Positions 1 to 38,683 of a DNA stretch of 38,683 bases are shown piece after piece. Numbering within the stretch: the first letter of the stretch is position 1; every line of letters starts with the position of its first letter. Where the stretch lies: positions 1 to 38,683 of the IMG/VR virus record IMGVR_UViG_3300026299_000007; one strand, written 5' to 3'. The notes under the pieces are model-generated. The model saw nothing but the letters and a program-made list of their open reading frames with translations, was not told the origin of the DNA and did no database searches. The stretch is from a virus. Its lineage: Duplodnaviria; Caudoviricetes. Made by a program: the position numbers and the translations under genes.

Positions 1-122
1 CTTAGATCTGGCACACTGCCTTGCTGGATTCGTTCACCGCATTTGGATTTCCGGCCGCGCACGCGGCAAACCACTCACCGCCTGTTGGGCGCAACAGGCA
101 AATGCCCGGTCTTCACCCAGAT

Positions 123-172
123 TGTAAAGCGCGGCGCTAGTTGGCACAACTTTATGGTGGTAGTTGGCACAA
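123..172 (+). repeat. Tail-side terminus: terminal TG plus two transposase-binding repeats TAGTTGGCACAA (138-149, 161-172)
   Basis: Exact 12-nt direct repeat at a 23-nt period, inverted relative to the copies at the other end, as expected for Mu-type att end sites. Confidence 0.85.
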
Positions 173-250
173 ACTTAACAGCCGCTTTATGCGTTACGGT
201 TACTTTCTAGCGGGCTGCTGAAGGGCTGCTGAAGGGCTTCAAAACACGCG

Positions 251-895
251 TTAAATGTCAGCGGTCAGGCGAACCACATTTACCCCGTCAGCGAGGAGCA
301 TTGCGCGCTTGGTTTGGCCCACTACAATGCCTGCCCCGGCGGCTGTTTTGATCGTCGTGGTGAAGGCTCCGGAGTTGTTGCAGAACACGATTCCTTGCCA
401 GTCGTTGGGTACGATCACGGCGCGGTTATTGGTTAGGGCACCAGTAATGGTTAGGTAGTTACAGCGGGCTTCTGCTGCGGTCAGGGTGACGTCCGCGGCG
501 GTGACCGCGACACTCGCGCGCTGGGTGATATGGACGGGCTGCACCCAGGCTCGCTGGTCCGTCAATGTGGTCACGGTGGTGGCGTTGGTGACGGCGATGT
601 AGAGGGGGATGGAACCGGGGGTGAAGCCGGTGGTGTTCTTGGTCACCGTGCCACTACGCGAGGCTTCTATGTAGTTGGTCGCGCTTGCCGACAGAACGAG
701 CGCCGCGGCGTTGTTGGCGATGGTTGTTATGACGCCATCAACGGCCAGGATGCCGCCATAGAAGAAGTGATTAAGGCCGCTGCTTTGGCCTTCGCGGCGG
801 GCAAAAAGCATGGCCGGGAGGCTGGCCTCGAAGAGGCGATTGGCGGTCACCTCTTTGCCGGCCTGGGACTGGGAGAGCAGGTCAAGAATCGACAC
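251..895 (-). CDS. Tail-tip/short fibre-associated protein (DUF2793-like N-terminus)
   Basis: 214-aa ORF directly after the large tail-tip gene. N-terminal SQAGKEVTAN motif and Thr-rich beta composition resemble the gene that follows GTA-like tail proteins. Confidence 0.55.
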   Translation of the reverse strand: MSILDLLSQSQAGKEVTANRLFEASLPAMLFARREGQSSGLNHFFYGGILAVDGVITTIANNAAALVLSASATNYIEASRSGTVTKNTTGFTPGSIPLYIAVTNATTVTTLTDQRAWVQPVHITQRASVAVTAADVTLTAAEARCNYLTITGALTNNRAVIVPNDWQGIVFCNNSGAFTTTIKTAAGAGIVVGQTKRAMLLADGVNVVRLTADI

Positions 896-899
896 TTTT

Positions 900-3800
900 T
901 TACCTCGTTATGGTGGCAGTCAAGGGGTAGCCGCGGCCGACGCTGGCGGACATCTGGCAGATGCGCAGATAGAGGGTCGCCTGGTTGGCGCCGAAGTCGG
1001 TCACCTGGTCGGCACTGAGGTACTCGGCAGCGGGCGCACTGACGGTCAGAGTGCGCTTGACGACGGCGTACGTGCCGTCGCTGCAGATGTCGATCTGGTA
1101 CTGCTCCACGGTCTCGCCGAGTTCGGCGTCGACGTAGTCTCGCCACTCGCCGCCGGTCCTCGTGCGACGCACCCAGAGCAGCGTCCAGTCCCCGCTCGTC
1201 GGGTCGCGGCGGCCAGTCAGGGAGATCGGGGCGAGCGGGGTCAGGTTGACGGCGCGATAGGTGAAGGAGCGGTCGACATCGCTGCTGATGTCGGCGCCGA
1301 CACTGATGCCGCGGTAGTCGCGGGCCGCGCCGATAGTGCTGCTGGCCATCGAGACAATACCGAGCTCATCGATATCGAGCAGCACAACGACGTCGCCGCC
1401 GACGTGGCTACCCATGTATTGCTCGGTCCCATAGCGCCCCCTGAGCAGGCCGCTGAGCACGTATGTCGACCCGCTCTGCAGGGCGCAGGTCTTGGCGGCA
1501 ATGATCTCCCAGCGGCCGTCGGCGCCATACGCGAAATGATTGGCGCCGCCGAGCATGGACAGCTCGGTGCAGTCGAAAAGCTCGCCTTTTGTGAGCACCA
1601 CTGTCAGCCGGCTGGCGGTGTCGAGCAGGCGCGCTTCGGCAGCCCCGATGGCATTGGTCGCCGTACCGAATGTCGAGCCTGGCGGGGCGAAGTCGGCGAT
1701 CGCCGACCAGGTGCCGCCGGCATCCGCGGACTGCACCAGAACGCCCCCACGCCAGCCGCTGCTCGGGCCGCACATGGCCACCGGAAAGCCGGCCGCTGCC
1801 TGCACGTCGTGGAGTAGAGGGATGTCCAGAAGTTGATAGACGGAAGGACCCGCCAGAGGGATGGTCGCCACGCCGGTCGATTGCCCGGATGCCCCGCTGG
1901 CGGTCGGCGTGTAGACCGTCGCGTTGGCCATCTTGCCCGCACATTCGACCCGCCCGTCGCTGGTGTTGTTGATGCGCGTCAGGCGCACCGCGAGAACGCC
2001 ATCAGGGGCCGTCAGGCTGACCACATCGGCCGGCTGCAGGCGCCGGTAAGTCGGCGGCAGGTTGAACACCACGTCGTTGCGCTCCAGCCATCGCACGCCG
2101 AGCAACACCTGCGCCTTGCCGGCCGCCTCGGTCGGCGTCATCACGATCGGCAACTCGATCGCCTCCACATTGACCGCCGACGAATTGAGCCGCTCGGCGT
2201 ACTGCGCGCCTGGCTCGTACTCGCGCGCGCCATCGATGTGATTGACCCACAACACACGCGGCAGCTGCGAGTCCATTTCACGCGGCAGGCTGATCTGCAC
2301 GCCTGGCTCGGCGCCTTCGACCCGAGCATCCAGATCCGCCGCCGGGATAGTCGCCACACTGGCGCCGCCGCGCATGACGAACTGGATTTTATAGCCGTTC
2401 ATGCGGATGTCGAATGGCCAGGCATCGCGCAGCACTTCCAGCGAGCTGCGGATCGGCCCCAGGCGGCTGACCCGATAGCCGCTGACCACCGGCGTAAGCG
2501 CGCCGACATCGAGGTCAGCGAGCGTCAGAGAGGTCGCTTGCAGGCACTCGGCGGCGACGACATCCGAGAGAAGCGCCCCGGCGCCGATGCGACGCACGTT
2601 GATCAACGCAGCCGCCGCAGACGTGTATGCAGACACCAGCACCTGGCCGAGGAACGAGCACCCGGAGAGCCACAGCTGAGACGACGGCATGGCGATGTTA
2701 AACCACGTAATGCCGTCCAGCGACACGGAAGCCAGGGCGCTGCCATAGCCGATGGCCACAAAGTGATCTCTGTTCCAGACGACCGACTTGTAGTTCAGCC
2801 CGCCGGCCGTCCGCTCTGTCCAGGTGACGCCATCTGGCGAGGTTTGTATCGGCGAGCCACCTGAATATCCGACCGCGACGAAAAGACCGGCACCATAAGC
2901 GATACTGCCCCAGTTTCCAACAGCCGCCATGATGCGTTGCGTCCATGTTTGACCGTCTGCAGACGTCGCGCAGAGATTGGTGCCGCCTTTCAGCGCGCAG
3001 AATATCGTCCCATTGTGAGCCACAGCACCATACCCGGAAGATGGCATGGCCCCCTTACGCCAATTTACGCCGCCGTCGTCAGTCGTCGCGCTAATGTTGC
3101 TCGCAACGGCGCAGAACTTCCCGCCGCCGTAGGCAATTCCGGCATAGTTTGACCCAGAGTACGGGGGATATGGATTGACCGGGTTTGCCACCCAGTCACG
3201 CGCCGGAACCGAGTCCTGCGGCAGCCAGGTATTGCCATCATCAAACGATCGGTCACATCCCGTGCCCGCCTGCATGGTGATGAAGACACCGCCGCCCCAC
3301 GCCATACAGTCGTAACCGGCGCCCGCCCGCCGGGTGCGCGCAGCCCAGGTTCTGCCGTCCTGCGTGACCGCGACGCGGTTCGACCCGAAGGCGCCATTCG
3401 ACATCGCGACCGCCGTCGTCGGCGACGCGGCCATGCACGCCCAGGTGTCCGATGCGGGGAGGCTATATTGCGTCGCCGTCCATTGCGCCGGCACCGTAGA
3501 CTGCATCAGCTCCACCTTTGCTTGCACCCCAGCCAGCGTGTTCTGGTAGCTCTCCAGCGGCAGGTCATAGAAGACGATGTACGCCAGGCCAGGCCAGCCG
3601 GACGTGCTCCCAACACCCAGCGTCGCCTGCATGCGCGGGTCTGGTTGTTGCGTGTCGCTGCCGGGATAGAAGCGAAAGCCGCTTGCCGCCGCGTTGCTCG
3701 CCGCAATCGTGTCCGGGTCGTCTGAGCCGGCGTCGTACCACAGCTGGCCACCGAGCCAGATACGGCGGATACCGGCCAGCGGTGCGCCCTTGCTGCGCGC

Positions 3801-4157
3801 GTCGTCGACGCTCAGCGCAAAGGTCGCGTAGTAGCTGTGCGCGACGTTTGTCTGCTTGCTTCCCCCGCCCTTGCCGCCCGACTTGGTCTTCGTCGTGACG
3901 TGCTTGTACGCGTCGTTTTCCAGCCAGAAGACGTTGCCGCTAACCGCCATCGTGCCGTACGCCCGGGAGAGAAAAACACCGTAGGACGCCGACTGATAGC
4001 GCAAATCCGCCAGGCTCGGTCCTTCGACGGTTGGCCCGTCCGGCGGGTCGAGATAGCCGCCAAGGCCCATTCCGATCTGTGCGCCGAGCCATGGATTTTG
4101 CACGAATGAACCGAGAACGCCACCGACGACACCGCCGACGATTTGCCCGGCGCTCAT
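900..4157 (-). CDS. Central tail-tip/host-specificity protein (RcGTA g15 megatron-like / phage tail_3) with internal Asp-box repeats
   Basis: 1085 aa. Has GGKGGG, RIW..G.L and GLAYIVF motifs and C-terminal LLRGRYGTE and W.RRTR..G.W motifs typical of GTA-like tail proteins. Follows the NlpC/P60 gene. Confidence 0.85.
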   Translation of the reverse strand: MSAGQIVGGVVGGVLGSFVQNPWLGAQIGMGLGGYLDPPDGPTVEGPSLADLRYQSASYGVFLSRAYGTMAVSGNVFWLENDAYKHVTTKTKSGGKGGGSKQTNVAHSYYATFALSVDDARSKGAPLAGIRRIWLGGQLWYDAGSDDPDTIAASNAAASGFRFYPGSDTQQPDPRMQATLGVGSTSGWPGLAYIVFYDLPLESYQNTLAGVQAKVELMQSTVPAQWTATQYSLPASDTWACMAASPTTAVAMSNGAFGSNRVAVTQDGRTWAARTRRAGAGYDCMAWGGGVFITMQAGTGCDRSFDDGNTWLPQDSVPARDWVANPVNPYPPYSGSNYAGIAYGGGKFCAVASNISATTDDGGVNWRKGAMPSSGYGAVAHNGTIFCALKGGTNLCATSADGQTWTQRIMAAVGNWGSIAYGAGLFVAVGYSGGSPIQTSPDGVTWTERTAGGLNYKSVVWNRDHFVAIGYGSALASVSLDGITWFNIAMPSSQLWLSGCSFLGQVLVSAYTSAAAALINVRRIGAGALLSDVVAAECLQATSLTLADLDVGALTPVVSGYRVSRLGPIRSSLEVLRDAWPFDIRMNGYKIQFVMRGGASVATIPAADLDARVEGAEPGVQISLPREMDSQLPRVLWVNHIDGAREYEPGAQYAERLNSSAVNVEAIELPIVMTPTEAAGKAQVLLGVRWLERNDVVFNLPPTYRRLQPADVVSLTAPDGVLAVRLTRINNTSDGRVECAGKMANATVYTPTASGASGQSTGVATIPLAGPSVYQLLDIPLLHDVQAAAGFPVAMCGPSSGWRGGVLVQSADAGGTWSAIADFAPPGSTFGTATNAIGAAEARLLDTASRLTVVLTKGELFDCTELSMLGGANHFAYGADGRWEIIAAKTCALQSGSTYVLSGLLRGRYGTEQYMGSHVGGDVVVLLDIDELGIVSMASSTIGAARDYRGISVGADISSDVDRSFTYRAVNLTPLAPISLTGRRDPTSGDWTLLWVRRTRTGGEWRDYVDAELGETVEQYQIDICSDGTYAVVKRTLTVSAPAAEYLSADQVTDFGANQATLYLRICQMSASVGRGYPLTATITR

Positions 4158-4591
4158 GGCTCAAGGCCCGCGAAGCGATAGACGCGCACGATGCTCGCCA
4201 CCTTGCTCAGCCAGTCGGCGTCGGCGCGGTGTTCGGCCACCTTCCGCACAGCTGCCCAGGCATGCACGATCAAACCATCGTCGCAGAGTACGGCCAGGTG
4301 CTGCGGTTCCGACACCCCGGCAAACCGCATTAGCAGCATGTCGCCCGGCTGGCGCTCGGCGATCTCCAGCACGCGCACCAGGCACGGCTGCGCATCGAGC
4401 AGCGCCTCGATCTGCCCGCCCGCCGGCGATCGTCCGTAGCCACTGGCGTCGATCACCTCGCAGTCGACGGCGCTTGCCACATGCACCGCCAGGCCGGCGC
4501 AGTCCAGGCCGGTCTCGATGCTGCGCCCCTGGTGCCGCCAGGGCGCGCCGAGGCACGCGCGAGCGGCGGCGATGATGTCGGCGGCGGTCAT
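4154..4591 (-). CDS. NlpC/P60-family tail-associated peptidase (RcGTA g14-like)
   Basis: W.HQGR...GLDCAGL (catalytic Cys), HLAVL and IVHA (His residues). Start taken at MTAADIIAAAR. Confidence 0.88.
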   Translation of the reverse strand: MTAADIIAAARACLGAPWRHQGRSIETGLDCAGLAVHVASAVDCEVIDASGYGRSPAGGQIEALLDAQPCLVRVLEIAERQPGDMLLMRFAGVSEPQHLAVLCDDGLIVHAWAAVRKVAEHRADADWLSKVASIVRVYRFAGLEP

Positions 4592-4595
4592 GCCT

Positions 4596-5450
4596 TCAAT
4601 AACCCTGCCCGACCTGGGCATAGGTGCTCGCCGTCGGCACGTTCGGGAAGCCGGCAAAGCGGGCCACGTTGTTGAACGTCGTCGAGCCGTTCCAGCGCGC
4701 CTGGCAGTCGCTCAGGCGCTTGCGGCAGCCGCGCAGCATCGAGTAAGTATTGCCCACTGCGGGCAGAAAATCGAAGGGCTCCACGGTCTGTATGGTGCCG
4801 TCGGCCAGGTAGACATTGACCGTCTTGGCCGGCAGGCCGGCGTTCGGCCCGCTGGTGAAACGGATCGTCCCGGCGCCGAAGATGTCCGCGCCCTCGCTGC
4901 GTGACGAGTCCCGGAAGTTGACGGCACTGGTCACCGAGGTGAGCGTTCCTGTGACCGTGTTGGCCGCCAGGGGCACGTGGCAGCCGCCGTACTCCTGACC
5001 GCAGAAAACATTCGTGCACTGGGCGCTGACCACGCCGCCGACCGACTCGTTGAGCACGTCGATCAGCGACACCCCCGAGATCTCGTAGCGCTGGTCGCGC
5101 AGCGTCGTCTTGCCGAAGATGCCGAGGAAGATCGGCTCCTCGTCTTCCACCGGCGCCGCCCAGGAGGTGGTGAAGAAATAGCAGCGCGCCCCGTCGAACA
5201 CCCCGCTGCGGATCGCCGCGCGGGTGATGCCGGCCAGGCCCTCGATGCCTGCCAGGTCGATCGAGCCCGGCGCTAAATCGGAGGTGGCTGTAACGCCGGT
5301 GAACTCGTAGCCGGCGCCGCTGCTGTACACCTGGCTGTTGCTCATCGTCAGGTCGCGCGGATGGTCGCAGATGCGCATCGGCGCGCCGACCAGGGGCACG
5401 ATGCGCAGGCACTCGACGCGGTAGCGCCAGTCGGCGACGACGGTTTTCAT
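4596..5450 (-). CDS. Baseplate hub protein (DUF2163/BR0599, RcGTA g13-like)
   Basis: Start MKTVVADW overlaps the upstream stop. Carries Cys motifs C...F....YGGC and GC.KR..DC, and ends N...F.GFP.VP. Confidence 0.85.
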   Translation of the reverse strand: MKTVVADWRYRVECLRIVPLVGAPMRICDHPRDLTMSNSQVYSSGAGYEFTGVTATSDLAPGSIDLAGIEGLAGITRAAIRSGVFDGARCYFFTTSWAAPVEDEEPIFLGIFGKTTLRDQRYEISGVSLIDVLNESVGGVVSAQCTNVFCGQEYGGCHVPLAANTVTGTLTSVTSAVNFRDSSRSEGADIFGAGTIRFTSGPNAGLPAKTVNVYLADGTIQTVEPFDFLPAVGNTYSMLRGCRKRLSDCQARWNGSTTFNNVARFAGFPNVPTASTYAQVGQGY

Positions 5451-6097
5451 GGGACCAGCAGCTCGACCAGCTCGACGTCGCGCAGGTCGCGGTAGTTCGG
5501 GGCGATCATGTCGACATTGACCACGGTGTCGAAGCGCACCGGGATGTCGAAGCGGCAGCCGCCGGTGATCACGTCGGCCGGATGGCTCGGCGCCGGGGTG
5601 ATCGTCACCAGCCCGCTGGTGGTGTCGACACTCACGCCGGAGCTGAGCAGCGTGCCGTTCTTGGCCACCAGCACCGAGCCAGAGATCGGCTTGTAGATGA
5701 TGCGCCAGGGCCGGCCGATGGTCGGCAGTCCGGCCTTGTCCTTGCCGTACTCCTTGCGCAGCTGATAGACGCCGGCCGACACATAGAGCAGCTGGTGGTC
5801 GTCCTTGGTCGGCGCCGAGCGTCCGTCGGCCGCGGTGGTGTTGTCGTCGTTGGCCCAGGCGCGAAAGCCGCCCAGGCGGCCGAATGCGCGGTCGTAGAGG
5901 TCCTTCACCTTCACCCCCACGTCGGCGCGATCGGCGCGGAAGATCAGGCGGAACCGACGGCGAGGGTAGGGATGGACCAGCCACCGATATTCCTGCTCGC
6001 TGGCCGTTTCCGAGATCCGCACCTCGTAGCCATCCGACCACGAAGAGCCGTAGGAGATCGCCGCGCTGATGCGCTCTTCCAGGAATGGGTTAGGCAT
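5447..6097 (-). CDS. Distal tail protein (DUF2460, RcGTA g12-like)
   Basis: FLEER, YQLRKEY and F.IPVRFD motifs; lies immediately after the tape measure gene. Confidence 0.85.
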   Translation of the reverse strand: MPNPFLEERISAAISYGSSWSDGYEVRISETASEQEYRWLVHPYPRRRFRLIFRADRADVGVKVKDLYDRAFGRLGGFRAWANDDNTTAADGRSAPTKDDHQLLYVSAGVYQLRKEYGKDKAGLPTIGRPWRIIYKPISGSVLVAKNGTLLSSGVSVDTTSGLVTITPAPSHPADVITGGCRFDIPVRFDTVVNVDMIAPNYRDLRDVELVELLVP

Positions 6098-8687
6098 AAC
6101 GACCGGCTCCTTGCACCGCGCCGCGCACCTGCCGCGCCACTTCGCCGCCGGCCCGGCGGACCTCGGCGGCGCTGCCGGTGACGCCCGGGAAGTTCAGCGT
6201 GATGTGCGTGGCGCCGGAGCTGCCGCCCTCGCTGCGCACGCCAAGACGGCCGCTGGAGTCGCGGGTCAGCGGCATCACCGCCTCAGGGCCAGCCTCGCCG
6301 CCCACCCCGGCAAAAGCGCCGCCGTTGGCAAAGCGGTGCAGGGTGCCAAAGGTGAACGGGGTCGGGCGATCGATGATCGTGTTGGCGTACCGGTGCAGGC
6401 TCGGCGAACCGGAGAAGACATTGCCATTGGCCGAAGCCAGTGCCACGCCATTGGTCATGAAGGCATTGGTCGTGCCCGTCGTGCCGAAGCCGCTACCGCC
6501 ACCAAAGAGCCCGAGAGCGCCCTTGACCAGATCGCCAATGCCGCTACCGCCACCACTGCCCTTATCGCCGAACAGCAGCGCTTTGAGCTCGATGCGCGCG
6601 AGATCCGCAATGATCGCCTTCGCCAGGTCGCCAAAGTTCGCCTTGCCGGTGGTAACAAAGCTCATCAATGCCACCTCCATGCCCTGGAAGCCGCGCGTAA
6701 AGGCCTCTTCCACCTCGTCGGCGACGTTCTTCGTAGTGTCCATGTACTTGGTCAACGCCCGCTCGGCGCCAGTCTCCCAAAGGCTGTTCAAGCGCTCCTG
6801 CTCGGCCTGCAGCGCCTTCACCTGGTCGAGCTGCGCCGACTCGGCTTCGCTGACGCGGACGATCGCCGCGCGGTAGGCTTCCATCGCCTGCACGTCGTCG
6901 ACTTCCAGCGTCGCCGCCTTTTGCGAGAGCGCCTCGCGGGCCGCGTCGGCGGCTTCCTCGACCTTGCGCAGGGCCGCTTCCAGCTCGCGCTGCGGAGCGG
7001 TCATCTGCTTCTCGTTGTAGATCGCGTTCTGGCGTTTGTAGGTATCTTCGAGGTTGCCGACCGTGCGGTCCATCGCCGCCTGCGCCCGGTCCATCGCCTT
7101 TTGCTTGCGGTCGGCTGCCTGCAGGTCGTGCATCTCCTGCGCTGCCTGCTGCTGCAGCTCGCGCAGGCGGGCATCGTGCAGGCGGTCCGGGTCGGCGCTC
7201 TTGCGGCTTCCCTTGCCGGACTCGCGGGCGATTGCCGCGTCCAGGTTGGCGACCAGCTTGGCGCGGGCATCGGCGAAGAAGGCCGGATTCTCCACCGCCA
7301 TGCCTGCCCACTTCTTGTCGAAGGTTTCCAGCTCCAGCGACTTCTTCAGCGTCGCGTCGCGGCCGGCCACCTCCTTGTTGAACGCGTCGTAGAGCGACAG
7401 GCGGTCGGCGGCCAAACCTTCCATATGCTTCTTGGCCGCGGCGCGGGCGCCATCCTTGTCGCGCAGCTGAATGCCGCCCGGGTTGCTGTTGCGCACGGCG
7501 ATCGCATCGTCGAGTTCCTGCTGGGCGGTCTTGAGTTGACTCGATGCGCTGAAGCGGTCCTTCAGATACCCTGGCTCCTTGTCGGCCTCGGCTTTCAGGC
7601 GGGAAATCTCATTGAGCTTGCGATTGATCCAGCCATCATCGCGGGCGATGCTCGAACTGACGGCAGTGGTCGGCGACTTGGCGCCGGCCATCCACGCCAT
7701 GACGTCCATCTCGACCGAGCCCAGGCCGTAGAAGAAGCGCTTGAACATGCCCTCGCCGTTCTGCGCCAGGCGGTCCATCCCTGCCGCGGCCGTGTTGAGC
7801 GATTCGGCCAGGCTGTCGAAGACGCTGCCGCCGCCACTCCCCGCCGCTGGCGCCGCGAGCGACATCTTGAAGGTCTCCCAGGCGTTTTCCATGCGGTTCA
7901 GGCGCGCCTGGAAGCTGTCCGCCGCACGCGCGGCAGAGGCGCCGAAGGTCTTCTCCAGCTCGGCGGCGAATTTGGGCAGAAAGTCGTCCGAGAGCACCTT
8001 GCCCTGCTCAAGCATTTTGCCCAGCTCGGCGGTCGATACGCCCATCGCACGGGCGGCGATCTGGAAAGCGCCCGGCAGGCGTTCGCCGAGCTGGCCGCGC
8101 AGCTCTTCGGCCTGCACCGTGCCCTTGCTCATCATCTGCTGCACGGCGAGCAGGGCGCCGCTGGTTTCTGCCGATGACAGGCCGACGACGGTTGTCGCCT
8201 TGCTCACCGCCTCGAAGATCGCCCGGGTCTTGGTGCCTTCCAGGTTAGTGCCGACGCTCGCCGCGGCGAGCTTGCCGTAAGCGTCGGCAGTGGCGAGCAG
8301 CGAGGTGCCCAGGCCATTCGACGTGCTTTTGATGTAGGCGAGGTTGGCGGCCCCGGCGCTCACCGAGCCGAAGGCGAAGGCATAGGTGTTCTTGAGCTTG
8401 TCCGCCTGCAGCGCGGCGTCCTTGTACGCCGAGGCGAGCGCCACGACGCTGCCGATGACCCCGCTGCCGACCAGCAACTTTCCGCCGAGGCTGGTCATCG
8501 AGTCGATCTTTCCCGACAGCCCGCCGACCTCGTCAGAGACCTTGCGCACCCCGCCGGATGCCTGGCTGCCGGCGCGGGCCTCGGTATTGACGCCCTTCAG
8601 CGCGCGCTCGATGCGCTGCGCCTCGGCGGTGGTCTGGGTCGCGCCGTCGAGGCTGACGCGTACCCGCAATTGCCCGTCAGTAGCCAT
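6090..8687 (-). CDS. Tail tape measure protein
   Basis: 865 aa, Ala-rich and helical. Tape-measure N-terminal motif QMMSKGTVQAEELRGQLGERLPGA and lambda-like C-terminal FANGG...GEAGPEAVMPL. Confidence 0.95.
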   Translation of the reverse strand: MATDGQLRVRVSLDGATQTTAEAQRIERALKGVNTEARAGSQASGGVRKVSDEVGGLSGKIDSMTSLGGKLLVGSGVIGSVVALASAYKDAALQADKLKNTYAFAFGSVSAGAANLAYIKSTSNGLGTSLLATADAYGKLAAASVGTNLEGTKTRAIFEAVSKATTVVGLSSAETSGALLAVQQMMSKGTVQAEELRGQLGERLPGAFQIAARAMGVSTAELGKMLEQGKVLSDDFLPKFAAELEKTFGASAARAADSFQARLNRMENAWETFKMSLAAPAAGSGGGSVFDSLAESLNTAAAGMDRLAQNGEGMFKRFFYGLGSVEMDVMAWMAGAKSPTTAVSSSIARDDGWINRKLNEISRLKAEADKEPGYLKDRFSASSQLKTAQQELDDAIAVRNSNPGGIQLRDKDGARAAAKKHMEGLAADRLSLYDAFNKEVAGRDATLKKSLELETFDKKWAGMAVENPAFFADARAKLVANLDAAIARESGKGSRKSADPDRLHDARLRELQQQAAQEMHDLQAADRKQKAMDRAQAAMDRTVGNLEDTYKRQNAIYNEKQMTAPQRELEAALRKVEEAADAAREALSQKAATLEVDDVQAMEAYRAAIVRVSEAESAQLDQVKALQAEQERLNSLWETGAERALTKYMDTTKNVADEVEEAFTRGFQGMEVALMSFVTTGKANFGDLAKAIIADLARIELKALLFGDKGSGGGSGIGDLVKGALGLFGGGSGFGTTGTTNAFMTNGVALASANGNVFSGSPSLHRYANTIIDRPTPFTFGTLHRFANGGAFAGVGGEAGPEAVMPLTRDSSGRLGVRSEGGSSGATHITLNFPGVTGSAAEVRRAGGEVARQVRGAVQGAGRYA

Positions 8688-8690
8688 GTC

Positions 8691-8960
8691 TCAATTCCCC
8701 TGGCGCTTGTTGAGCACCTCCAGCGCTGCCGACTCCATCACCCGCAGCGCGTCAAACAACTCCGGGCGCTGGCGGCGTTTAACGCCAAGCAGGTCAAAGA
8801 CGGTCGGTAGCACCTCGTAGCGCAGGCCGATCACCGTGTTGCCCATGCCGGCCAGCGACCATTGCGTTTGCAGCGCACAGAAGGCCTTCACCGCCGGCCA
8901 GTTTTCAGGCCACACCTCGTGACCCTCGTCGTCTTCAAAATCCTCGGGCGCGAAGCCCAT
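8691..8960 (-). CDS. Tail assembly chaperone, frameshift (gpT-like, DUF1799) part
   Basis: VWPENWPAV..F....TQW and GL.YE motifs; in frame with a -1 shift at the end of the upstream chaperone. Confidence 0.85.
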   Translation of the reverse strand: MGFAPEDFEDDEGHEVWPENWPAVKAFCALQTQWSLAGMGNTVIGLRYEVLPTVFDLLGVKRRQRPELFDALRVMESAALEVLNKRQGN

Positions 8961-9013
8961 GGCCAGCAGCCCGGCATCTGGCGGCGCGGCACAAAGCGCT
9001 TGCGCCGCCGCCC

Positions 9014-9346
9014 TCAGTTTCCCAGGCGGCTCTCGAAGACGGCCGCGATATAGGCGCCAACCAGGTCGCGCCCGGCCGCCGGGTACATGTTCAGCAGCGC
9101 GGCCAGCGCGTCGCGCGAGTACGGCAGGGCCTGGTCCTGGTCGTCAAGCAGCTCCGACCAGCCGGCAATGACATCGCTCAGCGAGTCGAGATGATCGACC
9201 CCCTCGCGGGCCTTAATCCAGGCCTGCAGGTCTTGCTTGCTCTTGTAGCGCCATTCCACGGTGAAGACCCCAGGCTCGGCGCTGCCGGGGATGGTGATCC
9301 GGGCCTCGGCGACGAAGGTCGCCGGCGGCATAACGGCTTTAAACAT
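9014..9346 (-). CDS. Tail assembly chaperone (gpG-like)
   Basis: 110 aa between tube and tape measure, ending RLGN on the slippery sequence G GGA AAC. Confidence 0.85.
   Translation of the reverse strand: MFKAVMPPATFVAEARITIPGSAEPGVFTVEWRYKSKQDLQAWIKAREGVDHLDSLSDVIAGWSELLDDQDQALPYSRDALAALLNMYPAAGRDLVGAYIAAVFESRLGN
9017..9023 (-). other. Programmed -1 ribosomal frameshift site GGGAAAC
   Basis: X XXY YYZ heptamer immediately before the stop. The -1 frame is open and continuous with the 8691..8960 ORF. Confidence 0.85.
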
Positions 9347-9355
9347 GGCCGCCCC

Positions 9356-10012
9356 TTAGGTCGCGTAGCGCACGGGCTGCGCCGAGAAGGCCAGCGAGAG
9401 CGGCGTCTTGAGCACGTCGTTACCGCCGATCTGCGGCACCCGAGCAATCGACCAGATGGCGTTGGCCACCAGCTTTGAGCCGTTGCGGAAGGTCGCCCGG
9501 AAGCCGACCGGGCTCTTCGCGTCGTCGGCGGCCAGCACCGTTGCATACCATGGCAGGCTGATGTCGTCGTGAGTCACCAGCGACAGGCGCTGCGGCGAGC
9601 GGATCGTCGGTGCCTCGCGGCTGTCCTCGTCGTCGACTTCCGTGATGTCGATGAATTGCTGCTCGCCGCCGGAGCTGCTGATACCGTCGGCACGTACCTG
9701 CGAGAGATTGGTCCAGGCCGTGATGCGGCGAATCGAGCCAATACCCTGGCCGGCGGGGTAGAGAGACGTCGATACCGTGTTGATGCCTTCCAGCGTCACG
9801 TCGTTCGTCACCACCGTCTTCGCGCGCACGATGCGGCCGTTCAGCCGGCCCCAGCCCGAGGTGAGCTCGATATAGTCGCCGACGACGACGCCGTGCGCGG
9901 CACCCAGGGTGGCCACCGCCTCGGCGGCGTTGGTCAGCGCCGACATGGTTACCGAGCTGCCGTAGGTCGACGCGATCGCGAATAGGGTGCCAGAGGTTAG
10001 AGTGCGTGCCAT
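9356..10012 (-). CDS. Major tail tube protein (siphovirus type)
   Basis: 218 aa with SNA.EAVAT-like, SGW..LN.R and SSGGEQQF motifs; AAGGAG RBS; no sheath gene anywhere in the genome. Confidence 0.88.
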   Translation of the reverse strand: MARTLTSGTLFAIASTYGSSVTMSALTNAAEAVATLGAAHGVVVGDYIELTSGWGRLNGRIVRAKTVVTNDVTLEGINTVSTSLYPAGQGIGSIRRITAWTNLSQVRADGISSSGGEQQFIDITEVDDEDSREAPTIRSPQRLSLVTHDDISLPWYATVLAADDAKSPVGFRATFRNGSKLVANAIWSIARVPQIGGNDVLKTPLSLAFSAQPVRYAT

Positions 10013-10060
10013 GGTTGATTACTCCTTAGAAATTGAATGCCTGCCGCCTGAGCCATACGC

Positions 10061-10486
10061 TCAAGCGCCCTCGTCGAAATACGCCGTCGTCCAGGTCTCC
10101 TGCCACCACATGTGCCCGTCACGAAACGCCGACAGCGTGCTCTGGCGCCGGGTCAGCAGCTCGTAATCCGGGCCGCTGCTCCAGCCCAGCAGCGCTGCAC
10201 GGATCTGCTTGCGCAGCGCATCCATATCGACCTCGGCCGCAGCGCCGGTGGCGTCGGCGACATTGCGCACCACCAGCACGATGGCGATCGTCACCTGTAC
10301 CAGCTGGCCCTGCCCGTCGCTGACATCGATGTCGAGCTCTGCGCCAGACTCATCGACCGTGAACACGTAGGCCGCCGGCGTTGCCGCCGGGTTGGTCTCG
10401 GTGGCGCGCTGGAACCCGGCGGCGCCTTCGACCAGCTTCAGCGCCGGCACTTCGGCCAGCAGGCGGGCGATGATCGCGGCGATCAT
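10061..10486 (-). CDS. Tail terminator / gp37-like head-tail joining protein
   Basis: 141 aa with TPAAYV and R.ALLGW motifs; sits between the gp36-like gene and the tail tube. Confidence 0.75.
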   Translation of the reverse strand: MIAAIIARLLAEVPALKLVEGAAGFQRATETNPAATPAAYVFTVDESGAELDIDVSDGQGQLVQVTIAIVLVVRNVADATGAAAEVDMDALRKQIRAALLGWSSGPDYELLTRRQSTLSAFRDGHMWWQETWTTAYFDEGA

Positions 10487-10893
10487 GCGCCGAACTCGCT
10501 GTCGACATTGCTGCGTCCGAAGACGGCCGGCACGGTGGCGATCTCGACCAGGCGCGACGTCGGCGAAGTGCTCAGCGCCGCCGCCCCTTCGAGCTGCGCG
10601 CGGCCGGCGGCGATGTCACGCAGGTAAGCACGGGCGTCTTCGTAGTCACGCCGGGCGACGTCGGTCGCCGCGTCGCCAAGCAGGCGGTAGCGGGCGATCA
10701 CGCAGGCAATCTGCAGGATGCGGGCAGAGACCGGCGACACCGGCACGCTGTAGCGCACCCCCAGGTAGCCGTCGATCTCCGCGTCGGCATCGGCCAGCGC
10801 GTTGTCGACCCCGAGCACCGGCAGCACGGTTTCGCGCTGCGCGACGTCCTGCGCGTAGCGCGCTTCGAGGTCGGTGCGGGTGGCGTAGGTCAC
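10483..10893 (-). CDS. Mu gp36-like head-tail connector (DUF1320)
   Basis: GTG start (VTYATRTDL) overlaps the upstream stop. Motifs ALADA.AEIDGYL..RY..P and IARYRL. Confidence 0.88.
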   Translation of the reverse strand: MTYATRTDLEARYAQDVAQRETVLPVLGVDNALADADAEIDGYLGVRYSVPVSPVSARILQIACVIARYRLLGDAATDVARRDYEDARAYLRDIAAGRAQLEGAAALSTSPTSRLVEIATVPAVFGRSNVDSEFGA

Positions 10894-11348
10894 AGCCCGA
10901 GCGCCTCGTATTGCGACGCCGCCCAGGCATCGGCGGCCTTGCAGGCACCGGCATACGTGACAAGCGCGGTGGTTTGCCCGGCGGTCAGCACCACCAGGCC
11001 GGCGGCGGCGCCGGAAGCCATGTGCAGGAATGCCAGCTGATCCTCGGGCGTATAGCCGTGATCGAGAATGCGTTGCTTGCGGCGCATCTTGACCAGCTCG
11101 CAATGCGTGCTGGCGGCCTTGATCGCGCCGCGCACAGCGTCGTCGAGCGTCACCGATTGGATGCTGGCGGCGATCTCCGCGGGCTGCCCTCCCGGCAGGC
11201 TGTAGCCGTCCGGTAGGCTGACATAGGTCAGCGCCCCGATGGTCGCCAGCTCGGTGCCGACGCTATTTCCATCGGCATCGACGGGCAGGCGCAGCTCGCG
11301 CGTGACCTGGCTATCGATAAACTTTTGGTAGCTGAGGATAGAGCTCAC
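10890..11348 (-). CDS. DGR-associated accessory protein (possible fibre assembly chaperone)
   Basis: GTG start at 11348 after a GGGAGG RBS; 152 aa; overlaps the RT 3' end and is coupled (GTGA) to the gp36-like gene. Function is inferred only. Confidence 0.6.
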   Translation of the reverse strand: MSSILSYQKFIDSQVTRELRLPVDADGNSVGTELATIGALTYVSLPDGYSLPGGQPAEIAASIQSVTLDDAVRGAIKAASTHCELVKMRRKQRILDHGYTPEDQLAFLHMASGAAAGLVVLTAGQTTALVTYAGACKAADAWAASQYEALGL

Positions 11349-12297
11349 AGCGGGCCTCCCGTAGAGTGCGCAGCATGTGCTGCAGTGAGTGAGTGCGCCG
11401 GGCATGGCCCAGCACCGACGCCAGGCTATCCAGCTGGCCGCGTCGGGCAGCCTGGCGAAAAACGTAGAGACTGCGGCGGCGCACAAAGCGGCGGCTAGCC
11501 CACGTGCGATAACCAACAAAGTTGATACCGCGCGTCGCAGGTGCCAACGTGAAACGGGACAAGACCAGGCCAAGGCCGTCGAGAAACTCGACGATGCGCG
11601 CCTGCGCAGCCAGAAGCGCCAGACGCGGCAGACCAAACAGCACGAAGTCATCGACATAGCGACAGTAACGGCGCACGCCAAGCGTCCGCTTGATGAAATG
11701 GTCGAGCGGGTTGAGGTAGATCAGCGCATAGAGCTGGGAGAGCAGGTTCCCGATCGGAATACCGACCGGCTCGCCATAGTCGGCAAAGCGCATCATCAGA
11801 TCGACGAATCGCACATCCTTGATCTTGCGCGCTACCTGCGCCCGCAGCACCAAGCGGTCGATGCGATAAAAGAACTTGCGAATATCGAGCTTCAGAACGT
11901 AGCTGCCCGCCGGGCTGGCCTGTAATGCCGACTGCGCATAATCGGCCGCCTTGTGCGTGCCGTAGCCGCGCCGGCAGGCGAATGACTGAGCAATGAAGCC
12001 GCGCTCGAATATCGGCCCGCACACGGCATAGACCGCATGCTGCACCACCAGGTCACGAAAAGCCGGGGCGTAGATTCGCCGTGGCTTGGGCTCGCTGACC
12101 TCGAAGCTGTGGTACGGCTGCGGGCGATAACTGCCGTCGGCAAGCTCCTGATAAAGGGCGTCGAGATTGCGCGCCAAGTGCTTCTCGAATGCAAAGCAGG
12201 CGCGCTTGCCGTGCTTGTTGCGTGCGGCGGCGTGAAACGCGGCCAGCAGCGCCTCAGCGGTAAACGCCTGCTCGTAAAGATGGCCGACGCGCCTCAT
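11311..12297 (-). CDS. brt: DGR reverse transcriptase
   Basis: 328 aa RT-only protein with KPRRIYAPAFRDLVVQHA, LKLDIRKFF, GIPIGNLLSQ (DGR-type SQ motif), YCRYVDDF and GINFVGY. Confidence 0.96.
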   Translation of the reverse strand: MRRVGHLYEQAFTAEALLAAFHAAARNKHGKRACFAFEKHLARNLDALYQELADGSYRPQPYHSFEVSEPKPRRIYAPAFRDLVVQHAVYAVCGPIFERGFIAQSFACRRGYGTHKAADYAQSALQASPAGSYVLKLDIRKFFYRIDRLVLRAQVARKIKDVRFVDLMMRFADYGEPVGIPIGNLLSQLYALIYLNPLDHFIKRTLGVRRYCRYVDDFVLFGLPRLALLAAQARIVEFLDGLGLVLSRFTLAPATRGINFVGYRTWASRRFVRRRSLYVFRQAARRGQLDSLASVLGHARRTHSLQHMLRTLREARCELYPQLPKVYR

Positions 12298-12451
12298 GTC
12301 GCCCGGCCTTCGAGCCCGCCGAAAGCGGGCCTACCAGAAAGGCGGAAGCCCGCCGATTTCGCCGCAGCACAAAACACCCGCGCTGCGCGCCGGAAAGCGC
12401 CTCCCTTGATTCCACTACGACCAAGCCGCGGCCCTTGAGGTGAAATCGAGT
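12298..12451 (-). ncRNA. DGR RNA spacer (sp) region between TR and RT
   Basis: Non-coding GC-rich stretch with hairpins (e.g. GCCCGC-TTTCG-GCGGGC) at the position of the priming spacer in characterised DGRs. Confidence 0.5.
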
Positions 12452-12566
12452 CCGCACGGAACCCCACGTTATCGTTCGAGTTGCTCCGCGCATTGTTGAG
12501 ATTCAACGCCCAGACCCCGGCATTCGAGCTGCTGTTCCAGTTCCCGCCGGAGATCGTGCACATGTC
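12452..12566 (-). repeat. DGR template repeat (TR)
   Basis: 115 nt, ungapped match to 13007-13121 with 9 mismatches, all at A on the coding strand. Contains 26 adenines and 9 AAY codons. Confidence 0.96.
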
Positions 12567-12975
12567 AAGACGCCTCCCGTTTATCAAGCTGGCGCTCGGC
12601 GACAATCCAGCCGCCGATCATCCTGCCCAGATCATCAATCAAGCGCGACAGCGCGAGGTAGCGATGTTCGCCAGCCGCGGCCGGCGATCGCTCGACACGC
12701 TTGCCGTCCTTGAATTCAAAATAGCCCAGCGTGTAAGCCAGCCTCACGAACATGCGCAATTGCTCGTGGCGGATGTCGAGATTGGCCATGGTTGTTTTCT
12801 TGTAATAGCGCTTCTGGCACTCGACGATGAAGCCATAGGTCTCGTAGGCCGCGCGGCGAATCTCCAGCGCCAGGCCGAACTTTTCATGGCTCGGAAAGTG
12901 ATTCAAATGCACATTCATTAACTTCGCGAACTCCATGAATTTACGGTCTAGCTTTGCTTCGTCGTGCAAGCCCAT
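12565..12975 (-). CDS. avd: DGR accessory variability determinant (Avd, four-helix bundle)
   Basis: 136 aa, basic and helical, with HFP.HEKF.L..EIR, KKTT..NLDI.HEQLR and LGRMIGGW motifs; located between VR and TR. Confidence 0.92.
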   Translation of the reverse strand: MGLHDEAKLDRKFMEFAKLMNVHLNHFPSHEKFGLALEIRRAAYETYGFIVECQKRYYKKTTMANLDIRHEQLRMFVRLAYTLGYFEFKDGKRVERSPAAAGEHRYLALSRLIDDLGRMIGGWIVAERQLDKREAS

Positions 12976-12992
12976 CGCTATCGCTCGGGCCG

Positions 12993-14339
12993 TCAGAGAT
13001 ACAAGGCCGCACGGAACCCCACGTTATCGCCCGAGTTGCCCCGCGCAATGTTGAGATTCAACGCCCAGACCCCGGCATTCGAGCCGCTGCTCCAGCTCCC
13101 GCCGGAGACCGCGCACATGTCGTTCGGGCGGTAGTCATAAAACCCATCATTCCCGAACGCGTTCGCGCCCCCGACACCGCCCGCAAGCGGAATTCCCAGA
13201 CACGCAGACACCCATCCGATACCGCTCGCCAGCTCGCTAAACACTTGCGCCGCATTGCCAAAAATCTTCGTCGTTGACGATGCTGCGGCGGCGCCGACGG
13301 TCGCGCCCAGATTGTCGTAATTTGCGGCCCGCCCACTGGCACCCCACGCGTCGGTTGACAGGGTATTGCCGCTGGTTAGGCTCGACATCGCGACGGAAGG
13401 ATTTACGGCAAAATAACTGCTGCTGTCGGACGTCATTCCGAGGTTGATTTCCCACATGAGTCCATTTAGGTCGGCCACGCCGCACGCCTGCCCGTTGTGG
13501 GTGGTTTTCTCGAAAGGAACAGCGCTGCCCGTCTTGGCGCAGGAGGAATACCCATCTGAGACATAGAGGACGGACGCATCCTGGCTATCGCGCAGGCCAC
13601 CATTAGTGCAGCCCTTTGGGAAGTTGTTCGTCGCGTCGTACCATGCGCACCATGTCGTGCTCGCGCTGGCTTGCGCGTGCGCATAGGAGAGCATCGCCAG
13701 GGCCGCGAATATGAATCGACTGGAGCAGAAGAATTTCGGGCCGCGGGTTTTGGCAGCGTCCACCGCGCCGTAATAGGCATTTGCCGGCGATCCAACAAGA
13801 CCCGAAAACGGGCTATGCGCACTATTGGACGATAGCGGATTGCCATTCCAGACCGCAACCGCGACGCCCGATGCACTGGCCGAGCAGAGGTATTTGTCGA
13901 CGAAGAATCCGGGCTTGGTGACACCGCCGTCAATGAAGGCGCGATGAAGGGCATAACCCTCGGCGGCGGCCTGCGCCGAGCTGGCGAACTGCCGCGCATC
14001 GACAATGCCGACGGCGTTGACCGGCAAGCCGTTGCTCGTCGTGCCCCATAGATAATAGAAGGCAGGCACCCAGACCATCACCGAGCCGTCGGCGGTCTGA
14101 TAGTTGCCGTAGTTCGGCGCCGCCGGATCTTCGTAGCCGAACAGGCCGACCATACCGCGCGGCAATGGCTCGGTGCATACCCCGACGCCGAAGCCCTGCG
14201 TACCGGGAACGCCAATGCCGCGCGCCGCGGAGAGCAGGCCGCTCGGCCCCACCGGACCGACCACGCGGCCATCCAGGCCGACCACCTGGCGTCCGCCGAT
14301 GGTCGAGAGTTGCGCTTCTTTCCAGCTGCCTTTGGGCAC
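12993..14339 (-). CDS. DGR target protein with C-terminal C-type-lectin/FGE-sulfatase-like variable domain
   Basis: GTG start after an AAGGAG RBS; 448 aa; GFFVDKY, DLNGLMWE and terminal GGSW...VGFRA motifs; VR at the extreme 3' end. Confidence 0.92.
   Translation of the reverse strand: MPKGSWKEAQLSTIGGRQVVGLDGRVVGPVGPSGLLSAARGIGVPGTQGFGVGVCTEPLPRGMVGLFGYEDPAAPNYGNYQTADGSVMVWVPAFYYLWGTTSNGLPVNAVGIVDARQFASSAQAAAEGYALHRAFIDGGVTKPGFFVDKYLCSASASGVAVAVWNGNPLSSNSAHSPFSGLVGSPANAYYGAVDAAKTRGPKFFCSSRFIFAALAMLSYAHAQASASTTWCAWYDATNNFPKGCTNGGLRDSQDASVLYVSDGYSSCAKTGSAVPFEKTTHNGQACGVADLNGLMWEINLGMTSDSSSYFAVNPSVAMSSLTSGNTLSTDAWGASGRAANYDNLGATVGAAAASSTTKIFGNAAQVFSELASGIGWVSACLGIPLAGGVGGANAFGNDGFYDYRPNDMCAVSGGSWSSGSNAGVWALNLNIARGNSGDNVGFRAALYL
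13007..13121 (-). repeat. DGR variable repeat (VR), ending in the GC-rich/IMH region
   Basis: Copy of TR at a 555-nt offset with 8 A>G and 1 A>T changes. Diverges from TR after GGGGTTCCGTGCGG. Confidence 0.96.
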
Positions 14340-14361
14340 GTCGGGCTCCTTGTTCGAGCGT

Positions 14362-14706
14362 TTAGAGGGCGGTGACGACCAGCAGCGGCTCGGCGAGCAG
14401 TTCGGCCCACTGCTCGTCGCTGAAATCGTCGCGATTGACGGCCGTGGCCTCGCGATACCAGCGCCGGCCGGCGCGGCAGAAGCCTGCCGCTGGCACGGCG
14501 GTGATGCGGTGCGTGAAGTGCGGGGCTGCCGGCGCGGAGGGCTCGACCGGAGCCGCTTCCGTCACGGCCGGCTCGATCGGCGCCGCGTCTGCGGGGGCGT
14601 CGCCCGCCTTGGTCACCTGGTCGGCCGCAGGCGCCTCTTCCGTCGCAACCTGTTCGATCGGCGCCTGCTCGGCGGCTGGGGGATTCTTGGCTTTTGTGGG
14701 TGACAT
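14362..14706 (-). CDS. Mu gp35-like / HI1506-related head-associated protein
   Basis: Ala/Pro/Glu-rich N-terminus followed by GF.RAGR.W...L.AEP.L.V; usual position after the Mu-type capsid gene. Confidence 0.75.
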   Translation of the reverse strand: MSPTKAKNPPAAEQAPIEQVATEEAPAADQVTKAGDAPADAAPIEPAVTEAAPVEPSAPAAPHFTHRITAVPAAGFCRAGRRWYREATAVNRDDFSDEQWAELLAEPLLVVTAL

Positions 14707-14736
14707 TTCCGGTCCTTGTCTTTTCTGTCCTGGACT

Positions 14737-14761
14737 CCCCAGGGCCGTCTCGGCCCTGGGG
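14737..14761. other. Perfect 11-bp GC hairpin downstream of the capsid gene
   Basis: CCCCAGGGCCG-TCT-CGGCCCTGGGG with no U-tract on the coding strand; possibly an mRNA stabiliser or attenuator. Confidence 0.5.
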
Positions 14762-14794
14762 GTTAGCGCGCTTCTCTCGCTGCGGGGTATTCGC

Positions 14795-15811
14795 TTAGGT
14801 CAGCCAGGGGCAGACGTAGAGCTCGACGGCCTTGAAGTTGGTGTTGCTGGCGCCGCTGGCGAGCGTTTCGGCCTCGATCAGCGCCTTGCCTGCGGCGCGG
14901 TTGCTCGGGGCGACGACCAGGAGGTTCGGGGTGATGCCGAGCGGGCGGCCTTCGTCGCTGGCGAAGGCCATCATCGCGGCGATGGCGGCGTTGAAGTTGG
15001 TGGCGTCCAGCGTCTGCTTCGATCCGTAGGCCATCTGGGGGAAGCCGTAGCCGACGTTGGCGCGGGCATCGACGCCGTAGCGGTATTCGGCACGCATCCA
15101 GACCCCTTCGTCGCTGGCGTCGGTCATCTGGGTCAGGTCGTATTCGCGGCGCTTCTGGAAGATGATCGGCTTGAGCGGGCGTGTGGTGTCGAGCAGGTAC
15201 CAGGCGCTGCTGCCGCCGCCGCCGGAGTTGCTGAAGGTGCCGGCGCCGACCGGGTGATCGGTGTCGAAGAAATACTGGCCGTCGTAGCAGAGGGTGGTGA
15301 AGCCGGCAGCGAGCAGCGGAAAGACCAGCTCATCCGGATGCACGGCGGCGGCGTAGCCCATTGACGAAAAGAGCGGGGTCAGAACGCCGTAGCTGTCATC
15401 CTCGATATCGTCACGCGGAACGCCGATGCTGGCCTCATAGGGCTTGTTGGTGATCTGGTAGCCGCTGGCCGCGATGCCTTTGACCTGGCGATCGCCGATC
15501 CACTCGCGCAACTTTGGAAACTGCCCCAGCCAGCCGTAGTTCTCGACCTTGCTGGTCGATGGCACCAGCGTCGCCACCTTGCTCCACATCGGCGTGACCC
15601 CGGCGAAGGCCTGGTTGTAGGCGGTCTTGAAACCGTTGTACATGGCATTGAGGCTGTCGCGGTTGATGATCAGCCCGCCGACGGCGATCATCATTCCGTC
15701 GGCCGTCGAGATCGGCACAGACGGCAGCAGGAAGGCGGCGGCAGACAGCACGATGGCGATCACGCCGCACACGGCAAGGGCCAGGTGGCGCGGGGCGAAA
15801 AGCTTGTTCAT
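14795..15811 (-). CDS. Mu gpT-like major capsid protein with a hydrophobic N-terminal extension
   Basis: VPST...E.YGWLGQFP.LREWIGDR, CYDGQYFFDTDHP, KPIIFQ.R and YGVDAR.N.GYG motifs; ATG preceded by AAGGAG. Confidence 0.93.
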   Translation of the reverse strand: MNKLFAPRHLALAVCGVIAIVLSAAAFLLPSVPISTADGMMIAVGGLIINRDSLNAMYNGFKTAYNQAFAGVTPMWSKVATLVPSTSKVENYGWLGQFPKLREWIGDRQVKGIAASGYQITNKPYEASIGVPRDDIEDDSYGVLTPLFSSMGYAAAVHPDELVFPLLAAGFTTLCYDGQYFFDTDHPVGAGTFSNSGGGGSSAWYLLDTTRPLKPIIFQKRREYDLTQMTDASDEGVWMRAEYRYGVDARANVGYGFPQMAYGSKQTLDATNFNAAIAAMMAFASDEGRPLGITPNLLVVAPSNRAAGKALIEAETLASGASNTNFKAVELYVCPWLT

Positions 15812-15878
15812 ATGATTGACTCCTTGAGGTGGGCGGTGAGGTTTTTTTTGCGGGTTGGAGTAGGGGCAGGCGGGCGGC

Positions 15879-16286
15879 TTAGATCTCGACCCAGACGCCG
15901 TCGGCGTCGACGCTACGGATGACCCCGGCGACCGAGCGCGTCGAGCTGCCGTTGGTCTTGGCGACCGTCTGGTCGTCGACCACGAAGCAGCTGGCGCCGA
16001 CATCGGTTAGTGCGATCAGGTCACCGGCCGAGCTGTTGGCGAAGCGGAACAGCCCGCGGCGCACCTTGCCGATGACTGCGCCGTTGGCGCCGGCCGTGTT
16101 GTCGATGGTTTCCTCGACCACGCCGACGGTCTTTAGCGTGGTGGCGACGGCGCCTTTGGTCAGGAAGCCGGAGGCATTGAGGCAGGCGATACTGCCGGCC
16201 CATAGCTTGGTAGTGGCAGCGACGCCGAAGCCGAATTGCTTGTTGTCGCGCTGCGGGGTGTTGCGGTCGGCGGTAAGGGCTGCCAT
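15879..16286 (-). CDS. Capsid cement/decoration protein (DUF2190-like)
   Basis: 135 aa, starts ALTADRNT and ends DGVWV; between protease and capsid genes; AGGAG RBS. Confidence 0.75.
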   Translation of the reverse strand: MAALTADRNTPQRDNKQFGFGVAATTKLWAGSIACLNASGFLTKGAVATTLKTVGVVEETIDNTAGANGAVIGKVRRGLFRFANSSAGDLIALTDVGASCFVVDDQTVAKTNGSSTRSVAGVIRSVDADGVWVEI

Positions 16287-16333
16287 GGAGTTCTCCTGTT
16301 GCGGGGGTTTGGACTAGACGAGGACTGGCAGAA

Positions 16334-16852
16334 TCAGGCCGCTGCGAGGCGGGTCTTGGCGTAGGCATCGGGCGACAAGCCCATAGCCGAACACACCGCC
16401 AGGTCGATGCTGCTGAGCGACTCGCCACCACCGCCGTTGCCGTTGCCGCCCTTGCCATTGCTCTGCGTCTCGTTGGTCTTGACGATCACCGGCGCGGCGG
16501 CGAGGAAGGCGGTCAGCGCGGCCAGGTTGCTCTCGCCCAGGCTCTTGGCCCAGGCTTCGGTGGCCGGGGTGATCTTGCCGGCGGTGACGCCCTCGGCGAC
16601 CAGGGCGGCGACCTTGCCGGCGGAAATCTCGGCGGTGAGCGTGGCCAGCTTGCCCTTAACGTCGGCGTGTTCGGCCTGCAGCCCAGAGAGGGCGGCGATC
16701 GGCACGTACTTGGCCGGGTCCGGGCTGCCGACCTGGGCGCTCAGCGCGGCGGCGTTGGTTTTCAGGGCAGCGACCGCGGACAGCGCTTCGGCTTCGGTGG
16801 CGGTTTCCTGCAGGCCGAGAGAGGCCAGCAGCTTTTTCAGCAGCTCGTTCAT
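16334..16852 (-). CDS. Nested in-frame scaffold protein (Mu gpZ-like)
   Basis: Internal AGGAG RBS before ATG (MNELLKKLL) followed by an Ala-rich helical region; matches the Mu I/Z arrangement. Confidence 0.7.
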   Translation of the reverse strand: MNELLKKLLASLGLQETATEAEALSAVAALKTNAAALSAQVGSPDPAKYVPIAALSGLQAEHADVKGKLATLTAEISAGKVAALVAEGVTAGKITPATEAWAKSLGESNLAALTAFLAAAPVIVKTNETQSNGKGGNGNGGGGESLSSIDLAVCSAMGLSPDAYAKTRLAAA

Positions 16853-17473
16853 GGATTGCTCCTGGTTGCGGGTTGGAGGTAACAGCAACTCGGCCGCCAG
16901 CGCGGCAAGATCGGTGAGGCCGTCGAGGCCCGGGTCATTGGTCAGGCTGGCGTGCAGCAGCTGCAGCACGCGGCCGCTCTCCTTGTCGAAGGAAAACACC
17001 GGCGAGAGGTAGCGGTATTCGCGGTCGGCCAGGTGCTTGGCGGCCAGTGCCGTCCATTGCACGCCGAGCGCCCAGAGGCCGTCGCCGGGGCGCCATTCCA
17101 GGGCGCGGAACCAGCCGGCCGCCGGGGCCTTTCCGCCGTTTTCCTTGGCCTGCTTGATGGTGGCGTGTTCGTAGTCGATGACGCGATCAGAGGTGCGCGC
17201 CGAGGCCTCGGCGACCAGGCGGGCGCCGTCCTCGTCGGTCATCAGCCAGGCGGCGACTTCCTGCGGCCGACCATCCCAGGTACGGAAGGCGCCGGCGGGC
17301 AGCAGGCGCACGTCGGCGGGGGCAGAGCCGGAGAGATCGACGGCACAGTTGGCAACCGCGGCACGGGGGGCGCCGGCCAGCGCGCCGATCCCTGCGGACA
17401 GGGCGGCGATGGCCGGCGCGGACTCACTGGAAGGAGTGCGGGAGTTTTCGGGGGAGTGGGGGCGACGCGTCAT
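16334..17473 (-). CDS. Mu gpI-like prohead protease/scaffold
   Basis: LLPAG.F...DGRP, VIDYEH, APAAGW, EYRYLSPVF and LTN.PGLD motifs. Confidence 0.93.
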   Translation of the reverse strand: MTRRPHSPENSRTPSSESAPAIAALSAGIGALAGAPRAAVANCAVDLSGSAPADVRLLPAGAFRTWDGRPQEVAAWLMTDEDGARLVAEASARTSDRVIDYEHATIKQAKENGGKAPAAGWFRALEWRPGDGLWALGVQWTALAAKHLADREYRYLSPVFSFDKESGRVLQLLHASLTNDPGLDGLTDLAALAAELLLPPTRNQEQSMNELLKKLLASLGLQETATEAEALSAVAALKTNAAALSAQVGSPDPAKYVPIAALSGLQAEHADVKGKLATLTAEISAGKVAALVAEGVTAGKITPATEAWAKSLGESNLAALTAFLAAAPVIVKTNETQSNGKGGNGNGGGGESLSSIDLAVCSAMGLSPDAYAKTRLAAA

Positions 17474-17479
17474 GGCCCC

Positions 17480-17523
17480 ATTGTCGGCGGGGCGCTGCGC
17501 TCAGTCGGGTCTGAAGCGCTTCA
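17480..17523 (-). promoter_or_regulatory. Putative Mor/C-activated late promoter of the head-tail operon
   Basis: Palindrome TGAAGCGCTTCA (17512-17523), then 26 nt, then -10-like GACAAT; same architecture as at 25751-25794. Confidence 0.7.
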
Positions 17524-17622
17524 CGACAGGCGGCAGACGCGCGCGCGTGACAGATGACGCAGCGGGGCTTGGACTATCGGCGCCCCGCTGCCAGCGCTAT
17601 GAGCGCGGCCTGCTAATCGACA

Positions 17623-18147
17623 TCAGTCGTGGACCGTGCGCAGGTGGCAATTGCTTTCCGCATCGCAGACGACTTGCGTGATCTGGCCCTGCGTGCCGCG
17701 CGCCTCGTAGAAGCTGCGGCCGTTGCTTTGCTTGAAGCGCAGCGGCTCGCCAGCGAGGGGAAACCCGCTTTCGGCGAGAACACGCGTCACTCTTTCACGC
17801 TCCACGTCGGGCGCTGCGCCCGGCGCGCTGGCTGGCGCGGCGCTGGCGACCGCCCGTTCCGGGGCAGCAATCGGCGGCGAGTAGGCAGCCGTCTGGGCCG
17901 ATGCTGCCTCGTGATAGCCCAAGCCTTGCAGGCACTCCGTGGTCCGGTCCGAAATCCATACCTCGACAAACATGTTGCCAGACAGCCCATTGGCTTGCGC
18001 GGATTGCATGCCGTATTGCCGGCAGGTCAGCCGGTCTCGCCGGAATTGCTCGTCGGTTGCCCCTGCCTTCAACCAGACCTTCGGGGCGGTGGCGACGCAG
18101 CCGACAACAGAGAGGGCGAGCGCGAGGATAAGCAATTGCCTTTTCAT
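17623..18147 (-). CDS. Moron-encoded lipoprotein
   Basis: MKRQLLILALALSVVGC signal peptide with lipobox Cys; two Cys-paired domains joined by an Ala/Pro linker. Confidence 0.78.
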   Translation of the reverse strand: MKRQLLILALALSVVGCVATAPKVWLKAGATDEQFRRDRLTCRQYGMQSAQANGLSGNMFVEVWISDRTTECLQGLGYHEAASAQTAAYSPPIAAPERAVASAAPASAPGAAPDVERERVTRVLAESGFPLAGEPLRFKQSNGRSFYEARGTQGQITQVVCDAESNCHLRTVHD

Positions 18148-18206
18148 GTCAGGGCTCTCGGAAAAGATGCGTGCCATGCCGCACGCCGGACGACATGTTA
18201 AACCCA

Positions 18207-18235
18207 TTGCGCCCCCGGTGGTACAAGCGTAATAT
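18207..18235 (+). promoter_or_regulatory. Sigma70-like promoter for the + strand moron operon
   Basis: TTGCGC-N17-TAATAT directly upstream of the structured leader. Confidence 0.6.
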
Positions 18236-18242
18236 CGAACGC

Positions 18243-18440
18243 ACTAAATGTAAGGCGGTAGCTGCTCCGATCTGCAGCCACTGCCGCCCGCCTCCCAGCG
18301 GGCGTTTGCTTTTCTGGTCGGGTCGAGAGCGCTGAATACAACACCCGCAAGGGGAATGAGCGCCGGGCTGCCTTACAGCCTAGTTGAGACCCGACCGCCC
18401 GCCGGCTACTAACCGGCGGTTCTCAACTGAATGTAAGGAG
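18243..18440 (+). ncRNA. P4 CI-like / c4-type antisense RNA with flanking target sites
   Basis: Closing stem GGTCGGGTC (18316-18324) / GACCCGACC (18388-18396). Internal CCTTACA..TAGTTGAGA is complementary to TGTAAGG at 18249 and to TCTCAACTG.ATGTAAGG at 18421-18438, which overlaps the RBS. A terminator-like hairpin lies at 18285-18313. Confidence 0.7.
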
Positions 18441-18446
18441 CCCGTC

Positions 18447-18650
18447 ATGAATGCTTGTGTTATCCCCTTCCCGGCTCGCCGCGCAGCGGCAGAGCAAACC
18501 CCATACGAAGCCCTCAAGGCCTGCCTGGCCGATGCGCTGACCACAGAGGCGCCGCGCCGTGGCGCCGGGCCTGGCAGCCAGCGCGAGGACGAGATCCTCA
18601 AGCTGCTGCGGCGCATCGATCGCCGCTTGGCAAAACTGGCAGCGGCGTAG
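18447..18650 (+). CDS. Small hypothetical protein (first gene under antisense control)
   Basis: 67 aa; AAGGAG RBS overlaps the antisense target; helical C-terminus ILKLLRRIDRRL. Confidence 0.7.
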   Translation: MNACVIPFPARRAAAEQTPYEALKACLADALTTEAPRRGAGPGSQREDEILKLLRRIDRRLAKLAAA

Positions 18651-18651
18651 G

Positions 18652-19224
18652 ATGACGGCCATGAATACACCGCTCAAGACCCAGCGCATCGAATGGCTAG
18701 CGAAGACGGCCGAAGGCTATACCGGTGCCGGCTTCAACCCTGAAGGAAGGATGGCGGCGCGGGGATCGCACCGGCGCCCCTTGGCTATCGCGGCACGGTG
18801 CGGCCAGTGCATCGGCAGCACAGACCCCAATGCTGGCGAGAGGATCGCCGACTGCCCGATGGTGGTCTGCCCGCTGTACCCGCACCGCTCGCACCAGCAC
18901 GGCAAGTACCGCGACAACCTGGCGGCGCTGAAGGCGACCCTGCCGCCGGCCCCGCCAGGGGTGGTCCTCAGCCCGATGGAACGTGCGCGGCTCAATCCCG
19001 AATCGCGAGCCATGGCGGTGCGCGCCTATTGCTATGACTGCATGGGCGGGCAGCCCGTTGGCCGGACCAATACCAACGGCAACGTGCGAAAGATGGTCGG
19101 CGACTGCAGCGTCACCCGCTGCGCGCTTTGGGACGTTCGCCCGTGGCAAAACGCGGGCGACGAGGAGGAGAACGGCGAGAGCGAGGAAAACGCAGATGGC
19201 CAAGAATGCGAAGATGAAATTTAA
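18652..19224 (+). CDS. Hypothetical protein with two CxxC...Cx4C putative zinc-binding repeats and an acidic tail
   Basis: Repeats AIAARCGQCIG...IADCPMVVCPL and AVRAYCYDCMG...VGDCSVTRCAL; starts just after the upstream stop. Confidence 0.72.
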   Translation: MTAMNTPLKTQRIEWLAKTAEGYTGAGFNPEGRMAARGSHRRPLAIAARCGQCIGSTDPNAGERIADCPMVVCPLYPHRSHQHGKYRDNLAALKATLPPAPPGVVLSPMERARLNPESRAMAVRAYCYDCMGGQPVGRTNTNGNVRKMVGDCSVTRCALWDVRPWQNAGDEEENGESEENADGQECEDEI

Positions 19225-19340
19225 CGTCAGGTTAGCGCCACTTTACGGCCATCGTCTGGAAAGAACGCCGCGCAGATATACCAGAGTGACCCTGGCACCA
19301 TAAAACGGCTGCAAACGCGCCACAGGCGCACCTTTGGACG

Positions 19341-19367
19341 AAGCCCCGGAACCCCCGGGGCTTTTTT
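19341..19367 (+). terminator. Intrinsic terminator of the + strand moron operon
   Basis: AAGCCCCGG-loop-CCGGGGCTT followed by a T tract, between convergent genes. Confidence 0.82.
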
Positions 19368-19374
19368 ATGGGCG

Positions 19375-19905
19375 CTAGCCTCTGCTGCCGAGAATGGCCT
19401 CGGCGAGCACGCTTTCGATGTGGCTGGCCAGAGCCGGCGGCAGGCCGCGCTCGGCGTCGGGGAAGAAGGGCCGCGCGGGGATGTCGCCCCAGAGGTGTGG
19501 GAAGTCGGATTTCTTGCCGCCGAAGTTCTGCATGGCGGCGTAGCGCATGGTCGAGAAGACCTCCACCCCGTTGCCGACGACGCGATATCCGAATTGCTTG
19601 GAGAGCGACTTGCTCTCGCCGAGCAGCGGTTTCTTGGCGGCAAGCTGGCGCTGGCCGCGGGCCGAGACCTTGCCTTTCTTGGTGAAGTTCTTGCCGTGGC
19701 CGTGGAGCATGGCGCGCAGGGTGGTGTCGCTGTTCGGCAGCCAGGGCACGCCGTAGGGGTCCTGCGACCTGGCGAAGCTCTCCTTGGTGCTTTCCATCAC
19801 CAGCTCGCCGATGGCCTTCAAGGCCGGGCGGGGATTCTGCAGGCCGCGCAGCAGGCGGGCGATGGGCTCGCCGACGCCGGTGTCGGTGACGGTGATGCTG
19901 ATCAT
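19375..19905 (-). CDS. Mu gpG-like virion morphogenesis protein
   Basis: F....DPYG.PW, YAAMQNFGG and IPARPF motifs. Confidence 0.9.
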   Translation of the reverse strand: MISITVTDTGVGEPIARLLRGLQNPRPALKAIGELVMESTKESFARSQDPYGVPWLPNSDTTLRAMLHGHGKNFTKKGKVSARGQRQLAAKKPLLGESKSLSKQFGYRVVGNGVEVFSTMRYAAMQNFGGKKSDFPHLWGDIPARPFFPDAERGLPPALASHIESVLAEAILGSRG

Positions 19906-20663
19906 TGCGGTTGTACCTTTCTGGCATCGGCAGCGAAGGCGTCGGCGATCGGCGCCGGCAGCTTCGCGACCTTGTCATTGATCAGGGTGCGCAGCTCGTG
20001 CTCGATCGATGCACCTGGCGCATAGGCAAAGCCGCGGTCGATGCCGTCGACGTTGCCGGGCGCCGGGGCGTTGGCCGGGCCTTTGCCGGCGGCAATGGCT
20101 TTGAGGTAGTCGCTTTTTGACGCGGGGATAACGCGGCAGTGGCAGCCCCAGCCGTTGGGCGGGAAGTGGGTACGCCAGAAGGCGTGGTCGCGCGGCAGGG
20201 TGAGGCCGTCCCAGCTGACATGCAGCGGCCTGGGATAGAGCACGCTGTCGCTGTGCTTGTAGCGCCAGTAGGGCAGGATCGAGCCCAGCTCGGGGTCATT
20301 GAGCTGCTGCCAGCGGCCGGCGGCGTAGCTGGTGCTCATGTTGGTCTGGTAGATGACCTTTGTCCGCCAGGCGACGCCTTCCTTGCTGCCTTCGCCGGTC
20401 CAGCCGCTCCAGCCGTGGCGGGCGACGAGGGCTTTGAAGTCCTTGCGGAAGGCAGCGAGGCCGGTGCCGTCGGTGATGGCCTCGCTGACGGCATCGTTGA
20501 GGTCGGCGAGGAGGTCGGCGCCCTGGGCGCCGGCGACGATGAAGGCGCGGTCGTGCTCTTCCTTGCTGATATCGTCCCAGCGCTCGGTGGGCAGGTTGAG
20601 CTTTTGGCGGAAGAAGGCGACCTGCTCGGCGAAGGGGCGGTGCCAGGGCGGGCGCTCGGGCAT
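19902..20663 (-). CDS. Mu gpF-like head morphogenesis protein (SPP1 gp7 family)
   Basis: AF.VAGA, IYQTN..TSYAAGRW and FW.THFPPNGWGCHC motifs. Confidence 0.92.
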   Translation of the reverse strand: MPERPPWHRPFAEQVAFFRQKLNLPTERWDDISKEEHDRAFIVAGAQGADLLADLNDAVSEAITDGTGLAAFRKDFKALVARHGWSGWTGEGSKEGVAWRTKVIYQTNMSTSYAAGRWQQLNDPELGSILPYWRYKHSDSVLYPRPLHVSWDGLTLPRDHAFWRTHFPPNGWGCHCRVIPASKSDYLKAIAAGKGPANAPAPGNVDGIDRGFAYAPGASIEHELRTLINDKVAKLPAPIADAFAADARKVQPQ

Positions 20664-20666
20664 GGC

Positions 20667-22310
20667 TTACTGCGTCCTGGCGGGCCGTTGGCTGGCGGTC
20701 TCGTCAACGATATCGGCAATGCCGGCCAGGCGGGCGACGGCCAGGCCGCTGGCCATTACTGCGCGCAGGTCGTCAATCGGCAGGCTGCCGTAGGCGTCGA
20801 GCAGCGTGGCCTGCAGGGCTTCGAGGCTGTCGGCGCTGCTCACCAGCTGCTCGACGTGAGCGAGCACGGCGCGCCAGGCGTCGGCGGTTTCGGCCTGCAG
20901 GCGGTTGGCGAGGACGGTGGCCGGGGTGGGGTCTGCGGCCGTGGGTTTGGCGGCCAGGGCGGCCAGGGCGGCGAGGGCTGCACCTGGTGCGGGGGCGGGC
21001 TTGGCGGGCGGCACGGTGGGGGCTGGCGGCGCTGCCGGAGCCGGCGCGGACACCTCGCCGAGCACTTCCTCGCCGTCCTTGGCCATCGGGATCTTGAGCT
21101 TGTCGTGCGCCCACTCGACGGGAATGAGCATGCCCTGCGCCGAGAGCTTGGGCAGGGCGTCGGCAAAGGCCTGGAGGTCTTCGCCCTCGCTGGTGTCGAA
21201 GACCAGGCGCGGGCAGCGGCGCAGGCCGTCGATGCCGCCGCGGTTGAGGGCCAGCAGCGGGTAGAGCAGGTCGCGGGTGACGGTGCCGCCAATCTGGCGG
21301 GCATCGGCAAGCAGGATGTCGTGGCGCACTTCGCGGTGGAAGTCGGCATTGCCGGAACCCAGGCCGGATGACTTGGCTTCGGCGCTCATGGTCTGGCCAA
21401 GGATGGCCTTGGACTGGGCGCGGTCGGCCCAGTCGACCATGGTCAGGTGCGGCTGGCCGGTGCTGCCGGTGATGGTCTCGATCTCGATCTGCATCTCGGC
21501 GGGCATGATGGCGCGGGCGTTGTGGCCCAGCGCGGTGACGGCGCGCATCAGGCTGGCGCGTTCGTCCTGGCTGGCACCCGAAAAATACTTGCCGACGATG
21601 ATCGGCAGGCCGAAGGTTTCCAGGAACTCGGCGAAGTCGCCCAGGGCGTAGCTCTTGTAGAGGAAGGGCCAGACCAGGGTGCGGTGCAGGCCCATGCGGC
21701 CGAGGTAGCCGGTCTTGGGCTTGCCGTGGGTGTGGAAGACCCAGCCGAAGGCGGCCAGCTCGGCGCCGTCCGGGCTGTCATCGCGCAGGCGCAGCTGGCG
21801 GCGGGTCTGGTCAAGGCGGAACCACTCCTGCGGGCGGGGGTGAAAGGCGGGCAGCAGCTCGCTGCCTTCGCGGCGCCATTCGAGCTCGGTGGCGGCAAAG
21901 CCGTGGCCGATGCCGTCCATCAGCGACAGGAACAAGTCCTCGATCGGGTCGGCGGCGTCGTTGAGCACTTCCTCCAGCCACTCGGCGTTTTTCTGCTCGG
22001 CGGCGCTGGCGTTGCGCGGCGGCACAATGGACCAGTCCAGGCTGAGGATCGCCAGCTTGCGCTTGGTGATCTCGGCATAGAGGTGGGCGTCGCGCTCTTC
22101 CATGTCGGCGAAGAGGCGGTGCTGGGCGATGAGGTCGCCGTTGTCGGCGTCGCGCAGGGTGTTGGCCAGGCGCGCCGGCGTGAGGCCGTCGAGCATCGGG
22201 CGCAGGTACTGATTCTCCAGGCTGCCGATGCGCGCGGTCTGCGGCTCGCTGAGCACGGCGCGGTCGATGGGCTGGCCGTATTGGTCGACAAGCTTGTGGG
22301 TGGTGGCCAT
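20667..22310 (-). CDS. Mu gp29-like portal protein (DUF935)
   Basis: LFADMEERDAH, FAEFLE.FGLP..VGKY, SKAILGQT and HREVR.D motifs; follows terminase. Confidence 0.93.
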   Translation of the reverse strand: MATTHKLVDQYGQPIDRAVLSEPQTARIGSLENQYLRPMLDGLTPARLANTLRDADNGDLIAQHRLFADMEERDAHLYAEITKRKLAILSLDWSIVPPRNASAAEQKNAEWLEEVLNDAADPIEDLFLSLMDGIGHGFAATELEWRREGSELLPAFHPRPQEWFRLDQTRRQLRLRDDSPDGAELAAFGWVFHTHGKPKTGYLGRMGLHRTLVWPFLYKSYALGDFAEFLETFGLPIIVGKYFSGASQDERASLMRAVTALGHNARAIMPAEMQIEIETITGSTGQPHLTMVDWADRAQSKAILGQTMSAEAKSSGLGSGNADFHREVRHDILLADARQIGGTVTRDLLYPLLALNRGGIDGLRRCPRLVFDTSEGEDLQAFADALPKLSAQGMLIPVEWAHDKLKIPMAKDGEEVLGEVSAPAPAAPPAPTVPPAKPAPAPGAALAALAALAAKPTAADPTPATVLANRLQAETADAWRAVLAHVEQLVSSADSLEALQATLLDAYGSLPIDDLRAVMASGLAVARLAGIADIVDETASQRPARTQ

Positions 22311-24127
22311 CAGAACATTCTCCTGGATCTGTTGCTGCCGTAGTCATCATCGCCACGGCGCCCGCTGCCGCTGCTGCTGCCGCCGCCACTGAAGCCGCCG
22401 CGCCGGGCGACGGTCTCGAAGCCGTAGGCGCCGGCGCCGGCGCCGCGGGTGCTGGCGATCTCCCACAGGATGTAGAGCGCGCAGAGGCCGTCGTAGTGGT
22501 GGCTGGCCTGCTTCTCGGGGTAGCTGTCGAGCTCGGCCAGCAGCAGGGTCAGGGCGGGGTTGAAGAGGATGCGCGGCTCGAAGGCGTCGGTGATGTAGGG
22601 CTCCAGGGCCTCGATGCGCAGGGCCTGCTCGACGGTGGCGGTGAGGCCGATCAAGGGCAAGGGGACCTGCTTGGCCATGCCGGCGGCGACGAAGGTCTGG
22701 CGGCTGTGCTCGAAGGCGCCGTTGTTCTCGAAGCCGATGGCCTGACAGCGGTATTCGCGCTGAAAGTCGATCAAATCGGCTTCCAGCTTGCTGGGCAGGC
22801 GGCGCTTGATGCTCGCCTCGATGACATGCAGGCGCTGGTGCTCGCGGTCCCAGGCGCCGGCCAGCAGGGCCGAGGGGTCGGAGTGCTCGCCGCGGCCCAT
22901 GGAGGGGTCGCAGGCGCCGAAGATGATCCACTCGGTGCGCCGGCCGACGTGAAAGCGGATGGGGGTGAACACCTTGTCTTCGTCACTGCGCGGCTCGCCC
23001 TGCATCTCGGTACCGAAGGCGCGGATGTTCTTGGCGCGCTGGCGCATCAGCCAGTACAGCGAGCGCACCTGCGGCCACGAGATCTCGGCGCCGGCGTCCA
23101 TGGCGGCGCGGTTGGCAGCGTAGAAGCGGTACGAGGGCAGCTGGTGTTCTTCGAGCACTTCGCCCTGTTCGGCGGCGGCGGTCTCGGCCGGCTTGTCGTC
23201 ATTGAGCATGATCGACTGGCAGCGCTCCCAGAGATCCATGGCTTCGGGCAGCTTCTCGATGGCGCGGAAGTGATGCACCAGGTGACCGATGGCGGCCTTG
23301 GCGCGGCTGATCGGGTCGTCTTTATTCAGGATGGTGCCGACGCCGACGAACTTGACCGTGCCGTCCGGCGGGCCGAGGAAGTCGACGGCCTTCTCCAGCC
23401 AGTCCCACCTGTTCTCGCGCTCGGTGGGGCTCTTGGCCTCTTTGTCGGTGATCAGGTCATCACCGAGCAGAAGCTTCGGGCGGCTGGCGCCGTGGAAGGT
23501 GCCGCGGATGGCCTGCTCGGCGCCGAAGGCCTCGAACTTGACACCGGAGCGGGCGGTGAACTCGCCGATCTTCCATTGCTTGCTGGGGCCGCAGGCCTCG
23601 GGGAAGTCGAGCGCCAAGCCGGCGTTAAATTGCAGCTCGGTTTTGACCACTTCGAGCAATTTTGTCGGCAGTTTTGTCTCGGCGCCGAGCAGGGTGACGT
23701 AGTCGATGAAGTAGGGGCGCGGGGCCTGCCAGCCGATTTCCGTGCAGATGGCCGGGCGCTGCAGCAGGGCGCGCACGGCACACCACACCGGGCCGACCTT
23801 GGTCAGCAGTGAGGACTTGGCTTCGCCACGGGGGGCGATCCACCACTCCTTGGCGCCGGTCGGCTTGTCGAGAATCTGCGGGAAGCGGGCAAAGAAGTGG
23901 CGGTGGAAGTTGGAGGCCGGCGGGCGGATGTGGTGCGCCAGGTAGGTGTAGCAGAAGAACTCGAAGTCGCCGTGCAGCAGCACGCGGCGGCGACGCTCGG
24001 CGCGGGCCGCCGGCGAGGGGTCGAGGCCGATCTGGCTGGCCTCGATGGCGACGCGGGCGGCGCGGGCGATCTCGGCGAGTTCGTCGAGGAACTCGCGGGG
24101 GGTGGTTTGGTTAGTGGAGGCCACCAC
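22310..24127 (-). CDS. terL: Terminase large subunit
   Basis: Walker A-like APRGEAKS, RP.L...DDL Walker B, VGTIL, nuclease ACDPSMG and HYDG. Confidence 0.92.
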   Translation of the reverse strand: MVASTNQTTPREFLDELAEIARAARVAIEASQIGLDPSPAARAERRRRVLLHGDFEFFCYTYLAHHIRPPASNFHRHFFARFPQILDKPTGAKEWWIAPRGEAKSSLLTKVGPVWCAVRALLQRPAICTEIGWQAPRPYFIDYVTLLGAETKLPTKLLEVVKTELQFNAGLALDFPEACGPSKQWKIGEFTARSGVKFEAFGAEQAIRGTFHGASRPKLLLGDDLITDKEAKSPTERENRWDWLEKAVDFLGPPDGTVKFVGVGTILNKDDPISRAKAAIGHLVHHFRAIEKLPEAMDLWERCQSIMLNDDKPAETAAAEQGEVLEEHQLPSYRFYAANRAAMDAGAEISWPQVRSLYWLMRQRAKNIRAFGTEMQGEPRSDEDKVFTPIRFHVGRRTEWIIFGACDPSMGRGEHSDPSALLAGAWDREHQRLHVIEASIKRRLPSKLEADLIDFQREYRCQAIGFENNGAFEHSRQTFVAAGMAKQVPLPLIGLTATVEQALRIEALEPYITDAFEPRILFNPALTLLLAELDSYPEKQASHHYDGLCALYILWEIASTRGAGAGAYGFETVARRGGFSGGGSSSGSGRRGDDDYGSNRSRRMF

Positions 24128-24371
24128 TGCACCCTTGCGGCTGAGCTGCCATGTCTTTCTGTACGGCGGCGAGGGCGACGACTACGCTCTCATTCATCTT
24201 GTCTCGGAAGGCATAGGCCAGTCGTTTTTGCTCGGCATCCAGACTATCCAGATATTGAACGACAAGTCCTTTGGCGCCGGCGTTGGCCTCGACTGTGGCG
24301 GCGATGCAAAGACCCATAATCACACCGAGCGCTTGCGCTGTTTCATCCGACATCTCTGCACTCTTACCCAT
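24111..24371 (-). CDS. Small hypothetical protein inserted between terminase subunits
   Basis: 86-aa ORF overlapping the terS stop and terL start; visibly less GC-rich than its neighbours. Confidence 0.5.
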   Translation of the reverse strand: MGKSAEMSDETAQALGVIMGLCIAATVEANAGAKGLVVQYLDSLDAEQKRLAYAFRDKMNESVVVALAAVQKDMAAQPQGCSGGLH

Positions 24372-24858
24372 AAGCCTTCGCCACCTCCTGACCGAAGGGC
24401 GGCAGGATCTCCGCAAACGCCGGGGCGTGCTGGGGGGCGTGGTCGCGGACGAAGGTGTCGAGGCGCTTGATGAGGTCCATGGCCACGGCGAGGCGATCGG
24501 TGGCGGGCATCATGTTCTTGCTGGCGGCATTGAGCTTGGCGACGGTGTCGGCGAGCACGGCCATGGATTTGACGCCTTCCACCGGGTCTTCGCAGGCTTG
24601 CGTCTTTTCCAGCAGGGACTCGCAACGCAGCAGGCCGGCGGCGATGAGGCGGCCGAGGGCCTGCTCGATGCCGCCGCCGGAGACGAGCAGCGAGGCGCGC
24701 TGGAACTTGTCCCAGTCATCTGAGCCGTCGCGGGCTTCGCGATACCAGTTGCGGGCGGTGCCGGCGGGCACGCCGACCTTTTCGGCGGCCTGTTCGAGCG
24801 GCAGGCCGCCGATGTAGGCGGCGCGCAGCTCCATCTTCTTCTCGGGGCTGTGGGCCAT
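24364..24858 (-). CDS. Putative terminase small subunit (DUF1804 family)
   Basis: MAHSPEKK..LR.AY, an HTH (LEQAAEKVGVP.GTARNW) and DDWDK motifs; upstream of terL. Confidence 0.82.
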   Translation of the reverse strand: MAHSPEKKMELRAAYIGGLPLEQAAEKVGVPAGTARNWYREARDGSDDWDKFQRASLLVSGGGIEQALGRLIAAGLLRCESLLEKTQACEDPVEGVKSMAVLADTVAKLNAASKNMMPATDRLAVAMDLIKRLDTFVRDHAPQHAPAFAEILPPFGQEVAKAYG

Positions 24859-25112
24859 TAGGGCATCCTGCGGCGACCGGCGACGACGTCGCGGCCTTCT
24901 TCGTTGAGCATGGCGATGTCGATATCGGGGCTGAACTCGACCAGGCCGACGTCGTCGAGCCAGGCGAGGTCGGCGCGCACGCGGTCGAGGGTGGCGACGA
25001 TGCCGTGCACCTGCTCCATGTCCTTGCGCAGGTCGCGGGCGTTGCAGGTGCCATTGCGGAATAACAGGGTGGCGAGCAGGCTGGTGGCGCGCCGCTTGTC
25101 GTTTTCGGTCAT
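24858..25112 (-). CDS. Mu gp26-like winged-HTH protein
   Basis: DRVRADLAWL...GLV and L...GRDV..G motifs in the conserved Mu-like position. Confidence 0.75.
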   Translation of the reverse strand: MTENDKRRATSLLATLLFRNGTCNARDLRKDMEQVHGIVATLDRVRADLAWLDDVGLVEFSPDIDIAMLNEEGRDVVAGRRRMP

Positions 25113-25450
25113 GAGTGATGCGCCTTGTTGACTTCGCGGTTGATGAGCATGCGCAGCATGTCGCTTTGCACCTTCGTTTCACCGACCAGCTGGTTGACGG
25201 TGTTGGCCAGGGTGTTGATGGATTCGTAGAGGGCGGCGATGTCGCGGTGGGTGGGCTGGTTGCCGGTAGCGGCTTCCACCGCGCGGATGCGCTCGTCGAG
25301 GTAGTCGGTCTTGGCAGTGAGCTGGGCTTTCAGGTCCGCCATGGCGGCCTCGGTGACCTTGTTACGGTCGCCAAGATAGGTATAGGCGGCCAGGCCGAGC
25401 ATACCGGCGAGCTGCGTGGCAGTAGCGACTTCCGAAAATGCCAGGTCCAT
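25109..25450 (-). CDS. Mu gp25-like (DUF2730) membrane-anchored coiled-coil protein
   Basis: N-terminal hydrophobic stretch, coiled coil, PTHRDI motif; conserved position. Confidence 0.7.
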   Translation of the reverse strand: MDLAFSEVATATQLAGMLGLAAYTYLGDRNKVTEAAMADLKAQLTAKTDYLDERIRAVEAATGNQPTHRDIAALYESINTLANTVNQLVGETKVQSDMLRMLINREVNKAHHS

Positions 25451-25701
25451 TAGCGGCGCCCTCCGTTGCGGTTAAGCGCGATTTCGAGGTTATTCTGGCA
25501 ATCTACGCATGTTTGTACGCCGGGAACGTGCTCGCGGCGGGCATCTGGGATGGGGCCTTCGCAAATGCGGCAGAACTCGGCGGATGGCGTGCCCTGGTCG
25601 GCGGAAGTGCGGCGGCGCTGGGCGGCTATGGCGTCGTCGCGCAGTTCCTGCTCGCGGTCCGAGGCGCGGTCGTAGAAGTCGGTCATAATGGGGGCTTTCA
25701 T
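25450..25701 (-). CDS. TraR/DksA C4 zinc-finger protein
   Basis: D..DRA and C..CEGPIP.ARR...PGV..C..CQ motifs. Confidence 0.9.
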   Translation of the reverse strand: MKAPIMTDFYDRASDREQELRDDAIAAQRRRTSADQGTPSAEFCRICEGPIPDARREHVPGVQTCVDCQNNLEIALNRNGGRR

Positions 25702-25750
25702 GGCGGCGTTTTAGTCGCAGTTAATCGGCAGTTAATGAGACGTTGCGCCG

Positions 25751-25794
25751 AGTTTATGCGCGCGCGCGGGGCGGGATTGGTTTGAAGCGCTTCA
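25751..25794 (-). promoter_or_regulatory. Putative Mor/C-activated late promoter of the packaging operon
   Basis: TGAAGCGCTTCA (25783-25794), then 26 nt, then -10-like TAAACT; lies just downstream of a terminator. Confidence 0.7.
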
Positions 25795-25804
25795 GTCCAG
25801 CCAT

Positions 25805-25829
25805 AAAAAAACCCCGCCGGAGCGGGGCT
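25805..25829 (-). terminator. Intrinsic terminator after the antirepressor gene
   Basis: On the - strand GCCCCGCT-CCG-GCGGGGT followed by a T tract. Confidence 0.8.
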
Positions 25830-25857
25830 GGAAGGAGTGCGTGACAGGCTGAATAAT

Positions 25858-26586
25858 CTACCCCAGCGAGAACTCAAAGTCCATTTGTGGTTCGACCTGG
25901 TCGGCGGTTTCCGGCTTGGGTGGCAGGAGGCCATCGCGGCGGGCCTGCCAGATCACCTGGCGGACGTGGGCGAAGCTTCTGCCGGTAGCGCGAACGATAT
26001 CGGCGCGCGGGCTTCCGGCGGCTTCCATGCGCAGCATGGTCTCGGCGGCGTCGCGCTTTTCCTGGGCAACGAGGCGGCGGCGGTCCTGCTCGAGCAGCCG
26101 GGCAATGCGCGCTTCGGCCCGGAGGTGGCCGACGCGGGCGCTGTCGAGCAGGCGGTGGACGTCGATCACCTGGCCGGTGAGCAGGACCATCTGGTCGCGC
26201 ATCTTGCCGATCTCCTGCGCTAGGGAGATGTTGAAGGACGCCGCTTCGACGCCGGGCTTGACGTAGGCGCCGGTTCTCCGAATAGACGGCAGCACCTCTT
26301 CGGTAACCCAGTCGATAAACGGGGCGGCCTGCGGCTTGTCGCTGCGCAGGATGCCGCGGTACAGGCCGCGCTCGTGAATAACCAGCATGTCCTGGGTGCC
26401 GCCAGGGGTCGGCACTGAACGCCGACCCTTGTATTCGTCCGGGACAAGGCGGGCAAAATCCTTTGCTTCACGGTAGCCGAGAGCGTCTGAAACGTCCTTG
26501 GCCAGGACCCAGAAGCTGTCACCGTCTTCAGTAGGGAAGATCCGAATAGCGGTAGTGTGAAATTTGACTTCAGTCATGGGGTTCAT
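25858..26586 (-). CDS. Bro-N domain antirepressor-like protein
   Basis: FW..AKDVS.ALGY, TPGG.Q.M.VI.E.GLY..I.RS.KP.A..F..WVT.EVLPSIR.TG.Y motifs. Confidence 0.9.
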   Translation of the reverse strand: MNPMTEVKFHTTAIRIFPTEDGDSFWVLAKDVSDALGYREAKDFARLVPDEYKGRRSVPTPGGTQDMLVIHERGLYRGILRSDKPQAAPFIDWVTEEVLPSIRRTGAYVKPGVEAASFNISLAQEIGKMRDQMVLLTGQVIDVHRLLDSARVGHLRAEARIARLLEQDRRRLVAQEKRDAAETMLRMEAAGSPRADIVRATGRSFAHVRQVIWQARRDGLLPPKPETADQVEPQMDFEFSLG

Positions 26587-26822
26587 GCGGGTACTCCTTC
26601 CAGTTGGGCTTGAATTTCGGCGGCGTCGCTGGCCAGTCGCCTGGCGAGGATGTCGACGACGTCGAGCAGGTCGAGCGCAAGGCATTGGGCGGCGATCGGG
26701 TCCGGGAGGCTGGTGCGCGCCAATGCGAGATTGGCGGCAACGGCGACGGAGGCGAGGCGGCCGGCTTGCAGGGAGAGGGGTTCGCGGCTGGGCGCCGCGG
26801 GCACGGGGGGAGGATGGTGCAT
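26583..26822 (-). CDS. Small leader protein at the icd position of a c4-icd-ant type operon
   Basis: 79 aa; the ACAGGAG RBS overlaps the b2 antisense target; ATGA coupling to the Bro-N gene. Sequence homology to Icd not established. Confidence 0.65.
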   Translation of the reverse strand: MHHPPPVPAAPSREPLSLQAGRLASVAVAANLALARTSLPDPIAAQCLALDLLDVVDILARRLASDAAEIQAQLEGVPA

Positions 26823-26831
26823 GGCAATACT

Positions 26832-27028
26832 CCTGTATAGCGGTCTTGAAATCCGCCTCCTCGTCGCCAAACGAGGGGGGCGGAACCGTGCAGGTTGGCG
26901 AACCGGATACAGGCACCGGCAGGGCCGAAGCCCTCCCGCACGGCCCGCCCGAAACTGGGAGAGCCACGCAACGGACGTAAAAAAACCGCTCTGGGCGGTA
27001 CGTCCGCCTGTAATTCCGGGTCGCCAAA
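26832..27028 (-). ncRNA. c4: P1/P7-type C4 antisense RNA with a1b1 and a2b2 targets
   Basis: On the - strand: TTTGGCGA (27021-28) and TACAGG (27007-12), then a hairpin with a T tract, then a cloverleaf with a cUUCGg loop carrying the complements CCTGTA (26908-13) and TCGCCAA (26895-901), then TTTGGCGA (26864-71) and TACAGG (26832-37) again at the RBS. Confidence 0.82.
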
Positions 27029-27058
27029 CCCGGTCGCGACATCTGCCGCGACATGAGG

Positions 27059-27088
27059 ATCGTAAGCCCGGAAGAAACGAATTGTCAA
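27059..27088 (-). promoter_or_regulatory. Sigma70-like promoter of the c4-antirepressor operon
   Basis: TTGACA-N18-TACGAT on the - strand. Confidence 0.7.
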
Positions 27089-27109
27089 CAGGGTGACCAT
27101 AGCGGCGCT

Positions 27110-27583
27110 TCAGCCCTCGAACAGCCCGAGCTGGCGCACCTGGTCGGTGTCCAGGCCGCCGATGGTCTGGCCGGGGGTGCGCTTGAGGATGCTGCGGATC
27201 TGGCGGTCGGTGAGCAGGTAGTCGGCGGTGAGCTGGGCGACGCGCACGCCCTGGCCGTAGGCGGCGATGATCTGGCGGTCGCGGATGTCGCGCATGGCAG
27301 CGGCGCAGCGCGGGATGGGCAGGCGCTGGCCGCCGTAGTTGCTGGTCAGCGCGGCAGTGGCCTGGTCGCCGATGAGGGCGACCAGGCGCAGGCGGGCCTG
27401 GCTGTTGAGCTTGTCGCCGGTGGGCACGCAGAGGATTTGACCGGGAAAGGCATTGACCAGCGCGAGGGTGGGCGCCAGGCCGACGAGGGCGATCATCTCG
27501 CGCACCGAGGCGGGGAGATTGTCGGTGGCGAGGGCGTCGATGCGGGCTAGGCGTGGCTCGGCGGCTGGCTGGGGGGCGTTCAT
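27110..27583 (-). CDS. mor: Mor/C-family transcription activator
   Basis: LP.....I..LVG...TL.LV..F.G, YGG..L.IP.C and RDR.I...Y...HTH (L...Y.LT.RQI..IL). Confidence 0.9.
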   Translation of the reverse strand: MNAPQPAAEPRLARIDALATDNLPASVREMIALVGLAPTLALVNAFPGQILCVPTGDKLNSQARLRLVALIGDQATAALTSNYGGQRLPIPRCAAAMRDIRDRQIIAAYGQGVRVAQLTADYLLTDRQIRSILKRTPGQTIGGLDTDQVRQLGLFEG

Positions 27584-28095
27584 TTTGCGGGCGGCCCGAT
27601 GAACAGGCGCGCTTCGGCCTCGCGGCGCAGGTGGACGGGGTAGCTGGGGTCCCGGGCGGGGCTGCTATCGTTGAAGCGGAAGATCTGGGCGACCGCAGAG
27701 GCACTCTCCCCTTTGTTGAGGAAAGCGCGCAGCGGCGAGCGCTCGAAGGCGCGGATGCCGATATCGAAAATCAGGCTAACCAGGGCGTCGAACTCGTGCT
27801 GGGCAAGAACGACCCGAGTCGTCGCGTTCAGGTACAGCGCGATCGGCGAGAGGTCCCGCTCAAGCAGGACTTCGGCCTCGGAGCGGGCGATCGGCGGGCA
27901 GAGCATGAAGATCTCGTGGGGGTGGACGCGGTGGCCGTAGCCGATGGCGTGGTAGCCATTGCGGTGCAGGTATGGCTCGGGACGGAAGGGATCGAAGCGG
28001 CGAATGATGGCCAGGCCCGGCTCGCCAACCGTCAGCCGGGCGGGCTGCGCGGGGTTGGCGGGGTCGGTGTGGCGGCGGGTGGGCATGGTGCTCAT
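27580..28095 (-). CDS. GH24 (phage lysozyme)-fold protein with a degenerate active site
   Basis: GL.II..F, IGYGH, Q.EFDALVS..F.IG and RR.AE..LF are retained, but the E-x8-D/C-x5-T triad reads D-x8-H-x5-A. Confidence 0.8.
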   Translation of the reverse strand: MSTMPTRRHTDPANPAQPARLTVGEPGLAIIRRFDPFRPEPYLHRNGYHAIGYGHRVHPHEIFMLCPPIARSEAEVLLERDLSPIALYLNATTRVVLAQHEFDALVSLIFDIGIRAFERSPLRAFLNKGESASAVAQIFRFNDSSPARDPSYPVHLRREAEARLFIGPPAK

Positions 28096-28105
28096 GGCGC
28101 GTTCC

Positions 28106-28354
28106 TTACAGGCGCTGCCCGCGGCGGCCGATGCTCGGCCGGCCGACGGGGCGATGGACGGCGGCAAAGGTGTCGGCATAGGCGATGGCGGCGACTTCGA
28201 GGATGCACCACGGCCAGATGAGGTAGGCGGCGATGACGTTGGCCAGGGCCTGGGCGGGCGGCTGCTGGGTCATCGGGTAGACGAGGCGTAGCTGGCGCGG
28301 GGTGAGGGGGAGTTTTTCGGGCGGTGGGCGCTTGGTGTGGGCGGTGGTAAGCAT
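28106..28354 (-). CDS. Hypothetical protein
   Basis: AGGAG RBS before MLTTAH; 82 aa with a hydrophobic segment. Confidence 0.5.
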   Translation of the reverse strand: MLTTAHTKRPPPEKLPLTPRQLRLVYPMTQQPPAQALANVIAAYLIWPWCILEVAAIAYADTFAAVHRPVGRPSIGRRGQRL

Positions 28355-28422
28355 GGTGGACTCCTGGCAGTGGGCACGGTGGCGACGGTGGGGCGGGCGA
28401 TGGGCGGGCGATGGGCGCTGGC

Positions 28423-28710
28423 TCAGGGGTTGCCGGCGACCCAGTCGCGAAAGCGCTTGCCGGGCACGAACTTGGCGACGCGCCGGCCGGGGATGCTGCA
28501 TTCGGCGCCGGTCTTGGGGTTGCGGCCAAGGCGCGGCAGGCGGCTGCGGGCGTGGAACTTGCCGAAGCCGGGCACGGTGACGCTTTCTTCCTTGGTGGTG
28601 CCGAGGGTCTCGGAGATGACGTCGGCGGCGGTTTCGAGGACGTCCTTGACGACGCCCTGGGCGATGCCGCTGACGTTGGCGACGGTGCGGATGAGTTCGT
28701 CGGTTTTCAT
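28423..28710 (-). CDS. HU/IHF-family DNA-binding protein
   Basis: M...ELI..VA, V.VPGFGKF, R.GRNPKTG and KF.PGK signature motifs; AGGAG RBS. Confidence 0.93.
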   Translation of the reverse strand: MKTDELIRTVANVSGIAQGVVKDVLETAADVISETLGTTKEESVTVPGFGKFHARSRLPRLGRNPKTGAECSIPGRRVAKFVPGKRFRDWVAGNP

Positions 28711-28723
28711 GGGGTGACTCCTT

Positions 28724-28909
28724 TCAAAGGTGGAGGAAAAACACGCATTCGTCGGCGGCACAGCTGCCGAGGCTGTCGTCGCCGTGGTGGGTGATCCAGG
28801 CGGCGATGGCTTGCTCGACGTCTGGCGGCTGGGCGTGGTCGGGGTGCTGCGGGTCCGGCGCTGCCAGGGTTGCGGCAGGGCCGACCTTTGAGAGCGCCGG
28901 GGCGTTCAT
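28724..28909 (-). CDS. Hypothetical protein
   Basis: 61-aa ORF with ATGA coupling to the upstream gene. Confidence 0.4.
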   Translation of the reverse strand: MNAPALSKVGPAATLAAPDPQHPDHAQPPDVEQAIAAWITHHGDDSLGSCAADECVFFLHL

Positions 28910-29175
28910 GGCACTTTCCGTTGATACTTGTCGCACCTGGCGGATTCGCGCGTCGCCATTCCCGCTGGCGCGGGCGTCAATAGATGGGCGCAGCGCAGAG
29001 AAGAACCGATGCTCTCGTCTCCTTTGGTGAACAGCCGTATTTCAGAGAAGTCGCAGCCAATGCAGGTCTGCTCAGGCCCTAAGACCTGGCCATTCCTGCG
29101 CAGCTGAGCTGCGGTTTTCCAAGCAATGCTGGCCCGGAACTGCTCGGTTTTCGTTCCGTTGGAATCTGCCTTCAT
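28906..29175 (-). CDS. Hypothetical Cys-rich protein
   Basis: 89 aa with CxxC...C...C; packs tightly into the operon. Confidence 0.55.
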   Translation of the reverse strand: MKADSNGTKTEQFRASIAWKTAAQLRRNGQVLGPEQTCIGCDFSEIRLFTKGDESIGSSLRCAHLLTPAPAGMATRESARCDKYQRKVP

Positions 29176-29178
29176 GGC

Positions 29179-29796
29179 TCAGGCTGTCGACACGTCCAGG
29201 GCGATCGGCTGGTACTCGCCCTTGACGTCGCGCTCGTAGATGCGCAGGTAGGTCTTGCTGCCGACGACCTGGATGCTTTCTGAAATGGCTTTCATGGCCA
29301 GCTGCCAGCGCTCGTCGGCGATCTCCAGGCGGCGCAGGGCGAGGACGCGGACGGTGTTGATGTTGCCCTGCTTGTCGACGTTGAAGGCGTCATTGACGAG
29401 CACCTGCAGCTCGGGGGTGCTGCCTTGCGCCCAGTCGTGGATGCACTCATCGATGAGGGCCTTGGCGGCCATGAGGCGTTCGTCGAAGCGCAGGTGCTCG
29501 GAGATGGCGCGCAGGACCTTGTAGCGGCCGTCGAAGCTCATCAGGGTAACGTTGCCCTTGTTGCCGCCGACGCGGGTGCCGTACTGCTCGGCGGAGAGCT
29601 CGACGAAGGCGCCGATATCGCCGAAGGCGGCGCCCTTGAAGGTGGCGATCTGGCTGCTGAGGGTCTTGGCCTTGGCGACGATGTCGGCGACGAGCTTGTC
29701 GCGCTCGATGTCGATGGCCTTGACGGTCTCGGCGGGCACGAGGCGGCCGGCGGCGTCTTGCATGTAGCCTTTGGGGAGCACTGCGGGGGTGGTCAT
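29179..29796 (-). CDS. DUF3164-family protein (conserved in Mu-like phages)
   Basis: GY..DA.GRLVP...VK.ID..RD, GG.KGNVTL.SFDG and SKTY.R.YER motifs. Confidence 0.88.
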   Translation of the reverse strand: MTTPAVLPKGYMQDAAGRLVPAETVKAIDIERDKLVADIVAKAKTLSSQIATFKGAAFGDIGAFVELSAEQYGTRVGGNKGNVTLMSFDGRYKVLRAISEHLRFDERLMAAKALIDECIHDWAQGSTPELQVLVNDAFNVDKQGNINTVRVLALRRLEIADERWQLAMKAISESIQVVGSKTYLRIYERDVKGEYQPIALDVSTA

Positions 29797-29840
29797 GGGG
29801 CTTTCCTTTCGTGGGTGGGTGGTTTTGTTGGGGTGCGGGG

Positions 29841-29999
29841 TTAATCAAAGAGGTCGCCGGTGATGGTCTGGCAGGCGATGAAGGTGCAGGCGCCGCCACA
29901 CATCAGCCAGCCGCCTTCGAGCATCAGCGCCTCGTCGAAGAGCTTGATGCCGCAGACCCACAGGGCGCCCCAGATGATTGCTTTCAGCACTTGCCACAT
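29841..29999 (-). CDS. Small membrane protein
   Basis: 52 aa with two hydrophobic segments; GGAGAGG RBS. Confidence 0.55.
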   Translation of the reverse strand: MWQVLKAIIWGALWVCGIKLFDEALMLEGGWLMCGGACTFIACQTITGDLFD

Positions 30000-30018
30000 G
30001 ACGCCTCTCCAATGCCTG

Positions 30019-30328
30019 TCAGCCAGCGCTGACGCGCTTGGCGACCCGCTTGCAGCGGTCGCAGAGACGGTTGCCGGCATGCGCGCTGGCGAAGAGGAAG
30101 CCGCAGCCCAGGCACTTGCGGCCGCCGGGCTTGCTGGGGTGAGTGGGTGCTGGAAGCTCCGAGCGCGAGCGGCTGGGTAGCGGCGGCGGCAGGCCGGCGG
30201 CTGCTGATGCTGGTGCGGTTGGTGCCCAGACGTGCGGCGATTTCATTTAGGAGCATGCCGTCTTCACGCCAGTCGAGCATCGTGGCGTCTTCTTGCGGGG
30301 TCCAGGTGCGCCGGGTGCCGGCAGTCAT
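30019..30328 (-). pseudogene. Frameshifted GcrA/Myb-like HTH plus C4 zinc-finger gene
   Basis: One frame gives WTPQED..M......G....EIAARLG..R.SI.SR. A second frame continues GLPPP...RKCLGCG..F.S...GNRLC..CK to the stop at 30019. Junction near 30195. Confidence 0.6.
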
Positions 30329-30519
30329 GGGTATCTCCTACAGGCCTTGTTCCAGGCGACGGTCCAGACCAGGCCCTGGTAATTACACTGGTCGGCGGCA
30401 TACCAGAAGCGCATCCAGAAACGGCAAAAAACGCAGATGAGCAGGCCGAGCAGCCAGCCGACGAGGATGCCGAGCAGCACGTAGGGGGCGGCGGCGCCGA
30501 GCGGTGACGAGGCGATCAT
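30325..30519 (-). CDS. Small membrane protein
   Basis: 64 aa with one strong hydrophobic helix; ATGA overlaps on both sides. Confidence 0.55.
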   Translation of the reverse strand: MIASSPLGAAAPYVLLGILVGWLLGLLICVFCRFWMRFWYAADQCNYQGLVWTVAWNKACRRYP

Positions 30520-30911
30520 GGCCGCCCTCCTTCCCGCCGTTCTTCGTCCCAGACGATGGTGACGCCGGTGGATGGGTCGCGGGCTTGCCATTGCTCGAAG
30601 CGCACGCCAGCGAGCTGCTTGTGGCCGGTGCTGTGCATTTCGTCCTTGAGCAGCTGGTGCAGGCGCGGGCAGTCGCGCACGCAGACGGTGGCGCCGCGCA
30701 GGGTGCTGGCGGAGAAGGCCATGATCTCTATGCGGTTGCGGTCGAGCCAGCGCTGGGTGCGTTCGAGCTTGGAGAGGACGGTGGCAAAGTCCATCTGCAG
30801 GCCGTTGGGGCGGATGCGCCAGAGGCCTGTCGCCGGTCCGGTGAGACCTGGAACGGCGGCTGGGGCCGCGGCGGCTGCGGGCAGTGGGAAGCCGATGACG
30901 ATGCCGTTCAT
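30516..30911 (-). CDS. Hypothetical early protein
   Basis: 131-aa ORF with AGGAG RBS, coupled to neighbours. Confidence 0.65.
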   Translation of the reverse strand: MNGIVIGFPLPAAAAAPAAVPGLTGPATGLWRIRPNGLQMDFATVLSKLERTQRWLDRNRIEIMAFSASTLRGATVCVRDCPRLHQLLKDEMHSTGHKQLAGVRFEQWQARDPSTGVTIVWDEERREGGRP

Positions 30912-31471
30912 GATTGACTCCTTCTCTGGCGTGGGGGGGTGGACGTGGTGGCTGCGGCTGCTGTGCCGGCGGCGGCTTCCCTGGCGGCCTTGGCCTTGCT
31001 GCGCTGGGTGGCGACGAGGGCGGCGGCGACTTTGTGCAGCTCCTCGAAGCTCATCATTTCCAGGCGCCTGGTGAGGCCGCCGGACTGGCGCTTGGCGACG
31101 CCTTCGGCATAGGTTCGTCCGGCGCCGAGGGCGCGGCAGGTGGCGAATATCTTGCGCAGCAACGGGCGCTTTTCTTCGCTGGCCTTGTCGACGAAGCCCC
31201 AGTCGCCGGCGACCCTGGCCTTGGCGGGCTTGGTGGAATCGCCAGGGCGGCGCTGGATGAGCGGGGCAAGGTCATCGATGAGCTTGCCGAGGGTGGCGAG
31301 GTCGAGATCCGCAGCGCTGCGCTTGCCGGTGCGGATTTCCAGCACGGTGCGGTACTCGTCTTCGCTCCAGCCGGCGTCGCGGCGTAGGCAGTGGAGGTGG
31401 GCGAGTCGGGCGCGGCGCACCTGGCTTTCGACGGTGGGCAGGGTCGAGGCCTGTTTTTCCATGGCGCTCAC
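30908..31471 (-). CDS. gemA: GemA/gp16-like protein (DUF1018)
   Basis: LA.LH......G.SEDEYR..L...TGKRSA.DL motif; Mu early-region position. Confidence 0.8.
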   Translation of the reverse strand: MSAMEKQASTLPTVESQVRRARLAHLHCLRRDAGWSEDEYRTVLEIRTGKRSAADLDLATLGKLIDDLAPLIQRRPGDSTKPAKARVAGDWGFVDKASEEKRPLLRKIFATCRALGAGRTYAEGVAKRQSGGLTRRLEMMSFEELHKVAAALVATQRSKAKAAREAAAGTAAAATTSTPPRQRRSQS

Positions 31472-31791
31472 CAGGTGCCCTCCTCTGCACAGACGCCTTC
31501 GCGGAAGGCGCCGGACTCGGCGAGGACGTCGGCGGCGAGCTGCTCGACGGCATAGACGCCGTAGTTGCCGGCGTCGTCGTGCGAGAGGGCGACGTCGTGC
31601 ATCAGCTGTACGGCATCGCGCAGAGCGGCCTTGTCGATGGCGTCACCAAAGACGTTCTTGAGGGTGTCGAGCTGGCTGGCCATTTTTGCCAGCAGGGCGA
31701 CGGACGGGCGATCGGCAAGAGCCTTGCGGGAGCGGGCGCGAATGCGCGTGACGCCGTGGACTGTAATGGCTGGGGCAGCGGTGTTATTCAT
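31468..31791 (-). CDS. Hypothetical early protein
   Basis: 107-aa ORF with GAGGAG RBS, coupled to neighbours. Confidence 0.6.
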   Translation of the reverse strand: MNNTAAPAITVHGVTRIRARSRKALADRPSVALLAKMASQLDTLKNVFGDAIDKAALRDAVQLMHDVALSHDDAGNYGVYAVEQLAADVLAESGAFREGVCAEEGTW

Positions 31792-32246
31792 GCGTCGATC
31801 TCCTCTGGCTGGCGTGGCGTGGTGGATGGCTTGCTGTAGTGCGGTTGCGGCGGCCTGGGCCTTGGCGGGTCGCTGGGCTGAGCGGCGCCACCGGGGCGGT
31901 GCTCGCAGGTCTGGCAGCGGCGGCGCAGGTCGAGGGCGGCCGGGTCCCAGGTGGGCACGGGGGCGGCGTTGGTTTCGAGGCAGAACGAGGCCTGCACGTC
32001 GACGCCGAGGTAGGGGCAGCGGTAGCGGTCGAAGATTTCGAGCACGCGCCGGGCGATGTTGTCGGGCCGGGCCGGGTAGTTGCCGTTGATGACCAGCGAC
32101 AGGGCGGCACGGCCGCAGCCCTGGCCGAGGCGCTCGGCGACGCCCTGCCGGCCGCGCGGGTCGGACGCAACGGCATCGCAGAGGATGGCGAACCAGCGCT
32201 CTTCCATGTACTCGGCGTAGTGCTGGGAGATGGGCTTGTGGCTCAT
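31788..32246 (-). CDS. HTH plus Cys-motif early protein
   Basis: VAERLG..RAALSLVINGNYP HTH followed by CPYLG...C...C..C. Confidence 0.7.
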   Translation of the reverse strand: MSHKPISQHYAEYMEERWFAILCDAVASDPRGRQGVAERLGQGCGRAALSLVINGNYPARPDNIARRVLEIFDRYRCPYLGVDVQASFCLETNAAPVPTWDPAALDLRRRCQTCEHRPGGAAQPSDPPRPRPPQPHYSKPSTTPRQPEEIDA

Positions 32247-32890
32247 TCGACCACCTCGCCGCGCTCGACCTGGTCGGCCGCTTCGTTGGCGCCTTCGAGG
32301 CGCACGAGCTTGTGGATGTTGGGGTCGTAAATGACCTTGAGGCGAGTGATCATCGGCGCGCGCGGCTTGGCGCGGTGGGCCTGGGCGACGGCCCAGACGG
32401 TGGCGATGCCGCCCTTGCCGGTGCCCTTGCCGGGCTCGATCACATCCAGGTAGCCGGCCTTGCCGAGCAGGCTGCAATAGGTGGCGGCGGTGCCGGGCTT
32501 GACGTCGGCGATGTGGGCAACGAAGTGGTGGGTGAAGTTGTCGAGCGCGGTCATCGCCGCCCACATGGCCTCGGTGCCGTGACCTTGGGTGACTTCGCTG
32601 CCGTCGCGGCGCACCCGGGGGGCTTCGACGCCGGCATTCCTGTTTAAGGCCCAGTAATATTTAACGCGCCCGCCTTCGCGGGCCTCGTGGGCGAGCACGA
32701 CGAAGCCGGCGGCGGTAAGGGCTTTGAGGTATTCGCGCACGGGCTCCATTTCGACCTTGCACAGCCGCGACAGGGTCTCGGTGCTGTAGGTCTGCGGGCC
32801 GTTGGCTTCGGCGCGGCGCATGGCTTCCCAGATGCGCTGCCGGGTGCTCTTGCCGCCGGCGAGCTCGACGACTGCGGGCTGGCGGCTCAT
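32243..32890 (-). CDS. Conserved Mu-like early protein with tandem winged-HTH motifs
   Basis: RQRIWEAMR...YLKAL.AAG and MW.AM...Y...L.KAGYL repeats; directly after MuB. Confidence 0.72.
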   Translation of the reverse strand: MSRQPAVVELAGGKSTRQRIWEAMRRAEANGPQTYSTETLSRLCKVEMEPVREYLKALTAAGFVVLAHEAREGGRVKYYWALNRNAGVEAPRVRRDGSEVTQGHGTEAMWAAMTALDNFTHHFVAHIADVKPGTAATYCSLLGKAGYLDVIEPGKGTGKGGIATVWAVAQAHRAKPRAPMITRLKVIYDPNIHKLVRLEGANEAADQVERGEVVE

Positions 32891-33651
32891 CAGCGAACCC
32901 TCCGCTTGACGCCGGCCTGCTGGAGCTGGCGATCGCCCCAGCGGTTGAGGTCGCAGCCGTCCCAGCCTTCCCCCATGCCGGTGCCGTGGATGATGCCGAG
33001 GTTGTTGTTCACCCGGCGCACGCTGCCGTTGGCGATCTTGACCAGGTGGGCGAGGAGGTCGTCGGCGATGGGGAAGTCGGGGAACTTGTGGCGGGCCAGG
33101 ACGCGGGCGTCGTCAAGGCCGACGGCTTCGGCGTAGAGGGTGTCGAGCACGCGGCCGTCGAACTTTTCCCACTTCGCGAGCTTGGCGGGCATGGCTTCCT
33201 CGCCGACGAGGATGATGCTGGCGCGGCTCTTCTCGTAGAGGCTGAAGACGGACATCACCATGGCCTTGTCGACGATGAAGTCGAACTCGTCGATGATCAG
33301 CGGCCGGCGCGCCTGGTGCAGCTGCGCGGCAACGATATCGATCAGCTCCCAGGTGGCGCCCTTGGGTTCGAGACCGAGCACCTTGCAGAGATTGACGAGC
33401 AGGCTTTTCTTGGTGATGAAGTCGTCGAGCTGCAGGTAGTAGGCGCGATGGCGGGCGCGCGCCCAGGCGGCGGCGACGCTCTTGCCGTAGCCGCTGGGGC
33501 CGCTGACGACCATCATGCCGGGGTCGTTGGGGCCACGGCCGGAGAGGCGATAGATGGCCTGCTCCATCACGCCGATGTTGGCCAGCGGGGCGATCTGGCC
33601 GCCGCTGGGGGTGGCCTGTTGGGCTTGGTACGGTGTTGCGCTTTGTGTCAT
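32890..33651 (-). CDS. MuB: MuB-like AAA+ transposition ATPase
   Basis: Walker A GPSGYGKS, Walker B LIIDEFD; downstream of the transposase. Confidence 0.92.
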   Translation of the reverse strand: MTQSATPYQAQQATPSGGQIAPLANIGVMEQAIYRLSGRGPNDPGMMVVSGPSGYGKSVAAAWARARHRAYYLQLDDFITKKSLLVNLCKVLGLEPKGATWELIDIVAAQLHQARRPLIIDEFDFIVDKAMVMSVFSLYEKSRASIILVGEEAMPAKLAKWEKFDGRVLDTLYAEAVGLDDARVLARHKFPDFPIADDLLAHLVKIANGSVRRVNNNLGIIHGTGMGEGWDGCDLNRWGDRQLQQAGVKRRVR

Positions 33652-33716
33652 GATGCGAGCTCCAGTTGGGAGTGGTGAGTACTGCTTGCCACTCGTTGCA
33701 TGTCGGGCGCCTGTCT

Positions 33717-36026
33717 TCAGCGGGCGCCCGTTTCTTTTCTGGCCTTGGCGAGGTTGGCCTCGGCGCGAAATATCGGGGTTGTCGGGAAACCGACGTAAAA
33801 GCGGCGCTGCCAGGCTTCGCCGAGGACTTCCACGTCGCCGCCGTGCGCTTTCACCAGGGCGTCGTACTGTCCCCACAGCTCGTATTTCTCGCGGTTCGTC
33901 ATGCCGGCGAGTGGTGTCGCGTGCGCTTCGGCGCTGGGCAGGGCGGCGACGTTGGTCGGGGCTTCGGCCATGGCCTTGGCGGCGAGTGCGGAAAGCTGGG
34001 CGGCGCGGCTGGAGGGCTGCGGGCCGTCCAGAACTTGCCGAGCTTCGGCGGCTTGGTCGAGGCCGTGGCTGGTGTGCGTGCGGGTCTTGGCGCCGAAGCC
34101 ACCAATCACCAGCTTGCCGGCAGCGGCGGCCTGGTCGGCGAGGTGACGGGCGAGCAGCTCTTCGGTGGAGATCAGGCCCTTGCGGTCGGCTCGGGCGGCC
34201 TTGCGGCCGGCGGCGTTGCGTTCGGCCTGGACGATACGGGCGGTGGCGGCGATGGCCTGACGGTCGGCGCCGGTGCGCTCGGGGGCTTCGGCGATGCACA
34301 GGAAGTTCTTGCGCCAATAGACGACGACGCGGCCGAGATCGGTGGTCTCGTAGATGTCGAGCACGCTGCCGACGTCGATACGTGCCAGCTCGGGGGCGAT
34401 GAACCAGGTGCCGTCGAGGGCAATGCCCTTCTTCTGTAGGGTGCGCTGACCGCTGCCGGCGGGCTTGGCGAGCAGGATATCGAGGCTGCGTTCGTCGGCG
34501 ATGCGCGCCACGTCGCCCTGCCAGGAAGCGGCCTTGGCAAAGGGGCTGCAGCCGAGCGCGCCGTGCGGGCGCTGCTCGTAGATGCCGGCGATCCAGGTGT
34601 TGATGGTGGTCTGCAGCTGCTCGCCGGAGAAGGCGCCCTCGCAGACGGCCGAGAAGTCGGCCAGCTCGCCGCGCTTGGCCAGCCGGTCGGCGAACGAGCG
34701 GCGCGCTTCGATGGCCTTGCGGTCGGCGACGCTGTGCCCGGCAAAGTTGGGCAGGAGCTCCAGGATGGAGTGGTTGAGGGTGCCGATGACGCGCTCGACG
34801 TGCGGCTTTTCTTCGGGGCTGAAGGGGTGGGTGGTGAGGTGCTCGATCGACAGCGCCCGCAGCACCTGCTTGAAGTGGTGCGACTGGTAGTCCTGGCCGT
34901 TGTCTGTGACGATCTCCTTGGGCACGCCCCAGAGGAGTAGCGCCAGGCGGATGGCGTGGCAGTGGGTCTGGGTCTTGGGAGTGCGCGCGACGACGACGAG
35001 CATGCGCCGGCTCCAGACGTCAATAATCACGCTGACGGTGTAGCGGCGCTTCTTGCCGTCGGTATCGAGCAGCAGCCAGTCGGCCGGCGTGGCGTCCATT
35101 TCCCAGCGGCCGTTCAGTGCGGTGACGTCCTCGGAGAGGCTGCCGAAGGCGAGCAGGCAGCTGTTCTTCCAGGCGTCGGGGTTGGTGGCCTGCAGGTAGA
35201 GTTCGCGGTTCTGCTCGATCCACGTCTGCTGGTAGCGACGCACCTGGTCGTAGCTCGGCGCGGTGAAAAGTTGCTCGCCGGTTTCACGGTCGATTGACGC
35301 GGTTTTGAGTAGGACGTGGAGCTGGCCGGTGCGGATGCCGGGGCGGTCGATCAAGAGCTTGCGGGCGGCGGCGGCGAGCAGCGGCACGGCGGAAAAGTAG
35401 GTCTTGCCGCGCAGCGCGCAGCCGTTGCGGCGATCGACCAGCACGCCGATGTTCTCGGCCTGGTGAGCGAGCACCCAGCGCTGCACGGAGCGCGGCGAGA
35501 TCACCTCGTATGCCGCGCGCACGGCCTTCGATATCGGCACTTCCTGGGCGTTGTAGGCGTTGGCATAAGGCACCCAGCTGGCGGACTTGCGCAGCGGCTG
35601 CGCCTTGTGGAACCACACCGTCCAGCTCTCGGCAATCTCGCAGTGCGCGGCCATCGACAGGGACTCGTGCGCGGACAGTCCGCCGGCCAGGTCGCGCAGG
35701 ATGGCTTCGCCCTTCTGCCGGCGCTCAGCCTCGGCGGCCAGCTCGGCACACTCGAACTCGGCGAGCATGGTGGTCAGGGCGCGCATGCGGGCGCCTTTCT
35801 GCGCCTCTTGCGACACTTTGCGGTGGTTGGCGAGGGCCTTGGCGACGTCTTCGGGGAGGGTGGCCAGGGGGTAGAGGCGCTGGCGACCGCCGCGGATGCA
35901 GGCCTCTTCAAAGGGCCAGCCGTCCTTCTCGCTGCGCCGTAAAACACTGGTGCGATGCAGGCGCAGCGCGGCGGAAATGTCGGCCATGGTGATGGCCTCG
36001 GCGGCCAGGGGGAGCGGGGCATTCAT
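33717..36026 (-). CDS. MuA: MuA-like DDE transposase
   Basis: N-terminal Mu HTH (..GWPF...GGR.RLY....LP); DDE residues in WEMDAT, VTDNGQDY and KPHVER. Confidence 0.95.
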   Translation of the reverse strand: MNAPLPLAAEAITMADISAALRLHRTSVLRRSEKDGWPFEEACIRGGRQRLYPLATLPEDVAKALANHRKVSQEAQKGARMRALTTMLAEFECAELAAEAERRQKGEAILRDLAGGLSAHESLSMAAHCEIAESWTVWFHKAQPLRKSASWVPYANAYNAQEVPISKAVRAAYEVISPRSVQRWVLAHQAENIGVLVDRRNGCALRGKTYFSAVPLLAAAARKLLIDRPGIRTGQLHVLLKTASIDRETGEQLFTAPSYDQVRRYQQTWIEQNRELYLQATNPDAWKNSCLLAFGSLSEDVTALNGRWEMDATPADWLLLDTDGKKRRYTVSVIIDVWSRRMLVVVARTPKTQTHCHAIRLALLLWGVPKEIVTDNGQDYQSHHFKQVLRALSIEHLTTHPFSPEEKPHVERVIGTLNHSILELLPNFAGHSVADRKAIEARRSFADRLAKRGELADFSAVCEGAFSGEQLQTTINTWIAGIYEQRPHGALGCSPFAKAASWQGDVARIADERSLDILLAKPAGSGQRTLQKKGIALDGTWFIAPELARIDVGSVLDIYETTDLGRVVVYWRKNFLCIAEAPERTGADRQAIAATARIVQAERNAAGRKAARADRKGLISTEELLARHLADQAAAAGKLVIGGFGAKTRTHTSHGLDQAAEARQVLDGPQPSSRAAQLSALAAKAMAEAPTNVAALPSAEAHATPLAGMTNREKYELWGQYDALVKAHGGDVEVLGEAWQRRFYVGFPTTPIFRAEANLAKARKETGAR

Positions 36027-36124
36027 GACCGTGCTCCTGCTGGGGTGAGGGGCCAGCCAGCGGCGTTAAACTGAGCACGCAGGCTCGCAATCTGCATGTC
36101 AATCAACTTCACTGGAGACCCCTC

Positions 36125-36373
36125 ATGGATGAAACCGAACTGAGATTTATGGCTGCTGTTCAACGTGAAGCCCATCACACCCTGCTCTACTGCCTCATCA
36201 CGGAGGTTTGCGAGGCCAACGGCCCCGCTTTCTCTGATCGGTTTGCAAGCAAGGTGCGCATTGCCTCGATGAAGTACAGAAATGAAGAGAGTCACGAGGT
36301 TGGCGATCATTTGGATTGGTTTATGGGCAGCGTCGCGGAGTGGCTCACTGGGGAAACTGGAAACGATTCGTAG
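36125..36373 (+). CDS. Counter-oriented small hypothetical protein within the early operon
   Basis: 82 aa, GGAGA RBS, lower GC than flanks, protein-like composition. Confidence 0.55.
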   Translation: MDETELRFMAAVQREAHHTLLYCLITEVCEANGPAFSDRFASKVRIASMKYRNEESHEVGDHLDWFMGSVAEWLTGETGNDS

Positions 36374-36708
36374 AACCGCTTCGCAGCGCCTTCCAGTTCT
36401 TCCACCTTGGCGGCATGGAGCCGAAGCCCCTCGCTGGACAAGGCGGCCATGCGACCAGCCCACGAGACAAGCGCCTCGTGCGGCATCCGGGCGCGGTGCT
36501 CCCGCAGGATCGCCCGCCCCTCATCAACGCCCGCCAGGTAGGCGTCACATTTGGCGCTTCCAGCCCTGAACGGGCACGCCGACTTGACGCCATCCAGCTT
36601 CAACCGCAGGTAGTTGATGCACCCGAGCTGGTAGGGGCCGCTGCGCGGCTGGCGGACCGCCGAGAAGGCCTCGGCGAACAGCGCCTGTGCGATATCCTTG
36701 GTGCTCAT
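36307..36708 (-). CDS. Hypothetical early protein
   Basis: MSTKDIAQALF start with GGAGG RBS; RS..Y..G and CPF..GSA..DAY.AG..EG motifs. Confidence 0.65.
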   Translation of the reverse strand: MSTKDIAQALFAEAFSAVRQPRSGPYQLGCINYLRLKLDGVKSACPFRAGSAKCDAYLAGVDEGRAILREHRARMPHEALVSWAGRMAALSSEGLRLHAAKVEELEGAAKRFYESFPVSPVSHSATLPINQSK

Positions 36709-37142
36709 TGCATCCCTCCAATCACGTTCTTGAGCTGCCGGATGCGCCGGCCGGCGTCTTCCTTCATGCGCTCCAGCTTGCCGATTTCGGCGTCCAGAAC
36801 GTCCTTGCCGACCAGCACCCGGCAGCCGCGCAAATCGGCCATCCAGGCGGTCAGTTCGCGCGTCTCGGTAGCCACCTCGAAGGCCGGCAGATATTCCAAT
36901 GGAAAGCGCCATCCTTCGCGGCTGTCGGCCGTCCAGGAGTCCAGGCTGTGGTCGGTTATTTTCTTGCCGGTGAGCAGGCTCATCTGCTCGGCGATCTCGG
37001 CCCGCGAGTGCGGCGCGCGCTTGATCAGATCGGCCAGTACGTGCCGGATCGTGTCACCACAGTCCAGCGCTCCGGGGGTCGGATTGAGCTCCACGGGGAC
37101 CTCGAACAGGTCACGGGTCAGCACGTCCAATTGAGTTTTCAT
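36705..37142 (-). CDS. Putative DNA-binding early regulator
   Basis: SRAEIAEQMS.L.G..IT...LD.WTA.SR motif; AAGGAG RBS; follows ner. Confidence 0.7.
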   Translation of the reverse strand: MKTQLDVLTRDLFEVPVELNPTPGALDCGDTIRHVLADLIKRAPHSRAEIAEQMSLLTGKKITDHSLDSWTADSREGWRFPLEYLPAFEVATETRELTAWMADLRGCRVLVGKDVLDAEIGKLERMKEDAGRRIRQLKNVIGGMQ

Positions 37143-37174
37143 GTCAACTCCTTCGTGCGGTTTCTGGCATTGTG

Positions 37175-37477
37175 TTAACAATGGGAACCGCTAGAATGAA
37201 GCACGTGAGCCCCCCGAATGCCGCGCCCTTTTGGCGTGCCGTCGGGGTGGTAGCGGGCCGCGAACATCTCCTGAACAGGGATGCCCACGGCATCGGCCAG
37301 CCGCTTCTCACTGGCCGGGTAGGAATGCGCCATCGCCTTTGAAAGCGTCGTCGGACTGGTCAGTCCGTGCTGCTTGGCGAGGGCGCGAAGGGTGATGCCG
37401 CGCTTGTGCAAGGCGGCCACGATATCGGCCGGGTGCCAGTCCTCGGGACCGGTCTTTTTTTGGGCTGTTTTTGTCAT
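37175..37477 (-). CDS. ner: Ner-like transcriptional regulator
   Basis: DWHPADIVAAL.KRG.TL..LA...GL...TL signature; divergent from the repressor. Confidence 0.92.
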   Translation of the reverse strand: MTKTAQKKTGPEDWHPADIVAALHKRGITLRALAKQHGLTSPTTLSKAMAHSYPASEKRLADAVGIPVQEMFAARYHPDGTPKGRGIRGAHVLHSSGSHC

Positions 37478-37485
37478 CTGGTAGC

Positions 37486-37655
37486 GATGCCGTGTGATGT
37501 ATGAGTGGGAGACATTACACGGCATCGGATGTGTTGTCAAGCGCTTTGGCCGTGCACATCTTGGCCGTTTGGATGTTTTTGGGATGTTTGGCTGTTTTCG
37601 CTGCTGGATCAAGGCTTTAGGAAAGATGTGCACGAGCAGGCCGTGCACATCTTGG
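37486..37655. promoter_or_regulatory. Lysis-lysogeny switch: early promoter and operators
   Basis: - strand TTGACA (37535-40)-N17-TAATGT. A 15-bp inverted repeat (14/15) at 37486-37500/37512-37526. GGCCGTGCACATCTTGG direct repeat at 37548 and 37639. Perfect 12-bp inverted repeat at 37623-37634/37642-37653. Confidence 0.78.
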
Positions 37656-37679
37656 TGCACAGCATTAGGAATTGCTTAT

Positions 37680-38102
37680 ATGGACGGTTTGAACACGCGT
37701 TTGAAGGCTTGGCGGGCCGCTAAAGAGCTGTCGCAGGACGCTGCAGCCTTGGTGTTGGGGTTGCCAGTTAGCTCGTATCAGAGGTATGAGCTGGGGACGC
37801 GCGGCCCTAGTACGGACGCCATGGAGGCATTCGTGCTGGCTGGCATCAACGCCAATTGGCTGCTAACTGGCCACGGCCCGATGCTGCTCGCCGACCTGGC
37901 GGACGCGACCAGGGGGCCGGATATCCTCGACCGCGAGCGCATGGATCTGGCGCTCGCGACCATTGAACGCGGCCTGGCCAAGGCCAACGCAGAGATTGCA
38001 CCGGAGAAGAAAGGGAGGTTGCTACTGGCGATTTACGACTATCTGGAAGAGGAGGGCGTCACCGAGAACACGGTGGCAAACATCATCAGACTGGCCGCAT
38101 AG
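37680..38102 (+). CDS. Immunity repressor (XRE/Cro-CI HTH)
   Basis: RLKAWR....LSQ..AA..LG....SYQRYE.G.R.P and INANWLLTG.G.M motifs; no peptidase domain; start uncertain (37626 possible). Confidence 0.88.
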   Translation: MDGLNTRLKAWRAAKELSQDAAALVLGLPVSSYQRYELGTRGPSTDAMEAFVLAGINANWLLTGHGPMLLADLADATRGPDILDRERMDLALATIERGLAKANAEIAPEKKGRLLLAIYDYLEEEGVTENTVANIIRLAA

Positions 38103-38125
38103 GGCCGTGTTTACAGGGCTTTCCA

Positions 38126-38683
38126 ATGAAACAACAAGAAAAGGCCGTAGAGGTCGAAGACATCATCAAGGATATTGCAGCACCAAAGACGCATCCAGGT
38201 GACCCGCCCAGGCCGGCCAGCGTCGTGGTCATCAATGGCGGCATCCATAACCACAACGTCACCATCAACCACGCCCCGCGCCTCGACGCCATGCGCCGCT
38301 TTATCGCCGAGCTGACCGGCGCCCTTCCCGCCCCGATCAGCCACCGCCACCACCCGACCAGGTCGCCCACCAGGTCGAACCGCAGCCTCGCCACCCGGCA
38401 CCGCCCCCGCCCCACCGCTCCCACTGGTCGCCCGCACTCAACCCGCTCTGCAGCGACTGCTCGCTGCCGCTGCTCCTGGGTGCATTTGTGCCAACTATCG
38501 CCCCACAAATGCCCGCCCCGCGTTAAGTCCCGCCCATTTCCGCAGTATTTTGTGCCAAACGCAAAAAGGGCCGGAATTTGCAGTCCTTCGCCGCAAACCC
38601 AGCCCCCGCAAGCCTTCCAGCCGTTCGGCCAGCCCGCCCAGCCCCGTCAGCTCTGTGCCAACTGCCCCACACCCTCACACTGA
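38126..38683 (+). CDS. Hypothetical ORF downstream of the repressor; only the N-terminal part looks protein-like
   Basis: The first ~65 codons are plausible. The rest is low-complexity and crosses the end repeats, and the stop lies outside the phage terminus. Confidence 0.3.
   Translation: MKQQEKAVEVEDIIKDIAAPKTHPGDPPRPASVVVINGGIHNHNVTINHAPRLDAMRRFIAELTGALPAPISHRHHPTRSPTRSNRSLATRHRPRPTAPTGRPHSTRSAATARCRCSWVHLCQLSPHKCPPRVKSRPFPQYFVPNAKRAGICSPSPQTQPPQAFQPFGQPAQPRQLCANCPTPSH
38485..38679 (-). repeat. Repressor-side terminus: three TGTGCCAA transposase-binding repeats plus terminal CA
   Basis: TTTGTGCCAACTA 38485-97, TTTGTGCCAA 38549-58 and TGTGCCAACT 38654-63, all inverted relative to 138-172. 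Confidence 0.85.

What the first reader, a model, noticed from the sequence alone, without database searches (positions are those of the whole stretch)
10890..14339. Intact DGR embedded in the capsid/head-completion operon: candidate hypervariable head-displayed adhesin
Seen: target(VR)-avd-TR-RT-accessory gene, all co-oriented and uninterrupted, inserted between the gp35-like gene (just after the major capsid gene) and the gp36-like connector. The last gene's stop overlaps the gp36 start (GTGA), so the cassette appears wired into the late head-tail transcript. It lies more than 6 kb from the tail-tip genes. The 448-aa target has only a short (~40 aa) N-terminal segment before the lectin-like body, with no obvious fibre shaft or baseplate anchor. 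TR has 26 adenines (4^26 theoretical DNA variants). Established: the model phage DGR (Bordetella BPP-1) diversifies the tail-fibre tip Mtd, and RcGTA uses head spikes to bind capsule. Inference: this phage may diversify a head- or neck-attached ligand-binding protein, with retrohoming timed to late expression, while replicative transposition spreads many DGR copies through the host chromosome.
Basis: partly seen in the sequence, partly recalled or inferred. Interest (0 to 1): 0.9.

Follow-up and report, generated by a model that had tools for sequence, protein, structure and literature searches.

The report
Capped hypervariable lectin on phage head
A wastewater phage carries a real targeted-mutation cassette whose variable lectin-fold protein sits in a swappable slot next to the capsid genes and likely decorates the head rather than the tail, with a small partner protein predicted to cap its variable binding face.

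Summary
The DGR is real: TR and VR are 118 nt and all 10 mismatches fall at TR adenines. Close relatives vary almost only in VR. The target has a TaqVP/Mtd-type C-type-lectin fold and follows a homolog of JBD30 gp39, a solved capsid decoration. Its first ~35 residues are a conserved segment. Near-identical phages fuse that segment to an SGNH-like esterase, a polysaccharide deacetylase or a repeat protein, and the swap ends exactly at the gp36 start. The segment follows the capsid type, not the neck or tail type, which favours head display (about 60%; not shown directly). It follows the target in 47 of 52 loci, including 17 of 22 without a full RT, and survives four separate DGR deletions. A structure model docks it over the variable face (ipSAE 0.76, best control 0.00), touching all nine AAY codons. 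Mu-like DGR phages are known, and a head-located target was proposed for Mushu but is disputed. The swappable slot and the predicted cap were not found in my searches. Verdict: new variant of a known kind.

The parts
14795..15808 (-). Major capsid protein (Mu gpT family); context
   Evidence: PF10124 E 5e-121, phrog_371
14362..14706 (-). gp35/FluMu_N-like gene, homolog of JBD30 gp39, the Soc-like capsid decoration trimer
   Evidence: PF17891 E 3e-4, below the family cut-off; an iterated HMM seeded by this protein hits JBD30 gp39 at E 2.5e-15; gp39 role from PMC11445458 section 8
14235..14339 (-). Conserved ~35-residue N-terminal segment of the target; likely capsid anchor, shared with non-DGR payloads
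   Evidence: 45-76% identity over 42 residues among 7 slot genes; DNA swap points
12993..14339 (-). DGR target, 448 aa, FGE-type C-type lectin fold like TaqVP
   Evidence: AlphaFold2 pLDDT 87; Foldseek 5vf4 E 2.6e-16, Mtd E 6e-5
13004..13121 (-). Variable repeat (codons 407-445)
12565..12975 (-). avd
   Evidence: PF22296 E 9e-14, phrog_3206, NF033474 E 1e-18 below cut-off
12449..12566 (-). Template repeat, 27 adenines
11311..12297 (-). DGR reverse transcriptase, intact
   Evidence: phrog_1423 E 2e-98, PF00078; YVDD
10890..11348 (-).
   Evidence: co-occurrence 47 of 52; complex model 0.76 vs 0.00; no family or fold match
10483..10893 (-). gp36-like head-tail adaptor; right edge of the slot
   Evidence: PF07030 E 2e-25; identity to DGR-less relatives resumes at its start codon

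Best explanation
This is an intact diversity-generating retroelement that rewrites the binding face of a lectin-fold protein, which is likely fixed to the outside of the capsid by a conserved 35-residue N-terminal anchor and is predicted to be capped over its variable face by the small protein encoded after the reverse transcriptase. Shown: DGR anatomy, adenine-specific VR change, VR-confined variation in relatives, and payload swaps behind a constant N-terminus. Modelled: the lectin fold and the target-partner complex. Inferred: the slot is a head-accessory slot for surface-engaging proteins (esterase, deacetylase, repeat protein or variable lectin) that tether the particle to the host's extracellular polymers before the tail finds its receptor (about 0.6). 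The partner grips the invariant rim and lies over the variable pocket as an assembly chaperone or transit cap, so that arbitrary variants fold and do not stick to the producing cell (binding about 0.75; cap rather than co-adhesin about 0.55). Deleting avd-TR-RT freezes one variant while target and partner are kept. The host is likely Accumulibacter or a relative.
For: Slot: of 71 non-self Mu-like loci with both flanking genes, 10 hold more than 1 kb; all 8 with capsid identity of 76% or more carry the N-terminal segment. L059 (capsid 97%, gp36 94%) has it fused to an SGNH-like domain, L060 to a polysaccharide deacetylase, L066 to a Gly-rich repeat protein. L066 and L142 are 96% identical on both sides; similarity ends about 34 codons into the slot gene and resumes at the gp36 start. 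Reciprocal mosaics: L066/L140/L142 keep the head genes (capsid 77-78%) and the segment but have another neck and tail (gp36 40-41%, other tube and tip families, no homolog of the window's fibre in the 98%-complete G001). L149/L150 keep the window's neck and tail (gp36 83%, tube 89%) with another capsid family and no insert. In the tree of lectin bodies the window lies in a 99-support clade of 6 loci, all in head modules, including non-Mu phages; in L054 the gene directly follows the major capsid gene. Activity: one 90% cluster has 11 distinct VRs in 14 proteins, 13 variable columns in VR against 2 of 409 outside; a 98%-identical phage in runs X3 and X5 differs at 9 VR sites, 7 at TR adenines, against 2 in the other 443 nt of the X3 contig. 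Partner: present in 30 of 30 loci with full RT, 3 of 3 with RT remnant and 14 of 19 without RT; its distances follow the target (rho 0.42) more than the adjacent RT (0.19). Complex model: 0.76 against best control 0.00, runs agree in at least 98% of contacts, partner pLDDT at least 91; the mark was reached by 116 of 157 solved complexes and 2 of 215 mismatched pairs. The interface holds 12 VR residues, 11 of them TR-adenine codons and all 9 AAY codons. Precedents for head-borne glycan binders: RcGTA fibre held by a 9-residue N-terminal peptide (PMC7296036); HFTV1 turret with a deacetylase domain (PMC12494034). Host: 66-69%-identical homologs are named from Accumulibacter sp. assemblies.
Against: No test of anchor-to-capsid binding was run, and the anchor is modelled at pLDDT 47-56 with no meaningful solved match. 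The lectin family is not head-specific: 23 of 41 labelled loci lie among tail genes and the label changes 8 times on the tree. Gene order is not proof of location. The 8 anchor loci are about 6 distinct phages of one clade, and the anchor profile was built from 6 of them. No spike-base gene like RcGTA's or HFTV1's lies in the window's slot. The small N-terminal domains of other head-located homologs did not match the gp35/gp39 profile (hhalign 0.5%; 49% against post-capsid small genes). For the cap: non-VR interface residues are no more conserved than average (0.67 vs 0.68); 5 of 19 RT-less loci lack the partner and 4 of these keep the rim motif; in L007 the partner (78%) and RT (93%) are closer to the window than the target is (66%); the tool's calibration holds only roughly for my own alignments. 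The likely source run X1 shows no VR variant among its contigs (contigs drop rare variants).
Confidence: 0.55

Rival explanations
1. The target is a virion receptor-binding protein fixed to the neck or to the tail tip, for instance to the short 214-aa fibre at 251-895, as Mtd is on BPP-1; its place among head genes is incidental.
For: 23 of 41 labelled homologs lie among tail genes. The window's fibre matches only positions 136-226 of a 445-position fibre profile, so it may lack a distal domain. Several homologs sit between adaptor and head-closure genes (L027, L036). Roux et al. re-read the Ig-type 'Hoc-like' targets as tail fibres (PMC8144416).
Against: The anchor persists in phages whose gp36 is only 40% identical and whose tail tip is of other families, with no homolog of the 214-aa fibre in the 98%-complete G001. 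It is absent from L149/L150, which share the window's neck and tail tube.
Confidence: 0.2
2. The slot gene is not part of the particle: it is made late and released at lysis (or made by the lysogen) as a free lectin or enzyme that acts on the floc matrix.
For: The alternative payloads are enzyme domains that could work free. TaqVP, the closest fold, is a monomer with no known virion role in the passages read (PMC6328139). Unrelated cargo genes also occur in this slot (L063, L077, L084).
Against: A free protein needs no constant N-terminal segment across four unrelated payloads. In tail modules the same body is fused to fibre-type N-termini, which points to a displayed module. The N-terminus does not look like a signal peptide (read by eye).
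Confidence: 0.13
3. The target is on the head, but the partner is a permanent second subunit that forms a composite binding site with VR, or the docking over VR is a model artefact and the partner is a folding helper acting elsewhere.
For: The best-confidence contacts are on the invariant rim (target 391-394, 397, 237, 246-249). The nearest named Atlas clusters are XkdW and DUF4376 at 0.86-0.88, below the reliable range. Interface conservation is average.
Against: Three runs agree and all three controls score 0.00. Partners differing at only 1-3 residues sit in one phage lineage (L140-L143) whose VRs differ widely, which fits a cap indifferent to VR sequence better than a co-selected site.
Confidence: 0.12

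Closest known systems
Bordetella phage BPP-1 DGR (mtd-avd-TR-brt; architecture B1 of Wu et al., PMC5758913)
   Same: Gene order target-avd-TR-RT, C-terminal VR, adenine-specific change, FGE-type C-type lectin (Foldseek Mtd E 6e-5).
   Different: Target lies in the head operon and lacks Mtd's trimer-forming N-terminal domains; a conserved partner gene follows RT; no strong GC-rich hairpin after VR.
TaqVP of a Thermus aquaticus prophage DGR (PDB 5vf4; PMC6328139)
   Same: Best structural match (E 2.6e-16, TM 0.53-0.62, 17% identity).
   Different: TaqVP is a monomer with no location given in the passages read; here an N-terminal segment is shared with non-DGR payloads and a partner is predicted.
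Mushu and Brigit DGRs (PMC5883640, PMC11792537, PMC10805732) and Hankyphage (PMC12135933)
   Same: DGRs in transposable phages (Mushu, Hankyphage); Mushu and Brigit targets were called Hoc-like capsid decorations.
   Different: Those targets are Ig-repeat proteins assigned by domain likeness and re-read as tail fibres by Roux et al. (PMC8144416); Hankyphage's is described as a tail fibre. This one is a lectin in a slot defined by swaps and capsid linkage.
Head-borne glycan binders: RcGTA head spike (PMC7296036) and HFTV1 turret (PMC12494034)
   Same: Short N-terminal attachment plus a glycan-engaging domain; the HFTV1 turret head is a deacetylase-like protein, as is the L060 payload.
   Different: Both use a separate base protein, not found in this slot; no sequence match of L060 or the anchor to those chains; no DGR is mentioned in the passages read.
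JBD30 (Casadabanvirus) head module (PMC11445458)
   Same: Capsid 48% identical, gp39 decoration homolog, gp41 adaptor; L142-type relatives have a major tail protein of the Ig-bearing family.
   Different: JBD30 has only a 55-aa gene (gp40) in this slot.

Membership tests
DGR, architecture B1 | TR/VR pair differing at TR adenines | tested here: met
   10 of 10 mismatches at A
DGR, architecture B1 | Intact RT and avd in the order avd-TR-RT | tested here: met
DGR, architecture B1 | VR at the C-terminus of a C-type lectin fold | tested here: met
   codons 407-445 of 448
DGR, architecture B1 | VR-confined variation among close relatives | tested here: met
   not seen within run X1 itself
DGR, architecture B1 | GC-rich hairpin after IMH (not universal per PMC5758913) | tested here: inconclusive
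   only a weak fold, -5.5 kcal/mol
Mu-like transposable phage | MuA and MuB, Mu-type head genes | tested here: met
Capsid-displayed adhesin (Hoc, pb10, RcGTA spike, HFTV1 turret kind) | Physical attachment to the capsid | not testable with these tools
   gene context and mosaics only; the single complex job went to the partner
RcGTA head spike | Jelly-roll base protein gene and (I/L)G repeat N-terminus | tested here: not met
   the slot holds only target, DGR core and partner; the N-terminus has no such repeat
Hoc-like Ig decoration (Mushu type) | Tandem Ig domains | tested here: not met
   no Pfam hit; single lectin-fold body
CH1 DGR accessory gene (partner) | 160-169 aa, pI about 4.7, only in DGRs without avd | tested here: not met
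   152 aa, pI 5.2, avd present
PAG1-4 of Wu et al. (partner) | Sequence homology | not testable with these tools
   a motif search of the held supplement text returned no such protein sequence
XkdW / DUF4376 (partner) | Profile or fold match | tested here: inconclusive
   Atlas 0.86-0.88; 0 of 33 members hit these Pfam families at E 0.1

The most novel reading that the evidence does not exclude
Phages keep a plug-in socket on the capsid that accepts either fixed matrix-attacking enzymes or a DGR-randomised lectin, and this large lectin family (about 3,000 protein clusters) ships with a dedicated cap protein that covers the hypervariable pocket whatever its sequence: a 'universal lid' for a randomised binding site that stays when the DGR engine is deleted.
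Probability: 0.4. Interest if true: 0.85.

Novelty: new variant of a known kind. Interest (0 to 1): 0.72.

Why it matters
Viral DGR targets are mostly taken to be tail proteins, and the published head-located case is disputed. This locus offers a testable one, with natural controls (the same phage with and without the DGR, and with other payloads). A protein that caps a hypervariable lectin would bear on an open practical question: how a virus folds and carries up to 10^15 binding-site variants without sticking to the cell that made it. A sequence-indifferent cap and a 35-residue capsid tag would also be useful for display work. If the host is Accumulibacter, the system bears on phage attack in phosphorus-removal sludge.

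Tried and rejected
Anchor search by word index found only 3 proteins among 34 candidates. The profile search of 1.84 billion representatives with the anchor never left the queue, so the anchor's wider range is unknown. A pattern scan with the 10-row anchor alignment returned only loci already known plus L227. The idea that other head-located homologs begin with a gp39-like domain got no profile support; it stays a by-eye lead. Direct phmmer of gp35 against solved chains gave no real hit; the gp39 link rests on a three-round iterated profile. The partner has no Pfam, NCBIfam or solved-sequence match, no Foldseek hit at E 0.001 and only generic helical VIA hits at Z 6.2 or less; one partner sequence (L013) found nothing among 50,697 phage records. 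Payloads L059, L063 and L066 have no meaningful solved relative by sequence. The TR-RT spacer folds no better than shuffles (z -0.69). Promoter and terminator scans were near chance. Campylobacter phage homologs (26-28%) lie alone on the opposite strand and were uninformative. Misassembly was rejected. 'The partner is a retrohoming factor' was rejected.
Full report
OBSERVATION. The window is a 38.7-kb Mu-like phage with a non-contractile tail; MuA, MuB, a Mor-like activator, Mu-type portal, protease and capsid, a tail tube, tape measure and an Rcc01698-type tip are present. Between the gp35-like gene and gp36 lie target, avd, TR, RT and a 152-aa gene, all intact and co-oriented. TR and VR are 118 nt; all 10 mismatches are at TR adenines (chance 9e-8). 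TR has 27 adenines in 18 codons, 9 of them AAY. An independent contig is identical over 10.6 kb. The 20 runs that hold the stretch or part of it are wastewater or activated-sludge metagenomes where labelled (18 of 20).

TARGET. AlphaFold2 on 107 homologs gives pLDDT 87, with residues 1-40 poorly resolved. Foldseek's best hits are TaqVP (E 2.6e-16), then Mtd and FGE-type proteins. The family is large: 2,983 proteins at E 0.001 among the 7,997 candidates scored. The lectin body starts near residue 42 and is fused to many different N-termini. Homologs with the window's type of N-terminus, 66-69% identical, are named from Accumulibacter sp. assemblies, so the host is likely of that group (inference).

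ACTIVITY. In four 90% clusters of anchor-bearing targets, variation lies mostly in VR: per-site pairwise difference 0.17, 0.03, 0.19 and 0.20 in VR against 0.010, 0, 0.001 and 0.001 outside; the largest cluster read has 11 distinct VRs in 14 full-length proteins (17 members, 15 listed, one fragment left out). The 0.03 cluster is the lineage whose DGR core is deleted (L008/L232). Runs X3 and X5, from two studies, hold a phage about 98% identical to the window with 9 VR differences, 7 at TR adenines and 2 not. Contigs of the likely source run show no VR variant, which contigs cannot be expected to show.

THE SLOT. An iterated profile seeded with the window's gp35 hits JBD30 gp39 at E 2.5e-15; gp39 is the Soc-like trimer on the JBD30 capsid (PMC11445458, section 8 read). 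Of 71 non-self loci with this gene and gp36, 39 have under 100 nt between them, 22 have 100-1000 nt and 10 have more. All 8 loci with capsid identity of 76% or more have a long gene there that begins with the same segment; these are about 6 distinct phages and the profile was built from them, so the pairwise identities (45-76% over 42 residues) are the independent measure. Four of the eight carry the lectin (two with full DGR, two with a deleted core). The others carry an SGNH-like domain (L059, Pfam E 4e-7, just under cut-off), a polysaccharide deacetylase (L060, E 3.5e-15) or a Gly-rich repeat protein without Pfam match (L066, L068). DNA comparison shows clean swaps in two lineages: L066 against L142 is 96% identical on both flanks, 83% to about codon 34 of the slot gene and unrelated from there to the gp36 start; L059 against the window behaves alike. 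The stop/start overlap with gp36 is present in the DGR-less payloads too, so it is a property of the slot. Two of the 63 more distant loci also carry a long gene there without the anchor (L063; L065, PHROG hydrolase or fibre).

HEAD OR TAIL. The anchor follows the head. L066, L140 and L142 share the window's protease, cement and capsid (68-79%) but have gp36 at 40-41%, a tube of another family and another tail tip, and the 98%-complete genome of L066 has no homolog of the window's fibre. L149 and L150 share the window's gp36 (83%), tube (89%) and tape measure (71-74%) but have a capsid of another family and no insert. Across the family I labelled 41 loci by their neighbours, leaving out most near-duplicates and loci without informative neighbours: 18 head or neck, 23 tail. 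The quick tree (the careful search did not finish) needs 8 label changes, at least 4 forced by strong branches; the window is in a 99-support clade of 6 head-located loci that includes non-Mu phages. The module is therefore a portable adhesin used in both kinds of slot, and this branch uses the head slot. Attachment was not modelled or shown. I put capsid display at about 0.6, neck or tail at 0.2, non-virion at 0.13.

THE PARTNER. The last gene follows the target in 47 of 52 loci with enough downstream sequence (8 of 60 dropped as too short; the window's own copy and near-duplicates are included): 30 of 30 with full RT, 3 of 3 with an RT remnant, 14 of 19 without RT. Four separate deletions remove avd-TR-RT and stop short of it: L008/L232, L142/L228, L029 and the X3/X5 phage (avd codon 16 joined to RT codon 217). 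DGR-less payloads behind the same anchor have no such gene, so it serves the lectin body. Over 23 loci its distances track the target (rho 0.42, partial 0.41) more than the adjacent RT (0.19, partial -0.18); the pairs are not independent. It folds confidently (pLDDT 97) but matches no known family or fold. Folding it with the target body (33-row paired alignments) scored 0.76 against a best control of 0.00; the three runs agree in at least 98% of contacts and partner pLDDT is at least 91. That mark was reached by 116 of 157 solved complexes and 2 of 215 mismatched pairs, counts that hold only roughly for my own alignments. The model supports binding and does not show it. In target numbering the 30 contact residues are 18 outside VR (236-237, 246-250, 252, 255, 266, 357, 363, 391-394, 397, 401) and 12 inside (415, 417-421, 428, 430-431, 435, 437, 439), 11 of them TR-adenine codons and all 9 AAY codons. 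The tightest contacts join partner residues 13-16 to target 391-394, and partner E33, T81 and L85 to target 246-249. Against: average conservation of the non-VR interface (0.67 vs 0.68), five partner-less targets of which four keep the rim, and evidence in L007 that the partner can move with the RT.

MECHANISM. Late transcription through capsid, decoration, target, avd, TR, RT, partner and gp36 is inferred from gene spacing and overlaps. Retrohoming rewrites the VR adenines (established for DGRs; activity shown in relatives). The partner likely clamps the invariant rim and covers the pocket during folding and assembly. The anchor likely docks the lectin on the mature capsid, where it would tether the particle to the host's extracellular polymers, as RcGTA spikes do (PMC7296036). 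The ligand is unknown: FGE-type lectin folds need not bind sugar, but the enzyme payloads point to polysaccharide, and Accumulibacter glycan pathways are variable (PMC12925313).

WHAT IS KNOWN. DGRs in transposable phages are in print (Hankyphage, PMC12135933; Mushu, PMC5883640). Mushu and Brigit targets were called Hoc-like capsid decorations from Ig domains; Roux et al. re-read such targets as tail fibres and found viral targets mostly predicted as tail proteins (PMC8144416). My searches found no paper with 'diversity-generating retroelement' plus 'head fiber', with DGR, C-type lectin and head decoration, or with tail fibre assembly chaperone, diversity-generating and variable region; some searches listed papers of which the passages I read describe neither this slot nor a capping partner. 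The library lacks most subscription papers. I saw matched passages only of PMC12135933, PMC11792537, PMC5883640, PMC13220884, PMC10805732, PMC6328139, PMC8144416, PMC5758913, PMC7296036, PMC12494034 and PMC12925313; passages and one section of PMC11445458; the listing of PMC6199706. I did not read the supplementary notes of PMC8144416 and could not see the PAG1-4 alignments of PMC5758913; either could already include this family. The names Mu gp35/gp36, Mor and IMH* are used from profile hits, the papers above or recall.

VERDICT. Observation confirmed, interpretation partly supported and extended. New variant of a known kind; interest 0.72. The head location is an inference from natural mosaics and the cap is a model-supported prediction.

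Noticed in passing
window 14795-15808 (first ~45 codons); also L066, L072, L150: The major capsid gene of this clade has a hydrophobic N-terminal extension ahead of the Mu gpT domain; the unrelated capsid of L150 has a similar-looking one. It may be a membrane tether or a cleaved leader, or the true start may lie downstream.
   Followed up: no
window 11648-12927 in runs X3 and X5; L008, L232, L142, L228, L029, L012: Repeated natural loss of the avd-TR-RT core, which would freeze one VR and keeps target and partner.
   Followed up: partly
L012:6377-6658, L020:1436-1714, L050:930-1190, L051:4793-5074: A shared ~90-aa gene family (Tyr/Thr-rich, ending in W-V-x-Q) directly precedes head-located targets, mostly right after the portal gene; no PHROG, Pfam or NCBIfam match for those scanned. 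Candidate spike base.
   Followed up: partly
L036:7615-7935, L022:5459-5785, L039:7624-7896: Small beta-rich genes just before the target that look by eye like jelly-roll spike bases; no profile hit.
   Followed up: partly
L005, L013, L027, L040, P0013, P0023 (first ~50 residues): Head-located homologs begin with a small domain resembling the genes that follow HK97-type capsid genes (hhalign 49%, a lead only).
   Followed up: partly
L013, L026, L027, L040: Target homologs carry an inserted E1_FCCH-like domain (PF16190) inside the lectin body.
   Followed up: no
L077:5866-6177, L084:5051-5299, L063:8323-9267: Other cargo in the same slot of distant Mu-like phages: acyl-carrier-like genes and a tyrosine-recombinase-like gene (named by eye).
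   Followed up: no
window 17623-19203: Genes between gpG and the protease (194, 88 and 168 aa) have no PHROG match; JBD30 holds its anti-CRISPR gene at this position.
   Followed up: no
window 251-895: The tail fibre is short (214 aa) and matches only the middle of a 445-position fibre profile; L060's genome has a similar short form (224 aa).
   Followed up: partly
L245:3569-5320 (Campylobacter phage CPt10): Large lytic Campylobacter phages hold a distant homolog of the lectin body (26-28%), with no DGR genes annotated around it in CPt10.
   Followed up: partly
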